From assembly GCA_041640595.1 (NCBI GenBank), contig JBEPZY010000003.1:316242-380241 (forward strand): 64,000 nucleotides of DNA. Direction: 5' to 3'. The notes beneath the pieces are model-generated. The model had not been told where the DNA came from, ran no database searches, and saw nothing but the letters and a program-made list of their open reading frames with translations. This DNA is from Gemmatales bacterium. Its GTDB lineage: Bacteria > Planctomycetota > Planctomycetia > Gemmatales > HRBIN36. Both the position numbers and the translations under genes were made by a program. This document shows, piece by piece, positions 1-64,000 of the stretch (its first letter is position 1; each line of letters starts with the position of its first letter).

Positions 1-20
1 CTGACGCCCGCCCCTCCTAG
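1..20. repeat. Partial copy of the REP-like hairpin repeat (cut by the window edge)
   Basis: ctgacgcccgcccctcct matches the 3' half of the family consensus ccacggcgggctgacgcccgccgctcct. Confidence 0.6.
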
Positions 21-328
21 TATCGGCGTGAAAATCGCCGAAATGTGCCGTATCGCGGTTGCAGATGCGGTTCTCATAGTCGCGGGGCGCCGGGGTTTTG
101 CGGTGGCCCCACGATCCCGTGCCGGTTGGAAGGTGGTCTTGGAAGAAGCCTACCTTCGCTCGCACAGACGCTGGCACAGGATCCCCGGCGCCCGCGGGCA
201 TGGTCTAGACGGCCAGTGAATACACACCGGCGGTCGGGCGCTTAGAGCGATATTTCATAGCGCCAGCCGATACTCGCCGGCAGCGAATCCGCCGCGTAGC
301 GCTCTCAGCGACAGATGCGGGGAAGAAA

Positions 329-1411
329 TTACGTCGTAGTCTCGAAGTCCAGCAGGTTGATTAGACCGGTGTTGCCGAAGCCAGGGGCGAGACCGTTGAA
401 CGTGTCGCCGACGTTGTGAGCGCCGCCGTCCGCATTCAAACCACCGAGGAAGTCGGAGCCGCTGACAGTAACCGTATCGTCGCCATCGCCGGTCGAAACC
501 GAGGAAGTGAGTGTGAAGTCGCTGTCGGTGATGTTCACGGTGTCGTCGCCGGTACCGGCGGTTACATTGACGCTCACCGCGGTCACGCCATCACCGGCCA
601 GGCCAACATCCACGGTGTTAGTGCCGTCGCCGGCCAGGACAAACAGCCGCTTGAAATCGCTACCAGCCAATGTGATGACATCGTCACCGCCGCCGGTGCT
701 GATGCGGGTAATGTTCCCGTCCACGTCGCTGTCTGTAATGTTGATGACGTTATCGCCGTCGTTGGCGGCAATCAGCAGGTTCTTCGCAATCGTGGCATTG
801 GTAAGGTCAATTGTGTCGTTATCGGCTCCAGTGGTGATGCTGACGTTACCACCAACGCCGAAGGTCTGTCCATCGACGTTGTTGTCACCGTCGCCGAGCG
901 TGGCGGTGAAGTTTCCTTTCAGGAAAGTGGGAATGCCTCCAGGCGTCGTATCAATGTCCACAGTGTCGTTGCCGGCACCCGCGCGGATGGTCGTGGTGCC
1001 CCTGACGAAGAGGTTTTCCAGACCGACGGTGTTGTTGCCGTCGCCCAGGTCAATGCGCAGGTTGCCGAGGATGGCCAGACTTCTACTTCCGCCATCCCCA
1101 GGGTTATCGCCGAGGACGATAGTGTCGTCGCCGCCGCGCAGATTGATGAAGACGGACTTGCCCGTGCCCAGAGAGAAGACAAGGGCAGTCGAGGAGCCAT
1201 TGATGGTCGTCCCAGCGCCCTCGATCCGAATCGCGTTAGCGCCGACGTTCCAGAGGGCCAGGACGTTGTTGTTGGCGTCGCCGATGATGTACAGGTTGCC
1301 TCCGGAGAGGTACGCCTGGACATTGCCAGTACCGCCCCCGATCGGGCCGACGTTGGGCGTGGTGCGGGATTCGAGAGCTTCGAGACGGAGCAGAGTACGG
1401 TTGCTGTGCAT
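329..1411 (-). CDS. Planctomycete extracellular protein with LEPR-XLL-like N-terminal motif and Gly/Asp-rich beta-helix repeats
   Basis: LRLEALESRTTP motif and GxGDDT repeats. Start moved to ATG 1411, which has a GGAGGT RBS; the ORF-track extension to 1642 runs into a REP. Confidence 0.85.
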   Translation of the reverse strand: MHSNRTLLRLEALESRTTPNVGPIGGGTGNVQAYLSGGNLYIIGDANNNVLALWNVGANAIRIEGAGTTINGSSTALVFSLGTGKSVFINLRGGDDTIVLGDNPGDGGSRSLAILGNLRIDLGDGNNTVGLENLFVRGTTTIRAGAGNDTVDIDTTPGGIPTFLKGNFTATLGDGDNNVDGQTFGVGGNVSITTGADNDTIDLTNATIAKNLLIAANDGDNVINITDSDVDGNITRISTGGGDDVITLAGSDFKRLFVLAGDGTNTVDVGLAGDGVTAVSVNVTAGTGDDTVNITDSDFTLTSSVSTGDGDDTVTVSGSDFLGGLNADGGAHNVGDTFNGLAPGFGNTGLINLLDFETTT

Positions 1412-1621
1412 GGTCCTCAGACCTCCTGTTGGGAGCTGCCGCAGCACAAATCCGGTGTGAGCGTACCGCACGCTCAAGGGGAAAGTCGCACCGGATTCGG
1501 GCGGACGAGCTCCAGACCCACGATGCATTCGACCGTCCGCGGCGACGCAAGACCGTAAGCGTCCCAGTGGACGGATGGTTCGCGAAATCCGGTAATGGTT
1601 ATCCTCGCTCAGTTCGTCTTG

Positions 1622-1742
1622 AGCCACGGCGGGCTGACGCACGCCGTTCTTCGTTGGTCAGTCGGTTGTCGCGTGTGTGTGAGCGATTGCCGTTGCCGAT
1701 GCGGTTGTGAGCCACGGGGGCTGACGCCCGCCGCTCTTGGTT
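1622..1742. repeat. Two REP-like hairpin copies
   Basis: agccacggcgggctgacgcacgccgttctt and agccacgggggctgacgcccgccgctcttgg. Confidence 0.8.
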
Positions 1743-1784
1743 GGATTGACGCGCGCCCCTCTTGCGTGGTGCGGGGAAGTTCTT

Positions 1785-2825
1785 TTACGGGAAGAAGCGT
1801 TCGAGCTGTACCAGTCCGGTGTTGCTGCCCAGGTCCACGAAAGTGTCCGCTCCGAGTCCGCCATCCGCAATCATGCCCAGCTGGAAGTCGTTGAAGGCGA
1901 ACTCGAGGGAATCGTTGCCCTCGCCCAGGTCCAAGATGACGCGGGCGTTGAAGAAGTTGAAATCACGCAGTCGGACGAAGTCGGCTCCGCGTCCGGTACT
2001 GATGGTGGTCTCACCGGCGACCTGGGTGTTTCCGATAGTAACGGTGTCATTGTCGGCACTGAAGAATCCCGGCGGCTGGGCTGTATTGATGCGCAGGGAG
2101 AAATCGAACTGCCCGCGAGCAATTTGCACGAAGTCGCTGCCGGCACTGCCACTGATAAACGCCTGACCCCGGACTTCGAGCTGGTTGAGGATGATCATAT
2201 CGCTGCCATCACCGAGGTCGGCAAAAAAGTCCCCGCCAACGACGCTGCTGAGGATGCGAACCTGGTCATTTTGCTGGGCGGTGGTGAACATCAACGAACC
2301 GCGAATGACAGTGTTCTGGATGGTGAGAATGTCAAATCCCTGCCCGGTCAGAATGGTGACGTTGCGGTCAAACTGGAGCGTTGTCGCCGGGGCCCGAAGC
2401 AAGACGGTGTCGTTCTGGTTGCCGGTGTCAATGAAGAAGTGGTTGTGGGCAATGATGTCCTCGATCAGGACACTATCGTTGCCGGTACCGGTGTTGATGA
2501 AAACCGGGGCGTTGAAGACGACCAGCCCGCCGCCGGGCGAGATTTGCAGGACGTCGTCGCCGCCACGCAGGTCAATGCTGATTTTGCTGACGCCGCCGGT
2601 GATGATGGTGATGGTGCTGAGGTGGCCATTGATTTGCGTGGAAGTGTCGCCCGGTCGGATGATCAAACTAAAGGGATTGGGTTGAACGATCTGGATGCGG
2701 TTGCCGGCGTTGTCACCGATGACATTGAGTACGCCGCTGTTGACATTAACCATAACATTGCCAGCGGGAACAGAGCGGGATTCGAGAAATTCCAGATGAA
2801 GGCGTGTGGAAAGAGATTGCGGCAT
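1785..2825 (-). CDS. Planctomycete extracellular LEPR-XLL-like beta-helix protein (paralog of 329-1411)
   Basis: LHLEFLESRSVPAGNV, LRGGDD and GxGND repeats; AGGAG RBS. Confidence 0.85.
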   Translation of the reverse strand: MPQSLSTRLHLEFLESRSVPAGNVMVNVNSGVLNVIGDNAGNRIQIVQPNPFSLIIRPGDTSTQINGHLSTITIITGGVSKISIDLRGGDDVLQISPGGGLVVFNAPVFINTGTGNDSVLIEDIIAHNHFFIDTGNQNDTVLLRAPATTLQFDRNVTILTGQGFDILTIQNTVIRGSLMFTTAQQNDQVRILSSVVGGDFFADLGDGSDMIILNQLEVRGQAFISGSAGSDFVQIARGQFDFSLRINTAQPPGFFSADNDTVTIGNTQVAGETTISTGRGADFVRLRDFNFFNARVILDLGEGNDSLEFAFNDFQLGMIADGGLGADTFVDLGSNTGLVQLERFFP

Positions 2826-3426
2826 GGGTGCAGCTTCTCCTGTTGCAGCGTCTATGGCGGTTCGGCCAAGCCGTGGACGATGACCTGGTTCTTAGAGCGC
2901 ATGCAGGGTGCCCAGGCAGTCCGTTCCCGCAAGGGTGTCGGGGCACGGCTCCGAGCCGGGCGAGTCCCTGTTCGGCCCGATACCAAGCCGAATTGCACCC
3001 CGCACTCTTCCCGTCCTGGCGATGGCATTGATGATAGCAAAAGCAAAAACCGTGTCAAGTGCAAAACACAAAAATTTTGCGGAGATAGCGCAAAATGCAC
3101 AAACCGATGCAACCACCGGTTGTAAAACGGCTTGCGGTGAACGTTGCGAGAAGCCCTTATTGGGAAACGGCATAACCGCGAGAAAATATGTCTTTTGTTC
3201 GGGTCGGATCGGGTTGGCAATCGGCTGAAAACTTCGAGTCTGCGAGTAAAAACAGCCAGAGGCAGGCGCAGCTGAATACAGCTGCGCAGCGGAACTGCGG
3301 ACGGGATAATTTTTGGATGGGCTGGAAGGATTCACCCGCCAGCGCAAAGGTCAACCGCAAGCAATCCGCGGGGTGAGACGAACAGGACGCGCTAATTTCG
3401 TAAAGGATGTAAAGCAGTGAAAACGG

Positions 3427-4488
3427 TTAGTTCAGCTGGATGTCGCGGAGTTGTTCCCGGAGATAACGTGCGCGAGCCAGGTTCCGCTGTTCGGACTCCA
3501 TTTCCTCACCGTGGAGCTTTTGCAGGTGGGCAGGCTGAGTGTGCAGGAGTAACTCATTGACCCGCTGCAGGCTCAGGTCGTCAATCAGCTGCAGAGCGAC
3601 TCCCAGCCGGACGTTGGAGAGTAAGTCCAGGGTCTCCTCGGAACTCATCATGACGGCCGAGCGAAGTGTGCCCAGAGCGCGATGAATGCGGTCCTGCATC
3701 ACGGAACGCATCTCGCGTAACAGAGCCCGGCGAGCCTGCCGCTCGTACTTGACAATCGCCGGCACCGTCTCGCGGATGGCCTGGAGGATGTCCTGCTCAC
3801 TGCGGCCGAGTGTAACCTGATTGGAAATCTGGTAAAAGTCGCCGCTGGCCCGTGTGCCTTCACCATACAGTCCACGCACAACCAGGTTCATCTTCTGCAG
3901 AGCGCGGAAGACTTTTTCCAGTTGTTTGGTCAATCCGAGGGCGGGCAAATGCAAAAGCACGCTGGCCCGCATACCCGTACCGACATTGGTCGGGCAGGCA
4001 GTCAGGTAACCGAATTCATCGCTGAAAGCGTAGCAGACGCGCTCACCCAGTGCGTCATCGAGTCGGTCCATCTCCTGCCAGGCTTCGTCAAGCTGGAAAC
4101 CGGAGCGGATGACCTGAAGGCGGAGATGGTCTTCCTCGTTGACCATAATGGCGGCGGCTTCGGTTTCGCCGATGGCTACACCGCGGTGACCGTTGGCGTT
4201 GGCATGTTCCCGGCTGATGAGCTGGCGTTCCACCAGAAACTGGCGGTCGAGCTCAGGGAGCTTGTGAACCGCGAAGTAGGTGAACTGCCAGACGGGATCA
4301 AGCTGCTGGATACGTTCGCGGAGCAGGCTTTCGATCTCGCCTCGCTGTAATGGGCTGGCGCGATTGGGGAAAGGATAATCGGCGAGATTGCGCGCCAGGC
4401 GAATCCGCGTGGAAACAACAATATCCGCCTCGGGGCCGACTCCCCGTAACCATTCTCCGGTACGCAGCAAAAGGTCGTTGAGAGTCAT
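3427..4488 (-). CDS. mcsB: Protein-arginine kinase McsB
   Basis: VVSTRIRLARN, NEEDHLR and CPTNVGTG phosphagen-kinase motifs; start MTLNDLL overlaps the mcsA stop. Confidence 0.93.
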   Translation of the reverse strand: MTLNDLLLRTGEWLRGVGPEADIVVSTRIRLARNLADYPFPNRASPLQRGEIESLLRERIQQLDPVWQFTYFAVHKLPELDRQFLVERQLISREHANANGHRGVAIGETEAAAIMVNEEDHLRLQVIRSGFQLDEAWQEMDRLDDALGERVCYAFSDEFGYLTACPTNVGTGMRASVLLHLPALGLTKQLEKVFRALQKMNLVVRGLYGEGTRASGDFYQISNQVTLGRSEQDILQAIRETVPAIVKYERQARRALLREMRSVMQDRIHRALGTLRSAVMMSSEETLDLLSNVRLGVALQLIDDLSLQRVNELLLHTQPAHLQKLHGEEMESEQRNLARARYLREQLRDIQLN

Positions 4489-4976
4489 TGTTGGAATCCG
4501 TGGCGACGTAACCAGTCCCGCAAATGTGCAGCGCGTTCGTAATCTTCGTCCAGCACGGCCTGGTTCAGTTGCTGGCGAGCGGTGAGGACCTGGCAAAGCC
4601 GTTCCTGGTCTTCCGGACGTCTGGTGGGCACCTTGCCGCGATGGCTCGTCCGTCGGTGCAGCCGTTCCAGCAACGGGAGCAATCCCTTGCGGAAGGCCAG
4701 GTAATCGTAGGGGCAACCGAGCCGGCCCTGGTGGCGAAATTCCATAAAGCCTATGCCACAGGCCGGGCATCGCAGCCGCGCCAGTTCCTCCACGATCGGC
4801 CCGACATGGGCTCCCAGTAAAGTCTGCACGATGGCGGGCAAGTGAAGCTGCTTTTTCTTGAGCACCTGCATTTTTTCCGCACAGGCCGGGCACAGGTGGA
4901 GTTCTTTCTTGACCCCGCCCGGCTCGACGTTGGTCAGGTGCACGGTAGCAGTTTGCTCACAGTAAAAGCATTTCAT
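4485..4976 (-). CDS. mcsA: McsA-like activator (CxxC pairs plus UVR domain)
   Basis: MKCFYC..HLCPAC..CPACG..GRLGCPYDY..EDYERAAHLRD. Confidence 0.88.
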   Translation of the reverse strand: MKCFYCEQTATVHLTNVEPGGVKKELHLCPACAEKMQVLKKKQLHLPAIVQTLLGAHVGPIVEELARLRCPACGIGFMEFRHQGRLGCPYDYLAFRKGLLPLLERLHRRTSHRGKVPTRRPEDQERLCQVLTARQQLNQAVLDEDYERAAHLRDWLRRHGFQQ

Positions 4977-5112
4977 GCCAGGATCGCCTGTCGGCAGGCA
5001 CAGCAGCCAGGCCCGAAAACCACCGGGCTGATGCCCGACATTTCCTGTATTCGAGGCAGACCGTAAAGGCCCCAGAGCCCAATCGGGGCCAGACCGACGC
5101 CAGCCGGTGCGG

Positions 5113-5589
5113 TTAGCCTCCCAGTTCGCGGATACGGTCGCGCAAGCGAGCGGCTTCTTCGTAGCGTTCGGCGTTGATGAGTTCCTGAAGTTCGCGGCGC
5201 AATCGAGCAATTTCTTGCCGGAGTTGTCGGGCTTTGTCTTGCCGGGCCGGCATCTTGCCGGTGTGTTTCAGGTCGCCGTGGATGCTCTCCAGAAGCGGTT
5301 GCAATTGTTCGCGAAAATGCTCGTAATCGCTGGGGCAGCCCAGCCGGCCGGTGTTGCGGAAATCTTTCAGCGTTATGCCACACTCCGGGCAGCGCACCTG
5401 TTCCCATACTTCGAGCAATTGCCCTTCGACGCTGGAGCTAAAACCAGCCGGCATCTGCGTGCCAGGGATCGGCTGGGCAAGATATTCCTGGCCGTGCTCC
5501 TCACACAGGTGCACTTCCTCGATCCGGCCCTGATCGAGTATCTCCGTGATGTGAAACACCGCCCGTTTGTTACAGCGATCACATTTCAT
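5113..5589 (-). CDS. mcsA: McsA-like activator, second paralog
   Basis: MKCDRC..HLCEEH..CPECG..GRLGCPSDY..ERYEEAARLRDRI. Confidence 0.88.
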   Translation of the reverse strand: MKCDRCNKRAVFHITEILDQGRIEEVHLCEEHGQEYLAQPIPGTQMPAGFSSSVEGQLLEVWEQVRCPECGITLKDFRNTGRLGCPSDYEHFREQLQPLLESIHGDLKHTGKMPARQDKARQLRQEIARLRRELQELINAERYEEAARLRDRIRELGG

Positions 5590-5709
5590 GGCTGACTGCC
5601 GCCAATGCTGTTGAGAACCGCCATCGCCCGTTGGGCTTGATTCAGGCCGTCCGTTGGCATTGTAACAGCCATCGGCTGCCTGTCAAGCAAACCCGCCAGA
5701 CCAGGACGT

Positions 5710-5949
5710 TCACGGTGGATCATACCCGCCCGGCGACCAGGGATGGCAGCGTAAAATCCGCCAGCTCCCTTTCAAGACGCCCCGCCACACCCCGTATTTG
5801 CGAACCGCCAGCACCATGTATTCACTGCAACTGGGCTGAAACCGACAGCACGGCCCAAACAGCAACAGCAGCACCGGCCGCAACGTCCACCGGTAGGCAT
5901 ACACCAGGCCCACCACGATCATTTCCCCCAGGCGGCTCAGCCACGCCAT
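5710..5949 (-). CDS. yidD: Membrane protein insertion efficiency factor YidD
   Basis: [25 protein letters not shown] signature. Confidence 0.9.
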
Positions 5950-6285
5950 GAATTCTCCACCCTCGCAAATCGAACCGGCCCACCGATAACCGGCACCTCT
6001 GTCGCTCCGCCACAAGGATTCTACGCCGCCGATGCCCGAACCATGTTCGATCGGCACATTGCTAACGTTGGGCTATTTTGATGGAATGCGTGTTCCCCGT
6101 TCTTCCAAACGAACCATGCTTGACCTGCACATCTCAATGTCTGGGCTAAAGGGCGCCCACGCAAATGCGTGTTCTTCCAAGCGAGCCATGTCCGATCGGC
6201 ACATGGTTGCCGTGTGGATGACGGTTATTTTCGCCGGCTCGACGTCCGGAAAGGCCGGACCGCAAGCGCGATCATCCCCACACAG

Positions 6286-6582
6286 GATCGCCACCACATC
6301 TGGGAATTTGCGAGTAGCCCAGTGTGGTCGTATCGCCGGGTTGCAATCTCACCGATTCGCTGCGCGTCTGGGGAGCTGCCAGCAGCCTGTTGTGATCGCG
6401 TGGTCAGGTTTCCATCCGATCTGATCGGCGCCGCGTCTGGTGCTGGGCAAAACGCCATTACTATCAGCACGCAGGTTCCATCCGACTGATCGGCGCGGTG
6501 TCTGGGAATCTGGCAATGCCCGGCTACAATGGCAGCAGTGATGGCTCCGATAGCAGGAGCGGATTGGCCGCGAGGGTCTGGC
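6286..6582. repeat. Degenerate intergenic direct-repeat series (~65-76 bp period)
   Basis: gat(c/t)..gc..(g/a)tctgg core with tctgg at 6299, 6367, 6436, 6501 and 6577. Confidence 0.45.
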
Positions 6583-6599
6583 ATTCCAAGGAGTAAGCC

Positions 6600-7550
6600 A
6601 TGCGACTATGCCGTTATCAGCACGCCGGCCGGGTTCGTGTGGGTCTGTACAGCGAGCAAGGTGTGGTGGACCTGCAAACAGCGGCGGAGCATTGCGGTCT
6701 GAAACTTCGCGTGGAGACGGACGATCTGCTGACCTGGCTGCCACCGGAAGGCCCTGGCTTCGCCACCGCCGCAACCGTTGCCGCAGAGTGGGCCAAACTG
6801 CCTCCCAACCAGCAGGAGCGTCTTCGCCTGCCGCTGCGGGAAATCAAACTCCTGGTACCCGTGCCACGCCCGAATAAAGTGATCCTGCTGGCGGGCAACT
6901 ACGCCGAACATGTCGTCGAAGGCGGCGGTCAGGCTCCCGAACGACGCGACACCTTCCCATACTTCTTCTGGAAACCGCCCAGCACGACGCTGATTGCCAC
7001 CGGTGAGCCGATCCTGCTGCCCAAAGTTTCTCCCGACCATGTGGACTGGGAAATCGAGTTAGGCGTGGTGATCGGCAAGCGGTGTCGGCATGTCTCCGAA
7101 TCGGAAGCGCTGGCATACGTGGCCGGCTACACGATTTGCAATGATGTTTCCGACCGACGGTTCCGCCTCAATCCCCAGCGCAAACCACGCGAGAAGGATA
7201 GCTTTTTCGACTGGCTGCACGGCAAGTGGCACGATACGTTTCTGCCGTGTGGGCCGTGCATTCGCTCTGCCCATGTTACGCCCGACCCGCAAAAATTACG
7301 CCTGCGTCTGCGTGTCAATGGCCAGACCATGCAGGACGCCTGCACCGGTCAGATGATTTTTCCGGTCGCGTCGCTGATTGCCACTTTGTCCAGTTTCATG
7401 ACACTGGAGCCGGGCGACATCATATCTACCGGCACGCCGGCCGGTGTCGGTGCTGCTCGCAAACCCCCGGTATTTCTGCGAGCCGGCGACATCGTCGAAT
7501 GCGAAATCGAAGGCATCGGCCTGCTGCGCAACTCCGTCTCCCGCGAATAA
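6600..7550 (+). CDS. Fumarylacetoacetate hydrolase family protein
   Basis: GNYAEH, DWEIELGVVIG, NDVSDR, GKWHDTF, PGDIISTGTPAGVG. Confidence 0.92.
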   Translation: MRLCRYQHAGRVRVGLYSEQGVVDLQTAAEHCGLKLRVETDDLLTWLPPEGPGFATAATVAAEWAKLPPNQQERLRLPLREIKLLVPVPRPNKVILLAGNYAEHVVEGGGQAPERRDTFPYFFWKPPSTTLIATGEPILLPKVSPDHVDWEIELGVVIGKRCRHVSESEALAYVAGYTICNDVSDRRFRLNPQRKPREKDSFFDWLHGKWHDTFLPCGPCIRSAHVTPDPQKLRLRLRVNGQTMQDACTGQMIFPVASLIATLSSFMTLEPGDIISTGTPAGVGAARKPPVFLRAGDIVECEIEGIGLLRNSVSRE

Positions 7551-7580
7551 CGGCCACCACGCCGCGACAACCGCCTGACA

Positions 7581-7613
7581 ACCAGGACCGGCCGGCGTAA
7601 GCCCGCTGCGGTT
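7581..7613. repeat. Degenerate REP-like hairpin between convergent genes
   Basis: accaggaccggccggcgtaagcccgctgcggtt resembles accaggagcggcgggcgtaagcccgccgtggtt. Confidence 0.65.
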
Positions 7614-7622
7614 GGACTGTTT

Positions 7623-10600
7623 CTACATCTCTACTGGTGCAGTGAGTTTGCACTTCTTCAGGTCAACACGCCATGTCCGGGTTTCGAGAGCGTCATCAGG
7701 AATTGTGTCATACCGCGTGATACGGACTCGGCTGGGATCCCTCTCTGCCAGGTGCTCAACGTTCCAAAGTTCCCAGCGGTATTCTTGCTGACCTAAATAC
7801 TCCTTATACTCCGGTTGCGTGAGTTCCACGATTGTTGCGCGACCGCTATGCGCCTTGACTTCAACACGAAGTTCCTGGCCGTTCTTCGTTGCTCGAAGGT
7901 CAAAACCGGGATTCTCTAGGGGCATTTCCTCGACTTGATAGCCCATTTTCTCCAGTTGGCGCTTCACAATGATTCTGCCCGCCTTTTCCAACTCGGCCTT
8001 GTCTGCATCCGTCAGCGAACGGCCTCCCGACCACGTTCCCACCGCTCCAGTACCGCCACCACCGATGTCGGCGCTTTCGCCGTGTGGGCTGACAAAATCA
8101 TAGTTAGTCTTGGTTGGATCTTTCAGACGCAGTGGTTGCTCATCTCTCTCCTGTGGTTCCGCTTCTGAACGGCTCTCCACCGAAGTGTCGCCCGCTTGCC
8201 TTATGGAGGCTTGTTCCCGGTAATGCCCCTGGGTGTCGTCACCCACAGGCGTTTGTGACGTCCCGCTCTCTTGCTGGCCCTCTATCTGCGTCTGGGGACT
8301 CTCATCTTGTTCCTCCTGATCGGACTGTCGTGAGTACTCACGGAGGCACTTGTCTATTTCGGCATCCGCCATACCTTCACTCAGAAGCTTCTCTTTTCGC
8401 TGACGGTCATCAGCACAGCGAAGAAGATTCTCGTAGAAATCCGCCTCTTTCCGTACATCAAGTGCTTTCGTCAGCGCCCGCGCCAACTCAGCCTCGTTCT
8501 GGCGGTCTTTATGCAGGTAGATTGTGTCGCCCTCAACGTGCCAGCGTCGTTCGACCTCGTGATGCACGCCAGCCAAAGACAGCCTCGCTTTCAGGGTGGG
8601 CACGACCAGCACCTTCAAACGCTTCAGGCGAGCTGATAACCGTTCGGCGCTCTCCTGCTTGATCTCCGAGGACCTCCAGGCATACACATAAGGCAAAGAC
8701 CTCGTGAACTTATCTTTCAGGTCGCCTGACAACTGCGACTGCGGTTCCCCTGGTATGACATCCACGTTGACAGACTGCAATAGAGACAGAACACCGAAGT
8801 ATTTCACGGCATCAGAGTGCAGTCGCGCAGGGATATGAAAGAGCCAGACGTCCTCAGCAAATGCTGTCGCAAGGCCGTTATCATCGTTCAGGTATCTTGG
8901 TTCGTTAGATACGTATTTCCAGTCGTTGCCCTTTCGGCAAAGGAGGGGGCAAGATTTGAAATCCTCATCTTTGATGTCCTCCTTTTCTGCTACAGTCTCC
9001 AGGCACGCCTCATACCATTTCATGACTTTGTACCGAAGCTCTTCGTCAGACGCAAGGCGTTCGGCAGGGGCCTTACCGGGGATGCGCGTGGACAGGAGTT
9101 GCTTCCATTCTTCTACAGTCAGTTGTTCCATTCGCGTGCGAAGGCCGACGGCACTGACAAGCCAGTCGCGGACAACCTCCTTGTCGTCTCCGAAAGCCTC
9201 AAGGTTAACGACGGGCAGAAGATCCCCTATGGCGCGTTCGGTTCGCCCATCGGGCAGCCAGCAATCAATAAGGGCTGCCGATGCTGACCCGCTTCTCGTC
9301 CTCGGTCGAACCATGTATAAGATTTGGAACCACCAGAATGCACGAACAGACTGTTCCCGGTGGTAGTAGTAGAACCATGTCACTTTCGCTTGGGATCGCA
9401 CCTTGTAGTAATCATCCCAGTGCTTTGCAAGCAACGTGAGTAAGGCGCAGACTTGAGTGTCGTTGAGCTTTTCAATAGTGACGGCTTCAAGACGACCAAC
9501 GGCGTCCACGGTCGGGGTGCGCCAGCCTGTGTCTGGGAAAGTCTTTCGCCATCCACCGCACTCGACGGGCAATTGGTTCGCAGGAATTCCGTTTCCGTTG
9601 GACCCACAATTTTTTACGACACGCGGATAAGCGGCGCACCCGAGCCATTCGAGAACTGGGAGCTCTCTTTCCGCATCGCCGCTTATGCACTGCACCCAAG
9701 CAATGCCATCTTGGCCTTCATATAGCGCCTCAACTAGGTCGTTGTTCCATTCGATCCCGAAATAAGCCTTCTCAGCCTCGGCCCAAGTTCCACCTCTGAC
9801 GGGCACGGGACACCGCCTCAGCTCTGCGGAAGGGAGCGTCGTCTCGTGCCAATCTTGCTGCAGGATGAAACGCAGGAATTGCCCCGGGTCGCCCTGTTTG
9901 TCCTTCCAGTACTGGTCAATCGCTTTGCCAACGGCGCGCTGGACAACATCTGCGCCCGGTTCTTTGATCTCCAACTCCTCGCTCACTCTCTTGACCGTGG
10001 ACTTTTCCTTGGCCTCCTTTTGGATGCGATCGCGGAACCAGTCGTCCACGAAGGTCAGCGGCAACCAATCGGGCAGGTTCCCCACCCCAGCATTCGGTTT
10101 CCAGGTCACGATACGCCCTGCAAGGTCTGAAACCTTCAACAAACTGCCATCAATAGGCACTATGGGCAGCGCTTTCACGCTCTCGATTCGCTTCCGGTGT
10201 TCCTCGCTGTAAGGCGGCTTGCTGGCTACCCAATCCGCAAGCCATTCCCAGCAAGCCCACACCAAACCTGGGTTGGTGGCGAGTGAAACCGCGTTTTGAG
10301 CGATGACCTCCATCAGGTCTCGATCGTGGATCTCCTTACAATCCAACGCCCTGAGTGCGTTCCGTGCTTCTTGGTCCGTGTCGAACGAACAATGCAACAA
10401 TTGCCCTCCAAAGCTCGTAGCTTCGAGCAAGGTGCGCGCCAGGTCATGGCGGACGGTGACCGAAATTAATCTCGCCTCGCCAAGAGTCAGGCGCTGCTGA
10501 CCTTCGATGTCTGCGAGTCGCAGGTCTGTCTTTGCCTTTTCAGCTATGCGTTGCCAGAGGGCATTGGCGACGGGATGAGACTCTCTGTCCTGGAAAGGTA

Positions 10601-11711
10601 CAAGCAGGGCGGCATGACTGCTCGGCGCTTTTGTGTCGTAAGAGTCATTCACAAACTTGCAGACATGGTCGGCGAGTCTGTCGGCAACCCACGCGTTGAA
10701 GCGATTGCTTTCTATCGGTATGACGGCAGTACGGTCGCTTTTAACAAGGAACTCGGCGTGAAGGAGCAGACGCACAGGACCTATTTGCTCTGTCGGATAG
10801 AAAACGTGAACGGGAAGGTAATCCTCCGTAGGTTTGACACAATCGTTTTCAAGCGGAGCAGCAATAATGAAACTGACCCCATCCTCAGAGACGGCTCGCC
10901 GCTCATTTGGCCCCAAAAGCTTCAGCAGGTCCTCGGGAGGGTGCTCTGTATGTTTTGCGACACGCCACCCGACTGGGGTCTGTCCCCGGCTGTCGCGCAG
11001 CAACCAAGTACCTTGCTCGCGGTTCCGGATAACCTCTACCTCTAGTCCTGGAGCAGTGATTTTCCGAAGATGGCGGAAGGCAAAGAGCGCGTGAGGTGGC
11101 CAGTTCTTCAGCAGTTGTTCCACCTCCGTTATCTTTTCCGGAGAAAGGCCGGGCAGCTTGACAACCGTTTTGAAGCCCTTCGCCTTGAAATCGTCAAGAT
11201 GAGGGTCTTGTGCTCGGGCATCACTCCACGCGATGAAAAACGGAATCCATTGGTAGGGCACGTGTTCCCCGCCCAGGTCGTTGTCTTGCAGCCACCGCAC
11301 GCTTTTGTCAGGACTGAACTCTATGCCCTCGCCGTCCACGGTAAGCACCTGGGGATTCCGGGAGACCTCGTACACCGATTTGAATCCTACGCCTTTGCGG
11401 CCGATCGCGCCCCCAGTCTTGTCTGAGAAATCAGTGCCGCAAATAGCGCCCACGGATTCGGGTTTGAAGCCTTGACCGTTGTCGGCCACATAGACAGCGT
11501 CGTTCTTGACCGAAACAAGAACCTCCGTGGCCTGTGCATCATCGCTATTTTGCAACAGCTCGAAGAGCCATCGCCCCGTGTGGTCGCCCGTGGCGCGCTC
11601 TGCGGCCCGCGCGTCGCGAACTATCCGCTCTGGGTCGGCTTTGTAGACTTTTAAGGTTTTCTTCTTGTATTGTTCAATAGCTGCTTCTAAATGGCCTTTT
11701 TTCTTGTGCAT
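7623..11711 (-). CDS. Sacsin/Hsp90-like GHKL ATPase with C-terminal DUF3883 (NOV-type PD-(D/E)xK nuclease); candidate defence protein
   Basis: LFELLQNSDDA, DNGQGF and IGRKGVGFKSV GHKL motifs; C-terminal GFDL..RVEVKA; Lys-rich and visibly lower GC than its neighbours. Confidence 0.8.
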   Translation of the reverse strand: MHKKKGHLEAAIEQYKKKTLKVYKADPERIVRDARAAERATGDHTGRWLFELLQNSDDAQATEVLVSVKNDAVYVADNGQGFKPESVGAICGTDFSDKTGGAIGRKGVGFKSVYEVSRNPQVLTVDGEGIEFSPDKSVRWLQDNDLGGEHVPYQWIPFFIAWSDARAQDPHLDDFKAKGFKTVVKLPGLSPEKITEVEQLLKNWPPHALFAFRHLRKITAPGLEVEVIRNREQGTWLLRDSRGQTPVGWRVAKHTEHPPEDLLKLLGPNERRAVSEDGVSFIIAAPLENDCVKPTEDYLPVHVFYPTEQIGPVRLLLHAEFLVKSDRTAVIPIESNRFNAWVADRLADHVCKFVNDSYDTKAPSSHAALLVPFQDRESHPVANALWQRIAEKAKTDLRLADIEGQQRLTLGEARLISVTVRHDLARTLLEATSFGGQLLHCSFDTDQEARNALRALDCKEIHDRDLMEVIAQNAVSLATNPGLVWACWEWLADWVASKPPYSEEHRKRIESVKALPIVPIDGSLLKVSDLAGRIVTWKPNAGVGNLPDWLPLTFVDDWFRDRIQKEAKEKSTVKRVSEELEIKEPGADVVQRAVGKAIDQYWKDKQGDPGQFLRFILQQDWHETTLPSAELRRCPVPVRGGTWAEAEKAYFGIEWNNDLVEALYEGQDGIAWVQCISGDAERELPVLEWLGCAAYPRVVKNCGSNGNGIPANQLPVECGGWRKTFPDTGWRTPTVDAVGRLEAVTIEKLNDTQVCALLTLLAKHWDDYYKVRSQAKVTWFYYYHREQSVRAFWWFQILYMVRPRTRSGSASAALIDCWLPDGRTERAIGDLLPVVNLEAFGDDKEVVRDWLVSAVGLRTRMEQLTVEEWKQLLSTRIPGKAPAERLASDEELRYKVMKWYEACLETVAEKEDIKDEDFKSCPLLCRKGNDWKYVSNEPRYLNDDNGLATAFAEDVWLFHIPARLHSDAVKYFGVLSLLQSVNVDVIPGEPQSQLSGDLKDKFTRSLPYVYAWRSSEIKQESAERLSARLKRLKVLVVPTLKARLSLAGVHHEVERRWHVEGDTIYLHKDRQNEAELARALTKALDVRKEADFYENLLRCADDRQRKEKLLSEGMADAEIDKCLREYSRQSDQEEQDESPQTQIEGQQESGTSQTPVGDDTQGHYREQASIRQAGDTSVESRSEAEPQERDEQPLRLKDPTKTNYDFVSPHGESADIGGGGTGAVGTWSGGRSLTDADKAELEKAGRIIVKRQLEKMGYQVEEMPLENPGFDLRATKNGQELRVEVKAHSGRATIVELTQPEYKEYLGQQEYRWELWNVEHLAERDPSRVRITRYDTIPDDALETRTWRVDLKKCKLTAPVEM

Positions 11712-11730
11712 AAGTGCTTATTGTATGGTC

Positions 11731-11940
11731 TCCACCTAACACCTGTGCCCATTTCCATTGGCATAATACGCTTCGGCGGATGAAGTGCTAAGTTCTTCGG
11801 TTTCGCCGTGCCTCCTATGTCTTCAAGCATGGTCGCCATGTTTGGTGGTTTCCATCTAACCTGCGTAGTGCACAACGCATCGCCCGGACTTTACCTTTAG
11901 CGTAGGGTAACCTCCAGGTTCACTCGTTAGCCAGAAACCA
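11731..11940 (-). other. Two putative degenerate integron attC-like sites (11731-11780 and 11846-11940)
   Basis: On the minus strand each ends in GTTRRRY (GTTAGGT, GTTAGAT), with an upstream partly complementary box (7/10 and 12/15) and an internal stem. Confidence 0.4.
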
Positions 11941-12192
11941 CTTTGCCACCTCAACGGATCGTCTGAGTCACATTCGAGAATTGGCTGTGCGAGTCTATCA
12001 CTGGTTAGCTAACAGGCGTTTCGCCACCTCGACTCACCCTCGACCTCCCCCGCCCCGGAAGTTTCTGCCTTTTTCGAGAACGTGCTCAGAAAACCTGCTA
12101 CTCATCCTCGACTTCACTGTTCCCTCGCCGCTGCTTGGTTGCCAGTCGGCCGTCACGGTGCGGCAACGTTCACCCTTGCCGGTGCGTATCGA

Positions 12193-12395
12193 ACCCACGG
12201 CGGGCTAACGCCGCCTGCTCTTTGGTGGCGTTACTTGCCGAACAGAAATCGAATCGTTCCGCAAATGCGTCTTCCACACCCACGGCGGGCTGACACCCGC
12301 CGCTCTTGGTGCGTGTGCGACTCGGCATTGCAAGACGCGATTTCCCGGCGAACGAACGTCGTGCACCAGGAGCGGCTCGCGTAAGCCGACCGTGG
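12193..12395. repeat. REP-like hairpin cluster (3 copies)
   Basis: cccacggcgggctaacgccgcc, cccacggcgggctgacacccgccgctcttgg, and inverted caggagcggctcgcgtaagccgaccgtgg. Confidence 0.8.
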
Positions 12396-12594
12396 CGCGC
12401 GAGCGTTCTCCTTCGACGAAAACCTCGCCGAAAAACGCTCGCCATCGCCGATGCGTTTCCCCCACGGCGGGTGTCCGTGTGCACGGGCGCGTGGCGAATC
12501 AGTAGAATAAGCCCTGCGAAAAGCAGGAATAGCGACCGGGCCGAGTTCCGCTACTTGTGGCGAATCAGTAGAATAATCGCTGCCCCGCTGCTTG

Positions 12595-12691
12595 GTGCTA
12601 ATCGAACCAACGTGGGATTGAAAACTTACTCAGGAAGTGAAGGCACGTGTTCGGGCGATGCGTGCTAATTGAACCAACGTGGGATTGAAAA
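12595..12691 (+). CRISPR. Orphan mini CRISPR array: 2 x 30 bp repeats, one 37 bp spacer
   Basis: GTGCTAAT(C/T)GAACCAACGTGGGATTGAAAA at 12595-12624 and 12662-12691 (29/30 identical). The ATTGAAAN 3' end is typical of class 1 (e.g. I-B-like) repeats. No cas genes in the window. Confidence 0.75.
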
Positions 12692-12860
12692 GTAGAATCA
12701 GTAGAATAAGCGCTGCCCCGCTGCCCGGCTGAAGACAAACGGGCAAGCTTTTCCTGCCGCTATCACGGAACAAAGCGTTCGAACCGAGAGGAAAAGCCAG
12801 ATCGGCCGAGAGTTGCAGCAAGTGACCGCTGGGACTTTTGCTTGAACAAAGGGGGAAACC

Positions 12861-14276
12861 ATGCGAGTGTTTGCTGCAGCAATTGCGACGTGCCTGATGT
12901 TTGGGCTAACAGCCCCGTTCGCCGCCGAGCCCGAGGACTGGTACTACCACGACGGGCCGTTGGCCGGCTCGCTCAAGAGTGACAAGCCGTTGCCACTCTA
13001 CGACAAAGACCCAAACCATCTTTGGAACCGACTGTTCGCTGTTCTTTACATTCGGCCCGGCGAGAATCCCCCGCCTGGCCAAGCCCGGCGCATTGAAGGA
13101 GGCGACGCCTATCTCGATCCGCTGCTGTGGCCCGAGACGCCACGCTTCACCGCCGACCGCGCTGTCCTGGAGAAGACGATTCGGCTGCTCGACGAGTTCC
13201 TGGAACAGAAAGGAGCCGACCTCATCACTGACCCGCTCAAGCGGGCGATCTTCCAGCATGACCTGTGGGTCGTGTACGACCGAGTAGCGCGGCAGCGGCC
13301 GCGAACGGGCCTGGCGACACTGCACGGCGAGATGCTCCGGAAAATGGCCCAAGTAATCCGGGCAGTCGCCCTCTCCAAAGAGGAGATCGCCGCCCTCCCC
13401 GACAATTACGCGCTGGCCCTGAAGTCGGGGCATTTCGCCGCCGAACATGGATTCGATCCCAGGATCGACTATCTACCCGCTGATTTGCCAACGGGGCCGG
13501 GCAATTCCACCACCGGCGACTGGGTGGAGATCACCTATCCGGCCCACGTGCCACCGTATCACACCCACGACTTCGGCGGCCGCTCCTACTTCCGCATCTT
13601 CTGCCGCTTCCCCGCGGGTCGGCAGGCAGTGCTCGACTACCTGAAGTATGTGGCCGAAGAAGGCGTTGACCAGAACCATCCCGATGCAGCCAGGAGGGCG
13701 GTGCTCAAGAGCAAAGGTCTGCGGCAAATCCCCGCCGGCACCCAACTCGCCCTGCTCCGCCAGATGGTGGTGCTCGACAAGAACCTGGAACCGGTGCCGA
13801 CATCCATCGTGCAAGAGCTTCGCATGCGCATCTTCAAGAACGTCGAGGGGAAGGAAGATCCCGCTACCACTTCCGGGGAGGGCGTCAACATCTACTCTTA
13901 CGAATTGAAGCGAGCCCTGGCGTTCGACGGCCTGCGCAAAGGCGGCCTGGAACGACAGCCGAACAACCTCAAAGTATATCGGCCGCTCTTCCACTTCAAC
14001 GAGGACTGGGGACGGGCCAAGGGGCGCGAGGGTCTGGCATTTCTGCCCGTGGCGACCCACTGCATCGCCTGCCACGGTCACAAACCGGGCGGCAATGTCG
14101 GTGTTTACAGCATCCATTCCATTCACGCCGCCTTCAGCCTCGCCGGGGCCACTCGCAATGGCCCGCCAGGTATCGCCACGCCGATGACGAAGGAGGCGCC
14201 AACCCAGGCCCAGCGTGCAGAAAAAATAATTCTCTCGCGTCCGGAATATCGGCAGCTGGTGGAGTGGAGTCGCTAG
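12861..14276 (+). CDS. Secreted hypothetical protein with one heme-c motif
   Basis: Signal peptide MRVFAAAIATCLMFGLTAPFAA; CIACH near the C-terminus; purine-rich RBS. Confidence 0.75.
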   Translation: MRVFAAAIATCLMFGLTAPFAAEPEDWYYHDGPLAGSLKSDKPLPLYDKDPNHLWNRLFAVLYIRPGENPPPGQARRIEGGDAYLDPLLWPETPRFTADRAVLEKTIRLLDEFLEQKGADLITDPLKRAIFQHDLWVVYDRVARQRPRTGLATLHGEMLRKMAQVIRAVALSKEEIAALPDNYALALKSGHFAAEHGFDPRIDYLPADLPTGPGNSTTGDWVEITYPAHVPPYHTHDFGGRSYFRIFCRFPAGRQAVLDYLKYVAEEGVDQNHPDAARRAVLKSKGLRQIPAGTQLALLRQMVVLDKNLEPVPTSIVQELRMRIFKNVEGKEDPATTSGEGVNIYSYELKRALAFDGLRKGGLERQPNNLKVYRPLFHFNEDWGRAKGREGLAFLPVATHCIACHGHKPGGNVGVYSIHSIHAAFSLAGATRNGPPGIATPMTKEAPTQAQRAEKIILSRPEYRQLVEWSR

Positions 14277-14324
14277 ACGTGAGGCACGCTTGCAACCCAG
14301 GCCACACCGAACCAATGGCTGAAG

Positions 14325-14790
14325 CTGAGGGATCGCCATCTTGGCTTTCCTCGCTTCAACGTTGCTGCAGGCAGGCCCGCCCACGCACCAGCGTGGCCAG
14401 CATCAGCGTGCGGAACGACCGCACCTTCGTCCAGTCCATGCTCGCCACCAGTGGACGCTTCTTCCAGTACCGCCGCTGGCGGACGAGCCAACGCAGCGGC
14501 CCCTGCATGGCCTCGGAAATGTGGATGCGTTCGTTGCTGGTGAATCGCCGGGCTCGCTTGATGCAATGTTTGGCGGTCTTGCAGGTGCTGGCAGCCAGAC
14601 GGCGACTCAGCTCGGCCAAGCTTACCGATTGGATTGGCAGGACTGCCGTGACCCAACCCACTAGCGTTTTCTTCTGGCCGATGATTTCAGCCAGCTAGGT
14701 AGCCAGACCAGTAACGCTGCCGGAACTAAGTCGGCCAGCGTTTTCACCTAGCTTTTTCTCAGTGCGACGTATACACTGGTGATTCAGCAA
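14325..14790 (-). mobile_element. Internally deleted IS4-family (IS10-like) remnant with transposase pseudogene fragment
   Basis: SLAELSRRL..AKHCIKRARRFTSNERI..VASMDWT..LMLATLVRGRA resembles an IS4 transposase N-terminus. The ends CTGAGGGATCGCC (14325) and TTGCTGAATCACC (minus, 14790) resemble IS10 IRs. No TSD seen. Confidence 0.7.
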
Positions 14791-14935
14791 ACGACTTCCG
14801 TGAATTTCCTGGCGGTTCCCTCCGTAGGTTCTGGTGGTAGCGGGCGACCTTTCCTAAACATGTACGAACCCAGGACTTCGTAGGCACCGCCATTTTTCCC
14901 GCACCCCCGACAGAACTGTGGATGAGTCAGGGAGA

Positions 14936-15047
14936 GTGCTGGTGGTTCGGAGATTGGCAGCTTAGCTTGCGGCACCACAAGACAGAAGATACGCAACTAT
15001 TTTCTCAAGGTGCTGGTGGTTCGAAGATTGTCAGCTTAGCTTGCGGC
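14936..15047. repeat. 38 bp direct repeat pair separated by 36 bp, overlapping the lon stop codon
   Basis: gtgctggtggttcg(g/a)agattg(g/t)cagcttagcttgcggc at 14936-14973 and 15010-15047, 36/38 identical. Confidence 0.9.
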
Positions 15048-17408
15048 GGTGGCGGGTTCGGGTTCGCGCAGAGCCAGGTTGGGAATGGCGGCACGCAGCA
15101 CTTCCAGCAGCTGACTGGCAAAGAAAAATTCGATCTCCTTACGCACGTGTTCGGGTATCTCGCGGAGGTCTTTCTGATTTTCGCGTGGCAGAATGACCCG
15201 TCGGATACCGGCACGGTGAGCGGCGAGGAGCTTCTCCTTGATGCCGCCGACGGGGAGCACCAGGCCGGTCAGCGTGATTTCGCCGGTCATAGCGGTGTCT
15301 TTGCGGGTGGGTAAGTTGGTGAACAGCGAGGTCAGAGCAGTGACCATGGTCACCCCAGCGCTGGGTCCGTCTTTGGGGACAGCGCCAGCGGGAACATGGA
15401 TGTGCACACCGTTGCGGCGGAATTCCTTCGGCGAAATGCCGAGCAATTCGGCGTGGGACCAGACGTAGCTGAGGGCAGCTTCTGCCGATTCGCGCATCAC
15501 CCGGCCAAGCTGACCTGTCAGCCGCAAGCCTTGCCCCTGGGGTAAAAGTGCGGCTTCAACGTAAAGCACTTCGCCGCCGGTCTCGGTCCAGGCCAGTCCC
15601 GTGGCCACACCGGGAGGAAGTGCCTCGCGGGCCTGTTCGGGGAAGAAGCGTTCCGGTCCGAGCAAATCGGGCAGGTCTTCGGGGCGGACGGTGACCGGTT
15701 CGGTCTTGCCTTCGGCGAAGCGGACGGCGACCTTGCGGCAGAGCCGACCCAGGGCCCGTTCCAGTTCGCGGACGCCTGCTTCACGGGTGTATCGCCGGAT
15801 AATCGCATCCAGCGCGGTCGGCAGAATGGTCAACTGTTCCGGTTGCAGGCCGGATTCTTTGAGCTGCCGCGGAATCAGATAACGGCGGGCGATTTCCATT
15901 TTTTCTTCCGGCGTGTACCCGGCCAGACGCAGAACTTCCATGCGATCCAGGAGCGGTTCGGGAATGGTCATGAGATTGTTGGCCGTGGTGATGAAAAACA
16001 CCTTGGACAGGTCGAAGGGCAGATCGAGGTAGTTGTCGCGGAAGTTGGTGTTTTGAGCGGGGTCAAGGATTTCCAATAGGGCGGCTGCGGGGTCGCCGCG
16101 AAAATCCCGACCGATTTTGTCCACCTCGTCGAGCATCAGGACGGGATTCTTGACGCCTGCCCGACGAATGGCCTGGATAATCCGGCCCGGCATGGCGCCG
16201 ATGTAGGTGCGTCGGTGGCCGCGAAGCTCCGCCTCATCATGTAACCCGCCCAGACTTTGCCGCTCGAATTTTCGACCCAGCGCACGAGCAATACTCTGGC
16301 CGAGCGAAGTTTTGCCGACGCCAGGCGGACCGACGAAACACAAAATCGGCGCCTTGGCTTCCGGATTGAGTTTGAGCACGGCCAGATGCTCGAGAATCCG
16401 CTCTTTGATTTCCTCCAGTCCGTAATGATCCTCATCGAGCACCTGCCGGGCACGGGCGATGTCGAGTTGATCCGGCGTCTCTTTGCGCCAGGGCAACTCG
16501 AGCACCAGTTCCAGCCAGGTGCGGATGACCTGATAATCGGGAGCGATAGGCGGCAGACGTTCGAGGCGATTTAATTCGCGTTCGGCTTCCTTGCGTACAT
16601 CATCGGGGAGATCGGTTTCGGCCAGGCGTTGCCGCAACTCGTCAATTTCCGCCTTTTCCGGGCTTTTTTCGCCGAGTTCCTCCTGAATGGCCCGCAACTG
16701 CTGGCGGAGCATGTACTCGCGCTGTTGTTTGGTGAGTTCAGACTCGGCTTGCTTTTGAATCTTGTGCCGCAGTTCCTGCACCTGCAATTCGTGCTGCAAA
16801 TACTGATACAGCAGCCGCAACGCTTCCAGACGGCTCGGCGCTTCGAGCAGGGCCTGTTCTTTAGGCACATCCAGGCTCAGCATCGAGCCGATGAAGTAGG
16901 CCACACGCAACGGATCGCCCTGCTGCGTGATTAATTCCCGCAGATTCTCCGGCGCTTCCGTACCAGCCAGTTCGAGGATGCGGCGGGTGGTGTCGAGAAT
17001 GCTCCGGTAAAGGGCCTCGACTTCCGGACCGGAATCTTCCGGCCAGGGAAGCACCTGAACACGTGCCAGCAGATACGGCTCGGTTTGTTCCAGCCGAAGC
17101 AGACTGACGCGCTCGATGCCCTGCACCAGGATTTCGATGCCGTTGGGCGAACGGGCCATCTTGCGGATCACCGCCAGCGTGCCCACTCCGTACAAATCGT
17201 CGCTGCTGGCTGGCTGATCCTTTTGCGGATCGCGCTGGGCGAAAATGACCAGCGATTTGTCTTCCCGAGCCGCGGCGGCTTCGATGGCGGCGATGGAGGT
17301 GGGTCGGCCCGCGGACAGGGGCGCAAAGACCGACGGGAATATCACCGTGTTCCGCAACGGCAAAACCGGTAAGGTCTGAATCGTGCCAGGCGTCATCGGA
17401 GAAGTCAT
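15036..17408 (-). CDS. lon: ATP-dependent protease La (Lon)
   Basis: LPVLPLR N-domain, [14 protein letters not shown] Walker A, PKDGPSAG catalytic Ser, GGIKEK Lys. Confidence 0.97.
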
Positions 17409-17633
17409 AGCCAGGATCCTGTCCAGGGATGAAATGCAGGCCGGAAAGTTTGCAGCGCCCGACAGGGTGGGCCCCGATCCGAAAGGATGTCCCCGAGGTC
17501 ACGAAGAACCTGCGTCCCTTGGCGGACCCGCCTCGGGTTTCGAGAAAGGTCTGCGATTCATCCTGGTTTCCTCCAGGTGGGCATTTCGTCGGGTACGCAG
17601 CGAAGTCAGGCGCGGGTATCGCCGGCCGAAAAG

Positions 17634-17999
17634 TCAGCCACTCGTGTCAATCGCTACCAGCAGCATGCCATCCCGGTAATCCACTTCCAGCTGGGCATGT
17701 TCCAGATTCACGGGCAACTCGACGGTGCGCTCAAATGGGCTGTAAGCGATTTCCATGCGGTACTGAGCGTAGCCGAATTGTTCCACGCAGAAATCGCGGC
17801 GCTGCCCGGCCACGGTCAGATATTGGCCGCGAACCTCGATGCGAATGTCGCCCGGACGCACCCCGGCCAGGTCGAACTTGAGCAGCCAGCCTCGCGGCGT
17901 GCGATAAATATCCACCGGAGGCGACCAACCCGCCTCCTGATGGCTCTGCGCTTGCGGTAAGAAAAACACCTGCATCCAGCGAACAATGTCTCGTGCCAT
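17634..17999 (-). CDS. Small heat-shock protein (Hsp20/alpha-crystallin)
   Basis: WSPPVDIY..DLAGV..MEIAYSPFERTVELP..YRDGML. Confidence 0.9.
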   Translation of the reverse strand: MARDIVRWMQVFFLPQAQSHQEAGWSPPVDIYRTPRGWLLKFDLAGVRPGDIRIEVRGQYLTVAGQRRDFCVEQFGYAQYRMEIAYSPFERTVELPVNLEHAQLEVDYRDGMLLVAIDTSG

Positions 18000-18166
18000 C
18001 GTGTCCTTCCTGGTTTTTGCGCGACGCTCCGGTCAGGCTCGGGGACGTGGCCGGAAGATCGGGCAGTGGAATCCACGAATCGGTTCGTCGCCGAGCGCAC
18101 CACCTGTGGACAGCGGCAGACCCGGCCACTTGTGAAGTTCGAATGGGCCTGTCGGTTCCTGGCCGA

Positions 18167-20785
18167 TCATGCCGCTGCTGAGCTTACGGCCCGGAAGATT
18201 AACATATCGGCCCGGGGGTCATAATCCAATTGCACGGTCTGACCATCGCGAATTTCGCCGGCAAGCAACCGTTTCGCCAGAGCGGTCTCCACTTCCCGCT
18301 GAATCAACCGTTTCAGGGGCCGGGCACCATAGTGCGGGTCGTACCCTTTCTGGGCGAGGTAATCCCGAGCCGCCGGCGTTACCACCAGGGTGATCCGCCG
18401 TTCCTCCAGCCGCTTCTGCAACCGCGCCAGCTGGATGTCCACAATCTGTTTCAGGTGGGCTTCGGTCAGCGAATGGAACACGACGATTTCGTCCACGCGG
18501 TTGAGGAATTCCGGTCGGAAATGATAGCGCAACTCCTCAAGCACCGCTTCTTTCATCCGCTCATATTCCGGTCCACCGGGCAGGCCCTGGTATTGCAGAA
18601 TCCGCTGGCTGCCGATGTTCGAGGTCATGATGATGATGGTGTTCTTGAAATCCACCACGCGTCCCTGGCCATCCGTCAATCGTCCATCGTCGAGGATTTG
18701 CAACAGCACGTTGAAGACGTCGTGATGGGCCTTTTCGATTTCGTCGAAGAGCACGACCGAATAGGGTCGGCGACGCACCGCTTCGGTGAGCTGTCCGCCT
18801 TCCTCGTAACCGACGTAACCGGGCGGAGCACCGATCAGCCGGGCCACCGTGTGTTTCTCCTGATATTCGGACATGTCAATGCGGATCATGGCCCGCTCAT
18901 CGTCGAAGAGCGCTTCCGCCAGTGCCCGTGCCAATTCGGTTTTCCCAACACCGGTCGGCCCCAGAAAGATGAACGAGCCGATCGGACGATTCGGGTCTTT
19001 CAAGCCCGTGCGGGCGCGAATGACCGCTTCCGCCACCACGCGCACCGCTTCATCCTGACCCACGACCCGCTTGTGCAACTCCTCTTCCAGGTGCATCAAC
19101 TTCTGAGCTTCGCCTTCCAGCAACTTGCTGACCGGAATGCCCGTCCAGCGACTTACGACTTCGGCGATATCTTCTTCGTCCACTTCTTCCTTAATGAGCC
19201 GGACTCCCTGCCGGGTCAGCTCTTCTTCGGCTTCCTTGAGAGCCTTTTCGAGTCCGAAAAGTCGGCCATATTTGAGTTCGGCGACGCGGTTGAGGTCGTA
19301 CTGTCGCTCGGCCTGTTCGATTTCGATTTTGGTGCGTTCAATCTGAGCCCGCAGGTCGCGCAGTCGCTGGATCATCTGTTTTTCCCGTTCCCACTGCGCT
19401 TTGAGGGTATCAGCGCGGGAACGGAGTTCGGCCAGCTCTTTTTCGAGTTTGGCCAACCGTTCTTTCGAGGCCGGATCGGTTTCTTTCCGCAACGCCTCCC
19501 GTTCGATTTCCAGTTGCATGACCTTGCGGAGGATTTCGTCGAGCTCGGAGGGCATGGAATCAATTTCGGTGCGGAGTTTGGCTGCTGCTTCGTCCACCAG
19601 GTCGATGGCTTTGTCGGGTAAGAATCGGTCGGCAATGTAACGGTTGGAAAGCACCGCAGCGGCCACCAGAGCGCTATCCTTGATCCGCACGCCGTGGTGC
19701 ACCTCGTAACGCTCTTTCAGACCACGCAGGATGGAAATGGTGTCCTCGACCGAAGGCGGTTCTACCAGGATAGGCTGGAATCGGCGTTCGAGGGCGGCGT
19801 CTTTTTCGATGTATTTGCGGTATTCGTCCAGCGTGGTAGCGCCGATGCAGTGCAGTTCGCCGCGAGCCAGCATCGGCTTGAGCAGGTTGGAAGCGTCCAT
19901 CGCTCCTTCAGCGCGGCCCGCACCAACCACGGTGTGCAACTCGTCAATGAACAGGATGATTTCCCCCTGGGCTTCCTGCACCTCTTTCAGTACCGCTTTC
20001 AACCGCTCTTCAAACTCGCCGCGATATTTGGCCCCGGCAATCAGGGCGCCCATGTCGAGCTGGATGATCCGCTTGTTTTTGAGTCCCTCGGGCACATCGC
20101 CGCGAACGATGCGCTGAGCCAGACCTTCGACGATCGCGGTTTTGCCCACACCAGGTTCGCCGATCAGCACCGGGTTGTTTTTGGTTCTGCGGCAAAGCAC
20201 CTGGATGACGCGGCGAATTTCGTCATCGCGGCCGATGACCGGATCGAGCTTGCCCTGGGCCGCCAGTTTCGTCAAATCCCGACCGTAGCGTTCCAGGGCC
20301 TGGTAAGTAGTTTCCGGAGTCGGCGAGGTTACCCGCTGATGGCCGCGAATCTGTTGCAACGCCTGCAACAGGTTGTCGCGCTGAATCCCATACTCACGCA
20401 GCAAACGCCCGGAAAAACCCGTATCGTCCACCAGGCCCAGGAGCAAATGCTCGACCGAAATGTACTCATCGCGCAGTTTCTTTGCTTCCTCTTCGGCCTG
20501 CATGAGCAACCGGTTGAGCCGACCCGTGATATAAACCTGGTCCGTAGCGGCAGGTCCGCTGACCCGCGGGAGCCGACGCAGCTCCTGCTCCAGTCGTTCC
20601 TGCAGCCTGTCCACCCGGCTCAAACCAGCCTTTTGCAGCAGCGGCACCGCCAGCCCATCGCTTTGCTCCAGCAGAGCCAGAAACAAATGCTCCACATCCA
20701 CCTGCTGGTGCGATTCCCGAAGTGCTCGCCGGTGCGCTGCTTGCAACGCTTCCTGAGCTTTTTCCGTAAAGCGGTTGATGTCCAT
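18167..20785 (-). CDS. clpB: ATP-dependent chaperone ClpB
   Basis: Two AAA+ modules ([16 protein letters not shown]) and a long coiled-coil middle domain; 872 aa. Confidence 0.97.
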
Positions 20786-20935
20786 AGCGGAACCCTTCCT
20801 TTCTGCGTGGGTGATGGTGGCCCAGGTGGTTCCTGCTGGCCACGCGGTTTACGCTCGCAAACGGCCCATCTGCAACCCCGATGCCGATGCGTGCACTGAG
20901 TGAAATCCGCAGAATTCTAGGCTATTCCCAGCCAC

Positions 20936-20976
20936 TAGTCAAATTGGCAGTAGCAGTCGTACTGCCTGATTGGCAG
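20936..20976. promoter_or_regulatory. Putative tandem operator upstream of clpB-hsp20-lon (CTGCC-N5-GGCAG-like)
   Basis: tagtc-aaatt-ggcag (20936-20950) and perfect ctgcc-tgatt-ggcag (20962-20976). Confidence 0.4.
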
Positions 20977-20995
20977 TTTCGCTGGCCGAGTCGGT

Positions 20996-22168
20996 TCAAG
21001 TCGGCTTGCGTTCGCTGGCCAGGACCTGAATCAGGCCGGCGGTGTAATCCACCAGATTTCCGCGTCGCTGGGCAATATCCACCAGCGGTCGGTAGTCGCC
21101 GAGCTTCTGGCACAGCTCGTAAATGGTCGGGCAGCTACCCAATTGTTGCGGGTCAGCCCGGGTGAGGTAACGAGCGTAAGCTTCGACGGCCTCCCGATGC
21201 CGACCTAATCGTTCCAGCAGACCAACGTAAACTGCCGCCGGGTAATACCCGACCTGTTCCAGATCGGCAGTTTCGGCCTTGTGGCGGAAATGTTCCAGTC
21301 CAGCCTCGACTTCTTCGCCCAGCAGTGTGCGGAAGTAAATGTGGTAGTCGAAATAAGTCTGCTCAAACGGCGGGTCGCCGGGATACTGAAACCTCGGATT
21401 GATGTGCTGTCCGTATTCGCACAATTCCACGGCCAGCCGCAATTCCTCGCACACCGGCAGGTAGTAGGCGAACTGCACCACGGACGACAGGTGCGAGGTG
21501 TCAATATGGTAAAAATCCTCGGCAAATAGCGTCTGTTCGCGTCCGCGGAGCAATTCGCGCACAGAAAGTTCCGGCGGCGGTTCGATTCCTTCACGCTGCG
21601 CGATGTCGGTTCGCAGACGTTCCCGCAATTCCTCGTAAAGCGCTCGCACCAGTTGCTTCAGGCAATCCACGCGGTCTTCCTGAGTGCCAGGAAAACCCTG
21701 CGAAAACGTCGTGATGGCATTGCAAATCCCGTAGTATTTCAGCACCCAGCGAAATCCCAGACGGGGATGGGCCCCTTCGTACAGAGCAATCTGAACGTAT
21801 TGCTGACACTGTTCCGGTTCCTGCGGTTCGACCTGCTCGAGAGCCTGAGCGATCTCCTGGTGTTCCTGGATCATGCGAAAGAAAGGCCAGGCAGAAACGA
21901 TATCCTGATTGGCCAGCGCCAGCCGACCCGCTTGCCGGGCTGCCTCGCGGATGCCCTGTTCGTAAGCCGGGGCCAGTTCCTCCGGCACATCGCTATCGAA
22001 ACGCGGCTGCACGGCCGGCAGACCCAGTTCCAGGCGTTTATCCAGCACCAGCGCATAAAAGTAGCCGGTATAATCCCGCCGCTGGCGCAGCTCCTCCAGT
22101 AACCGGGCCACTGCCGGGCGCGGACCTCGTTCGTGCACCAGGTTTTCCAATTCTTCGTAAATGCTCAT
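20996..22168 (-). CDS. Hypothetical alpha-helical (TPR-like) protein
   Basis: 390 aa ORF, AGGAG RBS, helical composition, host-like codon use. Confidence 0.75.
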   Translation of the reverse strand: MSIYEELENLVHERGPRPAVARLLEELRQRRDYTGYFYALVLDKRLELGLPAVQPRFDSDVPEELAPAYEQGIREAARQAGRLALANQDIVSAWPFFRMIQEHQEIAQALEQVEPQEPEQCQQYVQIALYEGAHPRLGFRWVLKYYGICNAITTFSQGFPGTQEDRVDCLKQLVRALYEELRERLRTDIAQREGIEPPPELSVRELLRGREQTLFAEDFYHIDTSHLSSVVQFAYYLPVCEELRLAVELCEYGQHINPRFQYPGDPPFEQTYFDYHIYFRTLLGEEVEAGLEHFRHKAETADLEQVGYYPAAVYVGLLERLGRHREAVEAYARYLTRADPQQLGSCPTIYELCQKLGDYRPLVDIAQRRGNLVDYTAGLIQVLASERKPT

Positions 22169-22246
22169 CGGCTCTCCTGAGCGCGGAGGCTGGACCGGCT
22201 CGCGCTGGCCGGGCCGGCAAAAGCACTGCCGCTCTACACTGACATG

Positions 22247-24277
22247 TTATTCCGATCCCGTAAGTTTCCAATTACTATCGAAAAGTCCGGCTCGCACCAC
22301 TTCGCAAGCCAGCGGATTGTCGCCAGCACTGAGCCGAAGCAGAGCGTAGTCGCCCAACCGGGGAAATAGCAGAGCGTTGGTCCCTTCAAAATCCGCGGCA
22401 TGGAAGGTGTGACCGCTGTTGATCACGACCAAGCGACCCGCCGCGAATGGGCTGGCGTAACACAGCACCGGCACATGATCCCGAGCGGGGTGAGTATGTC
22501 CGGCAAAGCGGAGACTCGTTTTGTCCCACGTCAACGGTAGCTGGTCGAGAATACCTGCCAGAATGCGGTTGGAGCCAGGATCGCCGAAGAGCACCACGTG
22601 ATGTCGAGCTAATACTTCGCTGGTGACCTCCACGTCCCGCACCATCGGAAGGTCCCCGCGCATGTATTTGCTCCACTCGCGCTGAAACCGCTTCAGCTCC
22701 GCCTGAGCATATTCTTCCACCCGCCGATTCCACGGTTGCCCCGTTCCCACCACGCACACAAACCGGGAGCGGAACGCCTGGTCTATCGGCCCGGCGGCAG
22801 AGCCAGTCTTGCGCATCTGGCGTACCTGGAAGTAGCTCAGCTGGGCCCAGGGTACAGCTTGCCATTGTCCATTTCGTTTCCATAACGTTACCGCGCGGAT
22901 TCGCCTGGGTCGCCAATCTCCGGTATCATTCACCACGTCCACCGCGGCCTCCACGCTTTGACCATCAATCTGGCAGTTCACCGTGGCAGCCGTGTGGTCA
23001 GACGGCAGCGTGATTCGTATGGCCCAGAGATTGTCCGTTTGCACCACGTAGCGGTTTCCGTCCCAGTGAGCATCTACTCGACTGGCCTGGTAAAGGTTTT
23101 CCGGCACGACATGGATCCAGTGTGCCGTTGCATATTGCGGATGATAGGTAACAAAACGCACACGCTCTGGATAACGGGCTCGACCTGTTTGGGCATGTTT
23201 GGCCTGCAACTGCAAAATGGTTCTCAGCGACTCCGGATGATACCGATGCTCCGTCTTCGGCCCGATGATCAGGGTCATGGGAATCTTGAGAGGCTGAAGA
23301 CGAGCCGCGATATTCTTAGCTGCCTGAAGTTGCGGATCCAGTTCCCCGCCATACGCGACAATAGGCACGTTATAGGCATTCTCGGCGTATTCCACCGCAT
23401 CATATATCTTGAGACACGCCTCCTGATAAGGTGGTAACGGTTGCGGCAAGCCCTTGACATAACCATGCGTGGTCGTAAAGCCGGCCCCTGGACTTACTGA
23501 GCACCACAGGTGCGGATAATGTAAGCCCAGGTGCCAGGCTCCCGCTCCGCCCATCGAAAAACCACGCAGCACTACCCGATCGGGATCGAACACCTGCGGA
23601 AACCGCGCCGCCCAGTCATGCACCGCCTCCAGGACATCGCTTTCGCCGGCCCAGCGATAGGCATTATTTCCCCGACCATAGACGTGCAACTCTATATAAT
23701 CCCGTTCCTCGCCGGGCTTAGTGGTCGGATAGGAATATAGAAATTTCACCTCATTCAGCGTTGCGTCTCGCCCATGCAGAATCACATCAAGCCGATGTTG
23801 AGTCTGCTGTTTCGCTCCGAAACCGCGAGGCAGAACCACGATGTAAGGCTGCACGCTTCGATCGACATCCGAGAAATAACCCAGTGCAACCGGCCCGCCA
23901 GCCAGGAGCCAGGTTGGCTTGCCATGCTGAAGATAGTCATCCGCACGCCGGATCCCACGGTCTAAAATTTCTAATGTCCATTGCGGATATTCGGGACGAT
24001 ACCATTCTTGATGTTCGGTGATCCACCTGGCAGCCTTGTGGTATATCGAAATGTCAGCAAGTATAGTCAAGCCAGCCGGGCTGTTTTGCAGACCCAGTTG
24101 CTTGAGGCGTTCTTCGACCAGCTGGAGCTTTTTGTGAAGGAGATCCATTTTCTCCCGTATTCGTGCCTGAGTCGCTGCGTCTGGCGCATAGGATTTCTTT
24201 TGCAGGGCGCTCTGTGCCAGTAAAAGTGTGCAGGTCAGGGCACTTAGTGCTAATGCGAGACAGGTTCGTTTGTTCAT
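22247..24277 (-). CDS. Secreted alpha/beta-hydrolase (esterase/peptidase-like)
   Basis: Signal peptide; ILHGR, GFSMGG nucleophile, GELD, TEH. Confidence 0.82.
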   Translation of the reverse strand: MNKRTCLALALSALTCTLLLAQSALQKKSYAPDAATQARIREKMDLLHKKLQLVEERLKQLGLQNSPAGLTILADISIYHKAARWITEHQEWYRPEYPQWTLEILDRGIRRADDYLQHGKPTWLLAGGPVALGYFSDVDRSVQPYIVVLPRGFGAKQQTQHRLDVILHGRDATLNEVKFLYSYPTTKPGEERDYIELHVYGRGNNAYRWAGESDVLEAVHDWAARFPQVFDPDRVVLRGFSMGGAGAWHLGLHYPHLWCSVSPGAGFTTTHGYVKGLPQPLPPYQEACLKIYDAVEYAENAYNVPIVAYGGELDPQLQAAKNIAARLQPLKIPMTLIIGPKTEHRYHPESLRTILQLQAKHAQTGRARYPERVRFVTYHPQYATAHWIHVVPENLYQASRVDAHWDGNRYVVQTDNLWAIRITLPSDHTAATVNCQIDGQSVEAAVDVVNDTGDWRPRRIRAVTLWKRNGQWQAVPWAQLSYFQVRQMRKTGSAAGPIDQAFRSRFVCVVGTGQPWNRRVEEYAQAELKRFQREWSKYMRGDLPMVRDVEVTSEVLARHHVVLFGDPGSNRILAGILDQLPLTWDKTSLRFAGHTHPARDHVPVLCYASPFAAGRLVVINSGHTFHAADFEGTNALLFPRLGDYALLRLSAGDNPLACEVVRAGLFDSNWKLTGSE

Positions 24278-24345
24278 ACTGGATATCCTCCCGATATTAG
24301 TGGGGTCTGGCTTCTAAGTCCGGTTGAAAGAGCAGCACATAGAAT

Positions 24346-25740
24346 CTAGTCGGGCAGGCCTAATAAGTTAAGGAGCCAGTCACGGAAAGCGGTCATCGGC
24401 AGGGATGTTCCGGGAGATGGCCCGTCACTAATCAGTACCGGCCGATCGAGCGGATCGCTTGCCGCTAAGCCGTGGCTTCCGCCGACTAAACTCGCATCCA
24501 GAGGGATTACATCAAAAAGCACGCGAAAGCCCGATTTTTTTTGTAGCAAACGCCAGAGCAGTCGCCCTTTCGGCCACCAGAGTTGCGGATCGAAAAACAA
24601 TTCGCACGGATCAAAGCCGGGCTTGCGGTGAATATCCACCGTGGGAGCATAGTCCGGAGCGTGCTTATCGTCCAGCCAGAAGGGATAAGCGAACCAGCTA
24701 TCCGGTTCGGCCAGAAGGACTAATTCGCCGCTGCGGGGATGGTCTAAGCTGAGTTCAGCGCGAGCCTCACCGATTAACACACGAGCCACGCCGGGCACTT
24801 GAGCGACTAAGTCGGCAACTTCGGGCACTTGCTCAGGTTCGCGGATATAGAGGTGGCAAATCTGGTGATCGCAAACACCAAAGGCTAGGCTCTCGAACGT
24901 TTCTAGCTGTTCCCCAAACGGTCCCGGTCGCACCCGCAGATAGCCACGCTCACGGAGAATGCGGTTGATATAGACAGGTCGCCGAACGTCTAAATGTCCG
25001 TATTCGCTAACGACGACCAGACGTGCACCGAGCTGATTACTTGCATCCTGAATCCGGGCGAAGGCGTCATCCAGTTCGCGAAGCAGGCGGGGCAGCTCGG
25101 CCCGACTCGGACCATAACGCAGCAGGTCATAATCAAGGTGCGGGAGATAAACAAGTGTCAGGTCGGGACGATAGCGCTCTAATATCCACACCGTACAGCG
25201 GGCGATCCAATCGGTGCAGGCATAACCGGCTGCCGGGCCCCAGAAGGTCTCGAACGGGAATCGTCCTAATGCCGATTCCAGCTCCTGCGGTAAATGCTCC
25301 GGACGACCGGTGATGCCGAACACTTTGCTTCCATCCGCGCCATAGTAAGGCTTTGGAGTCACGCTATATTCGACGTCGGCTCCTTGATTGAACCACCAGA
25401 AGAGTTTGGCACATCGAAAAGTCTGACCGCGTCGCCGGGCCCGGTGCTTAGCAGTAACATAAAGCGGCTCGGCCTGGATGAGGCGGTTCGACTGCTGCCA
25501 GAAACGAACCTCCATCGTGTCGCGGTAAAGCCAGCCATTTGCGACGACGCCGTGTCTGTCGGGCGTGGTTCCAGTCAGGAGCGTAGCCTGAGCGGTGCAG
25601 GTAACGGCAGGGACGACCTCGATAAGGCTGCATTGCCAGCCCCGGTGGGCTAATTCGGCAATTCGCGGCGCCATCGGCACTAATCTTGCCGTTAGTCCCA
25701 CACACAGCACGACCACTACGGGCTGACGATCCGCAGGCAT
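24346..25740 (-). CDS. Alkaline phosphatase superfamily nucleotide pyrophosphatase/phosphodiesterase (EboF-like)
   Basis: PAVTCTAQAT, YLPHLDY, VSEYG, DIHRKPGFDP, GSHG. Confidence 0.85.
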   Translation of the reverse strand: MPADRQPVVVVLCVGLTARLVPMAPRIAELAHRGWQCSLIEVVPAVTCTAQATLLTGTTPDRHGVVANGWLYRDTMEVRFWQQSNRLIQAEPLYVTAKHRARRRGQTFRCAKLFWWFNQGADVEYSVTPKPYYGADGSKVFGITGRPEHLPQELESALGRFPFETFWGPAAGYACTDWIARCTVWILERYRPDLTLVYLPHLDYDLLRYGPSRAELPRLLRELDDAFARIQDASNQLGARLVVVSEYGHLDVRRPVYINRILRERGYLRVRPGPFGEQLETFESLAFGVCDHQICHLYIREPEQVPEVADLVAQVPGVARVLIGEARAELSLDHPRSGELVLLAEPDSWFAYPFWLDDKHAPDYAPTVDIHRKPGFDPCELFFDPQLWWPKGRLLWRLLQKKSGFRVLFDVIPLDASLVGGSHGLAASDPLDRPVLISDGPSPGTSLPMTAFRDWLLNLLGLPD

Positions 25741-26013
25741 AGCAGTTGAAAAAGGGGTTCTTGATAGAGCCGCCCGAGCTTAATATGCGCTTGCTTAGAA
25801 TGTTTCACCCGACGGTCCGTGATTTAGTGCGTTCAGCGAGCGAGATTTGACCCGGAGCCCAGCGGAGTCAAGGTCAGTATCGAATCACTGGGCATCGCAA
25901 GGGTAATGTTAGTATGCGGGTTCAAACTGGAGCAGCGGGTAGTAGCGAATCATTCAGGCATCGCCCGCAGTCTTGTTGGAAGGAGTCGGCGTCATGCGGA
26001 GAATACAGGGACC

Positions 26014-29000
26014 CTATTGCTGGCCCTGGAGTGTGGCGAGGAATTCTAATAAGTCGGCCGCCTGTTGCGGTGTCAGGTCGCGCAACAGCAATTCCGGCAT
26101 CATGGATTTCGGGGAAACCGCGAACCGTTCCACCTCAGCAACCGGAATGCGCACACGTTGTTCGGACGATACACGCAGCACTACTTCGCTATCGGTGCGG
26201 GAGACTAATAGTCCGACATAGATTTGGCCGGCCCTGGTTTCTAAAGTATAGGCGGCATATTGCGGGTCAATAAACTTAGAGGGTTCGAGGATGCTTTCGA
26301 GAATCTGGCGGCGACTATATTTTTTGCCGATGCTGCTTAGATCGGGTCCGAAATCACCGCCTCGACCGGCCACGCGGTGACATTGCGCACATTGCAGACC
26401 CGGATGCTCGAAGAACAGTCGCCGGCCACGCTCGGCGTTCCCCACAAGTGCGAGGATCTGTTCCGGGCGAATCGCCTGTCCAAGACGTGGAATACGCTGC
26501 TCCGGCGGAATCCACGACTCGAAAAGTTCGCGGATGACAGGATCGTTATGCTTCTGGGCCTGTTTGAGCAGTTCGGCACGCAGATTGGGAGCGGGAGGGT
26601 TTTCCAGCCAGTAGAGGTAAGCAGCCAGGGCTTTATCTGCGCTGGTAAATATAGAAGCAACGACCGCCGACGGATCAGAAGCGGCAGGGTTTAGCGTCGT
26701 TACATCTACGAGTGGCGGGATATTAGCATTCGGAGCGGATTTCGCTACTTCCGAATTAGGCGGCAGGGAGTTAATCCAGCGGCTGACTAATAAAATACCG
26801 TCGCGGTCGGCTAATACAGGCCCTAAATGGGGCATGTGTCCCGGCCCGGCTTTAGCAAGCCGATAGATGAGCACGGAGCGCCAGGCTTCGCCCGGAGCCA
26901 GGATGCGAGCCCGGGGAATATGGAACGTGCCCTGCACAGGCGGGACATTGAGAATCTTCATGGCCGACAGGGCAGTTCCGGCCTGTAAATCCAGGTCGGC
27001 AGTGCCCCCGGCACCGAATCGGTGGCAGTGAGCGCAGTTGACATGGAGATAGGAACGAGCCCGCTTATCGAGGGCAAATCGCTCATCGTGTACAGGTACT
27101 AACGGTTCTGGAATCCGAGGGGGACCAGGCTTCTTATCGGCTCGCACTAAGCGGAGTAAGCCGAGCTGCTGAAAAGCGTCCAGCTGATTATAGTCGCGAT
27201 TCTCCGGCCAGGGACGATTGAGTTGCAGGAGGTTGAAAGCCAGAGCAAAGTCGGCCCAGGGATTATGACAGGTCAGACACTCGCTTCGACTGGCATAACG
27301 CCAGCGCAGGCGGATCGGTTCGGGAAAAAGAGGCGGATAGGTGATCTTATATTCGCGCTCCAGTCCTTCTGCGGGGACTAAGTCGGCATCGGTCTGGCTA
27401 TCGTTCCACATATAGGTATAAGCTCGCCAGTCCGTGCCATCGTAATGAAGGATTTGCGTTTCGATAGCCCTGGGCACGGAGCGACCAGTATCGTCCAGGA
27501 CCGGAAGCGTTATATGCTTTAGCAGCACGCCGTCTTTAGGGAAGAATAGCTGACTGCGGAAAAAGGCGCCTGTCGGAAGTATAGGGTGATCGTAGATGAT
27601 CGCCTGGGAGTCATTGGGAAGGGCGAGCCAGTATTGGGAAGCAGCGGTGTCAAGCCACATGCGAGCGTTAATATCGAAAGGATAGACGCCGCTAGCTGAA
27701 CGCAGCGGCTTTAGTGAACTGAACAGCCCCGTGTGACTTAGTTTGCGTGGAAATTGGGCGGAAGTATCCGGTTGAGGATTGCGAACTAAATAATGGATAG
27801 TGCCTGGTTCGCCGTAACGGACGAAATAAAGTTCGCCCTCAGGGTCTTCCCCGAAGGCAACGATACGATAAGGCCCGCGAGCGATCTCGCGGTAACTAAG
27901 CAAACGGTCGCCGTCAAAACGGCACGCCCAGATGCGGCCGGTGACCCAGTCGCCGCAAATATAGTGGCCAGCTAATTCGGGTAAGCGCTGGCCGCGATAG
28001 ACGTAGCCCCCGGTGATAGAAGCGGCTTCGCTATGAGGAAGGGCAAGTTGCGGCGGAAGTATAGGTGTGGGGCCGCGACGGCTTTCCGGACGTACCGGTT
28101 GCGGTCCTTCCATGACCGACCAGCCATAATTGCCTCCTTTCTTGACGCGATAGATCATCTCCCAGCGTTCCCAACCGACATCGCCGACCCAGAGATCGCC
28201 GGTGCGGCGATCGAAACTCATACGCCAGGGGTTGCGAAAACCATAGGCCCAGATTTCGGGGCGTGCTCCGGGCGTGTGGAGAAAGGGATTATCGGGCGGA
28301 ATGCTATAAGGTTTGTCGCCGCTCGGCTCATCCACATTAATACGCAAAATGGAGCCGAGAAGGTCACTAATATCCTGTCCGGTATCGAGGCGGTCAGGCG
28401 GATTGGGATCGGTGCCGTCGCCGGTGGAAATATAGAGGTAGCCATCGGGGCCGAAATGCAGGTCGCCGCCATTATGTCCGCCCGCCAGCCAGGTGAGAAT
28501 CACCATTTCGCTTTTCGGATCGCAGCGGGGCGGGTCTAAGCTGGTAACGCGAAAACGCGAAACTCGGGTGCCATCAGCTAAGGCCTTACCATCCTTGCTG
28601 TCGAGAACGTAGCAGATATAGCAATAACGGTTTTCCTGGAATCGAGGATGAAAAGCGAGACCGTAAACGGCGGCAACTCCCTTGACGTTGGCGTTGGGCG
28701 ACCAGCTATGGATTTCCCTGGTCAAATCGAGGAACAGATCGGCACGCTCGACATCGGCATGGATAGGGAAGGAATATATGCGACCCGCCTGTTCGGCAAC
28801 GAAGAAGCGATTGATGCCAGGAGCACGGGCCAGCAATAACGGGTTGCGAAACTGCAACCGCGGAAAAGCCCGTTCGATGCGGTACGGCGGTGGTGGATCA
28901 GGTGAGCCATGCAGACGGGAAGTCGTCCAGGGTTGACGCTGAAGCGGCAGCTCAGCCGAACTGGTCAGCCGGACTGACAGGATGAGAATTCCCAGCAGGC

Positions 29001-29034
29001 TCAGCGTCAGCGATGCTGTCCAGATTGGTTTCAC
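26014..29034 (-). CDS. PQQ-dependent sugar dehydrogenase-like beta-propeller fused to heme-c domains
   Basis: HNGGDLHFGPDGYLY, YGFRNPWR; CLTCH, CAHCH and CAQCH. A GTG start at 29034 gives a signal peptide (track start 29109). Confidence 0.85.
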   Translation of the reverse strand: MKPIWTASLTLSLLGILILSVRLTSSAELPLQRQPWTTSRLHGSPDPPPPYRIERAFPRLQFRNPLLLARAPGINRFFVAEQAGRIYSFPIHADVERADLFLDLTREIHSWSPNANVKGVAAVYGLAFHPRFQENRYCYICYVLDSKDGKALADGTRVSRFRVTSLDPPRCDPKSEMVILTWLAGGHNGGDLHFGPDGYLYISTGDGTDPNPPDRLDTGQDISDLLGSILRINVDEPSGDKPYSIPPDNPFLHTPGARPEIWAYGFRNPWRMSFDRRTGDLWVGDVGWERWEMIYRVKKGGNYGWSVMEGPQPVRPESRRGPTPILPPQLALPHSEAASITGGYVYRGQRLPELAGHYICGDWVTGRIWACRFDGDRLLSYREIARGPYRIVAFGEDPEGELYFVRYGEPGTIHYLVRNPQPDTSAQFPRKLSHTGLFSSLKPLRSASGVYPFDINARMWLDTAASQYWLALPNDSQAIIYDHPILPTGAFFRSQLFFPKDGVLLKHITLPVLDDTGRSVPRAIETQILHYDGTDWRAYTYMWNDSQTDADLVPAEGLEREYKITYPPLFPEPIRLRWRYASRSECLTCHNPWADFALAFNLLQLNRPWPENRDYNQLDAFQQLGLLRLVRADKKPGPPRIPEPLVPVHDERFALDKRARSYLHVNCAHCHRFGAGGTADLDLQAGTALSAMKILNVPPVQGTFHIPRARILAPGEAWRSVLIYRLAKAGPGHMPHLGPVLADRDGILLVSRWINSLPPNSEVAKSAPNANIPPLVDVTTLNPAASDPSAVVASIFTSADKALAAYLYWLENPPAPNLRAELLKQAQKHNDPVIRELFESWIPPEQRIPRLGQAIRPEQILALVGNAERGRRLFFEHPGLQCAQCHRVAGRGGDFGPDLSSIGKKYSRRQILESILEPSKFIDPQYAAYTLETRAGQIYVGLLVSRTDSEVVLRVSSEQRVRIPVAEVERFAVSPKSMMPELLLRDLTPQQAADLLEFLATLQGQQ

Positions 29035-29516
29035 GTTGACCCGACCGATAGCGTGCTCCTGGTGATGGAGGTTCTTTGCCCTGGGCAGCAGGCAAGAATA
29101 TGCAGACATAGCAGGCTCGCATAGGGGGCGTGGGTCGCGTCGTTCGTGAGCAAGAGTGCAAAAGCAGGCAGCGTTTTACGCCTGGTGTCGCATGTGTCAG
29201 TGATAGTGCTACCGGAAGGATGGTAAAGCAAGCGGTATGCCGTGCGTTTATGGGTCGGCCTGGTGCACACTTCGCGGGATGAAAATGCCGGGCAGATGCG
29301 GTTCGGGCAATCAGCGCGGTACTGGGAAAGGAAAATGAGAATCGGTGGGAATGCCCACTTGAAACCAAGGGCGGCTGCGGCATAGTTTTTTATAGGAACC
29401 GACCTGCGGAAACCTTCCCGAACTTGCCCAACACCCGCGATTCGGTTGCCGATAGTAAGCCTGACAGCGAATGAATGACCGATACTCCTGCGCGAAAGTC
29501 CGAGGAGGGAACAACG

Positions 29517-30503
29517 ATGCGTCCAGGCTCGCGCTGGTGTGAGTGGTGGTTGCGGATGGGGCGTATTGGTTTGATGGGCCTGTGTCTGGCGGTGTGGTTG
29601 GCGGCGTTGGCGCCGGCGTGGACCGAACCGCAGCCGGACGCCGCGGTTCACGAAAGGCTGAAGGAATTGCGGCAGGTGCAGGAGCGTGTGCAGGCGGTCG
29701 TGAAGAAGGTTACGCCTGCTGTGGTGGCGGTGCTTGCCAATCCCGGACAGGGAAGCGGAGTAGTGGTAACGCCTGACGGCTACGTCCTGACTGCGGGGCA
29801 CGTATCGGGCAAGCCCAACCGCGAGGTAACCGTTGTCTTTCCCGACGGCAAGCGAGCACGGGGCAAGACTCTCGGTATGCATCCGCAGATGGACAGCGGC
29901 CTGATTAAGCTGGAGGGAGATGGTCCCTGGCCGCACGTAGCGATGGGCGATGTGTCGCGGATGCGGTTGGGGGATTGGGTGGTGGCGATCGGTCATCCGG
30001 GTGGATTTCGGCCAGGGCGTGCTCCTGTGGTACGGGTGGGCCGGGTGATTCGCATTACGCCGCAGCTGGTGCAGACTGATTGCACGCTGGTGGGCGGAGA
30101 TTCCGGTGGGCCGTTGTTCGATTTGGACGGCAAGGTGGTGGGCATCCATAGCCGAATCGGTCCGGAAATTGGCATCAACATCCATGTACCGGTCAATACC
30201 TACCGCGACACCTGGGAAGCCCTGGCGGAAGGTAGGGTTCTGGGATTGGCGTACCTGGGAGTTCGCGGGGATGAATCGGCCGAGCAGGCGAAGATTCTGG
30301 AAGTGCAACCGGATTCGCCGGCCGCCAAAGCCGGTCTGCAGCCCAACGATATCATTCTGAGCGTGGATGGCAGGAAAGTTACGGATTACCGCAGCTTCCG
30401 GTCGCTGTTGCAGCAGAAACGGCCTGGCGAGGTCGTCCGTCTCGAAGTGCAACGCGGCAACGAGAAGCTCGAACTGAAGGTGAAACTCGGTTCGTTGCAG
30501 TAA
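29517..30503 (+). CDS. HtrA/S1C trypsin-like serine protease with PDZ domain
   Basis: VLTAGHV, DSG and GGDSGGPL triad; C-terminal PDZ; GAGGAGG RBS before ATG 29517. Confidence 0.9.
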   Translation: MRPGSRWCEWWLRMGRIGLMGLCLAVWLAALAPAWTEPQPDAAVHERLKELRQVQERVQAVVKKVTPAVVAVLANPGQGSGVVVTPDGYVLTAGHVSGKPNREVTVVFPDGKRARGKTLGMHPQMDSGLIKLEGDGPWPHVAMGDVSRMRLGDWVVAIGHPGGFRPGRAPVVRVGRVIRITPQLVQTDCTLVGGDSGGPLFDLDGKVVGIHSRIGPEIGINIHVPVNTYRDTWEALAEGRVLGLAYLGVRGDESAEQAKILEVQPDSPAAKAGLQPNDIILSVDGRKVTDYRSFRSLLQQKRPGEVVRLEVQRGNEKLELKVKLGSLQ

Positions 30504-30563
30504 AACGCTCCGGGTGGGTCGCCGACAAGGAAACAACAACGACGGCTCTTTTTCACTCGCAGC

Positions 30564-31715
30564 ATGGGGAGGCACGCGGCCATGAAGCCAGCGCTGAGCT
30601 TTGCAGGTTCCGCCACGGTTGCTCCTGTCGGAGAACGGGAAATGTGTCCGCGAGAAATGCGCCGCAGAACAGACGGACGTTTCGCATGGCGGATATGGGC
30701 GGGATGGATGGCGCTCGTCCTGGCAGCGCAGCTTGTGCTGGCTGGCGGACTGCTCCAGGCACAAAATCGCAGTACCGTTCGACCGTATCGAACCGACCCG
30801 CAGTTACAAGCGGCGTGGCGAAGTGCGGCATCCGCTGCCGCGAAAAGTGCCGTGCAAATTCTCGTGAACGACGAGCAGGTAGCTCTGGGCACGGTGGTCA
30901 GTGCTGATGGTTACATCCTGACCAAGGCCAGCGAGGTGAAAGGCCCAGCGACAGTGAAACTACCGGATGGCCGGGAGCTGGAAGCCCGCGTCATCGGCCG
31001 TGATGATGCTTACGATTTGCTCCTGCTCCGCGTGCCGGTGCGGGGGCTGCCGCCGGTGAACTGGGCCAATAGCCAGACGGCAGCCGTGGGAAGCTGGGTC
31101 ATCGCTCCGCGACCCAATGGTGAAGTAGCCACTGTCGGGGTGGTGAGCGTTGCCACCCGGCAGGTGCCCGCGCGAGGTCCCGGTTCGTATCCGAATCCCA
31201 ACGTGGGGTACATGGGGGTAACCCTGGCTCCGTCGGAAGACGGGCCGGTTGTTACCGAGGTGGCCGAAGGCAGCCCGGCTCAGAAAGCCGGTCTCCGGCG
31301 GGGAGATGTCATCTACTCCCTGGCCGGTCAGCGTGTTCGCAATCCCGACCAGTTGCTGGACGTCCTGCGTGATTTTGCCCCGGGTCAGACGGTGCGACTG
31401 GTATTACTGCGGGATCAGGAGTTCGTGGAGAAAGAGGTGACGCTGGGCAAACGCCCGATGGACTTCTCGCGGGCGGAATTCCAGAACCGGCTGGGGAACC
31501 AGTTGAGCGAGAAACGTTCTGGCTTTCCGATAGTGCTGCAACACGATGGCGTGATTCGGCCACAGGATTGCGGCGGGCCGCTCGTGAACCTCGACGGCCA
31601 AGTGATCGGCATCAACATCGCCCGCGCCGGCCGATCCGAATCCTATGCGATCCCCGCGGAAGTCATCCAGAAGTTGTTGCCGCAACTTATCCAGGGGAAG
31701 GGCGTCTCGCGTTAG
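30564..31715 (+). CDS. Atypical trypsin-like protein with internal PDZ domain and altered catalytic residues
   Basis: GYILTKASEV (no His); PDZ lies before QHDGVIRPQDCGGPL (Ser replaced by Cys); start uncertain. Confidence 0.8.
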   Translation: MGRHAAMKPALSFAGSATVAPVGEREMCPREMRRRTDGRFAWRIWAGWMALVLAAQLVLAGGLLQAQNRSTVRPYRTDPQLQAAWRSAASAAAKSAVQILVNDEQVALGTVVSADGYILTKASEVKGPATVKLPDGRELEARVIGRDDAYDLLLLRVPVRGLPPVNWANSQTAAVGSWVIAPRPNGEVATVGVVSVATRQVPARGPGSYPNPNVGYMGVTLAPSEDGPVVTEVAEGSPAQKAGLRRGDVIYSLAGQRVRNPDQLLDVLRDFAPGQTVRLVLLRDQEFVEKEVTLGKRPMDFSRAEFQNRLGNQLSEKRSGFPIVLQHDGVIRPQDCGGPLVNLDGQVIGINIARAGRSESYAIPAEVIQKLLPQLIQGKGVSR

Positions 31716-31725
31716 CTGACCGTTC

Positions 31726-32997
31726 TGGTGGCATACGCGGATGCTATTGCAGATATGCGTTTCGCTATACCGGCACGCTGCGTTTGCCACGGGGGGCTGA
31801 CGCCAGCCGCTCTTGGTTGCACGTGCGGATGCTATTGCAGATATGCGTTTCGCTATACCGGGGCGATAAGTTTGCCACGGGGGGCTGACGCCCCCCGCTC
31901 CCGCTGCTGTAATAACGACAGTGCGTCGAGCGAATGGCGATTTTCGGGATGCACAAACGCACATTCACAAGAGCGGCGGGCGTGAGCCCGCCGTGGTTTC
32001 GGAAACCGTGTTCGCAACGGGTATCGTCTATCGCGGGGTGATTGCGTTTCTCGCGCATGACCAACGCCCGCACCACGGCTGGCTGACGCCGGCCGCTCCT
32101 CTGGTTGCGTGTACGGATGCTATTGCAGATATGCGATTCCCTGAACGGGCACGCTAAGTTTGCCACGGGGGGCTGACGCCCCCCGCTCCTGGTGCTGTAA
32201 TAACGACAGTGCGTCGAGCGAATGGCGATTTTCGGGATGCACAAACGCACATTCACAAGAGCGGCGGGCGTGAGCCCGCCGTGGGTGCAATTGGCGCCTG
32301 CAACGGCGGGCGTTTTTGTCGGCAGCGATACGACGGTACGCCGCGGGAGTCGGGCATTATCCGGCGAAAATCGGACCGAGAAACAAGAGCGGCGGGCGTG
32401 AGCCCGCCGTGGGTATGGCGAAAGGAACGTTGCTTGTCATAAGCCGGGAGCGCAGTTTCGAGCGCGGGCTGCTTGCCACGGGGGGCTGACGCCGGCCGCG
32501 CCTCTGGTTGCGTGTACGGATGCTATTGCAGATATGCGATTCCCTGTAGGAGCACGCTACGTTTGCCACGGGGGTCTGACGCCCCCCGCTCCTGGTTGCG
32601 TGTACGGATGCTATTGCAGATATGCGATTCCCTGAACGGGCGCGCTAAGTTTGCCACGGGGGGCTGACGCCCCCCGCTCTTGATGCTGTAATAACGACCG
32701 TGCGTCGGGCGAATGGCGATTTTCGGGATGCACAAACGCACATTCACAAGAGCGGCGGGCGTGAGCCCGCCGTGGGTGCAATTGGCGCCTGCAACGGCGG
32801 GCGTTTTTGTCGGGAGCGATACGACGGTACGCCGCGGGAGTCGGGCATTATCCGGCGAAAATCGGACCGAGAAACAAGAGCGGCGGGCGTGAGCCCGCCG
32901 TGGGTATGGCGAAAGGAACGTTGCGTGTCATAAGCCGGGAGCGCAGTTTCGAGCGCGGGCTGTTTGCCACGGGGGGCTGACGCCCCCCGCTCCTGGT
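31726..32997. repeat. Large REP mosaic cluster including a ~400 bp direct duplication (offset 491 bp)
   Basis: About a dozen hairpin copies in both orientations; ~32101-32490 is repeated from 32592. Confidence 0.92.
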
Positions 32998-33014
32998 GCA
33001 CGGGGTGCGTTGCG

Positions 33015-34106
33015 TTATGGGCGTGGCAGTTTCGTCCAGTTGCTGGTCGTGAACACGCGAACCGGGACGGTATCCCTGCCGGTCGGCGACTTAGGTTCGC
33101 CCGCGGACGATTTGGCTGTGTCGTCAGCCAGGAGGAAACGAGCCGCAAAGCCAGTCTGTTTTTCCACCAGCGGTAAACCTTTCTCGGGGCCAAGCACGCA
33201 CAAAGTGGTGGCCCAGGCATCGGACTGCGTCCCTGTGGGTGCCACGACGGTAGCACTGCGACGTCCCACCAGAGCCTGTCCGGTTCGCGGGTCAACAATA
33301 TGCGAATATCGCCGACCGCCAATCTCCACAAATTGTTCCAGGTCGCCGGAAGTGGATACTGCGGCTTGCCGCAGCAGGAGATATTCCGTGGCTCGGGAAC
33401 CATCTTCGATACCGGCGATAGCCACCTTCCAGCCACTGGCATGGGGCGGAGGTTCGCCGACGCGGATATCGCCACCGGCAGCGACCAGGGCGCGCGGCAA
33501 ACCATGCTGCACCAGCACCGCCAGTGCGGCATCGGCGGCGTAACCTTTGCCGATTCCGCCCAGGTCGAGAATCATGCCCGGCTGTGCAAGTTCCACCGTC
33601 TGGTGCTGTCGGTCGAGCCGGAGTTTCTGATAACCGACTAATTGCCGCGCCATTTCCAGCCGTTTGGCATCCGGCAATTGTTGCTGTCGCCGGGCTCGTC
33701 GCCACAACCGCACTACAGGTCCGACGGTAACGTCGAAGGCACCATCACTGGCCTGAGCGATCTCCTGAGCGGCAACAAGCACACCAAACAAATCTGGGCT
33801 AACTTTGACGGGTTTGCCAGCGGCTTCCCGACAGACCCGCATCAGTTCGCTGTGCTCTTTGTAATCGCTCATGGTATTATCCAATTGGGCGATGCGCTGG
33901 AAAGCAGCCTGGCATGCCTGGCGGGCTTGCTTTTCGTCTGCCGCGTAAACGACGATGCGGAAAATTGTCCCCATGTGCGGTTGCTGTGCTTCGAACCGCT
34001 CGAGAACTGCGTCGGCACTGAGGCCGGGCTTCATCCCGCACACCACCGCAACTGCCATCAGTCCCGCTGCCACCACGACTAATGCCAGTTCTCTCCGCTT
34101 GCTCAT
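33015..34106 (-). CDS. apbE: FAD:protein FMN transferase ApbE
   Basis: HMGTIF, GAFDVTVGP, LDLGGIGKGYAAD, STSGD, YSHIVDPRTG. Confidence 0.92.
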   Translation of the reverse strand: MSKRRELALVVVAAGLMAVAVVCGMKPGLSADAVLERFEAQQPHMGTIFRIVVYAADEKQARQACQAAFQRIAQLDNTMSDYKEHSELMRVCREAAGKPVKVSPDLFGVLVAAQEIAQASDGAFDVTVGPVVRLWRRARRQQQLPDAKRLEMARQLVGYQKLRLDRQHQTVELAQPGMILDLGGIGKGYAADAALAVLVQHGLPRALVAAGGDIRVGEPPPHASGWKVAIAGIEDGSRATEYLLLRQAAVSTSGDLEQFVEIGGRRYSHIVDPRTGQALVGRRSATVVAPTGTQSDAWATTLCVLGPEKGLPLVEKQTGFAARFLLADDTAKSSAGEPKSPTGRDTVPVRVFTTSNWTKLPRP

Positions 34107-34243
34107 GGTCAATCCTCGCTTGCCTGGATACCATAAGTATTACGCTCAATCGCAGCCCGCGGCTGGGGGAGATCGGCAAAAATCGGCCCGATCGGTCCCC
34201 CTGGCCTGCCTGGAGGATGACGATTTCGATCGCGGAGCCAAGC

Positions 34244-35290
34244 ATGAGGAAAACGGTTGTGGTGCTTTGGATCGCGGTCAGTGCAGGTCTGGGTTTGCAA
34301 CACGGCCTGCCTGCCGATGAGAAAAACACGCCCCACATTGATCCTCTGCCGCCGGATATGAAGCCTTACACCGAGACCATTCCCGGCACGGAGATCAAGT
34401 TTGAGATGATACCGATACCCGGCGGGGTGTTTTTGATGGGAAGCCCCGAGGATGAAGAGGGACGCAATCCTGACGAAGGTCCGCAACACCTAGTGCGCAT
34501 TCGCCCTTTCTGGATGGGCAAGTGCGAGGTGACCTGGAACGAGTACGACGAATTCGCCTTCAGCCTGGATTTGCGGCGCAAGAAGGAGGCCGGGATTGAT
34601 CTGACGAAGCAGCCGGAAAATGAAAAAGCGGCCGATGCGGTCAGTCGTCCCACTCCGCCGTACACCGACATGACTTTCGGTTATGGGCACGATGGTTACC
34701 CCGCCCTGTGCATGACGCATCACGCGGCGATGGAATATTGCCGCTGGCTATCTGCGAAGACAGGTCGGCTCTATCGCCTGCCTACCGAAGCTGAATGGGA
34801 ATACGCCTGCCGGGCCGGAACCAGGACGGCTTATTCGTTCGGCAACGATCCGTCCAAGCTCGGCGACTACGCCTGGTATGTGGACAATTCCGACGCCAAG
34901 CCCCATCCGGTCGGTCAGAAAAAGCCCAATCCCTGGGGTCTGCACGACATGCACGGCAACGTTGCCGAGTGGTGCGTGGATCATTACGACGCCAACTTCT
35001 ATCGCAAATTTCCGCCGAACGTGGCCACGCTCTGCCCTGTGCTCTTGCCGACGGAACGCCGCACTCCCCACGTCGTGCGTGGCGGTTCCTGGGACGACGA
35101 AGCTCCGATGCTTCGCAGTGCCGCTCGCCGGGCCTCTTCCAAAGAATGGTGGCGGCAGGACCCGCAGCGACCGCAAAGCATCTGGTGGCTCACTGAGGGA
35201 GTTTTCGTCGGATTTCGCGTGGTGCGACCCTATCAGGAATACGAAGTGCTCCAGGGGCTGCGCTCGAAAGTCACCCGCGACAGTCCCTGA
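34244..35290 (+). CDS. Formylglycine-generating enzyme (SUMF1/FGE-sulfatase) family secreted protein
   Basis: FLMGS..DEGPQH, YRLPTEAEWEYACRAG, NPWGLHDMHGNVAEW, GFRVVR; alternative start at 34217. Confidence 0.9.
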   Translation: MRKTVVVLWIAVSAGLGLQHGLPADEKNTPHIDPLPPDMKPYTETIPGTEIKFEMIPIPGGVFLMGSPEDEEGRNPDEGPQHLVRIRPFWMGKCEVTWNEYDEFAFSLDLRRKKEAGIDLTKQPENEKAADAVSRPTPPYTDMTFGYGHDGYPALCMTHHAAMEYCRWLSAKTGRLYRLPTEAEWEYACRAGTRTAYSFGNDPSKLGDYAWYVDNSDAKPHPVGQKKPNPWGLHDMHGNVAEWCVDHYDANFYRKFPPNVATLCPVLLPTERRTPHVVRGGSWDDEAPMLRSAARRASSKEWWRQDPQRPQSIWWLTEGVFVGFRVVRPYQEYEVLQGLRSKVTRDSP

Positions 35291-35364
35291 TTCCGAAGCG
35301 GATCGGCGATCCGCGAACCAGTCGCCTGGACTATTTTCCAGGCCCAAACTCAGGAGGACCTGCA

Positions 35365-36687
35365 ATGGCCCAAACCGAACTGACCCGACGTGAGTTTCTG
35401 GAAGAAGGTGCCCTGGTCACCACGGGCGTGGCGGCTACGCTGGCCGCCGTGCCTTTCGTCCACGCAGCCGGTTCCGATGAAATCAAGGTGGGCGTGATCG
35501 GCTGCGGTGGTCGCGGTTCCGGTGCTGCCGAAAATGTCCTGGAAGCTGCTCCGAATGTCCGCATCGTGGCGCTGTGCGATTATTTCCGCCACAAGGCCCT
35601 GGGTTTGCGCAGTCGTCTCATCAAGTTTGCCGAAAGCGAGCGCGTCAAACAACTCGGCAATAAGGTAGATGTCCCGGAAGATCGCTGCTTCGGTGGCTTA
35701 GACGGTTACCGCCGCGTTCTCGAATGCGATGTCAATTATGTCATCCTGGCCACACCGCCGGGATTCCGTCCCGAACATCTCGAAGCCTGCGTCGCCGCGG
35801 GGAAACACATCTTTACCGAAAAACCGGTGGCCGTGGACGGTGCCGGTGTGCGGCTTTGTTTCAAAGTGTACGAAGATGCACTAAAGAAAAACTTAGGTAT
35901 CGCCGCCGGTACGCAGCGCCGTCATCAAGGCCCCTATATCGAAACTATCCAGCGGATTCACGACGGCGCTCTCGGCGATCCGATTGTCGGTCGCTGTTAC
36001 TGGAATCAGGGCGACATCTGGTTCCGCAAACGCGAGTCGGGCATGACCGACCTCGATTATCAAATCCATAACTGGTACCATTTCGTCTGGCTGTGCGGCG
36101 ATCATATCGTCGAGCAGCACGTGCACAACCTGGATGTGATGAACTGGGCCCTGCGTGCCCATCCGCTTCGCTGTTTGGGTATGGGCGGCCGCACGCGACC
36201 CTATACCGACCCGCGCGTGGATGGCCATATCTATAACTTCTTCTGCGTCGAATACGAATACCCCAACGGTTTGCGTGTGCATAGCATGTGCCGGCAGATT
36301 ACCGGCTGCGATGGTAATTTGCCCGGCTCCAGCGGCGTCGCCGAGGTGCTCGTCGGTACCAAAGGCGTCTGCCAGATCAATAACTTCTCCATCAACGGGC
36401 AGTCGGTCGTCTCGCGGCAGAGCAGGACGAAGTTTGCCAATCCCTATATCCAGGAGCACACCGACCTGATCGAGAGTATCCGCGCCGGCAAACCGATCAA
36501 CGAACTCAAGAACGTTACCGAGAGCACCCTCACCGCGATCATGGGTCGGATGTCGGCCTATACGGGAAAAGTCGTCACCTGGGAACAGGCGCTTAACTCC
36601 AAGGAAAAATGGCGGCCCGAACCACTCACGCCCGATAACCTGCCGGTGCCGCCTCTGGCCGTACCAGGCAAGACCGCCCTGGTTTAA
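35365..36687 (+). CDS. Tat-exported Gfo/Idh/MocA oxidoreductase
   Basis: TRREFL Tat motif; IGCGGRG, ATPPGFRPEH, EKPV; AGGAGG RBS. Confidence 0.92.
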   Translation: MAQTELTRREFLEEGALVTTGVAATLAAVPFVHAAGSDEIKVGVIGCGGRGSGAAENVLEAAPNVRIVALCDYFRHKALGLRSRLIKFAESERVKQLGNKVDVPEDRCFGGLDGYRRVLECDVNYVILATPPGFRPEHLEACVAAGKHIFTEKPVAVDGAGVRLCFKVYEDALKKNLGIAAGTQRRHQGPYIETIQRIHDGALGDPIVGRCYWNQGDIWFRKRESGMTDLDYQIHNWYHFVWLCGDHIVEQHVHNLDVMNWALRAHPLRCLGMGGRTRPYTDPRVDGHIYNFFCVEYEYPNGLRVHSMCRQITGCDGNLPGSSGVAEVLVGTKGVCQINNFSINGQSVVSRQSRTKFANPYIQEHTDLIESIRAGKPINELKNVTESTLTAIMGRMSAYTGKVVTWEQALNSKEKWRPEPLTPDNLPVPPLAVPGKTALV

Positions 36688-36724
36688 CCGCAGCGGCAAT
36701 CTCCGCCTGATCGCACTCCTGCCA

Positions 36725-36996
36725 GCTTATCATCGCTGACGCTTCGCCTCGCTGGTGCTGCGCGCCTGCTGCGTCACCTTCATTCAGGCTTCACGCTTCC
36801 TTTATGGCCCGCTTGCGTATCCTCGCTGACATTGCGCGCATAGTGCCTCGCATTCAGTCCTGCTTCGCACTCGTTTGATGGCCCGATGGCTTATCCAGGC
36901 TGATGTTGCGCACCTAGTACATCGCCTTTAGTCGTGCCGCACAATCGCTCAATGCCCGATTGCTTATCCTCGCTGCTGTTGCGCGCGTGGTGCACC
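36725..36996. repeat. Degenerate tandem repeat (73-74 bp period) directly upstream of the CRISPR-like array
   Basis: gc(t/g)tatc..(c/g)gctg..(g/a)ttgcgc core at 36725, 36815, 36889 and 36962. Confidence 0.65.
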
Positions 36997-37181
36997 GTGC
37001 CAGGCTCCCAGTCCGACACGCGCCCGCCGCGACGGGGACGAGCCGGGAGTACCGATTCCTGGCCCCGTAGTGTCAGGCTCCCAGTGCGACGTGGGCCCGC
37101 TGCGACCCCGGGAAGTGGGGGGCGTAGCTCAACTGGTTAGAGTGGTGCCCGGCTCCCAGTGCGACACGCGCGTACTGCGAC
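36997..37181 (+). CRISPR. Orphan degenerate CRISPR-like array: 3 x 37 bp repeats, spacers 36 and 38 bp
   Basis: Repeats at 36997-37033, 37070-37106 and 37145-37181, consensus GTGCCAGGCTCCCAGTGCGACACGCGCCCGCTGCGAC (R1 differs from R2 and from R3 at 6 positions each); unrelated spacers; GT..GAC ends. Confidence 0.7.
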
Positions 37182-37310
37182 ACAGTGTGTGCTCCATCGC
37201 CGGCTAGCCGCTTGACCATCCCACCGCGGCATAACTGGTGCGTCCGGTCGGCTCACTGCCGGTCTGGCGCTTTGGCAGGCGCTTTGCCACCGGCGAACGA
37301 TCGTGCTGCA

Positions 37311-37625
37311 ACCAAGAGCGGGGGGCGTCAGCCCCGTGGGTCCGCTACCGAGACTGCACCGGCGTTTGTGAGCACACTGCCGGCAGTCTCCCCGACTTTC
37401 CGGAAGCGTTCCTGCAATTGCGTTTACCGAACCGCTCTTGGTTGTGTGTTCGGCCGTTGCTGAATAACATCGGCTCCTCACGGCGCAGCGATCGTATGTC
37501 CGAACCACGGCGGGCTGACGCCCGCCGCTCCTGTTGATGTGCGCTTGTGCATCGTGGAGGGCGATTTCTTCTCACAACGCAAGTAGTGCACAAAGAGCGG
37601 CTGGCGTGCGTAAGCCAGCCGTGGT
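37311..37625. repeat. REP mosaic cluster
   Basis: caagagcggggggcgtcagccccgtggg, ccacggcgggctgacgcccgccgctcctg and others; linkers shared with the 42-43 kb cluster. Confidence 0.88.
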
Positions 37626-37726
37626 ACATGAGCTGACATAGGGAGAAAAAATTGCACATTCAGTCCCAGGGCGTGCCTGTCGCCGCCAGGGACGTTGAAG
37701 GCCATTGCACTGTTCGGCGGAAGGTA

Positions 37727-38953
37727 TTACGGCAGCGTCCCTGCTACGGACTCGAAGTTCACAATTTCGACAGCCACATTCAGGCCGCTATTGCCGCTGC
37801 CGCCAATACTGTCATTGCCGCTGCCGCCGTCGAACAGGTCCAGATGCGGCGGCCCAGGTTGGAAGGTGTTGCTGTTCAGCGTGACGGTATCGTCGCCGGC
37901 GCCCATGTCGGCGGTAACATTACTCGACGAGAAGGAAGAGTTCTGAATGGTCAAGAAATCATTGCCGGCCAGCGTGCGGATATTCGTCGGGCCCAGCAGC
38001 ACGCTGATTTTGTCCAGCGCGATATTGTCCACGCCGGAGCCACCCAGGATGGAGAGCAGACCGAAATCGGTGGACGTCGTCCCATTACCAATGTTCAGCA
38101 GGTTTGCCCCGTCGCCCAGAACTATGGCTGCCCCGAGGGTAACGCTAACGGCCGTCGTCGTGCCGATGTTCACCGTGTCATCGCCGAGACCGGTGTTCAG
38201 CGAAAGGATTTTGTACGTTCCATCGTCCAGCGTCACCTGATCATCGCCATCGCCGGTGCCAATGGTCAACGGGCCCGAAGAAACGTCAGCCCCATCCAGC
38301 TTCACCTGATCGTCGCCGGTCTGAGTGCGGATGGTCAGGCTGGCATTGAACGTCGTTGAGCCTGTGATGTTGACCGTAGAATCCATATCGCTGCCGCGGA
38401 TGGCAGTCGGTTTGTCGAAGGTAGCGTTATCTATGCTGACGGATTCATTTAGGGAACCCGTGTCCAGGGAAATGCTGACGGAAGACGAGAAATGGGAGCC
38501 GTTGTTGATGGTGACGCTGTCATCGCCGCCGCCGCCGCGAATGGTAGTGGTGCGAGCTACGGAGACATTGGCCACCTCGAGGGTGTCGTTGTCGTTGCCG
38601 CCGTTATACTGTAGCAGCCGCGATAAAGTCAGGCCGGTAACCGTATTGCCCGGCGTTTTGCCGAGAGTCACCGAATCGTCGCCATCGTTCATACGGATGT
38701 CGAGACCGGCGACGTTCGCCGCCAGGAAGGACACCGATGGGTTGCCGTTGACGGTTGTACTGCTGCTGCCTTCAACAACAACATTACTACCTTGCAGATA
38801 CACGAAAACGCTGTTGCTCTGCGCGTCGCCGACAATGCGCAGGGTGCCGCCGACCAGCGTGGCCGACACGTTCCCCGCGGGGACAGTGCGATCTTCCAGG
38901 ATTTCGACCCGCAGCGATTGCTGCCGAACCTTGCCATCACCGAGCCAGGACAT
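37727..38953 (-). CDS. Planctomycete extracellular LEPR-XLL-like beta-helix protein (third paralog)
   Basis: LRVEILEDRTVPAGNV and GxGDD repeats; AAGGAG RBS. Confidence 0.87.
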   Translation of the reverse strand: MSWLGDGKVRQQSLRVEILEDRTVPAGNVSATLVGGTLRIVGDAQSNSVFVYLQGSNVVVEGSSSTTVNGNPSVSFLAANVAGLDIRMNDGDDSVTLGKTPGNTVTGLTLSRLLQYNGGNDNDTLEVANVSVARTTTIRGGGGDDSVTINNGSHFSSSVSISLDTGSLNESVSIDNATFDKPTAIRGSDMDSTVNITGSTTFNASLTIRTQTGDDQVKLDGADVSSGPLTIGTGDGDDQVTLDDGTYKILSLNTGLGDDTVNIGTTTAVSVTLGAAIVLGDGANLLNIGNGTTSTDFGLLSILGGSGVDNIALDKISVLLGPTNIRTLAGNDFLTIQNSSFSSSNVTADMGAGDDTVTLNSNTFQPGPPHLDLFDGGSGNDSIGGSGNSGLNVAVEIVNFESVAGTLP

Positions 38954-39639
38954 GGGTTACTCCTTTCCTCCGCGTTAGGAGTGCTCACAGGTGTCAGCGG
39001 CACAGACCCGGTGTCCGTGCCAGGCTGTCGAACGGGTGATCGCGGAACCGGCGTTTCGCAAATGACCCTCGGACAGGCTCTTCCCCCTGGTGTGGCCCCG
39101 GTGCAACCTTTAGTGTAGCAAAACCTGTAGTCTGGTGCAACGAGAAAATTGAGCTAACACAGAAAATTTACAAAAGATTGGAGCCGGGCAACTGACCGAC
39201 CGCCCGGACGACGCTTACGGAAGTCGGCGATTCGTTTTCGGCTATGCGTGGAAGAGGCGGCTAATGAATGGGGATAAGCGTGGGTCTGTTGTGCTGGCGC
39301 GGTTATTCTGTCTCCTGGGTGCGTTATGCAGGGACTGTGCTGACTGTCCGTAGCGGGTGCGGAAAATAGCGTTGGCGGGATGGCCGGGAACGGGATTTGG
39401 CCGACCAGCGTGGAGGACTGCCCCAGGTCCTGTGAGTTAGCCGAGCAGGGACGACGCCGTGTGGAGTCCGACGTTCGTTGTAAATGCTGCAATTTCAGCC
39501 GGACGGTTTCGGCGTGGGTGGTTTGCGGCTTATACAATGAAGCGACCCGGAACATGCGCCCGACCAAAGGGCCAAGATGGAAGCCGCCGGGGTCGGTATC
39601 GCAAACCGCGGATCAGCCACGCAGTAACCAGGAGGCACT

Positions 39640-40722
39640 ATGGCGGAGAAAGTGGTGATCATTGGATCGGGGCCGGCGGGATGGACAGCGGCAATCTACG
39701 CCGCCCGGGCTAACCTGAAGCCGCTGGTTTTTGAAGGAGCGGTGCACGAGGCGAACCGGCTCAAAGGAACGTTGCCGCTGGGGCAGTTGAACCTGACGAC
39801 GGAGGTGGAAAATTTCCCCGCCTGGCCACACGTCGAAACCGAGGTGTTGCAGGCTTTTTCACGCAGTGCCCTGCCGCCTGAGCGGTACGAAAACCTGCGT
39901 GGTTTTTACGAGGGCAAGTCCGCTCATCGCGGTAAACGAGCAGTCTTCGGGCCGGAGTTGATGGAATACATGCGGCAACAGGCGGTCAATTTCGGGGCGC
40001 GGATCATTACCGACGACATCGTGGCGGTGGATTTCCGCCGGCATCCGTTTGTTTTGACCAGTGGCGAAGGGCAGACCATCGAAGCGCTGGCGGTGATCGT
40101 GGCTACGGGAGCGCGAGCCAACTATCTCGGCTTGCCCTCGGAGGAGCGCTTCAAGAACAACGGTGTTTCCGCCTGCGCAGTTTGCGATGGTGCTTTGCCA
40201 CGGTTTCGCAATCGGCCTCTGGTCGTCGTGGGCGGCGGTGATTCTGCTGTAGAGGAAAGCACCTATTTGACCAAATTCGCCAGTGTCGTTTACCTGGTGC
40301 ATCGCCGCGATCAGTTGCGGGCCAGCAAGATCATGCAGGAACGGCTCTTCAAGAACCCGAAAATCGTGGTCAAGTGGAACCGTGTCGTCGAGGAGATTCT
40401 CGGCACCGACGAACAAGGCGTAACTGGCGTGCGTTTGAAAAGCACGGTGGACGACACCCGTGAGGTGCTGGAAGTCAGCGGCGTGTTCCTGGCAATTGGT
40501 CATACGCCCAACACCGACTTTTTGCGTGGTCAGCTGGAGCTGGATGAAAAGGGGTACATCGTCCTGACCCGACCGCACGCGACTTATACCAGCGTCGAAG
40601 GCGTGTTTGCCGCGGGCGATGTTGCGGATCCCCACTACCGTCAAGCGGTCACCGCTGCCGGCACCGGTTGCATGGCTGCCCTCGACGCCGAGCGCTGGCT
40701 CGCCAGCAAAGGTTGGGTATGA
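39640..40722 (+). CDS. trxB: Thioredoxin reductase
   Basis: [30 protein letters not shown]; insertion after TTEVENFP. Confidence 0.95.
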
Positions 40723-40861
40723 TAGCCAAGGCCACCGATACGTTTCCGCTGCTCAGCGCTCCCATCGGCTGTTGTATGGCCACGCTGGAGCGGCTAAGCT
40801 AAATGCTACCCGCAAGCGGAGGCTTTGCGAGACGACTTAACTGCCACATGCGGATTGGGGC

Positions 40862-41872
40862 ATGGCGAGCGGGACTTCGTCCAGGAACGCGGCCAGCCCT
40901 AAAGGACTCGCAATCGGACTTGAGGAGCTTATGCACGGCCAAGCAAGCTGGTGGCAACGCTTCTTCGGTCAGCATCGAAGCAGGCCGGAATCTTTGCCCA
41001 CTTCGCCGGTCGTCGGAGTGACGGCAAGCACAGGGGCGGAGCATCGCGCTCCACTGGCCGACAAAACCGAACCAACTCCTGCTCCCGCCGGCACAATGCT
41101 TGCCTGGACGTGGTGGTGGAGTCTGATGCTTATTCTGGTGATTTCCCGGCTGTTGCCGTTTGCGCTGCCGAAATTGCTCGCGTGGTTAGTGCCCGGCGTG
41201 GATGGCCGACAGGTTGCCTATTACCTGTTCAATGTCACTCCTGTCGGGGCAGCGTGTGTGTTTGCCGGAGCTGTGCTGGCTTCGCACGGGCAGGTGGTTC
41301 TGCTTCCGTTGACGGCGTTGCTGATCAGCGACGTCCTGCTGACGGTCACAGGCTGGGCACCTGTCCCCGGTGTTGACGTGAAATTCGCCTGGCCGCTGGT
41401 TATCCAGGTTGAGCGGATAAATGCGGCGGATCTGGCGAGGTACATGGTGATGCAGTATTCGCTCTTCTTGGCCATGAGCGGGCTGGGACGATGGTGGCTG
41501 CATCGCCGACGCAATACCGTTCGGGTGCTGGGAACTTGTCTGGTAAGCGGTCTGCTATTCTGGTTGGTCGCCGATGGCCAGGTCTGGTGGTTCAGTCGGA
41601 ATGCTCCCTTACCGCCGGATATGCCGGAGAGTTATTGGGGACGTCTGCCCTACGCCTTCAGCCCCGAGGCGTTTCTCCAGCTGCGTGGTTATCCGAAAAC
41701 CCTGGACGGACTCATCACCTGCTACCTGATGGGCTTGCCGTTTTCGTTGCGATTCATGGCCAGCACAATGGTGTTTGGATGGGTCTTTTTCCTGGCCTAT
41801 GCCTGGGCGGGACAAACAGTGGTGGGCTGGCAAAGCTGGGGCCAGACTCAACCGGCTTCTCTGACGCGCTGA
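40862..41872 (+). CDS. Integral membrane protein, DUF6580-like putative transporter component
   Basis: NVTPVGA..FAGA, PL.ALLISD, LFWLV, YPKTLDGLITCYLMGLPF; true start may be further downstream. Confidence 0.7.
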   Translation: MASGTSSRNAASPKGLAIGLEELMHGQASWWQRFFGQHRSRPESLPTSPVVGVTASTGAEHRAPLADKTEPTPAPAGTMLAWTWWWSLMLILVISRLLPFALPKLLAWLVPGVDGRQVAYYLFNVTPVGAACVFAGAVLASHGQVVLLPLTALLISDVLLTVTGWAPVPGVDVKFAWPLVIQVERINAADLARYMVMQYSLFLAMSGLGRWWLHRRRNTVRVLGTCLVSGLLFWLVADGQVWWFSRNAPLPPDMPESYWGRLPYAFSPEAFLQLRGYPKTLDGLITCYLMGLPFSLRFMASTMVFGWVFFLAYAWAGQTVVGWQSWGQTQPASLTR

Positions 41873-41903
41873 CACACCCTCCCGGCTGCACAGGAGGTTG
41901 ACC

Positions 41904-42197
41904 ATGAAGCGTTACCGCTATGTCATCCTGGCGGGCAACGGCACCAGTCACGATGTCAGTTCGCGGCGTGTCTTCTCCTATGGTACCGCACCGGAACAAA
42001 AGGTGCACGCTTTGCCGGATTTGCTCGAACGCGGCTGGCGACCGGTGCGGGAGATTCCCTTCGGCGGCGAGTACTCGATGGTGCTGATCCTGCTGGAGCG
42101 CGACGAACGCTCCTACCGAACCCCACCGGAAAAATCCGCCCACGCGGCTACGCCTGCCGCTACCGAGCCGGCCGCGACCAGCTCTGCCTCGACGTGA
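41904..42197 (+). CDS. Small hypothetical protein
   Basis: AGGAGG RBS; globular-looking LPDLLERGWRPVREIP segment. Confidence 0.7.
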   Translation: MKRYRYVILAGNGTSHDVSSRRVFSYGTAPEQKVHALPDLLERGWRPVREIPFGGEYSMVLILLERDERSYRTPPEKSAHAATPAATEPAATSSAST

Positions 42198-42242
42198 ACC
42201 ATCCTGACAGGCGCAAATGGTAACCGCAGCGGCGGACGTCAA

Positions 42243-43868
42243 CAAGAGCGGCGGGCATGAGTAAGAGCGGCGGGCGTCAGCCCGCCGTGGTTCGGACATA
42301 CGATCGCTGCGCCGTGAGGAGCGGATGTTATTCAGCAACGAGCGAACACACAATCAGGAGCGGCGGGCGTCAGCCCGCCGTGACTCGGTAAACGCAATTG
42401 CAGGAACGCCTCCGGAAAATCGGGGAGACTGCCGGCAGTGTGCTCACAAACCTGGTCCAGTCTCGGTAGCGGACACACGGGGGCTGACGCATTACCCTGG
42501 ATTGGGAAACAACTTTATGCATACGGAGGTGCAGTCTCGGTACCGGACCCACGGGGGGCTGACGCCCCCCGCTCTTGTGTTGGTGTGCGGACGTCTGCCG
42601 ATGAAAAAAAGATTTTTGCGATGCACGAACGCATATTACCAGGAGCGGCGGGCGTCAGCCCGCCGTGGTTTCGGGAACCGTGTTTGCAACGGGGATCGTC
42701 TGTCGGAGGGTGATTGCGTTTCTCGCGCATGACCGACACCAGGCGACCGATGGGGAACAAGGGAAGCATAGTGGGGGGTTATTACGTTTCCCGCGCATGT
42801 CCGACACTCGAACCACGGCTGGCTTACGCCAGCCGCTCCTGTTCGGATGTGCGGAGGCGTTTGCACCGTAAGGCTCGTTTTCCGCCGGTTCGTTTCGCCT
42901 CGCGCGATGGCTAGCCACGGGGGGCTGACGCCCTCGCTCTTAATTCCCATGTGCCGAGGCGTTTGCACAGTAACGCTTGTGTTCCGCCGGTTCGTTCTGC
43001 CTCGCACGATGACGAACCCACCGGGGCTCGGTAAACGCAATTGCAGGAACGCTTCCGGAGAATCGGGGAGACTGCCGGCAGTGTGCTCACAAACGCCGGT
43101 GCAGTCTCGGTACCGGACCCACGGGGGGCTGACGCCCCCCGCTCTTGATTGGTGCACGACCGTTCGCCGGTGGAAAAACGCCTTTTGCGATGCACGAACG
43201 CACATTACCAGGAGCGGCGGGCGTCAGCCCGCCGTGGTTCGGAAACCGCGTTTGCAACGGCGACCGTGTATCGCGGGGTGATTGCGTTTCTCGCGCATGA
43301 CCGACACCAGGCGACCGATGGGGAACAAGGGAAGCATAGTGGGGGGGGTGATTACATTTCCCGCGCATGTCCGACACTCGAACCACGGCTGGCTTACGCC
43401 AGCCGCTCCTGTTCGGATGTGCAGAGGCGTTTGCACCGTAAGGCTCGTTTTCCGCCGGTTCGTTTACTTGCCACGGGGGGCTGACGCCCCCGCTCTTGAT
43501 TCGGATATACGGAGGCGTTTGCACCGTAAGGCTCGTTTTCCGCCGGTTCGTTTGCTTGCCACGGGGGGCTGACGCCCCCCGCTCTTGATTCCGATATGCC
43601 GATGCGTTTGCACAGAAACGCTTGTGTTCCGCAGGTTCGTTCCGCCTCGCGCGATGGCTAACCACGGGGGCTGACACCCCCCGCTCTTGATTCCGATGTG
43701 CCGATGCGGTTGCACAGTAACGCTTGTGTTCCGCCGATTCGTTTACTTGCCACGGCTGGCTTACACCAGCCGCTCCTGTTCGGATGTGCCGATGCGTTTG
43801 CACAGAAACGCTTCTGTGCCGCGAGATCGTTCGCTTGCCACGGGGGGCTGACGCCCCCCGCTCTTGCT
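42243..43868. repeat. Very large REP mosaic cluster (~1.6 kb)
   Basis: More than 15 hairpin copies; ~42640-42895 repeated at ~43208-43464; ~89 bp sub-units at 43468-43868. Confidence 0.93.
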
Positions 43869-43880
43869 TGTCGTTCGGTT

Positions 43881-44201
43881 TTAGCTGTCGGCGTGGTTGT
43901 GTTTAGTAATCCAGAGGCGCACGGCGCGAGTGCGCTGGTTGATCTGACCGATGACGAGAGGTCGGCCGGTTTGCGACGGTACCACGATCAGCGCCCAATC
44001 ACCGTCCAGCGTGGCGTCCTGAGGATGAAACAACGATTCGCCGCGTGCTGCCCGTTCGGCCATGACCGCCACTTTGTCCGGCGTTCCCGGAAGCGCTGCC
44101 GTAGGTTGCTGGGGCAGCCGACCGAGCTGTCCGACGGTTGAACGTTTCCGTCGCTTGCGGGGACGCGCAGTGGGCCTTTCCGGGCGACATTGTTTGTGCA
44201 T
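43881..44201 (-). CDS. Small hypothetical protein with PTxAxPGxxxKVxVxxxR..LFHPxD motif (planctomycete/phage-associated type)
   Basis: PTAALPGTPDKVAVMAERAARGESLFHPQD; GAGG RBS. Confidence 0.7.
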   Translation of the reverse strand: MHKQCRPERPTARPRKRRKRSTVGQLGRLPQQPTAALPGTPDKVAVMAERAARGESLFHPQDATLDGDWALIVVPSQTGRPLVIGQINQRTRAVRLWITKHNHADS

Positions 44202-44357
44202 GGGCGACCTCGAAGCTGATGGTGTCGGTCAGGGATGCAGGATGGTCGAGCCATGCTGGCTCCGGCGAGGATGGATTGGTCATGCCAGGCACGCTGACGG
44301 AGCGAAAACTGCGGCTATGCGGGGAAAAGGGCAACCCAGTTCCGTCAACCGGCCCGA

Positions 44358-44555
44358 CTACGCCGGATTGCGTGGTAAAGTGTTCTGCTCGATCCGCTCC
44401 AGAGCGTGGCGCAAACCGTACAAGCCCAGGGCGGTTGCCGCAGCCAGGATCGCCTTTTCGACTTCGGGCGAGACCAGGGGCACGACATGGTTGAAGGCGA
44501 CGAAAGCCGCCAGTAGCGCTGCGATGTAGGTTTTGTAGCCATTGAGCATGGACAT
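44358..44555 (-). CDS. Holin-like two-TM peptide, in frame with the upstream gene
   Basis: MSMLNGYKTYIAALLAAFVAF..AATALGLYGLRHAL; GGGAG RBS 7 nt upstream. Confidence 0.6.
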   Translation of the reverse strand: MSMLNGYKTYIAALLAAFVAFNHVVPLVSPEVEKAILAAATALGLYGLRHALERIEQNTLPRNPA

Positions 44556-45653
44556 GGGCTTGCTCCCTTGCGACTGGCCAGGATGTCCGGACTGGGCAGC
44601 CCGCTTCTGCCCGAGCCAGACCAGAGCCAGTGCGGCCAAAGCGAGATAGACCCAGGCGGGTAGTCTGTTCCAGGCGGAAGGAACCGGCTGGTTCTGTAAC
44701 CAGGCGGCCAGTGCTGCGGGGCCGTCGTAGCGGTAACAGATGCGGGCCTCACTGGTGCCGTCTGGTCCGGCCGGTGGTTGCACGACAATGGCCAATCCGC
44801 TGGCAGCAAAATTGGCATCCTGGTTCAGTTTCAACCGCGGCACGATCCAGTGGTCGGAGGGATAACTTTGCACCCGGTACTGCCCACGCCAGGCCGCCAG
44901 TTCCGGTGCACTGGCGAGATCGTTCAGGATTTTCCGGCGTTGTTCCAGATCGCGACTGATGATGGTCAGATGGGGCAGTTGGGAATCGTCCGGCACAGTT
45001 CGTCCCGATGAGTTATCGCCGGAAGCCGACTGGCCAGAAAGCAACGCTTCGGCTTCTGCGCGGCTGATCTCGCGGCCACGCCAGAGAAACCGCTCGGCAC
45101 CAGCAGGACGCCCCTGACGTTCCTGCAAACGCACCAGGTCGAGCCCGAAATTGAGCAGGTCACTCACCGCCGCGGCATTTTTACCGCTGGCGTCGTCTGC
45201 ATTCGCGTTCCTCTCGGGTTTGTCAGGTTCGACCGATGTGCCTGTCTGTTCCGCGTTCAGAACCACGGTTATTTCCTCACCTGCACGAAAAGTGACATCC
45301 CGTTGATACTGGCGACCATCGGACCAGCGAGCTGTGATCCGGTACTGGTAAGTGCCACCGATTGGTAAGGGCGGTGTCTGCAAATAGCGGGTTCTGCCAC
45401 TCTGCTGAACACGCACGCCCTCGATTTCAATTTCAGCATTTTCCGGATGAACCACCAGTGTCAGTCGGCTGACAGCGAAATTTGCTGCTTGGGGATGGTG
45501 CTGGTCGGTAACAAAAGGAGGCGGGATGAGAGGTGCGGCCTTCCAGACCGCAGGCGGTTCGTCAGCCCCGACCGGGCATCCGCCCGTCAGTCAAGTGGGT
45601 GCTGCCGAAATATAAGCCCAGCAACTGCTCAAGCAGAAGATGGCCAGGTGCAT
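44358..45653 (-). CDS. Secreted TIGR03000-type domain protein with in-frame TGA at codon 21 (candidate selenoprotein)
   Basis: GAGGAGG RBS and ATG at 45653; MHLAIFCLSSCWAYISAAPT-TGA(45591-45593)-LTGGCP continues in frame into the 45455 ORF; PENAEIEIEG..TPPL..YQYRITARW domain; TM segment. Confidence 0.72.
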
Positions 45654-45667
45654 GGCAATGCCTCCTC

Positions 45668-46312
45668 TCAAGGCCGTGCGGGCGGAGGAGCCGGAGCCAG
45701 CAGGATCATCGCCCAGCCTTCGCCTAATCCGGTGAACGTGCGACGAAACTCGCTTTCATTCATCCACTCCACGCTGCCGGGAAAGTTGCTGTCGAGCACG
45801 GCAAACCAGCGCTCATCGGCGTGCAGCAAATTGACCATGTGGGCAATGCGTCGCCCCTGATAACGCCCCGCCGGCGAGTAACAGTAAGTTATGCAGGGCA
45901 TGCGTCCAGTTTTGCAGGCCAGTTTCAGTAGTGTAATTTCGTTCCCTTGATAATGGAGATAATCAGGCGGAGGCACACCCCGTTCCCGACACAACCGCTG
46001 GATCATTTCGTCCACTTTTTCCGGCCAGCCACCGCCGGGATGCTGCCGCATCCAGTCGCGGAAATCGCGCAGGACTTCGACATTTTGCCAGTCGGCGGCC
46101 TGGGCCAGCGAAGTGAAAACGCACAGTCCGGCACCGTCACGCCCCACCGCGTTTTTCAGATGCCGCTCCACCGGAAAATCCAGCTGCACGGGTTTGCCAT
46201 CCGGCGTGCGCAGACCCCCGATGGTTGCCTGCCAGGACGCATCGGCGGTCTGGCTCACCGTTACCAGCCAACCGCTCAGTACCAGCAGCGAGATCATTCG
46301 CCCGTTCGGCAT
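45668..46312 (-). CDS. Secreted putative papain-like (C39-type) cysteine peptidase
   Basis: Signal peptide; GLCVFTSL (Cys), IAHMVNL (His), VLDSN (Asp); GGAGG RBS. Confidence 0.65.
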   Translation of the reverse strand: MPNGRMISLLVLSGWLVTVSQTADASWQATIGGLRTPDGKPVQLDFPVERHLKNAVGRDGAGLCVFTSLAQAADWQNVEVLRDFRDWMRQHPGGGWPEKVDEMIQRLCRERGVPPPDYLHYQGNEITLLKLACKTGRMPCITYCYSPAGRYQGRRIAHMVNLLHADERWFAVLDSNFPGSVEWMNESEFRRTFTGLGEGWAMILLAPAPPPARP

Positions 46313-46340
46313 CGGTGTTCCCTCCGCGTTGCTCGAGCGA

Positions 46341-46820
46341 TTAAGCGGCTGAGTTTTGCCAGCGTCGCCGCGCTACCCACCTCCACAAAAGCGCCAGTGC
46401 CCCGACGATTCCGGCACCTTCGAGCCAACCGCGCCAGCGACCAGCGGTGTAAGCGAGATGACTGGCACGCTGGACTACCCTCAGTTCGGATTCGACCTGT
46501 TGCGGCAACTGGCGCAACGCTTCGGCCAACGACCGCAAACTCCCAGCCAGTTCCCGCCAGACTTCCGGACTGGCGGGCGAAAACGGATTCGTCTGCGGGT
46601 GAGTGGTCGCTTCGGTCGAGCCGGACGGTGAACTTGCTGGCCCGGAGTGAGAGGCAACCTGCCCGGCGTGGGGAGCGGTGAGCGGACCGGCGGGCGACGC
46701 TTCTGTTCCGGTCGGCCCTGTATCCGACGCCAGTGCTGGCTGTCCGCATCCCAACTCCCCGCACACCGGGCCTGTACCCACCAGGAGCAACACGCCACAA
46801 GCTAACCAGCAACGGGACAT
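46341..46820 (-). CDS. Hypothetical protein with signal peptide, coiled coil and C-terminal TM anchor
   Basis: GGAGG RBS; hydrophobic N-terminus; GAGIVGALALLWRW near the C-terminus. Confidence 0.65.
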   Translation of the reverse strand: MSRCWLACGVLLLVGTGPVCGELGCGQPALASDTGPTGTEASPAGPLTAPHAGQVASHSGPASSPSGSTEATTHPQTNPFSPASPEVWRELAGSLRSLAEALRQLPQQVESELRVVQRASHLAYTAGRWRGWLEGAGIVGALALLWRWVARRRWQNSAA

Positions 46821-46847
46821 AATCTTTCCTCCGGGGCTGCCTGGGAT

Positions 46848-47186
46848 AAGTGTTTATGTGTACACTTGTCGTTTCGGCATTATTATGCCGGCTGCCTGCG
46901 AACAAAGTCAAGAGGAAAAGTGTACAATAGTGCACTTACAACCAGAAATGCTGGCGCCGGGAGAGTTTAGTTTCGACGGGTTATGAACTGTTTACTGCAT
47001 CTATGCATGAATACCCGTTCAGCTGGTCGGATTCGAGAAGCAGTTGCTTTGTGGGTGAACTATCTCTTTGCGGTGGATAGTCGGGCGTATTAACCAGCCC
47101 GCGGATGTACACTTGCAACTTCCCGGTTTCAATGCTTCGGAAACCGTGTGCCGGGCTGCAAATATATAGTGCTTTTATGTACACTT
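46848..47186. promoter_or_regulatory. Three palindromic operator-like sites AAGTGY-N8-RCACTT
   Basis: aagtgt-ttatgtgt-acactt 46848-46867; aagtgt-acaatagt-gcactt 46918-46937; tagtgc-ttttatgt-acactt 47167-47186; AT-rich intergenic DNA. Confidence 0.7.
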
Positions 47187-47187
47187 A

Positions 47188-48624
47188 TCAAACGCTTTTC
47201 GGAATGCCCGGCGGAGGGGGCAGGAGCGTTTGCATGCGCTTGCGTTTTCCGGAGACCGGATCGGGCGGTATGTCGCTGACTGCCATGACGTCCACCTGTA
47301 TCACGCCGTGCAGCTGCGCTTCGCGCAGGGCTTCTTCGAGCAGGCGCTGGATGCGTCCGATGTCCGGTTGCCGGCCTGGCACTCCCGTAACACGCAATTC
47401 AAACCGCGTCCAGTCGGTTTGCGTGAACTGAAATTCCGCCACGTCGAAACAGCGATACATCGCTTCCAGAAAAATCAAGGGCGAGAATTCCTCATAGCGC
47501 TCGCCGCGACGAATCCAGAAACGGTCTTTGGTACGCCCTTCGATGCTGGCGACGTGGGGCAAATTGCTTCCACAGCGGCACCGACCTGCGTTCATGGTAA
47601 CCACATCGCCGATCTCATAGCGAATAAACGGCATCACGTAATTGTGAAGGCACGTTACCAGCACCCGACTACCCTTAGTTCCCGGCGGCACAGCACGATA
47701 GTGGTCATCCACCACCTCTAAAATCGCCAAATCCACGTTCACATGCGCTCCTGGTGCATACGGACAACCCACGGTCAGGGTCATGCATTCGCCCATGGCA
47801 TAGTGGTCGGAAACATGCACGCCGAACGCTTGTTCAATCAAGGCGCGGGCCTGCGGCGTGAGCGGTTCGCTCATGTTGGTGATCATTTGCAGTTGACCGC
47901 TTTCCCGCAGGTGCAACCGACCGGCCAGTTGTTCCCGTGCCAGGGCTTCCAGCACGCTGGCGTAACCGGTCAGGAAGTTCGGCTGAAACTCGTTGAGCTT
48001 CTGGACGTTTTTCTCCAGCGGGTCCTGCAACGACAGCCGTAACGTTTGTGCAAAGCGATGTACCGATCGCGGCATGTAAGTAAACACGACCGAACTCGGA
48101 TAAAATCCCGGCTTCACATAAAAGCTGGCCCAGCGGGACTGGCGACCGAAACGGCGAAAGAGAGTTTTCCAGCGTTTCTCCAGCGGATGCCCACGTGCCA
48201 GTTGCACGGCAAACGCGAGCAGAATATCCTTCGGTTCCTGCACGATGAAAATCGGTCGCCCCTGGCTACCGGAAGTGTGGCAAACCACGTAACGGTTGCG
48301 AAATAAGCGACCCAGATTGGCTGGATTGCTGGCGAATTCCTCCACTTCCTCCAGGCGAATCCGCCGGTCGGTAACCACTTCGTCGAAATGGGCCATTATC
48401 TCCTCTTTGTTGGTGATCGGCAAACGTTCGAGCGGACAGTTTTCGGGATCGATGCGGGCGAAACGACGGCGATAAAAGGGGGAATGCGCGATGGTGTAGT
48501 ACAACAGTTGTCGCAACTTGCCGCGCTGGTAAGCCAGCAATTGCTCCGGGCGTCGCCGCCGGCGATTCGCCAGCCGCGCCATCGTGTATATCAATTGTCC
48601 CGTTTCTCGCACTTGCTCGAACAT
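47188..48624 (-). CDS. Phenylacetate-CoA ligase (PaaK/CapK)-family adenylate-forming enzyme
   Basis: HTSGSQG, DHYAMGE, MPFIRYEIGD, IEGR, SGKRK. Confidence 0.85.
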   Translation of the reverse strand: MFEQVRETGQLIYTMARLANRRRRRPEQLLAYQRGKLRQLLYYTIAHSPFYRRRFARIDPENCPLERLPITNKEEIMAHFDEVVTDRRIRLEEVEEFASNPANLGRLFRNRYVVCHTSGSQGRPIFIVQEPKDILLAFAVQLARGHPLEKRWKTLFRRFGRQSRWASFYVKPGFYPSSVVFTYMPRSVHRFAQTLRLSLQDPLEKNVQKLNEFQPNFLTGYASVLEALAREQLAGRLHLRESGQLQMITNMSEPLTPQARALIEQAFGVHVSDHYAMGECMTLTVGCPYAPGAHVNVDLAILEVVDDHYRAVPPGTKGSRVLVTCLHNYVMPFIRYEIGDVVTMNAGRCRCGSNLPHVASIEGRTKDRFWIRRGERYEEFSPLIFLEAMYRCFDVAEFQFTQTDWTRFELRVTGVPGRQPDIGRIQRLLEEALREAQLHGVIQVDVMAVSDIPPDPVSGKRKRMQTLLPPPPGIPKSV

Positions 48625-49007
48625 AGTCCGTATTGCCTGCCAGGCGGCTTGATCGGAATCGTGTACCGGCTATTGAGTTATGCAGCCAGCCCCACTCCGC
48701 CAAGAGTGGAGAAACGCTCCTCGCAAAACTGCGTCGCGCATGCGCAACCATTTGCCTCTAATCGCCAGCCTGGCCAACCGCCCAGAAAAAAAGTTTTTCC
48801 AGAGTGTGCTTCAGCATACGGAAATACTCTTAGTTACGCTGAAAAGGGGCTTGTTCTGGTTTCTTCGGTCAAATGTCCGCGGCCAGAATGCCTCGATGCT
48901 GCTGCAATCCTGGCCGAGCCGGGAGTGCCTGGGGCAAGCATCGCTGAAAATCCCGACGCCCGAGTGATAGTGGTTGGTCAGGCGAATGCGACGTCGGTAT
49001 CCAACCG

Positions 49008-49096
49008 GTAGGGACAACTCCCGTGGTTGCCCATGATGGGTTTTATGCGTGGGGCCGATCGGAACGTCCGAGGGCAGGCACAGAGCCTGGCCCTGC
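49008..49096. repeat. GTAG-type REP doublet (inverted pair), distinct from the main REP family
   Basis: gtagggacaactcccgtggttgccc ... gggcaggcacagagcctggccctgc. Confidence 0.5.
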
Positions 49097-49195
49097 TGGT
49101 CTCGTAGTAGAGATAGCAGCCAGCTTGAAACTGGCGGTGGAGAAATCCAAACTGGCGGTGGACGGAATTCGTGATTCAGCGAGGGATGGGCTGGG

Positions 49196-50833
49196 TTATC
49201 GCGGGGGTTGCAGGCGGCGATGGAGTTCCTCGGCGACAGCGCGAATGGGCAGGCGTATTTGCGTGCAATCGTCACGGTTGCGTAAGGTGACCGTGTCATC
49301 CTGAAGGGTCTGGCTGTCAATGGTGATGCAGAACGGCGTACCGGCTTCGTCCTGGCGACGGTATCGCCGACCGATCGCCCCTTTGTCGTCGTAAAAAACC
49401 ACGAATTGCCGTTTCAGTTCGCGGTAGAGGGCATAGGCTTTTTCGGGCATACCATCGCGGTTGACCAGAGGGAAGACGGCCGCTTTGATGGGTGCCAGTC
49501 GGGGATGGAACCGCATCACCACACGCGGTTCGCCGCCAACGGTGTCTTCTGCATAAGCCTCGCAGATGGCCGCCAGTGCCAACCGATCCACGCCGGCCGA
49601 CGGTTCGATCACATGCGGTAAAAATTGATACCGCCCGACCTGTTCCGGCGCTGGGTTGGTTTTGAGCCACTCTTTGAAGGAGGTGAATCCCAGCTGGGTT
49701 TTGTCGCGTTCCCAGGCCTCTTCGTCGAAATAGGTCAGGTCCTTGCCGCTGGCCTGCTGATGCTGGCGGAGATCGTAATCGCCGCGGTGAGCGACGCCTT
49801 CGAGTTCCTGCGGTTCGTCGGCGAAGGGAAAAAGGTATTCGATGTCGGTGGTGCCGCAGGAATAATGAGCCAGTTCCTCGCGGCTCTGTTCGCGGGGGCG
49901 CAGACGGTCAGAACGCAAACCGAGCTGGACGTACCAGCGGATGCGCACATCCCGCCAAAAGCGGTACCATTTCTCCGATTCATGCGGGTGGCAGAAAAAT
50001 TCGATCTCCATCTGCTCGAACTCGCGGCTGCGGAAAGTGAAATAGCGAGGGTTGATCTCGTTGCGGAAGGCTTTGCCAATCTGAGCGATACCGAACGGAA
50101 GTTTGACGCGCGTGGTGCCGAGCACGTTGGCGAAGTTGACGAAGATGCCCTGAGCGGTCTCCGGACGCAAATAAGCTACGGCACTGGCATCCTCGGCAGC
50201 ACCGACAAAGGTGCGGAACATGAGGTTGAATTTCCGTGGTTCCGACAGTTGCCCGGTACAGCCCGGTTCCGGACAGGGTCGCGGCCAGTGAGACGGTGCC
50301 TGGAGCACACTGACGATAGCCAGCGGGGCTAAATCCGCCGCCAGTTTCTGCTTTTTCACCAGCCGGCCAAATTCCGCCTCAAACAGTTTTCGCGCCTGCT
50401 GCGGATCGTCGGCCTGATAAGCCAGCACCACGGGCGGGGTCGGCGATTGACCAGGTGCAGCGGCAGTGTAGTGCGGCAATTCCTTTTCTGGCACCAGGGC
50501 GACCAGGTAAACCTTGTCGGCACGATAGCGGCGTTTGCACGACGGACATTCTGTCATCCAGTCCACGAAACCGGCTACGTGTCCGCTGGCCTCCCAGACT
50601 TTCGGATTCATGATGATGGCGCAATCCAGGCCGACCATCTGCAACTCTTCCCCGTCCGGCCCCGGAGGCGGATCGAGAACCATGTCCCGCCACCAGGCCT
50701 CCTTAATGTTCCGCTTCAGTTCGACGCCCAGCGGGCCGTAGTCCCAGAACCCGTTCAGCCCGCCGTAAATCTCGCTGGAAGGGTAAATGAAACCGCGTCG
50801 TTTGCACAGGGCGACGATCTTATCCATGTCCAT
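49196..50833 (-). CDS. glyQS: Glycine-tRNA ligase (alpha2 type)
   Basis: CKRRGFIYPSSEIYGG, YLRPETAQGIF, FRNEI, EPSAGVDR, GRRYRRQDEAGTP. Confidence 0.96.
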   Translation of the reverse strand: MDMDKIVALCKRRGFIYPSSEIYGGLNGFWDYGPLGVELKRNIKEAWWRDMVLDPPPGPDGEELQMVGLDCAIIMNPKVWEASGHVAGFVDWMTECPSCKRRYRADKVYLVALVPEKELPHYTAAAPGQSPTPPVVLAYQADDPQQARKLFEAEFGRLVKKQKLAADLAPLAIVSVLQAPSHWPRPCPEPGCTGQLSEPRKFNLMFRTFVGAAEDASAVAYLRPETAQGIFVNFANVLGTTRVKLPFGIAQIGKAFRNEINPRYFTFRSREFEQMEIEFFCHPHESEKWYRFWRDVRIRWYVQLGLRSDRLRPREQSREELAHYSCGTTDIEYLFPFADEPQELEGVAHRGDYDLRQHQQASGKDLTYFDEEAWERDKTQLGFTSFKEWLKTNPAPEQVGRYQFLPHVIEPSAGVDRLALAAICEAYAEDTVGGEPRVVMRFHPRLAPIKAAVFPLVNRDGMPEKAYALYRELKRQFVVFYDDKGAIGRRYRRQDEAGTPFCITIDSQTLQDDTVTLRNRDDCTQIRLPIRAVAEELHRRLQPPR

Positions 50834-51323
50834 GGCCGTTCCCCGTTTGGTATCGCTCACCACCAGGGCACAAAGGCACGAAGCAAGGGCTGGAGCTGGT
50901 GGCTTCGTATCCGTGCGTCTCCGAGACTTCGTGTCGTTCTCGGGCGGTCACGATTGTGATAAGCGAGGCGTGCGATAGCCCGCAGAGACCTGTCGCCCGC
51001 GGCTCCGGTCCGGGCCAGCACCAATTGCGCGCGCCCTATTCGATAGCATAGCCCGGAAGTTCGCCTTGCGTGTGTCGGTAGCATGCTTTTGTAGCTGCCC
51101 GACCGCCACTCGTCAGCGCGAAACGAACCATTCGGCCTGGCTTGACCACTCGTCGGGAAAGGTTATGGTGGCCAGGTATAACATTTGCTGGTGCCCAAGC
51201 GCAAATGGCAAATGGCAGGTGGAGCGCCCAGCCGAACAACGGAATGCCCCGCCGGGTTGGCGATGCACTCGCTTGCCAACTGGTTGATTCCGATGGCTCA
51301 GAAACCGGACAATTGGATGGCTC

Positions 51324-52226
51324 ATGAATCACAAGCCCCATGCGAACAGGCACAAGTCCTGGTTGAACATGACGGTCGGTTTGGTGTGGCTGCTCTGGCT
51401 GGCTGCCTGCCAGACCGAAAAACGTTTGCCGCCACCGGTGCTCGCACCTGTGCCCGGCGACGGTTTAGCGGTGCCGTTATCGGGCTCGGTCAGACCAGGC
51501 GTCCCGCCTGCCGCAACCCATTCGCAGAATCCTTCGGCACCGCCCGCATCCGAAACTAACCCGAACCAGCCGCCAACTGCCCCACCGTTGCCGATTCCGT
51601 CAGCCGGGCCAGATGCACCGACCAGTCCGGGCAACTCATCTTCGGGCTGGCGACCGACTCCGACCAGTGCCGGCGACGCGGTAACTCGTGAGCCTGTCCC
51701 GCGTGCCGATCCCAGCAACCAGATGGCAGCGGTAAGCGACGACCAGCAGTTGCGAATTCGTGCCGAGCGAATCTTTCACCGTCTGCTGCAAACCCAATCC
51801 CCGGCCGGTCCCGTTCCGCATCTGCTGGTGGTACCGCAACCCGAACCGTTATTGCGTAGTCAGCCTCCCGACCAGGTGATCGTGTCGCTGGGTCTGCTCC
51901 GGCAATGTCGCACGGACGGCGAACTGGCCACGGTGCTCAGTTTTCCGCTGGCCAGATTGCTCCAGCAGCCGGGCCCAGCCAGTCCGGTTCTTGATCGTCC
52001 GCCGCCGGATGTCCCGATCGGCCCGGAAAGCAGCACTTATGGCGAATTACCGCCGTGGCGTCAGGCCGAGCTGGTCAAAACGGGTCATGCTCGCCGTCAG
52101 CCGGTCCGTGTTTCCTCGCGTGATCCGATCCTGCTGGCCCGGCAGATGGTGTTGCGTGCCGGTTATTCGGATGCCGAATTCGAGCGGGGTAGCGCTCTGG
52201 TGAGCGGTGCGGGTTATCGTCCCTGA
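51324..52226 (+). CDS. Pro-rich lipoprotein with a degenerate M48-peptidase-like domain
   Basis: Lipobox WLAAC; VSLGLL..TDGELATVL without HEXXH. Confidence 0.65.
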   Translation: MNHKPHANRHKSWLNMTVGLVWLLWLAACQTEKRLPPPVLAPVPGDGLAVPLSGSVRPGVPPAATHSQNPSAPPASETNPNQPPTAPPLPIPSAGPDAPTSPGNSSSGWRPTPTSAGDAVTREPVPRADPSNQMAAVSDDQQLRIRAERIFHRLLQTQSPAGPVPHLLVVPQPEPLLRSQPPDQVIVSLGLLRQCRTDGELATVLSFPLARLLQQPGPASPVLDRPPPDVPIGPESSTYGELPPWRQAELVKTGHARRQPVRVSSRDPILLARQMVLRAGYSDAEFERGSALVSGAGYRP

Positions 52227-52397
52227 TGCGGTCTGGCAAGTGGATTTGCGATTTGCAATGTCGTAGTAGTTTACGCATGGTTGTCGTTTCTGATACGGTG
52301 TACCGGGCGGCCCGTTTGTCAAACACTGCGTCGGATCGGAAAATATACTGAAAGCACCGCCGGGCCTGGCCGGCCCAGTTACCACACGTGAGCGAAA

Positions 52398-54056
52398 ATG
52401 CCCTATACGGTGGAAAATTTTTGCGGCCTGATCATGCGGAGCAAACTCCTCAGTCCGGAGGCGGTGCAGCAACTCTGTCAACGCTGGCGGCAATCCGCTC
52501 CTGATCCGAAGGACACCAAAGCCTTTGCTCACTGGCTCGTTCAGCAGAATCAGCTCACCGAATATCAGGCCGCCCTGTTACTTCACGGTTACGCCGACAA
52601 TTTTTTCCTCGGCCCGTACAAGATTCTCGAACGGATTGCCCAGGGCCGCATGGCCGGCGTCTATCGAGCCGTGCATGTGGACTCGGGACAGGTCGTCGCT
52701 TTGAAAGTGTTGCCGCCTTCCTCGGCCAAAGACCCGACTTTGCTCGGCCGATTTCTCCGCGAGAGTGAGCTGGCTCGCCAGCTGGTTCATCCCAACATCG
52801 TTCGCACCTTCGATGCCGGTCAGAGCAACGGCCTGTATTACCTGGTCATGGAATATCTCGAAGGAGCCACGCTCGAAGAAGTTTTAAAGCAGAGGCAAAC
52901 GTTGACCCCGCTGGAGACGGCTCGGCTGGGGTTTTTCGTCTGCCTCGCCCTGCAATGTCTGCACGAAAACAATATCGTCCATCGTGATCTCAACCCCGGC
53001 AATATCCTCCTGGTACCGGCACCGCAAGCCGGCGAACTTATCCGTCGCGCAGCCGTCAAGCTGTTCGATGTTGGCCTGGCCCGCGAAATCTTCCAGCCCC
53101 ATCAGCAGCCACAGTCCGGCGAACTCACGGTAACCGGTACCATCATCGGCCGGGTGGACTATATCGCTCCCGAACAAGCCCGCGATGCCCGTCTCGTGGA
53201 CATTCGTGCCGATCTCTACAGCCTCGGTTGTGTGCTTTACCACTGCCTGGCTGGCAAACCGCCCTTTGCAGACACTGATCCTCTCCGCACGCTCAGCCGA
53301 CACCAATCCGAACCACCGCGACCATTGCCGGAAATCAATCCGCAGGTGAGCGGCGCGTTTTGGAATGTGATCGTGCGGTTACTGGCCAAGAATCCCCAGG
53401 ACCGCTATCCGACTCCCGCTGCCGCTGCCGAGGCTCTGCGAAACATTCTCCAAGAACAGCCACAAGTCCCCTCGGTCGAGCCCAGCCGCGAATTACAGGC
53501 TTACCTCGCCTGGTTGCGGCAGCGACCTGCATCTGCAGATGTCCCGATCGAGCCAACGCGGCCGCGGGTCAAACCGCCTCCGTCGCTGAAACAACTCAAA
53601 CGTCGCCGTTCCGGTAAGTCGCGGGTGGAGCGGGTAGCTGTCGATTCCCCCAAACCGGCGCCGGCAGACTCCACCGCCAGGCCCGCCGCTCCCCTTTCAC
53701 CCCCGGAGCCTGCTCTAAGTGGACAAAATATCACTAATGCTCCGCCGCCCCAACTATCTCCAGTCGCGGCAAGTGTTCCGCCGACCGCATCGCTTTCCCC
53801 AAGCAACCCGCCGGCTGGTGCACCGATGGCAGCACCGCCTGGTTCTACTGGTGCGGTTACTTCCGGCCCCGTTCCACCATTTCCGACCGGCGTGATGGTG
53901 GTCAACGTCGAGCCGGTCTCTGCCGCTGATTTGCTCAAGCCGCCGTTTGGCTTGCCGATCCCGCGCGACCTGTTCATGTTCCTGGCTGGTGCGGTGAGTG
54001 TGCTGCTTTTGGTGGCCCTGATCTGGCTGATTGTCTGGCTGGCTGGCGGCAGCTGA
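52398..54056 (+). CDS. Ser/Thr protein kinase with Pro-rich linker and C-terminal TM
   Basis: [35 protein letters not shown]. Confidence 0.92.
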
Positions 54057-54127
54057 TTTCCTCCATCGCAACTTCGCCTTGCTTCGCTTGTCCTGCTGAC
54101 TCGCATTCGCCGAAACGGAGCTTGCCT

Positions 54128-54982
54128 ATGCGCTTTGTCAAGATGCATGGTTGCGGTAACGATTACGTCTATGTGGACTGCTTTCGGCAGAAGGCACCTG
54201 CGAATCCTGCCGCGCTCAGTCGCCGCATCAGCGACCGCCATTTCGGCGTGGGGAGCGATGGGTTGATTCTCATCTGTCCGTCGGAACGCGCCGATGCCCG
54301 CATGCGGATGTTCAACGCCGACGGCAGTGAGGCGGAGATGTGCGGTAATGGTATTCGTTGCGTCGCGAAATACCTCTACGATCACGGTCTGGTGCGTAAA
54401 AATCCGCTCCGCATAGAAACCGGCCGCGGGGTGCTCGAACTGCAACTGCATCTGGCCCACGATAAGGTGGAACGAGTCACGGTGGATATGGGCGAACCGA
54501 TTTTCGATCCGGCGCAGATTCCCACCACTTTCTCCGGACAGCCGCCCTGCCAGGTTCCTCTCCAGCTCGATGCGGCTACTTACGAAATAACCGTTCTCTC
54601 TATGGGCAATCCCCACTGCGTCCTCTACGTTGCCGAACTGCAGGATGAATTCGTGCACGGTCTGGGACCGCGCATCGAGCATCACCCGGCCTTTCCGAAA
54701 CGGATCAATGTCGAATTTGTCAAGGTCTTGAATCCCGACGAAATCCGCCTGCGGGTGTGGGAACGCGGGAGCGGTGAAACCCTCGCTTGCGGTACTGGTG
54801 CCTGTGCCGCTTGCGTGGCCGGTGTCCTTACCGGACGCACTCGACGGCGCATCCTTGCCCATCTGTTGGGCGGGGACTTAGAACTGGAATGGTCTGCCAC
54901 TAATAATCACGTCTATATGACCGGACCCGCGGTCGAAGTGTTTAGCGGCGAATGGCCCGACTCGGAAATTCCTGACCATTGA
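54128..54982 (+). CDS. dapF: Diaminopimelate epimerase
   Basis: [31 protein letters not shown]. Confidence 0.96.
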
Positions 54983-54992
54983 CCGGATAACC

Positions 54993-56588
54993 ATGCCCCA
55001 CCCAGTCATGGAACACGCCTGGCGATCGTCGCTGCGACGGTCAGCTTATGCGATCCTGATTGCCCTGGCCGCGGGACAGGTGGCCGGGCGGATCCTTTCC
55101 GCTGAATATGTCCTGGAACCGAGTCTGCATCGGCCGGCCGACTTAGTAACCGACCCGCGCCGACCCTGGCCGACGACACCACCACCAGCCCTGCCGTTAT
55201 TTAGTTCTAATGATCGCTCGCGCTGGGCAACGGTTCGCGCTCTCGTCGAACATGGTCGCTACAGTATCGGTTACCGCTATGAATATCCGCCTCTGGGCAA
55301 GCTGAGCCACCTGGAAGCTCAGGCCGTGTTGCTGGCGCGATCTCTAAGTGTTAGTAGCCTGTGGCTGAGTGGCGGCATCTATGGACCGCCTGTTCTACCA
55401 CCACCTTTATATAGCGATCACGGCATCATTTTTGAACCGGGCTGGACCAGCGTGGACAAGATTCTTGATCCGGAAACGAAACTCTATTATTCGAGTAAGC
55501 CCCCTTTACTTCCCACACTGCTGGCCGGGGAATACTGGTTTTTGCATCGCGTTCTGGGCTGGTCTTTCGATCGGCACGCGCCGCTCATTGTCAGGACGAT
55601 TCTACTCACCTGGAACTGGCTACCGCTTGTTATTTACCTGGTGTTATTAGCACGCATAGTGGATCACTATGCCCGAACAGATTGGGGCGCCATCTTTACT
55701 GTCGGCACTGCTTGTTTTGGCACCTTTATTACCACCTTCAGCACGACACTGAATAACCATACGGCAGCCGCGCTGGGCTTAGTGTTTGCCCTTTATCCCG
55801 CTCTGCGTATTTACTGGCAGAGCGAAAACGGTGAGCCGCTAAATTCTCCGTGGTGGTATTACAGTCTGGCCGGTTTGTTCGCTGGCTGGACGGCTTGCAA
55901 TGAATTACCGGCATTGCTTGTGGTAATTGGCCTGGGGTTATTATTAGTCTGGCGATCGCCTCGAAATGCTTTGCTCGGCTATGCTCCGGGCGTAGCGGTG
56001 CCCCTGGCCGCTCTCCTATGCACGAACTATCTCGCATTAGGGACACCCTGGCCTGCTTACGAGAAGTTTGGTTCCATCTGGTATGAATATCCCGGCAGCT
56101 ATTGGGCAGCTCGTCGCGGTATAGATGCAGCGCGAGAGCCGATCTGGCTCTATAGTGCCCATTTGCTGATCGGGCACCACGGCATTTTCTCGCTGACGCC
56201 GGTATTCGTGCTGGCGGCCATCAGTGTGCTGGTGCCCAATCTGGATAAGACTCCCCGCGAAGCCAGTTATAGGGTATTGCTTTACAGTACCGCCGGGGTC
56301 AGCGTCATCGTGTTTCTGTTCTATACGGTCTATGTGTATTACGCTCTGAAAACGAGCAATTACGGTGGCTGGACAAGCGGGCCGCGCTGGTTTTTCTGGC
56401 TGACGCCGCTCTGGTTATTAGCGATGCTGCCGGCAGCGGACCGGCTGGCCGCGACTCGCAGCGGTCGCTGGCTTGGTTATATATTGCTGATTTTCTCGGC
56501 ACTAAGCGTGGCGTATCCGGCCTGGAATCCCTGGCGGCATCCCTGGATTTACGACGCTTTCCAGGCCGTCGGCTGGATTAGTTACTGA
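54993..56588 (+). CDS. Multi-pass membrane protein (possibly GT-C glycosyltransferase-like)
   Basis: About 10 hydrophobic segments; NDRSRW, YSSKPP and GPRW loops. Confidence 0.7.
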   Translation: MPHPVMEHAWRSSLRRSAYAILIALAAGQVAGRILSAEYVLEPSLHRPADLVTDPRRPWPTTPPPALPLFSSNDRSRWATVRALVEHGRYSIGYRYEYPPLGKLSHLEAQAVLLARSLSVSSLWLSGGIYGPPVLPPPLYSDHGIIFEPGWTSVDKILDPETKLYYSSKPPLLPTLLAGEYWFLHRVLGWSFDRHAPLIVRTILLTWNWLPLVIYLVLLARIVDHYARTDWGAIFTVGTACFGTFITTFSTTLNNHTAAALGLVFALYPALRIYWQSENGEPLNSPWWYYSLAGLFAGWTACNELPALLVVIGLGLLLVWRSPRNALLGYAPGVAVPLAALLCTNYLALGTPWPAYEKFGSIWYEYPGSYWAARRGIDAAREPIWLYSAHLLIGHHGIFSLTPVFVLAAISVLVPNLDKTPREASYRVLLYSTAGVSVIVFLFYTVYVYYALKTSNYGGWTSGPRWFFWLTPLWLLAMLPAADRLAATRSGRWLGYILLIFSALSVAYPAWNPWRHPWIYDAFQAVGWISY

Positions 56589-56644
56589 ACACTTCGTAAA
56601 ACACTCTCCGGGCCATCCTCGATCCCGGCAAAAGGAGACAAGCC

Positions 56645-58630
56645 ATGCGCCCGATGCTTAGCGGATTGGCTGCGCTTGCCTGTGTGGGTCTGCTTCACAT
56701 ACTCGCCGCTCAGCCACCTGCCTCGAAAGAGCTTCCCGGCGACATCAACATCTATCGCTGGCTGGTGCACGAAACTGTGCAACTGAGCGAGCGACCGTTT
56801 GCTGGCGTATCGTCGCGGCAGGAATGGGAACAGCTGCGACCGCAACTGGTCGAGCAATTTTTCTATATGCTAGGTCTCTGGCCCCTGCCGGAGAAGACAC
56901 CGCTCCAGGCTCGTGTTACCGGTGTGCTTGAACGGGACAACTTCAAGGTCGAGAAACTATATTTCCAGAGCCGCCCGGGGCTTTATGTGACGGGCAATCT
57001 TTATCTGCCTAAACCGATCGCGCCCGGGCAGAAATTCCCTGCCGTCTTATACGTATGCGGGCATTCTAATCGCGGCCGGGACGGCAATAAGACCGCTTAC
57101 CAGCATCACGGCATCTGGTTCGCTACTCATGGTTATGTTTGCCTGATCATAGACACTGTGCAACTGGGCGAAATTGCCGGTATCCATCACGGCACTTATC
57201 GAGAGGGGCGCTGGTGGTGGCATTCGGCGGGATATACACCCGCAGGAGTGGAATGCTGGAATGGCATTCGTGCTCTCGATTATCTATGCAGCCGGCCCGA
57301 GGTAGATCCGCAACGGCTCGCCGTGACGGGTATCAGTGGAGGTGGTGCCTATACGACCTGGATTAGTGCCGCCGATGAACGTGTCCGCGTGTCTGTACCT
57401 GTGAGCGGTTTCAGCGACCTGCAAACCCACGTTATAGACCGCGTGATCAACGGCCATTGTGATTGCATGTTTCCTTATAACGTTTATCGCTGGGACTTCA
57501 GCACCATTCTCGGTCTGATCGCGCCGCGGGCCTTACTGTTCCTCAATTCCAGTAACGACACTATATTTCCCATGCCCGGCAACGAACGTTTGCGAGCTAA
57601 GCTGCACGAGTTTTATCGCCTCTTCCATCCTCAGCCGCAATCGCATTTTGAATTCGGGGTGGTTCCCGGTCCGCATCAGGATCATCCGGAATTGCGCTTA
57701 CTTGCTTATCGCTGGATTAATCGCCACCTGAAAAACGACCCCCGGCCGGTGCAGGAACCGGAGGTGCCTTTATTCAGCGGCAAGGAATTGCGCGTCTTTC
57801 CCGAAGACAGCGACATTCCCGCTGATGCTCTAAATCGGCGTATAGATGAGTTCTTTGTACCGCGGGCACGCTTGTCAGCTCCGGCAAATCCAGGTGAATG
57901 GCCTAAGTGGCGGGAACGGTTATTAGAGCAATTACAGGAGCGTGTGTTCCGTGACTGGCCGAATTCTGTACCGGCAGCGCAGGTGATACGCCAGGATCAG
58001 CAGACCGGCGAGGTGGTTCTAAGTCCGGACGGCGTGCTGATCATTCGTGGCCGAAACTTAGCAGCCGCTAAGAAGCCCGACCAGTATAAGCGGCAGCTCT
58101 TGGTAGTATTAGACCCGGAAGATGCCGAAGATAAGTTGCCGAACTGGGCCCGATCCGCAGTACAGGAAGGCGACCAGGTATTTTTGCTAAGTCCGCGTGG
58201 CTGCGGTAGTCTGGCCTGGACAAAACGGAATCCGCCGAACTATGTCGAGCGCGCTCATGCTTTATTAGGCCGGACGGTGGACCAGATGCGGGTCTGGGAT
58301 ATTCAGGCGACGGCTCGCTGGTTACACGAAAACGCGGAGGATGCTTTGCCCCTGGCGGTAGTCGGGCACGGCGCCATGGCGGTCAACGTCGCCTATGCAG
58401 CAATCTTCGAGGGAGCGATTTCCGAGATTATTCTGGTCGCGCCTACCACCTCGCACCTGCAGGGGCCACACTATCTCGGCATCCTTCGCGTATTAGATAT
58501 ACCGGCAGCACTGGCACTGCTGGCACCGCGGCGGTTGGCGATCCTCGAAACCGATCCCGACGCCTGGACGCTTACCCGCACGGTGTACGAACTCGCCGCG
58601 GCTAAAGATCGCCTGCGCATCAGTAAGTAA
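56645..58630 (+). CDS. Secreted alpha/beta-hydrolase (acetyl xylan esterase-like)
   Basis: Signal peptide; FQSRPGLYVTGNLY, YVCGH, GISGGG nucleophile, GHCDC. Confidence 0.85.
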   Translation: MRPMLSGLAALACVGLLHILAAQPPASKELPGDINIYRWLVHETVQLSERPFAGVSSRQEWEQLRPQLVEQFFYMLGLWPLPEKTPLQARVTGVLERDNFKVEKLYFQSRPGLYVTGNLYLPKPIAPGQKFPAVLYVCGHSNRGRDGNKTAYQHHGIWFATHGYVCLIIDTVQLGEIAGIHHGTYREGRWWWHSAGYTPAGVECWNGIRALDYLCSRPEVDPQRLAVTGISGGGAYTTWISAADERVRVSVPVSGFSDLQTHVIDRVINGHCDCMFPYNVYRWDFSTILGLIAPRALLFLNSSNDTIFPMPGNERLRAKLHEFYRLFHPQPQSHFEFGVVPGPHQDHPELRLLAYRWINRHLKNDPRPVQEPEVPLFSGKELRVFPEDSDIPADALNRRIDEFFVPRARLSAPANPGEWPKWRERLLEQLQERVFRDWPNSVPAAQVIRQDQQTGEVVLSPDGVLIIRGRNLAAAKKPDQYKRQLLVVLDPEDAEDKLPNWARSAVQEGDQVFLLSPRGCGSLAWTKRNPPNYVERAHALLGRTVDQMRVWDIQATARWLHENAEDALPLAVVGHGAMAVNVAYAAIFEGAISEIILVAPTTSHLQGPHYLGILRVLDIPAALALLAPRRLAILETDPDAWTLTRTVYELAAAKDRLRISK

Positions 58631-58752
58631 TTTTTATCCGCCCCGAACGACTTTCCCTGTAAAGCTGCGGCCATTGCTTAGCGGGTGCCCTGGTCTCAGC
58701 GAAATATCCGCGAAATATAGCATATTAGCATTTGTCAACTGGGGAACTAAAC

Positions 58753-59487
58753 ATGGCGACGCTGATTAGTGCGGAATTGCTGACTAAACTTCGGCAATAC
58801 GACACGCCGACCATTTGCAACGTCATCGAATTATTCGAGGTGCGACCGCGTCACAGCGGATATTTAGACAGTCGCATCCGTGCCTGCTTTCCGCATTTGC
58901 CGCCGATGGTGGGATTTGCCAGCAGGGCGACGTTTCGGTCGGCCTCGCCTCCCTCGCAAGGGGAGGTGTATAGCAGCCTGCTGGAGCAGGTGGCCAGTTT
59001 CGCGCAGTTGCCTGGGCCGGTGGTGGTTGTTTTCCAGGACTTAGATGATCCGCCGGTCGGGGCAACATTCGGCGAAGTGATGTGCGCAACCTATAAAGCG
59101 TTCGGCGCGGTGGGATTGATTACCAGCGGGGCCGGTCGCGATCTCGAACAGGTGGAGGCATTGCGGTTCCCGTGTTTTACCAGCGGCACGATCTGTTCCC
59201 ACGCTTACTGCCACATCGTCCAGATTAATGTGCCGGTACGTGTGGGTGGCGTGGTGATTCGACCGGGCGACTTGCTGCATGGCGATCGCAACGGCGTAAC
59301 GACCATTCCGCTGGAGATCGCCGCCGAGGTGGCTGATGCTTGTGCGGAATTCGTCGCGGCCGAGCAGGTGGTGCTGGATTATGTGAAATCCGGTCGGGTG
59401 GATGCGGACGGTTATGCTCGGGCTTTCCGCGAATCGCGGGAGCGCATCGAGTCGTTACGCCGACGGCTCAGCCGCAAGCGGACCTGA
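58753..59487 (+). CDS. RraA/HMG-aldolase family protein
   Basis: DTPTICN, ATFGEV, TSGAGRD, PGDLLHGDRNGV. Confidence 0.88.
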   Translation: MATLISAELLTKLRQYDTPTICNVIELFEVRPRHSGYLDSRIRACFPHLPPMVGFASRATFRSASPPSQGEVYSSLLEQVASFAQLPGPVVVVFQDLDDPPVGATFGEVMCATYKAFGAVGLITSGAGRDLEQVEALRFPCFTSGTICSHAYCHIVQINVPVRVGGVVIRPGDLLHGDRNGVTTIPLEIAAEVADACAEFVAAEQVVLDYVKSGRVDADGYARAFRESRERIESLRRRLSRKRT

Positions 59488-59617
59488 TCCAGCCCGCCGG
59501 CCCTTTTCCGCAGAAGAAAAACATGCTATAAAGCCTCTGTCTGTCCGTGGCAAGGCGATAAGCGGTTTCGCCGCTACCACCGGTCAACCATTCACCCAAA
59601 CCGCAAGGAGCCTTCGC

Positions 59618-61303
59618 ATGTATCGGCGAATGTTACCGCTGGCGCTCGCGTGTCTGGTCGGCCTGACCGTCCAGCCAGCTCTCCAGGCTGCACAGGACCT
59701 TACCGGAACCTGGAAACTCACGGTCTATTTCCCGACCAGCGAGATGGACCTGTGCCTGCTCAAGATCATCCGTGAAGACAATCAGCAGTGGCGGGCTACT
59801 GTTATCGCTCGCGGTCTGCAGGGTGTCGAGCGCCTCACTGCCGAGAAGATCGAGGTGCTGCCCGACCGCCTCAAAATCGTACTGGATGTCGGCGGCGAAA
59901 CGTTTGTAATGACTGCCCGACTTCCCGACGCGAAAAGTACTAAGCTGTACGCTTCGCTGACACGTCGGGCGGACCTTGCCTGGCCTGCCATTCTGGAACG
60001 CACGGAGGCAAATGATTTCGCCGGTCAGAAAACGACCCGGCAGTCGGCTGCGCATGAAGCCTATATCAAGGCCGGCCGGACCGCTAATGTCGAACAGCAG
60101 CGCGACCTGCTCCGCGAATTGCTCAAGCAACATGGCGATCATCCCGTAGCCATCTACGCTGCGGTGCGGCTCGTGGATCATGCCGCTGATTACGAGGATG
60201 ATCGCAAGATCACGCAGACTCTGGCTCAGGATAGCCTGCAACGGGCCGAAATCTTTGGCCGGGACATGGTGCGGTCGGTGGCCTGGCAACTCGGCCAGAT
60301 TCTGCTGCAGTCGGCAAAAGCCCGAGCGCTGGCGGCCAGCTATATCCAGAAGGCCGTCGAATTATTCGATGCAGATACCCCGGCCGACTTTCAGGAACGT
60401 GCTTACAAGGCACTGGCAAAAGCCTATCGCGCAGCCGGTGAACCACAGCGTGCGGAAGCACTGACGGCCAAAATTGCCGAACTCGAAAAGCAAGCCGATA
60501 CGGAATATCGCCGCAAGATGCCGCCGTTCAAAATTACCCCTGCTCAGCCTCGGGACGCAGAGGGCCGCGCGGTCGTATTAGAACTCTTTACCGGTACACA
60601 ATGTCCGCCTTGTGTGGCCGCAGATGTTGCCTGCGATGCCATTGCTCAGACCTACCCGACCAGCGAGGTGATTTTGTTGCAGTACCACCTGCATATCCCG
60701 GGCCCCGATCCGCTGACCAATCCGGAGACGGAACGGCGAAGCGAATTTTACGGCGTCCGCGGCACGCCTACCGCGTTTCTCAACGGCAAACCCACTCCGC
60801 CGCTCGGCGGTGCCCTCGTCCATGCCGAACAGCGTTACCGCACGCTGGTCAAACTCATCGAGGCAGAACGCCAGCAAAAGCCCGCCTGTCGCGTGCAACT
60901 GTCTGCTCATCGCCAGGGCGACCAGCTCGACATCGAGGCAACCGTGACCGGCCTGGCCAACCCGCCCGAAAAAGCCCGACTACTTCTGGTGCTGGTGGAA
61001 GAGGAAGTGCGGTACGCGGCTCCGAACGGCATTCGCTTTCATCATCACGTGGTTCGTGCGTTTCCCGGCGGTCAGCAAGGTTTTGCCCTGCAGAAGGACA
61101 AAACCCACCAGAAAGTGCGGGTGGTGCTGAGCGACCTTCGCAAGGATTTGCACAGCTACCTCAACCGCGTCGCCGACTCCGGGCCATTCCCCGACGATGA
61201 CCGACCCCTGGAATTGCGGAAACTCAAAGTGGTCGCCCTCATCCAGGACCTCGCCACCCGCGAAATCCTCCACGCCACTATCACCGCCATCCCGGCAGAG
61301 TGA
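59618..61303 (+). CDS. Secreted protein with helical repeats and a thioredoxin-like CPPC domain (Omp28/DUF1223-like)
   Basis: AAGGAG RBS; signal peptide; ELFTGTQCPPC, YHLHIPGPDP, GTPT, NGIRFHHHVVR. Confidence 0.82.
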   Translation: MYRRMLPLALACLVGLTVQPALQAAQDLTGTWKLTVYFPTSEMDLCLLKIIREDNQQWRATVIARGLQGVERLTAEKIEVLPDRLKIVLDVGGETFVMTARLPDAKSTKLYASLTRRADLAWPAILERTEANDFAGQKTTRQSAAHEAYIKAGRTANVEQQRDLLRELLKQHGDHPVAIYAAVRLVDHAADYEDDRKITQTLAQDSLQRAEIFGRDMVRSVAWQLGQILLQSAKARALAASYIQKAVELFDADTPADFQERAYKALAKAYRAAGEPQRAEALTAKIAELEKQADTEYRRKMPPFKITPAQPRDAEGRAVVLELFTGTQCPPCVAADVACDAIAQTYPTSEVILLQYHLHIPGPDPLTNPETERRSEFYGVRGTPTAFLNGKPTPPLGGALVHAEQRYRTLVKLIEAERQQKPACRVQLSAHRQGDQLDIEATVTGLANPPEKARLLLVLVEEEVRYAAPNGIRFHHHVVRAFPGGQQGFALQKDKTHQKVRVVLSDLRKDLHSYLNRVADSGPFPDDDRPLELRKLKVVALIQDLATREILHATITAIPAE

Positions 61304-62477
61304 CGGGCGGTGGTGGTGGTGGTGGTAAAAAAGGAGAAGGACGATGATTGTCGTCGAGTGGGTATCTCGGCAGAGTGACGGGCAGTGGTGGTGGTTGTGG
61401 TAGTGGTCGTGGCGCGAAATCCTCCACCTCGGATTTGCGAGCAGTACACCCCCGGTCACAGAGGAGAAGGAGAAAGATTATGACCACTATGTACCCTATT
61501 ATCGACTGTAAATCCCAAGGGTCACCAGAATTCGGATTGCCGGACTTTGCTGGCGGTGGGGTTTCGGCATCCTGTACTCCCCTAAGCTTACGTACCCTTT
61601 GCCGCTTGGACGTGCTTTGCCGCTTGGACGTGGTTTCGGCATCCTGTACTCCCCTAAGCTTACGTACCCACTCGCGGGCTGGGCGGCGTCTCCAGCGTTT
61701 GCCTGCTCCGGGCTGGAGCAGTTCGTCCAGACAGGCGATCTCCGCCGCGCTCAACCCTTCGCGCTCGTACTCTCCGCGCTCTTCCCGCTTGATGATCTCC
61801 ACGACATTCTCGCCGAACGGCTGCCGTCCCGTCCGCAAGCGCACATAGGTCGCGCACAACGCATATACATCTACCCAGTCCACCAGCGTGCCCTGGTAAC
61901 ACTCTGGCGGAAGATAACCGAGCGTCCCGACGCCCGAATGCGATACCGTGCTCAGTCCCATCTGCTTGACCAGCCCGAAATCGCCTACCTTCACGTGCCC
62001 GTGTACCAGAAACAGATTCCGCGGGTTGATGTCGCGGTGGTAAATACCGCGTTCATTGAGAAAATCAATCGCCTCGGCTGCCTCCTCCATCCAGGGAAGC
62101 AACTCCTGAGCAGAAAACGGCCCACGCCCATCAATGAGCCGCTCTTGCAGGGCACTTTCCAGCGTCTCGTCCGCCAGTTCCCAGACCGTTACCACATGAC
62201 CCAACGCCGTACCGAACCTCACGAGTTGCAACAGGTGCGGATGGCCATTCAGATCCCGCACCATCTTCAGGGCATTCCATTCGTGCTCATCCACCTCCAC
62301 GGGGTCTTTGCTGATTTTGACTGCCCGCTGCAAGCCGTCAATTTCCTCGCGGAACACGTAATTGAACCCGCCGTCGCCGAGCGGATTATCCAGCTTCCAG
62401 CCATACCGTTTCCGCAACACGTCGATCACCTGAGCAATCGAATGCCGACGCCCTTCCCGCCCGGATGCACCAGCCAT
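61281..62477 (-). CDS. Ser/Thr protein kinase with TM segment and duplicated C-terminal segments
   Basis: LGDGGF, AVKI, HRDINPRN, DFGL, YLPPE; overlaps the convergent gene by 23 bp. Confidence 0.8.
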   Translation of the reverse strand: MAGASGREGRRHSIAQVIDVLRKRYGWKLDNPLGDGGFNYVFREEIDGLQRAVKISKDPVEVDEHEWNALKMVRDLNGHPHLLQLVRFGTALGHVVTVWELADETLESALQERLIDGRGPFSAQELLPWMEEAAEAIDFLNERGIYHRDINPRNLFLVHGHVKVGDFGLVKQMGLSTVSHSGVGTLGYLPPECYQGTLVDWVDVYALCATYVRLRTGRQPFGENVVEIIKREERGEYEREGLSAAEIACLDELLQPGAGKRWRRRPAREWVRKLRGVQDAETTSKRQSTSKRQRVRKLRGVQDAETPPPAKSGNPNSGDPWDLQSIIGYIVVIIFLLLLCDRGCTARKSEVEDFAPRPLPQPPPLPVTLPRYPLDDNHRPSPFLPPPPPPPVTLPGWR

Positions 62478-62680
62478 AGGCGACCTCCCTCTGTCAGGTG
62501 CGACTTCCCAACGCCGCTATCGCGTTTGCCGCGTCAGTGTCGCATGGTCGTCAGGCTCAGTTCCCGCATCTGGAAAATACGTTCGCAGGCCAATTTCTCC
62601 GACGTAGCCGCGTCGCGTTGTTGTCAGGCAAAGTTCCCGCATCAGCAACATACATTGCCAGCCGCAATGCTTCGACGCGC

Positions 62681-63054
62681 CAGTTTCGTGTTATTATCAG
62701 TTACGCTCCCAGCCACTAGCCACCGGCCACCAGCCACCAGTTTCATGTTATTACCAGTTAGTCTCCCAGCCACTAACCACCGGCCACTAGCCACCAATAG
62801 TTTCGTGTTATTACCAGTTACGCTCCTGGCCACTGGCCATCGGCCACTAGCCACCACCAGTTTCATGTTATTACCAGTTAGTCTCCTGGCCACTAGCCAC
62901 CGGCCACTAGCCGCCAGTTTCGTGTTATTACCAGTTAGTCTCCTGGCCACTAGCCACCGGCCACCAGCCACCACCAGTTTCGTGTTATTACCAGTTAGGC
63001 TCCCAGCCACTAACCACCGGCCACCAGCCACCATCAGTTTCGTGTTATTATCAG
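62681..63054. repeat. Tandem repeat, 57/60 bp unit, 6 full units plus a seventh head
   Basis: (c/t)agtttc(g/a)tgttatta(c/t)cag heads at 62681, 62738, 62798, 62858, 62915, 62975 and 63035; the first six are followed by ccactagccacc-type heptamer tails. Confidence 0.93.
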
Positions 63055-63530
63055 CCAAGTTCCCCGCACTGGCCAACCGCTCGTGGAAGTTTGCCGCATC
63101 AGCAACGGCCAGGTACACCTTTTTGCCAGGCGCGACCCTGGTAGCCTATTGCAAATACCATTGCATCGTTTATCGCCGCCCCGTCTTTATGGCACACGAC
63201 CCAACATTCCATTCTAGCTACCGCCCCAATTCCGCAGAGTCGCTTTGACACCTGCCATGCCGAATATGTGACGTAAAAGTGCGGCTAGCGGTTTGGGCAG
63301 ATGTATGGCCGGCCCTCGGAGTCGCGGTTTGTCCCCGAATGTACGGCGTGAAGACACACCTATCGGTTTCGCCGGGTGTATGGAAAGGCTCGACTTCAGG
63401 TGGTTTCGACCTGAGCGGCCCTCGATGCAGCCGTTGGCGTTGACTGTCCGCTTTTTCCCAGTCGGATGTGCGGATGCGATTGCCAGCGGCGATTGTGTTT
63501 CGTCGGTTCGTTGTGTCTCGGACGATGGCT

Positions 63531-64000
63531 TGCCACGGGGGGCTGACGCCCCCCGCTCTTGTGTTGGTGTGCGGACGTCTGCCGGCGAAAAAACGATGTT
63601 TGCGATGCACGAACGCACGTTACCAGGAGCGGCGGGCGTGAGCCCGCCGTGGGTGGGCGAATGCGCATCGGCAGACACAAGCGCCATTCGTCGGCAGACC
63701 GCCGACGATGTGTGTGCGGATTGCCGTTGCATTCGCGTTTATTAGCGCCACGGGGGGCTGACGCCCCCCGCTCTTGTGTTTCGGTGCGAATGTCTGCCGG
63801 CGAAAAAACGATGTTTGCGATGCACGACGCACATTACCAGGAGCGGCGGGCGTAAGCCCGCCGTGGGTGGGCAAATGCGCATCGGCAGACACAAGCGCCA
63901 TTCGTCGGCAGACCGCCGACGATGTGTGTGCGGATTGCCGTTGCATTCGCGTTTATTAGCGCCACGGGGGGCTGACGCCCCCCGCTCTTGTGTTTCGGTG
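63531..64000. repeat. REP mosaic cluster in ~214 bp tandem units (runs off the window edge)
   Basis: ccacggggggctgacgccccccgctcttgtgtt at 63533, 63748 and 63962, with an inverted REP in each unit. Confidence 0.92.

What the first reader, a model, noticed from the sequence alone, without database searches (positions are those of the whole stretch)
36997..37181. Orphan CRISPR-like mini-array whose spacer is the 5' end of a tRNA gene
Seen: three 37 bp repeats (GTG(C/T)C..GC(T/C)GCGAC-type) with 36 and 38 bp spacers. Spacer 2 (37107-37144) is cccgggaagtg + GGGGGCGTAGCTCAACTGGTTAGAGTG, which is 11 nt of flank plus tRNA positions 1-27 (acceptor 5' strand, U8-A9, D-arm GCTC/GAGT). It is cut off exactly by repeat 3. 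Known: tRNA-matching spacers in diverged, cas-detached arrays are how type V-K and I-F3 CRISPR-associated transposons home; phages also carry tRNA genes. Inference: a guide for homing to, silencing, or attacking a tRNA locus, used in trans by an effector encoded elsewhere. The repeat type cannot be assigned by eye.
Basis: partly seen in the sequence, partly recalled or inferred. Interest (0 to 1): 0.85.

Follow-up and report, generated by a model that had tools for sequence, protein, structure and literature searches.

The report
Misplaced CRISPR spacers, one from tRNA
This tiny CRISPR-like array between two ordinary genes is most likely a scar left when the bacterium's own spacer-inserting enzymes hit the wrong DNA, and one of the two inserted pieces copies the start of the cell's own aspartate tRNA.

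Summary
Three 37-nt repeats lie at 36997-37181 with 36- and 38-nt inserts. Insert 2 is 11 unmatched nt plus 27 nt identical to positions 1-27 of this genome's own tRNA-Asp(GTC).

The CAST-homing or trans-guide reading is not supported.
- The repeat occurs nowhere else in this genome, in 40 relatives, or as an array in two public collections.
- It differs from the genome's real CRISPR repeats.
- No Cas12/TnpB domain was found. TniQ was also not found, but the control for that search was silent.
- The 11-nt flank does not match the tRNA gene.

The genome carries a cas2-RT-cas1 module with a 247-repeat array of 37-nt repeats and 36-38-nt spacers. Outside the arrays, repeat-insert-repeat units pile up at the unit lengths of its two array types, 66-67 and 73-75 nt. 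That excess is about 15-20-fold over other periods.

This locus (37+36, 37+38) belongs to the 73-75 class. I read it as an off-target ("neo-CRISPR") integration scar with no guide function (confidence 0.7).

Five of six stable-RNA gene fragments lying outside their genes sit as spacers in such scars, against 0 of 592 real spacers. The scan had already noted such scars elsewhere in this genome. The tRNA and rRNA source of some inserts is what this report adds.

The parts
36733..36993 (.). Adjoining 74-nt tandem repeat D1: four copies of a 40-nt core, with whole-unit similarity of about 70%. Inferred to be an older scar amplified by unequal recombination.
   Evidence: D1: 4 copies, 60-83% identity, spacing 74/74/73. 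(TRF: period 74, 3.4 copies, 70% matches). No other copy in the genome. No significant similarity to the D2 repeats.
36997..37033 (-). Repeat 1, a 37-nt duplicated target. The sense orientation is inferred to be the minus strand.
   Evidence: On the minus strand it starts GTCGCGGC, matching 5 of 8 bases of the real repeat's start.
37034..37069 (.). Insert (spacer) 1, 36 nt, source unknown.
   Evidence: No match beyond 14 nt in its own genome. Only chance-level hits in phages (E 5). No match in 2 viral-contig scans. This unit is absent from some natural alleles.
37070..37106 (-). Repeat 2, 37 nt.
   Evidence: 84% to repeat 1. Its minus-strand start GTCGCAGC matches 6 of 8 bases of the real repeat's start. 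In variant strains two positions (37073, 37094) read like repeat 1.
37107..37117 (.). 11 nt of insert 2 that match neither the tRNA gene flank nor any relative's flank; treated as noncoded.
   Evidence: 4 of 11 to the genome's own tRNA-Asp flank, and at most 5 of 11 across the 30 loci examined. It varies among strains (table 5c).
37118..37144 (+). Copy of tRNA-Asp(GTC) positions 1-27, starting exactly at the first base of the ARAGORN-called gene (the presumed mature 5' end), in tRNA sense on the + strand.
   Evidence: 27 of 27 bases to C9:172288-172314. This exact 27-mer occurs only in G000's own gene among the 30 tRNA-Asp loci examined.
37145..37181 (-). Repeat 3, 37 nt.
   Evidence: 84% to repeat 1. 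Its minus-strand start is GTCGCAGT, 5 of 8.
37277..37626 (.). Context only: a cluster of a dispersed hairpin repeat family (REP/MITE-like). It is not part of the array.
   Evidence: 85 further matches in G000, all to query positions 678-1027. (inverted pair 37313-37334 and 37512-37533). Very high depth in metagenomes (table 2).
35365..36687 (+). Left flanking gene, a GFO/IDH/MocA-type oxidoreductase. Conserved gene order with relatives ends right after it.
37727..38953 (-). Right flanking gene, 408 aa, no family match. Its ortholog in G003 (77% identity) has different neighbours.

Best explanation
The mini-array is a scar of off-target CRISPR spacer integration. The genome's cas2-RT-cas1 adaptation module normally serves an array of 37-nt repeats and 36-38-nt spacers. 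Here it attacked an ordinary intergenic sequence whose end resembles the start of its repeat. It ligated in a spacer-sized piece, and gap repair duplicated the 37-bp target, giving repeat-insert-repeat. This happened twice at this site, or once followed by a second hit on the new repeat. The neighbouring 74-nt tandem repeat is probably an older scar copied by unequal recombination. Insert 2 was taken from the cell's own tRNA-Asp. It starts exactly at the first base of the called tRNA gene and is padded by 11 unmatched nt to spacer length. I therefore infer that it came from the processed tRNA as RNA through the reverse transcriptase, not from the gene. The locus has no guide function, because its repeat is unlike the real repeats. 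That would also explain why a self-matching spacer can persist here while none is found in the real arrays. Shown: the anatomy, the uniqueness of the repeat, the resident module, the genome-wide excess at matching geometry, the stable-RNA origin of several inserts, and unit-wise alleles in nature. Inferred: the integrase as the agent, the RNA route, and the lack of function.
For: Geometry: the duplications are 37 nt and the inserts 36 and 38 nt. The C1 array has 37-nt repeats and 246 spacers of 33-40 nt, of which 81 are 36 nt, 99 are 37 nt and 38 are 38 nt. The module is present: Cas2 at C1:356211-356405, an RT of 550 aa (RVT_1, E 1.6e-33), a Cas1 of 342 aa, then the array. Genome-wide test with the real arrays masked: near-exact direct repeats by period give 64 hits at periods 66-67 and 138 at 72-75, against 7 at 60-64, 20 at 68-71 and 44 at 76-87. 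These fall in 53 and 82 distinct loci. Relaxed test (at least 28 of 37 matches, flanks at most 45% identical): 54 and 40 hits at periods 66 and 67, and 52, 63 and 49 at 73, 74 and 75, against 59 in 22 control periods. At 29-31 of 37 matches, the range of this locus, there are 58 hits against 3.55 expected. The R1/R2 unit is in this set. Target motif: 7 of 37 class-A duplications match at least 6 of 8 bases of the real repeat's start, against 153 of 3000 random 37-mers and 0 of 27 class-B duplications. The repeats here score 5-6 of 8 on the minus strand, exactly at the boundary. Source: the 27-mer is the host's own allele, found in 1 of 30 loci, its own gene. Six fragments of tRNA or rRNA genes lie outside their genes. 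Five of them are spacer-sized inserts between direct repeats with periods 66, 73, 74, 75 and 76. The sixth, a tRNA-Arg 3' end, shows no such period. None of the 592 real spacers hits a tRNA or rRNA gene. Two inserts reach a tRNA 5' end (Asp from position 1, fMet from position 3). Both carry unmatched nt there (11 and 5) instead of the gene flank, and both are in the 37-nt class. Literature, passages read: type III Cas1-Cas2 samples rRNA and tRNA loci heavily, only their transcribed part, and such spacers are removed when the effector is present (PMC8860600, PMC8860593). Spacers that RT-Cas1 acquires from RNA carry noncoded nucleotides that bring them to spacer length (PMC11014452). Natural alleles: contigs from other hot-spring runs join repeat 1 directly to insert 2, so insert 1 plus repeat 2 are missing (X15, 2 contigs; a second form in X15 and X4). 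One X15 contig joins repeat 1 to the end of repeat 3.
Against: The three repeats differ at 6-8 of 37 positions, yet the tRNA piece is 27 of 27. Under even neutral decay that has a chance of roughly 0.04-0.08. If the clustered changes at positions 22-25 and 28-30 are counted as single events, the chance rises to about 0.2 (my estimates). No relative keeps this intergenic region, so no clean empty site could be compared. The one single-repeat joint rests on one contig with a 26-nt side. Unit-wise alleles can also arise by deletion between repeats. Overall the repeat matches the real repeat at only 13-15 of 37 positions, by my own count. The 11 unmatched nt exceed the 1-6 reported for the Marinomonas enzyme. 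One rRNA-derived insert lies in a 30-nt-class scar, whose Cas1 has no RT, so a stable-RNA origin does not by itself require reverse transcription. The relaxed scar set (324 units) contains no tRNA-derived insert; those found lie in more diverged units. Counts of scars include paralogous and tandemly amplified copies. The adjoining D1 repeat needs an extra assumption. No experiment shows the integrase acting.
Confidence: 0.7

Rival explanations
1. An ordinary local tandem duplication (minisatellite) at a rearrangement breakpoint. It captured a piece of tRNA-Asp sequence by a process unrelated to CRISPR, such as filler DNA at a repaired break, and then decayed.
For: A plain 74-nt tandem repeat abuts it. 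The site is a break in conserved gene order relative to G001, G002 and G003. The repeats are only 78-84% identical. The region does not fold better than shuffled sequence and has no promoter-like site.
Against: Slippage copies whole units, but here the two inserts are unrelated while the 37-nt parts are alike. The sizes match the resident array (37 nt, and 36 and 38 nt). The genome shows a roughly 16-fold excess of exactly this geometry. Four other stable-RNA fragments sit in the same kind of unit.
Confidence: 0.14
2. A decayed remnant of a once-real CRISPR array from a system that has since been lost, with its own repeat type.
For: It has three repeats with conserved ends and a variable middle, and spacer-sized unique inserts. 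Degenerate orphan copies of a real repeat do exist in this window at 12595-12691.
Against: No array with this repeat was found in about 185,000 species genomes (31 single matches only) or in 241 million metagenome records. There is no Rfam CRISPR-DR match. The locus is absent from same-genus relatives. Its spacer carries the host's own lineage-specific tRNA allele.
Confidence: 0.08
3. A working orphan guide array. It would be transcribed and used in trans to home a transposon to tRNA-Asp or to regulate or attack it.
For: A self-matching tRNA spacer is what type V-K CRISPR-associated transposons use for homing (recalled, not tested here). The repeat ends are better conserved than the middle. 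The region is present in contigs of an RNA library (X15), which is not proof of transcription.
Against: No Cas12/TnpB domain was found. TniQ was not found, though that control was silent. No cas, transposase or integrase gene is among the 37 window ORFs scanned. The repeat is unlike the three resident repeat types, so the resident processing enzymes should not recognise it (inference). Only 27 of 38 nt match the target. The locus is not conserved in any of 40 relatives, and one of its units is missing in some natural strains.
Confidence: 0.05
4. An attachment-site relic of an integrative element that targeted tRNA-Asp.
For: In relatives, tRNA-Asp is a frequent target: 3' fragments starting at positions 28-33 occur apart from the gene in 9 genomes (G020, G021, G027, G028, G029, G030, G031, G035, G036). 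The fragment here ends at position 27.
Against: It is the 5' part, which site-specific integration does not duplicate. No integrase is in the window. The intact gene lies on another contig, more than 300 kb from either end of this one. The fragment is framed by the 37-nt repeats.
Confidence: 0.03

Closest known systems
Off-target (non-canonical) Cas1-Cas2 spacer integration giving 'neo-CRISPR' loci (Nivala, Shipman and Church 2018, Nat Microbiol 3:310)
   Same: A spacer-sized insert is flanked by a duplication as long as the resident repeat, at a non-CRISPR site that partly resembles the repeat. Repeated hits can build a small array.
   Different: The known case is type I-E in E. coli with over-produced Cas1-Cas2, plus circumstantial evidence in two other species. 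I could not read the paper; this description comes from passages in PMC7054753 and 10.1101/148544 and from recall. Here the scar is natural and fixed, the module is RT-linked with 37-nt repeats, and it is one of well over a hundred such units in one genome.
RT-associated type III adaptation modules (RT-Cas1/Cas2; Mohr et al. 2024, PMC11014452; Silas et al. 2016, recalled)
   Same: A reverse transcriptase stands beside cas1 and cas2 with a large array. Spacers taken from RNA carry noncoded nucleotides at one end that bring them to spacer length.
   Different: The RT here is a separate gene, not fused to Cas1. The unmatched stretches are 11 and 5 nt, against the 1-6 reported. RNA origin is inferred here from the boundary at tRNA position 1, not shown.
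Type III-A adaptation hot spots at rRNA and tRNA loci, with counter-selection (Aviram et al. 2022, PMC8860600; Zhang et al. 2021, PMC8860593)
   Same: Host tRNA and rRNA genes are over-sampled, only within the transcribed part. Such spacers disappear when the effector is present. That matches 0 of 592 real spacers against 5 inserts in scars here.
   Different: Those are induced laboratory systems without an RT, read out within hours. Here the record is evolutionary and sits outside the arrays.
Homing spacers of CRISPR-associated transposons (type V-K, I-F3)
   Same: A diverged, cas-detached repeat-spacer unit whose spacer matches a tRNA gene.
   Different: No Cas12k/TnpB domain was found. TniQ was not found, with an uninformative control. 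The match covers only 27 of 38 nt. The repeat is unrelated to any resident array, and the locus is not conserved.
tRNA-gene attachment-site duplications of integrative elements
   Same: A partial tRNA copy lies away from the gene.
   Different: Those are 3' parts, as seen for tRNA-Arg 55-76 at C1:308113 and for tRNA-Asp 28/30/33-75 in relatives. This one is the 5' part, and it lies between 37-nt direct repeats.

Membership tests
Functional CRISPR array | Two or more near-identical direct repeats of 23-50 nt separated by unique spacers of similar length | tested here: met
   Three 37-nt repeats with 36- and 38-nt unrelated inserts. However, the repeats are only 78-84% identical to each other.
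Functional CRISPR array | The repeat is shared with a cas-linked array in the same or another genome, or belongs to a described repeat family | tested here: not met
   It is unlike the three resident repeat types. No other copy exists in the genome. It is in none of 40 relatives. No array was found in genome contigs or metagenome contigs. No Rfam hit lies on the repeats.
Functional CRISPR array | The array is transcribed and processed into crRNAs | not testable with these tools
   There is no promoter-like site. Contigs of one RNA library cover the region (X15), but contigs cannot show RNA ends or strand.
CAST homing guide (type V-K or I-F3) | Transposition and effector genes (tniQ, tnsB/C, cas12k or Cascade) are present in the genome | tested here: not met
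   The PF07282 TNB domain was not found, with the control ringing in 8 of 14 genomes. PF06527 TniQ was not found, but its control was silent. None were seen among 37 window ORFs. tnsB and tnsC were not searched as families.
CAST homing guide (type V-K or I-F3) | The spacer matches the tRNA attachment site over its whole length | tested here: not met
   Only 27 of 38 nt match. The 11-nt part matches 4 of 11 bases of the gene flank.
Off-target Cas1-Cas2 integration scar (neo-CRISPR) | The duplicated target is as long as the resident repeat | tested here: met
   37 nt, the same as the 37-nt repeat of the C1 array.
Off-target Cas1-Cas2 integration scar (neo-CRISPR) | Insert length lies within the resident spacer-length distribution | tested here: met
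   The inserts are 36 and 38 nt. The C1 spacers span 33-40 nt, and 218 of 246 are 36-38 nt.
Off-target Cas1-Cas2 integration scar (neo-CRISPR) | A resident adaptation module exists that has been active | tested here: met
   cas2, RT and cas1 sit beside a 247-repeat array. A second cas1-cas2-cas4 set sits beside arrays of more than 340 repeats.
Off-target Cas1-Cas2 integration scar (neo-CRISPR) | Units of the same geometry are in excess at unrelated sites of the genome | tested here: met
   Peaks occur at periods 66-67 and 72-75 only, apart from peaks at 88-93 and 126 that I did not examine in detail. At the identity level of this locus there are 58 hits against 3.55 expected.
Off-target Cas1-Cas2 integration scar (neo-CRISPR) | The target resembles the ends of the real repeat | tested here: inconclusive
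   The minus-strand start matches 5-6 of 8 bases. The class as a whole is enriched: 7 of 37 against 153 of 3000. Over the whole length the match is only 13-15 of 37 (my count).
Off-target Cas1-Cas2 integration scar (neo-CRISPR) | An unoccupied allele with a single copy of the target exists | tested here: inconclusive
   One X15 contig joins 37028 to 37177, with a 26-nt side. Alleles lacking insert 1 plus repeat 2 occur in X15 and X4. Relatives do not keep the region.
Off-target Cas1-Cas2 integration scar (neo-CRISPR) | Insertion depends on the integrase | not testable with these tools
   This needs an adaptation assay.
tRNA gene or pseudogene | A cloverleaf detectable by a tRNA finder or covariance model | tested here: not met
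   ARAGORN finds 0 genes in the window. There is no tRNA hit even at E up to 10. Similarity to tRNA-Asp stops at position 27.
Integrative-element att site in a tRNA gene | A duplicated 3' part of the tRNA bounds an island that carries an integrase | tested here: not met
   The fragment is the 5' part, and no integrase is among the 37 ORFs scanned.

The most novel reading that the evidence does not exclude
The off-array scars are an uncensored natural ledger of what this RT-linked adaptation module captures. Processed host tRNAs are copied from an internal start to their mature 5' end, padded with untemplated nucleotides to spacer length and integrated. Such self-spacers survive only where they are never used, while the real arrays have been purged of them by type III autoimmunity. 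If so, this locus and its four sister loci would be the first natural evidence both for RNA-derived spacers taken from host stable RNAs and for their counter-selection.
Probability: 0.35. Interest if true: 0.75.

Novelty: new variant of a known kind. Interest (0 to 1): 0.58.

Why it matters
Off-target spacer integration is known mainly from E. coli that over-produces Cas1-Cas2, and how often it happens in nature is an open question (passage in 10.1101/148544). This locus is one readable example from a genome that holds well over a hundred such units. It adds information about the source of the inserts: a host tRNA, with a boundary at the presumed mature 5' end and an untemplated pad. Laboratory work showed that type III adaptation over-samples tRNA and rRNA loci and that the effector removes such spacers. 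Here the same contrast appears in a wild genome, with 0 of 592 real spacers against five inserts in scars. It also carries a practical warning. Small, diverged, cas-detached arrays with self-matching spacers should not be read as guides until the genome's background of integration scars has been checked.

Tried and rejected
D1/D2 as one seven-unit array: the in-register resemblance is no better than out-of-register positions (52 against 55, 51, 51, 51), and the local-alignment permutation gives p 0.33. Rejected.

The 75-nt unit as a decayed tRNA: no covariance hit, and similarity stops at position 27. Rejected. Insert 1 looked T-arm-like by eye but has no match in the genome beyond 14 nt and no model hit. 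Dropped.

Conserved hairpin in the repeat: six folds gave z from +0.70 to +2.09, and the 211-nt region gave z -0.06 and +1.04. Nothing found.

Source of insert 1: phage BLAST gave only chance-level hits at E 5, and two exact viral-contig scans found nothing.

Flank of insert 2: G007's tRNA-Asp flank matched 7 of 11 by my count. That locus was not among the 30 scored. This is not significant after looking at about 30 genomes.

Similarity between this locus and the tandem repeats near C3:145.8-146.1 kb, which I thought I saw by eye, is not supported by the profile search.

In the relaxed scar set (324 units) I found no tRNA-derived insert. The tRNA-derived ones were found only by starting from the tRNAs.

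I did not check the 31 genome-contig hits for diverged neighbouring copies; each has one exact match.

The Nivala 2018 paper is not held. RNA-library contigs (X15) cover the region, but they cannot show transcription.
Full report
**What is there**

The window is G000:C3:316242-380241. It comes from a 4.45-Mb genome of 58% G+C in 42 contigs, estimated 95% complete.

The finding lies in a 1-kb gap between two convergent genes. On the left is a GFO/IDH/MocA-type oxidoreductase (35365-36687, + strand). On the right is a 408-aa protein with no family match (37727-38953, - strand).

One search confirms three 37-nt direct repeats at 36997-37033, 37070-37106 and 37145-37181.
- Their spacing is 73 and 75 nt.
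- Copies 2 and 3 are each 84% identical to copy 1, and 29 of 37 to each other.
- The inserts are 36 and 38 nt and are unrelated to each other.

Directly to the left, a separate 74-nt tandem repeat runs from 36733 to 36993 (3.4 copies, 70% matches). To the right, 37277-37626 belongs to a dispersed hairpin-repeat family with dozens of copies in the genome.

No tRNA gene is found in the window. No Rfam family is found at gathering scores. At E up to 10 there is no tRNA hit and no CRISPR-repeat hit on the three repeats.

**The tRNA piece**

Insert 2 positions 12-38 (37118-37144) are identical, 27 of 27, to C9:172288-172314. That site is positions 1-27 of the genome's single tRNA-Asp(GTC).

The 11 nt before the match do not match the gene's upstream flank (4 of 11).

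I examined 30 tRNA-Asp loci from this genome and its relatives.
- The exact 27-mer occurs only in G000's own gene.
- Same-genus genomes differ at 1 position (G003) or 2 positions (G001, G002).
- No upstream flank matches the 11 nt better than 5 of 11.

So the piece comes from this lineage's own tRNA-Asp. It starts exactly at the first base of the called gene, which I take as the mature 5' end, and it is not a copy of the gene with its flank.

A trans-acting or homing guide needs an effector that recognises the repeat. The evidence is against that.
- The genome has real CRISPR systems:
  - cas2, a stand-alone RT and cas1, next to 247 repeats of 37 nt on C1.
  - Type I-B and III-B genes next to 317 + 27 repeats of 30 nt on C8 and C10.
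  - A type III-A fragment with 6 repeats on C20.
- The mini-array's repeat resembles none of these.
- It has no other copy in the genome.
- It has no match in 40 relatives.
- It gives only 31 scattered single matches in about 185,000 species genomes.
- Among 241 million metagenome records it gives only a contig identical to the window plus one chance hit in a coding region.
- No Cas12/TnpB TNB domain was found (control rang in 8 of 14 genomes).
- TniQ was not found, but that control was silent.
- The repeats do not fold better than shuffled sequence.

The guide reading is therefore not supported.

**What made it**

The sizes gave the lead. 37 + 36 and 37 + 38 nt are the unit sizes of the C1 array, where 218 of 246 spacers are 36-38 nt long.

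Earlier notes of this scan, written on other parts of the same genome, claimed a genome-wide excess of such units. I tested that claim myself, with the four real arrays masked.

Stringent survey of near-exact direct repeats at periods 40-130:

| Period (nt) | Hits |
|---|---|
| 66-67 | 64 (53 loci) |
| 72-75 | 138 (82 loci) |
| 60-64 | 7 |
| 68-71 | 20 |
| 76-87 | 44 |

- Duplication lengths peak at about 28-31 nt and 35-38 nt.
- Further peaks at periods 88-93 and 126 lie outside the two classes. I did not examine them in detail; those I saw in the window overlap the hairpin-repeat clusters.

Relaxed survey, requiring at least 28 of 37 matches and flanks at most 45% identical:

| Period (nt) | Hits |
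|---|---|
| 66 | 54 |
| 67 | 40 |
| 73 | 52 |
| 74 | 63 |
| 75 | 49 |
| 22 control periods together | 59 |

- At 29-31 matches of 37, the range of this locus, there are 58 hits against 3.55 expected.
- The R1/R2 unit is in this set.

The duplicated sequences are unrelated to each other. Of 37 class-A duplications, 7 start with at least 6 of 8 bases of the real repeat's start. That compares with 153 of 3000 random 37-mers and 0 of 27 units of the 30-nt class. The three repeats here score 5-6 of 8 on the minus strand, exactly at the boundary.

The simplest account is off-target integration by the two resident Cas1-Cas2 integrases. This locus would be a product of the 37-nt, RT-linked one.

**Where the inserts come from**

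I listed every tRNA or rRNA gene fragment that lies outside its gene. There are six.

| Fragment | Location | Period of flanking repeats |
|---|---|---|
| tRNA-Asp 1-27 | this locus | 75 |
| tRNA-fMet about 3-36 | C1:23456-23488 | 74 (between two 37-nt repeats, 27 of 37 alike) |
| tRNA-fMet 16-46 | C3:145964-145994 | 76 |
| 23S rRNA 1845-1879 | C3:554068-554102 | 73 |
| 23S rRNA 411-446 | C3:484615-484650 | 66 |
| tRNA-Arg 55-76 | C1:308113-308134 | none |

- The first five are spacer-sized inserts between direct repeats.
- The tRNA-Arg 3' end shows no such period and looks like an ordinary attachment-site copy.
- None of the 592 spacers in the real arrays hits a tRNA or rRNA gene.

The two inserts that reach a tRNA 5' end (Asp from position 1, fMet from position 3) carry 11 and 5 unmatched nt there instead of the gene flank. 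Both are in the 37-nt class.

This fits published work, of which I read passages.
- Type III-A Cas1-Cas2 samples rRNA and tRNA loci heavily, only within the transcribed part, and such spacers are lost when the effector is present (PMC8860600, PMC8860593).
- Spacers that RT-Cas1/Cas2 takes from RNA carry noncoded nucleotides that bring them to spacer length (PMC11014452).

I therefore infer, but have not shown, that insert 2 was copied from processed tRNA-Asp. The period-66 rRNA insert lies in a scar of the RT-less module. A stable-RNA source alone therefore does not prove reverse transcription.

**Natural variation**

Contigs of four public hot-spring runs were laid on 36300-37900.
- X2 has a contig identical over 36300-37375.
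- X3, X4 and X15 hold a variant strain that also carries the array. Two repeat-2 positions (37073, 37094) read like repeat 1 in that strain.
- In X15 (two contigs), and in a second form in X15 and X4, repeat 1 is joined directly to insert 2. Insert 1 plus repeat 2 are missing.
- One X15 contig joins 37028 to 37177, which would be a single repeat. Its shorter side is only 26 nt.

Whole repeat-plus-insert units are thus gained or lost in nature. These data cannot tell gain from loss.

**Weak points**

- The repeats differ at 6-8 of 37 positions while the tRNA piece is intact. Under even decay the chance of this is about 0.04-0.08. It is about 0.2 if the clustered changes are counted as single events.
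- No relative keeps the intergenic region, because conserved gene order breaks exactly here in G001, G002 and G003. No clean empty site is available for comparison.
- The D1 repeat next door needs the extra assumption that an older scar was amplified.
- D1 and D2 share a period but no significant sequence similarity.
- Eleven unmatched nt is more than the 1-6 reported for the Marinomonas enzyme.
- Scar counts include paralogous and amplified copies.

**Comparison and verdict**

The closest known process is non-canonical spacer integration giving neo-CRISPR loci. It was shown in E. coli over-producing Cas1-Cas2, with circumstantial evidence elsewhere (passages in PMC7054753 and 10.1101/148544). 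The original paper is not held.

A search for 'neo-CRISPR' returned 1 paper. Searches for 'non-canonical spacer integration' and 'off-target integration' with Cas1-Cas2 returned 10 and 17 papers. Judging from their titles and abstract openings, none describes natural scars on this scale or scars holding tRNA-derived inserts. I cannot say more than that about what is in print.

My verdict:
- The guide interpretation is not supported.
- The locus is most likely (0.7) an off-target integration scar of the RT-linked module, holding a spacer derived from the host's own tRNA.

The scan had already noted such scars elsewhere in this genome. What this locus adds is evidence on the source of the inserts and the contrast with the real arrays.

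Noticed in passing
window 12595-12691: Two copies of a degenerate version of the real 30-nt I-B/III-B repeat (4 and 5 mismatches) flank a 37-nt spacer. That spacer matches contig C15 at 91% over 34 nt. This is a solitary unit with the real repeat, far from any cas gene.
   Followed up: partly
window 14936-15047; 61560-61669; 61293-61402: Three further repeat-insert-repeat units of the 37-nt class lie in this window. Their periods are 74, 72 and 75, and their duplications are 38, 38 and 35 nt.
   Followed up: partly
G000 contig C15 (9.6 kb) and C8:17493-21014: At least 30 spacers at one end of the C8 array match the small contig C15 at 88-100%. C15 is probably a phage or plasmid that the population was adapting against. 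C15 itself was not annotated.
   Followed up: no
window 37277-37626, 42265-43870, 31700-32900; many other genome sites: A dispersed hairpin-repeat family with a GC-rich stem (core GGCGGGCGTCAGCCCGCC) occurs in clusters with periods of 88-93 nt and has copies in several related genera. One copy weakly resembles Rfam CRISPR-DR29 (E 0.66, below threshold).
   Followed up: no
G000 C1:23944-26497 and C5:166219-170885: The 16S rRNA match spans 2554 nt for a 1533-position model, and the 23S match spans 4667 nt for 2925 positions. Both genes therefore seem to hold insertions of about 1 and 1.7 kb. Two more 23S copies sit on the small contigs C27 and C36.
   Followed up: no
relatives G020, G021, G027-G031, G035, G036: 3' fragments of tRNA-Asp starting at positions 28, 30 or 33 lie apart from the gene in 9 related genomes. 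This suggests tRNA-Asp is a common attachment site for integrative elements in this order.
   Followed up: no
G000 C9:139927-140041: A 37-nt-class unit whose insert matches 23 of 24 nt inside the type I-B cas1 gene on C8. It may be a spacer taken from the cell's own cas1.
   Followed up: no
window 37142-37152 versus tRNA-Asp 25-31: The start of repeat 3 (GTGCCCGG) resembles the tRNA sequence that would have followed (GTGCCGG). The junction is therefore ambiguous by 3 nt and may reflect microhomology at insertion. Unexplained.
   Followed up: no

Follow-up and report, generated by a model that had tools for sequence, protein, structure and literature searches.

A gene on the minus strand of the window, the 64,000-nucleotide stretch of Gemmatales DNA analysed here, contains an in-frame TGA at codon 21 that we predict is read as selenocysteine (Sec), with a probability of roughly 0.85. 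The TGA is conserved, follows a strong translation start and precedes a hairpin of the type found in the order, and the host has Sec machinery; together these point to a selenoprotein gene. The original prediction, Sec at this UGA in an exported protein, is supported by the tests of host machinery, conservation, Cys homologues and SECIS. The product is probably an undescribed, genus-restricted selenoprotein, with standard recoding and an unusual architecture and origin. In what follows, G000 is the genome carrying the window, and G001-G003 are other genomes of the same genus with the gene. The features of the locus, in window coordinates, are:

46341..46820, minus strand: first gene of the cassette, a small membrane protein, counterpart (by position and eye) of the prophage gene before the peptidase
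45668..46312, minus strand: upstream gene of the same cassette, an exported papain/C39-like cysteine peptidase with invariant Cys64, His158 and Asp174 (Z 9-10)
45661..45667, minus strand: Shine-Dalgarno sequence GAGGAGG, read from the sequence, adjoining the stop of the upstream gene
44358..45653, minus strand: full coding sequence, 431 aa if codon 21 is Sec, from the open reading frame and orthologues
45594..45653, minus strand: 20-residue uncharged leader, a probable signal peptide, with no positive n-region and modest hydrophobicity
45591..45593, minus strand: in-frame TGA, predicted Sec21, in P-T-U-L-x-x-x-C, from orthologues and spanning contigs
45576..45578, minus strand: Cys26, partner in U-x4-C, kept in 4/5 orthologues
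45551..45586, minus strand: SECIS-like hairpin, lower stem 45586-45580/45557-45551, upper stem 45577-45574/45568-45565, loop GGUCG 45573-45569
45249..45476, minus strand: TIGR03000-like beta-sandwich, about aa 60-135 (Z 8.5, rmsd 2.5, 75 residues aligned to 6hif_Y)
44679..44990, minus strand: thioredoxin-fold domain without CxxC, aa 222-325 (Z 8.5, rmsd 2.9, 89 residues aligned to 7bzk_B; many Trx/PDI domains tied)
44592..44657, minus strand: transmembrane anchor from the structure model, about aa 333-354, then basic residues
44382..44555, minus strand: fused small two-helix membrane protein of GYKTY type, a separate gene in G001/G002 and prophages

The frame opens at ATG 45653, runs through 20 codons without a charged residue to the TGA (45593-45591), where the motif U-L-T-G-G-C is present, and continues through 410 open codons to a TAG (44360-44358). 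GAGGAGG (45667-45661, minus strand) directly follows the TGA stop of the upstream peptidase gene, and translational coupling of the two genes is likely. The strong ribosome-binding site, ATG, 20-residue leader, TGA and continuing frame of the original prediction were all found as claimed. Leaders of the TGA forms are uncharged, 20-22 residues long and contain A-x-A; their hydrophobicity is modest (maximum 11-residue Kyte-Doolittle value 1.9, and 0.9 in G001/G002). A hexamer coding score was uninformative for codons 1-66.

The full-length gene was found in 4 of 61 genomes (G000-G003), at 45-53% identity. Each copy has a single TGA in the same P-T-stop-L context, and its ATG, 20-22 codons earlier, has a good Shine-Dalgarno sequence. 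With a metagenome locus (L051, 87% identity) as the fifth form, the TGA is in frame in 5/5 non-identical orthologues, which represent about three independent lineages of one genus; another locus, L050, is 100% identical to the candidate and was left out of the count. Among 267 genomes of the order, TGA at the Sec-equivalent site is confined to this genus. Neighbouring true stops switch among the five forms (TGA in two and TAA in three for the peptidase, TAA in four and TAG in one for the downstream gene). The linker from the TGA to the first domain, 44 or 40 codons, is in frame and stop-free; the chance of no stop in a shuffled linker is 0.18-0.36 each. Four further database proteins share a 100/100 clade with the TGA forms and are all called without an N-terminus, and we infer that P0003, P0004, P0005 and P0010 also carry a TGA at the site. 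The predicted recoding would also correct the annotation of the TGA clade, in which every database call seen is without the export signal. No additional TGA orthologue appeared in the scan of genome contigs, no relative at E<=1e-30 in 400 further genomes of the phylum (few candidates scored per genome), and none among GenBank phages or in viral sequences scanned with either the TGA-clade alignment or P0010.

All of the Sec genes that the original prediction named (selA, selB, selC, selD) are present in the host: G000 encodes selA (568 bits), selB (387 bits), a selD with its own in-frame TGA and tRNA-Sec(UCA), together with RF2. The presence of selB, a Sec-type selD and tRNA-Sec extends to G001-G003, selA having been examined in G000. 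Reassignment of UGA was rejected: TGA is the stop of 1009 of 2270 confident genes, and the host has RF2.

A de novo scan of G000 gave 173 internal-TGA candidates, about a dozen of which, with classic motifs, were picked by eye; from their appearance we take these to be Bcp, Rdx, TlpA, ArsC-like, deiodinase-like, DsbD-like and other proteins. In several of the dozen a G-U-loop hairpin follows 15-38 nt after the TGA; some lack a hairpin. Besides the candidate, in-frame TGA genes of G000 with redox-type motifs lie at C1:+211390, C1:-1156757, C1:-727031, C1:-726611, C2:+320003, C2:-6353, C3:+463126, C3:-188085, C3:-649976, C4:-310820, C8:+50854 and C12:+11714; several of these have export signals, and the Rdx-like gene sits just upstream of selD. 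No FdhA-type selenoprotein was seen in G000, whose three molybdopterin-family matches have no internal stop. Elsewhere, L096 (G061:C12:96452-96545), a 95-nt tRNA with a GCA anticodon, scores 54.8 bits on the tRNA-Sec model, above the cut-off, and may be a selC-like tRNA-Cys; G007 has a second match to that model (L095) that resembles it.

The predicted hairpin 3' of the UGA exists as originally described, GCCC-GGUCG-GGGC over a lower stem GGCGG/CCGCC, with its G-led loop 17 nt past the UGA; but the 74-nt fold is no stabler than shuffles (z -0.18), and other folds compete, being equal or better in some windows of G000, G003 and L051. By itself the upper hairpin contributes -5.3 to -7.6 kcal/mol. 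Its value is in its position, loop sequence and conservation, not its stability. The G000 hairpin (loop 5, stem 4, GG first, spacing 17, -11.0 to -15.5 kcal/mol including the lower stem) lies within the bSECIS consensus given in section 5 of PMC13188914 (loop 3-9 nt, stem 4-16 bp, G in the first two loop positions, spacing 16-37 nt, MFE <= -7.5). In each of the five TGA forms a hairpin with a GGUC loop follows the TGA by 17-21 nt, and GGUC is made in two codon phases, at +17 (G000, G003, L051) and +21 (G001, G002). One compensatory pair, U-A to C-G, separates the G001 and G002 hairpins, and a strain variant turns a G-U into an A-U in the lower stem. A hairpin model fixed after the candidate was seen (R-G-U-Y loop 15-24 nt downstream, stem of at least 4 pairs) finds a hairpin in 5/5 TGA forms and 30/30 genes of a small family described below, in 5/2270 true stops and in 52/11009 Cys codons; synonymous recoding of the same peptides yields one in 1.6-5.6%. 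Rfam gave no match in 38-52 kb of the window.

The model hairpin is not specific to UGA, since it also stands at +21 in 5/18 sense forms, all from one Trp/Cys phage clade. In these phage genes, which have TGG or TGT at the Sec-equivalent site, a strong GUY-loop hairpin lies exactly at +21 (-8.6 to -12.2 kcal/mol); the loci are L101:4741-5601 (G061), L100:6853-7866 and L099:1091-1951 (G190), L106 and L109. An A-U to G-C swap occurs among these hairpins, and their compensatory changes alter amino acids. G061 and G190 have selB, and the tRNA-Sec of G061 reads UGA. The +21 hairpins of the sense forms may be left over from a Sec ancestor, may represent a pre-adaptation, or may result from quasi-palindrome correction. 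In an AU test, joining this clade with the TGA clade gave p-AU 0.126, by which a joint clade is neither rejected nor shown (19 of 37 rows used).

A scan of G000 for genes with a leader, a TGA and a Cys led to a second type of gene with the same motif:

G000:C4:325221-325505 (= L158:1722-2006), plus strand: small gene encoding one helix, with its TGA in P-T-TGA-L-G-G-A-C and a hairpin with an AGUU loop at +21

This gene, which follows an ECF sigma-factor-like gene (label by eye), represents a small family, itself predicted, with matches in 96 of 267 Gemmatales genomes, all but one of the matches listed having TGA; NCBIfam has no match for it. Like the candidate, its members have a hydrophobic segment and then T-U-L-x-x-x-C (family pattern T-U-[ML]-[SG]-G-[AS]-C-x-P), with T(-1) and C(+5) in 30/30 loci read, and a hairpin with an R-G-U-Y core at +17 to +22. 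Unlike the candidate, they are single-helix proteins of 60-95 aa without a folded domain; a recent DNA copy is not shown, and the codons differ. The five TGA forms score 6.5-23.3 bits on the small-family motif versus -8.7 to 4.6 on the motif of their own sense homologues, and 21 sense forms score at most 1.3 bits on the former. In G003 the seven residues flanking U are identical to those of one small-family member. The candidate ranks 12th of 86606 on this motif in G000, so the motif alone proves little in that genome; five other high-scoring TGA contexts checked there looked non-coding and were set aside. The motif match supports Sec by an independent route.

The shared motif suggests a graft, common ancestry or convergence, and G001/G002 also resemble the start of the G190 phage gene in nucleotides. 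It is possible, if on the doubtful side, that T-U-L-x-G-x-C and the SECIS overlapping it form a portable selenium tag, grafted from the small family onto a prophage-derived envelope protein or ancestral to both. If ancestral, the phage Trp/Cys genes with the +21 hairpin would be Sec-to-Trp and Sec-to-Cys escapes, a direction called rare in bacteria in section 10 of PMC13188914.

In full-length homologues, the residue aligned with U21 is the first Cys of Q-C-x4-C or the Trp of Q-W-x4-C, a motif preceded by a short leader. The 18 unique full-length sense forms with DNA (15 viral, 3 prophage) have Cys in 12 cases and Trp in 6, and some homologues have neither (Ala in G008; also P0017). No TGA was found at the Sec-equivalent site in those of 52 viral loci with a parsable start. 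The comparison at codon 21 thus supports the original prediction through Cys, but Trp was among the residues named there as speaking against it. The Trp forms argue against an absolute requirement for thiol or selenol, which, judged from sequence, the wider family does not need at position 21. Two motif claims also stood in part. U does align with the Cys of Q-C-x4-C, as expected if it replaced the gene's own first Cys, but the motif is closer to the T-U-[ML]-x-G-x-C of the small family. U-x4-C is present in four of the five TGA forms, but the partner Cys is not invariant, G001 having L-G-S-S-G there; its loss suggests that Sec itself, not the Sec-Cys pair, is what selection keeps.

Among the alternatives to Sec, the one that survives best is that a near-cognate tRNA (Trp or Cys) reads UGA21, producing little full-length protein, and that the stop is kept as an expression throttle. 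Besides the Trp of sense homologues, it can draw on TGG and TGT each being one change from TGA, on an unusually conserved stop context (11/11 nucleotides round the TGA kept in four genomes, one change in L051), and on UGA-CT being the rarest context after true TGA stops (25/1009). We consider it improbable, given a host with complete Sec machinery whose only tRNA-Trp is tRNA-Trp(CCA), the order's SECIS-type hairpin in every TGA form, and a motif that matches a family nearly all TGA with invariant T(-1) and C(+5).

It is quite improbable that codons 1-20 are instead a leader peptide with a real stop and that the TIGR03000 protein restarts downstream. The neutral linker at residues 22-63 (dN/dS 0.9-1.1, the internal linker likewise about 1) would suit a restart, as would database calls that begin downstream, P0002 being called from Met at residue 23, and a TTG in G003, 12 codons on, with a duplex of -5.0 kcal/mol. 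However, no downstream start is common to the orthologues, and in G000 and G001 the first lies inside the beta-sandwich without a Shine-Dalgarno sequence (in G000 a GTG 46 codons past the TGA). At ATG 45653 the anti-Shine-Dalgarno duplex is worth -12.0 kcal/mol, whereas the three in-frame starts found within 100 codons past the TGA reach +0.4, -1.8 and -2.6. This bears out the claim that the TIGR03000 frame has no start of its own backed by a ribosome-binding site. A restarted product would also be without the export signal present in sense homologues, and the frame is kept across the stop in all five TGA forms. A prfB-type +1 frameshift, considered from the sequence round the stop, was rejected because the downstream domains continue the frame of the leader and the other two frames run into stops.

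Most comparisons of the folded domains give dN/dS of 0.06-0.12, indicating purifying selection, and the G001/G002 leader gives 0.11; values of 0.82 for the G000/L051 leader and 1.76 for the G001/G002 beta-sandwich both rest on very few changes. On these values the gene is under selection, and it needs readthrough to retain the leader. Contigs of four runs from four studies span the TGA codon, with no difference there among the differences listed, which speaks against an assembly error; in run X20 all 11 differences of the spanning contig were listed, and all lie outside the TGA codon. Runs matching the locus are mostly hot-spring metagenomes. It is very improbable that the TGA is a nonsense mutation passed down in a prophage remnant undergoing decay, or an error of assembly. 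The cassette is prophage-related, and the contigs of the RNA run show neither strand nor transcription. But the TGA persists in the contigs of four studies and in five sequences whose identity falls as low as 45%, downstream dN/dS is about 0.1, with G000 and G003 close to saturation at synonymous sites, and no other stop or frameshift occurs in the N-terminal 345 codons.

If UGA21 is read as Sec, SelB bound to the GGUC-loop hairpin would deliver the Sec-tRNA at the codon; without selenium, RF2 would terminate there and leave only a 20-residue peptide, making expression selenium-gated. The uncharged leader would export the chain, with cleavage probably at A-x-A, placing Sec 1-4 residues from the mature N-terminus. 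The predicted product is membrane-anchored and periplasm-facing, with a U-x4-C tip on a disordered tether of about 40 residues, then the beta-sandwich, the CxxC-less thioredoxin fold and the C-terminal anchor. The structure model has pLDDT 68.5 and pTM 0.36, with disorder at residues 17-55. No Cys follows strand 1 of the thioredoxin fold, and Sec lies 200 residues away. Given Sec, the odds are about even that the tip serves as a mobile redox group (selenenylsulfide/selenol), standing in for the active site that the thioredoxin fold lacks and carrying out thiol chemistry on proteins of the envelope; the substrate would perhaps be the co-translated cysteine peptidase. The main alternative role for the tip would be soft-metal binding.

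The assignment to TIGR03000 (NCBIfam plancto_dom_1) holds as clear sequence homology at aa 67-132, but the score (41.7 bits, E 8e-11) is just below the curated cut-off of 43.1; orthologues score 33.8-41.2, and a homologue, P0090, exceeds the cut-off. TIGR03000 was the only NCBIfam match for the candidate, and neither Pfam nor PHROGs gave any. The fused GYKTY two-helix membrane protein, which we presume to be holin-like, has no library match.

The predicted recoding resembles that of E. coli fdhF-type genes, in which UGA is followed 17-22 nt downstream by a hairpin with a 4-5 nt loop starting G-G-U (GGUC after 18 nt in fdhF) in a host with selA/B/C/D. The protein differs: its Sec would sit behind an export signal, on a disordered tether at the N-terminus, whereas fdhF-type Sec is in a folded catalytic domain. 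Thioredoxin-fold UxxC/CxxU selenoproteins have Sec in the CxxC position, while that of the candidate is outside the fold, and its U-x4-C spacing contrasts with UxxC or CxxU. TIGR03000 planctomycete proteins share the beta-sandwich, to which the candidate adds the CxxC-less thioredoxin fold and anchors.

Neither TIGR03000 nor a T-U-L-x4-C family appears in the 119-family Table 1 of PMC13188914, although its supplements or BSepDB could list it, and no Pfam or NCBIfam family model among those 119 matches the candidate (CDD-, PANTHER-defined and model-less rows aside). That table includes TsoA (LULAxC, NF045695) and TsoB (UxxxxU, NF045694). Compared by table entry, TsoA shares the L after U but has U-x3-C, and TsoB has the same x4 spacing; neither model, NF045695 or NF045694, matches the candidate. 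The string 'Planctomyce' is absent from the main texts of PMC13326102 and PMC12013277, and literature searches yielded nothing on TIGR03000, Gemmatales selenocysteine or the candidate's family. Against the 119-family table, a protein with Sec on a tether before a thioredoxin fold lacking cysteine, encoded by a relative of prophage late-operon genes, would represent a new architecture. Sec, Cys and Trp at one site, with and without the hairpin, would form a small natural series in which to study the gain and loss of Sec, and whether the SECIS comes first.

The prophage cassette consists of a small membrane gene, a cysteine peptidase, a candidate homologue and a small GYKT/GYRT membrane gene. 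Its candidate homologue (G061, G190 and the IMG/VR loci L105-L125, L139 and L152) has the same domain order and gene neighbours as the candidate, but has a sense codon and Gln at -1, where the candidate has TGA and Thr, and forms a separate branch. The last cassette gene is separate in prophages and fused in G000/G003. In G061 and G190 the cassette lies in a prophage late operon, between the major tail gene and a tape-measure-like gene; in G000 it is among ordinary host genes, with no phage structural gene seen beside it. By sequence relationship, then, the cassette is related to prophage late-operon genes, kept in this genus as a stand-alone selected locus; a lysis role is plausible. PHROGs gave no match for the cassette genes. 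PeiR, P210 CD lyase, C39-like and phytochelatin-synthase-like proteins are equally good fold matches for the peptidase. Elsewhere among Gemmatales and phages (L084-L090, P0105, L154), the CxxC-less thioredoxin-like domain seen in the candidate occurs fused to the cysteine peptidase, which suggests that both domains work together.

Downstream, a 106-aa gene (43881-44201, minus strand) follows the cassette directly in all four genus genomes and L051, with no Pfam, NCBIfam or PHROGs match. Beyond it, between two genes, lies an imperfect-repeat array of inverted-repeat character (42325-43860), possibly a REP-like element; similar repeats flank the small gene in L158. A thioredoxin reductase-like gene (labelled by eye; 39640-40722, plus strand) lies 3.6 kb from the cassette on the opposite strand, and is also near it in L051.
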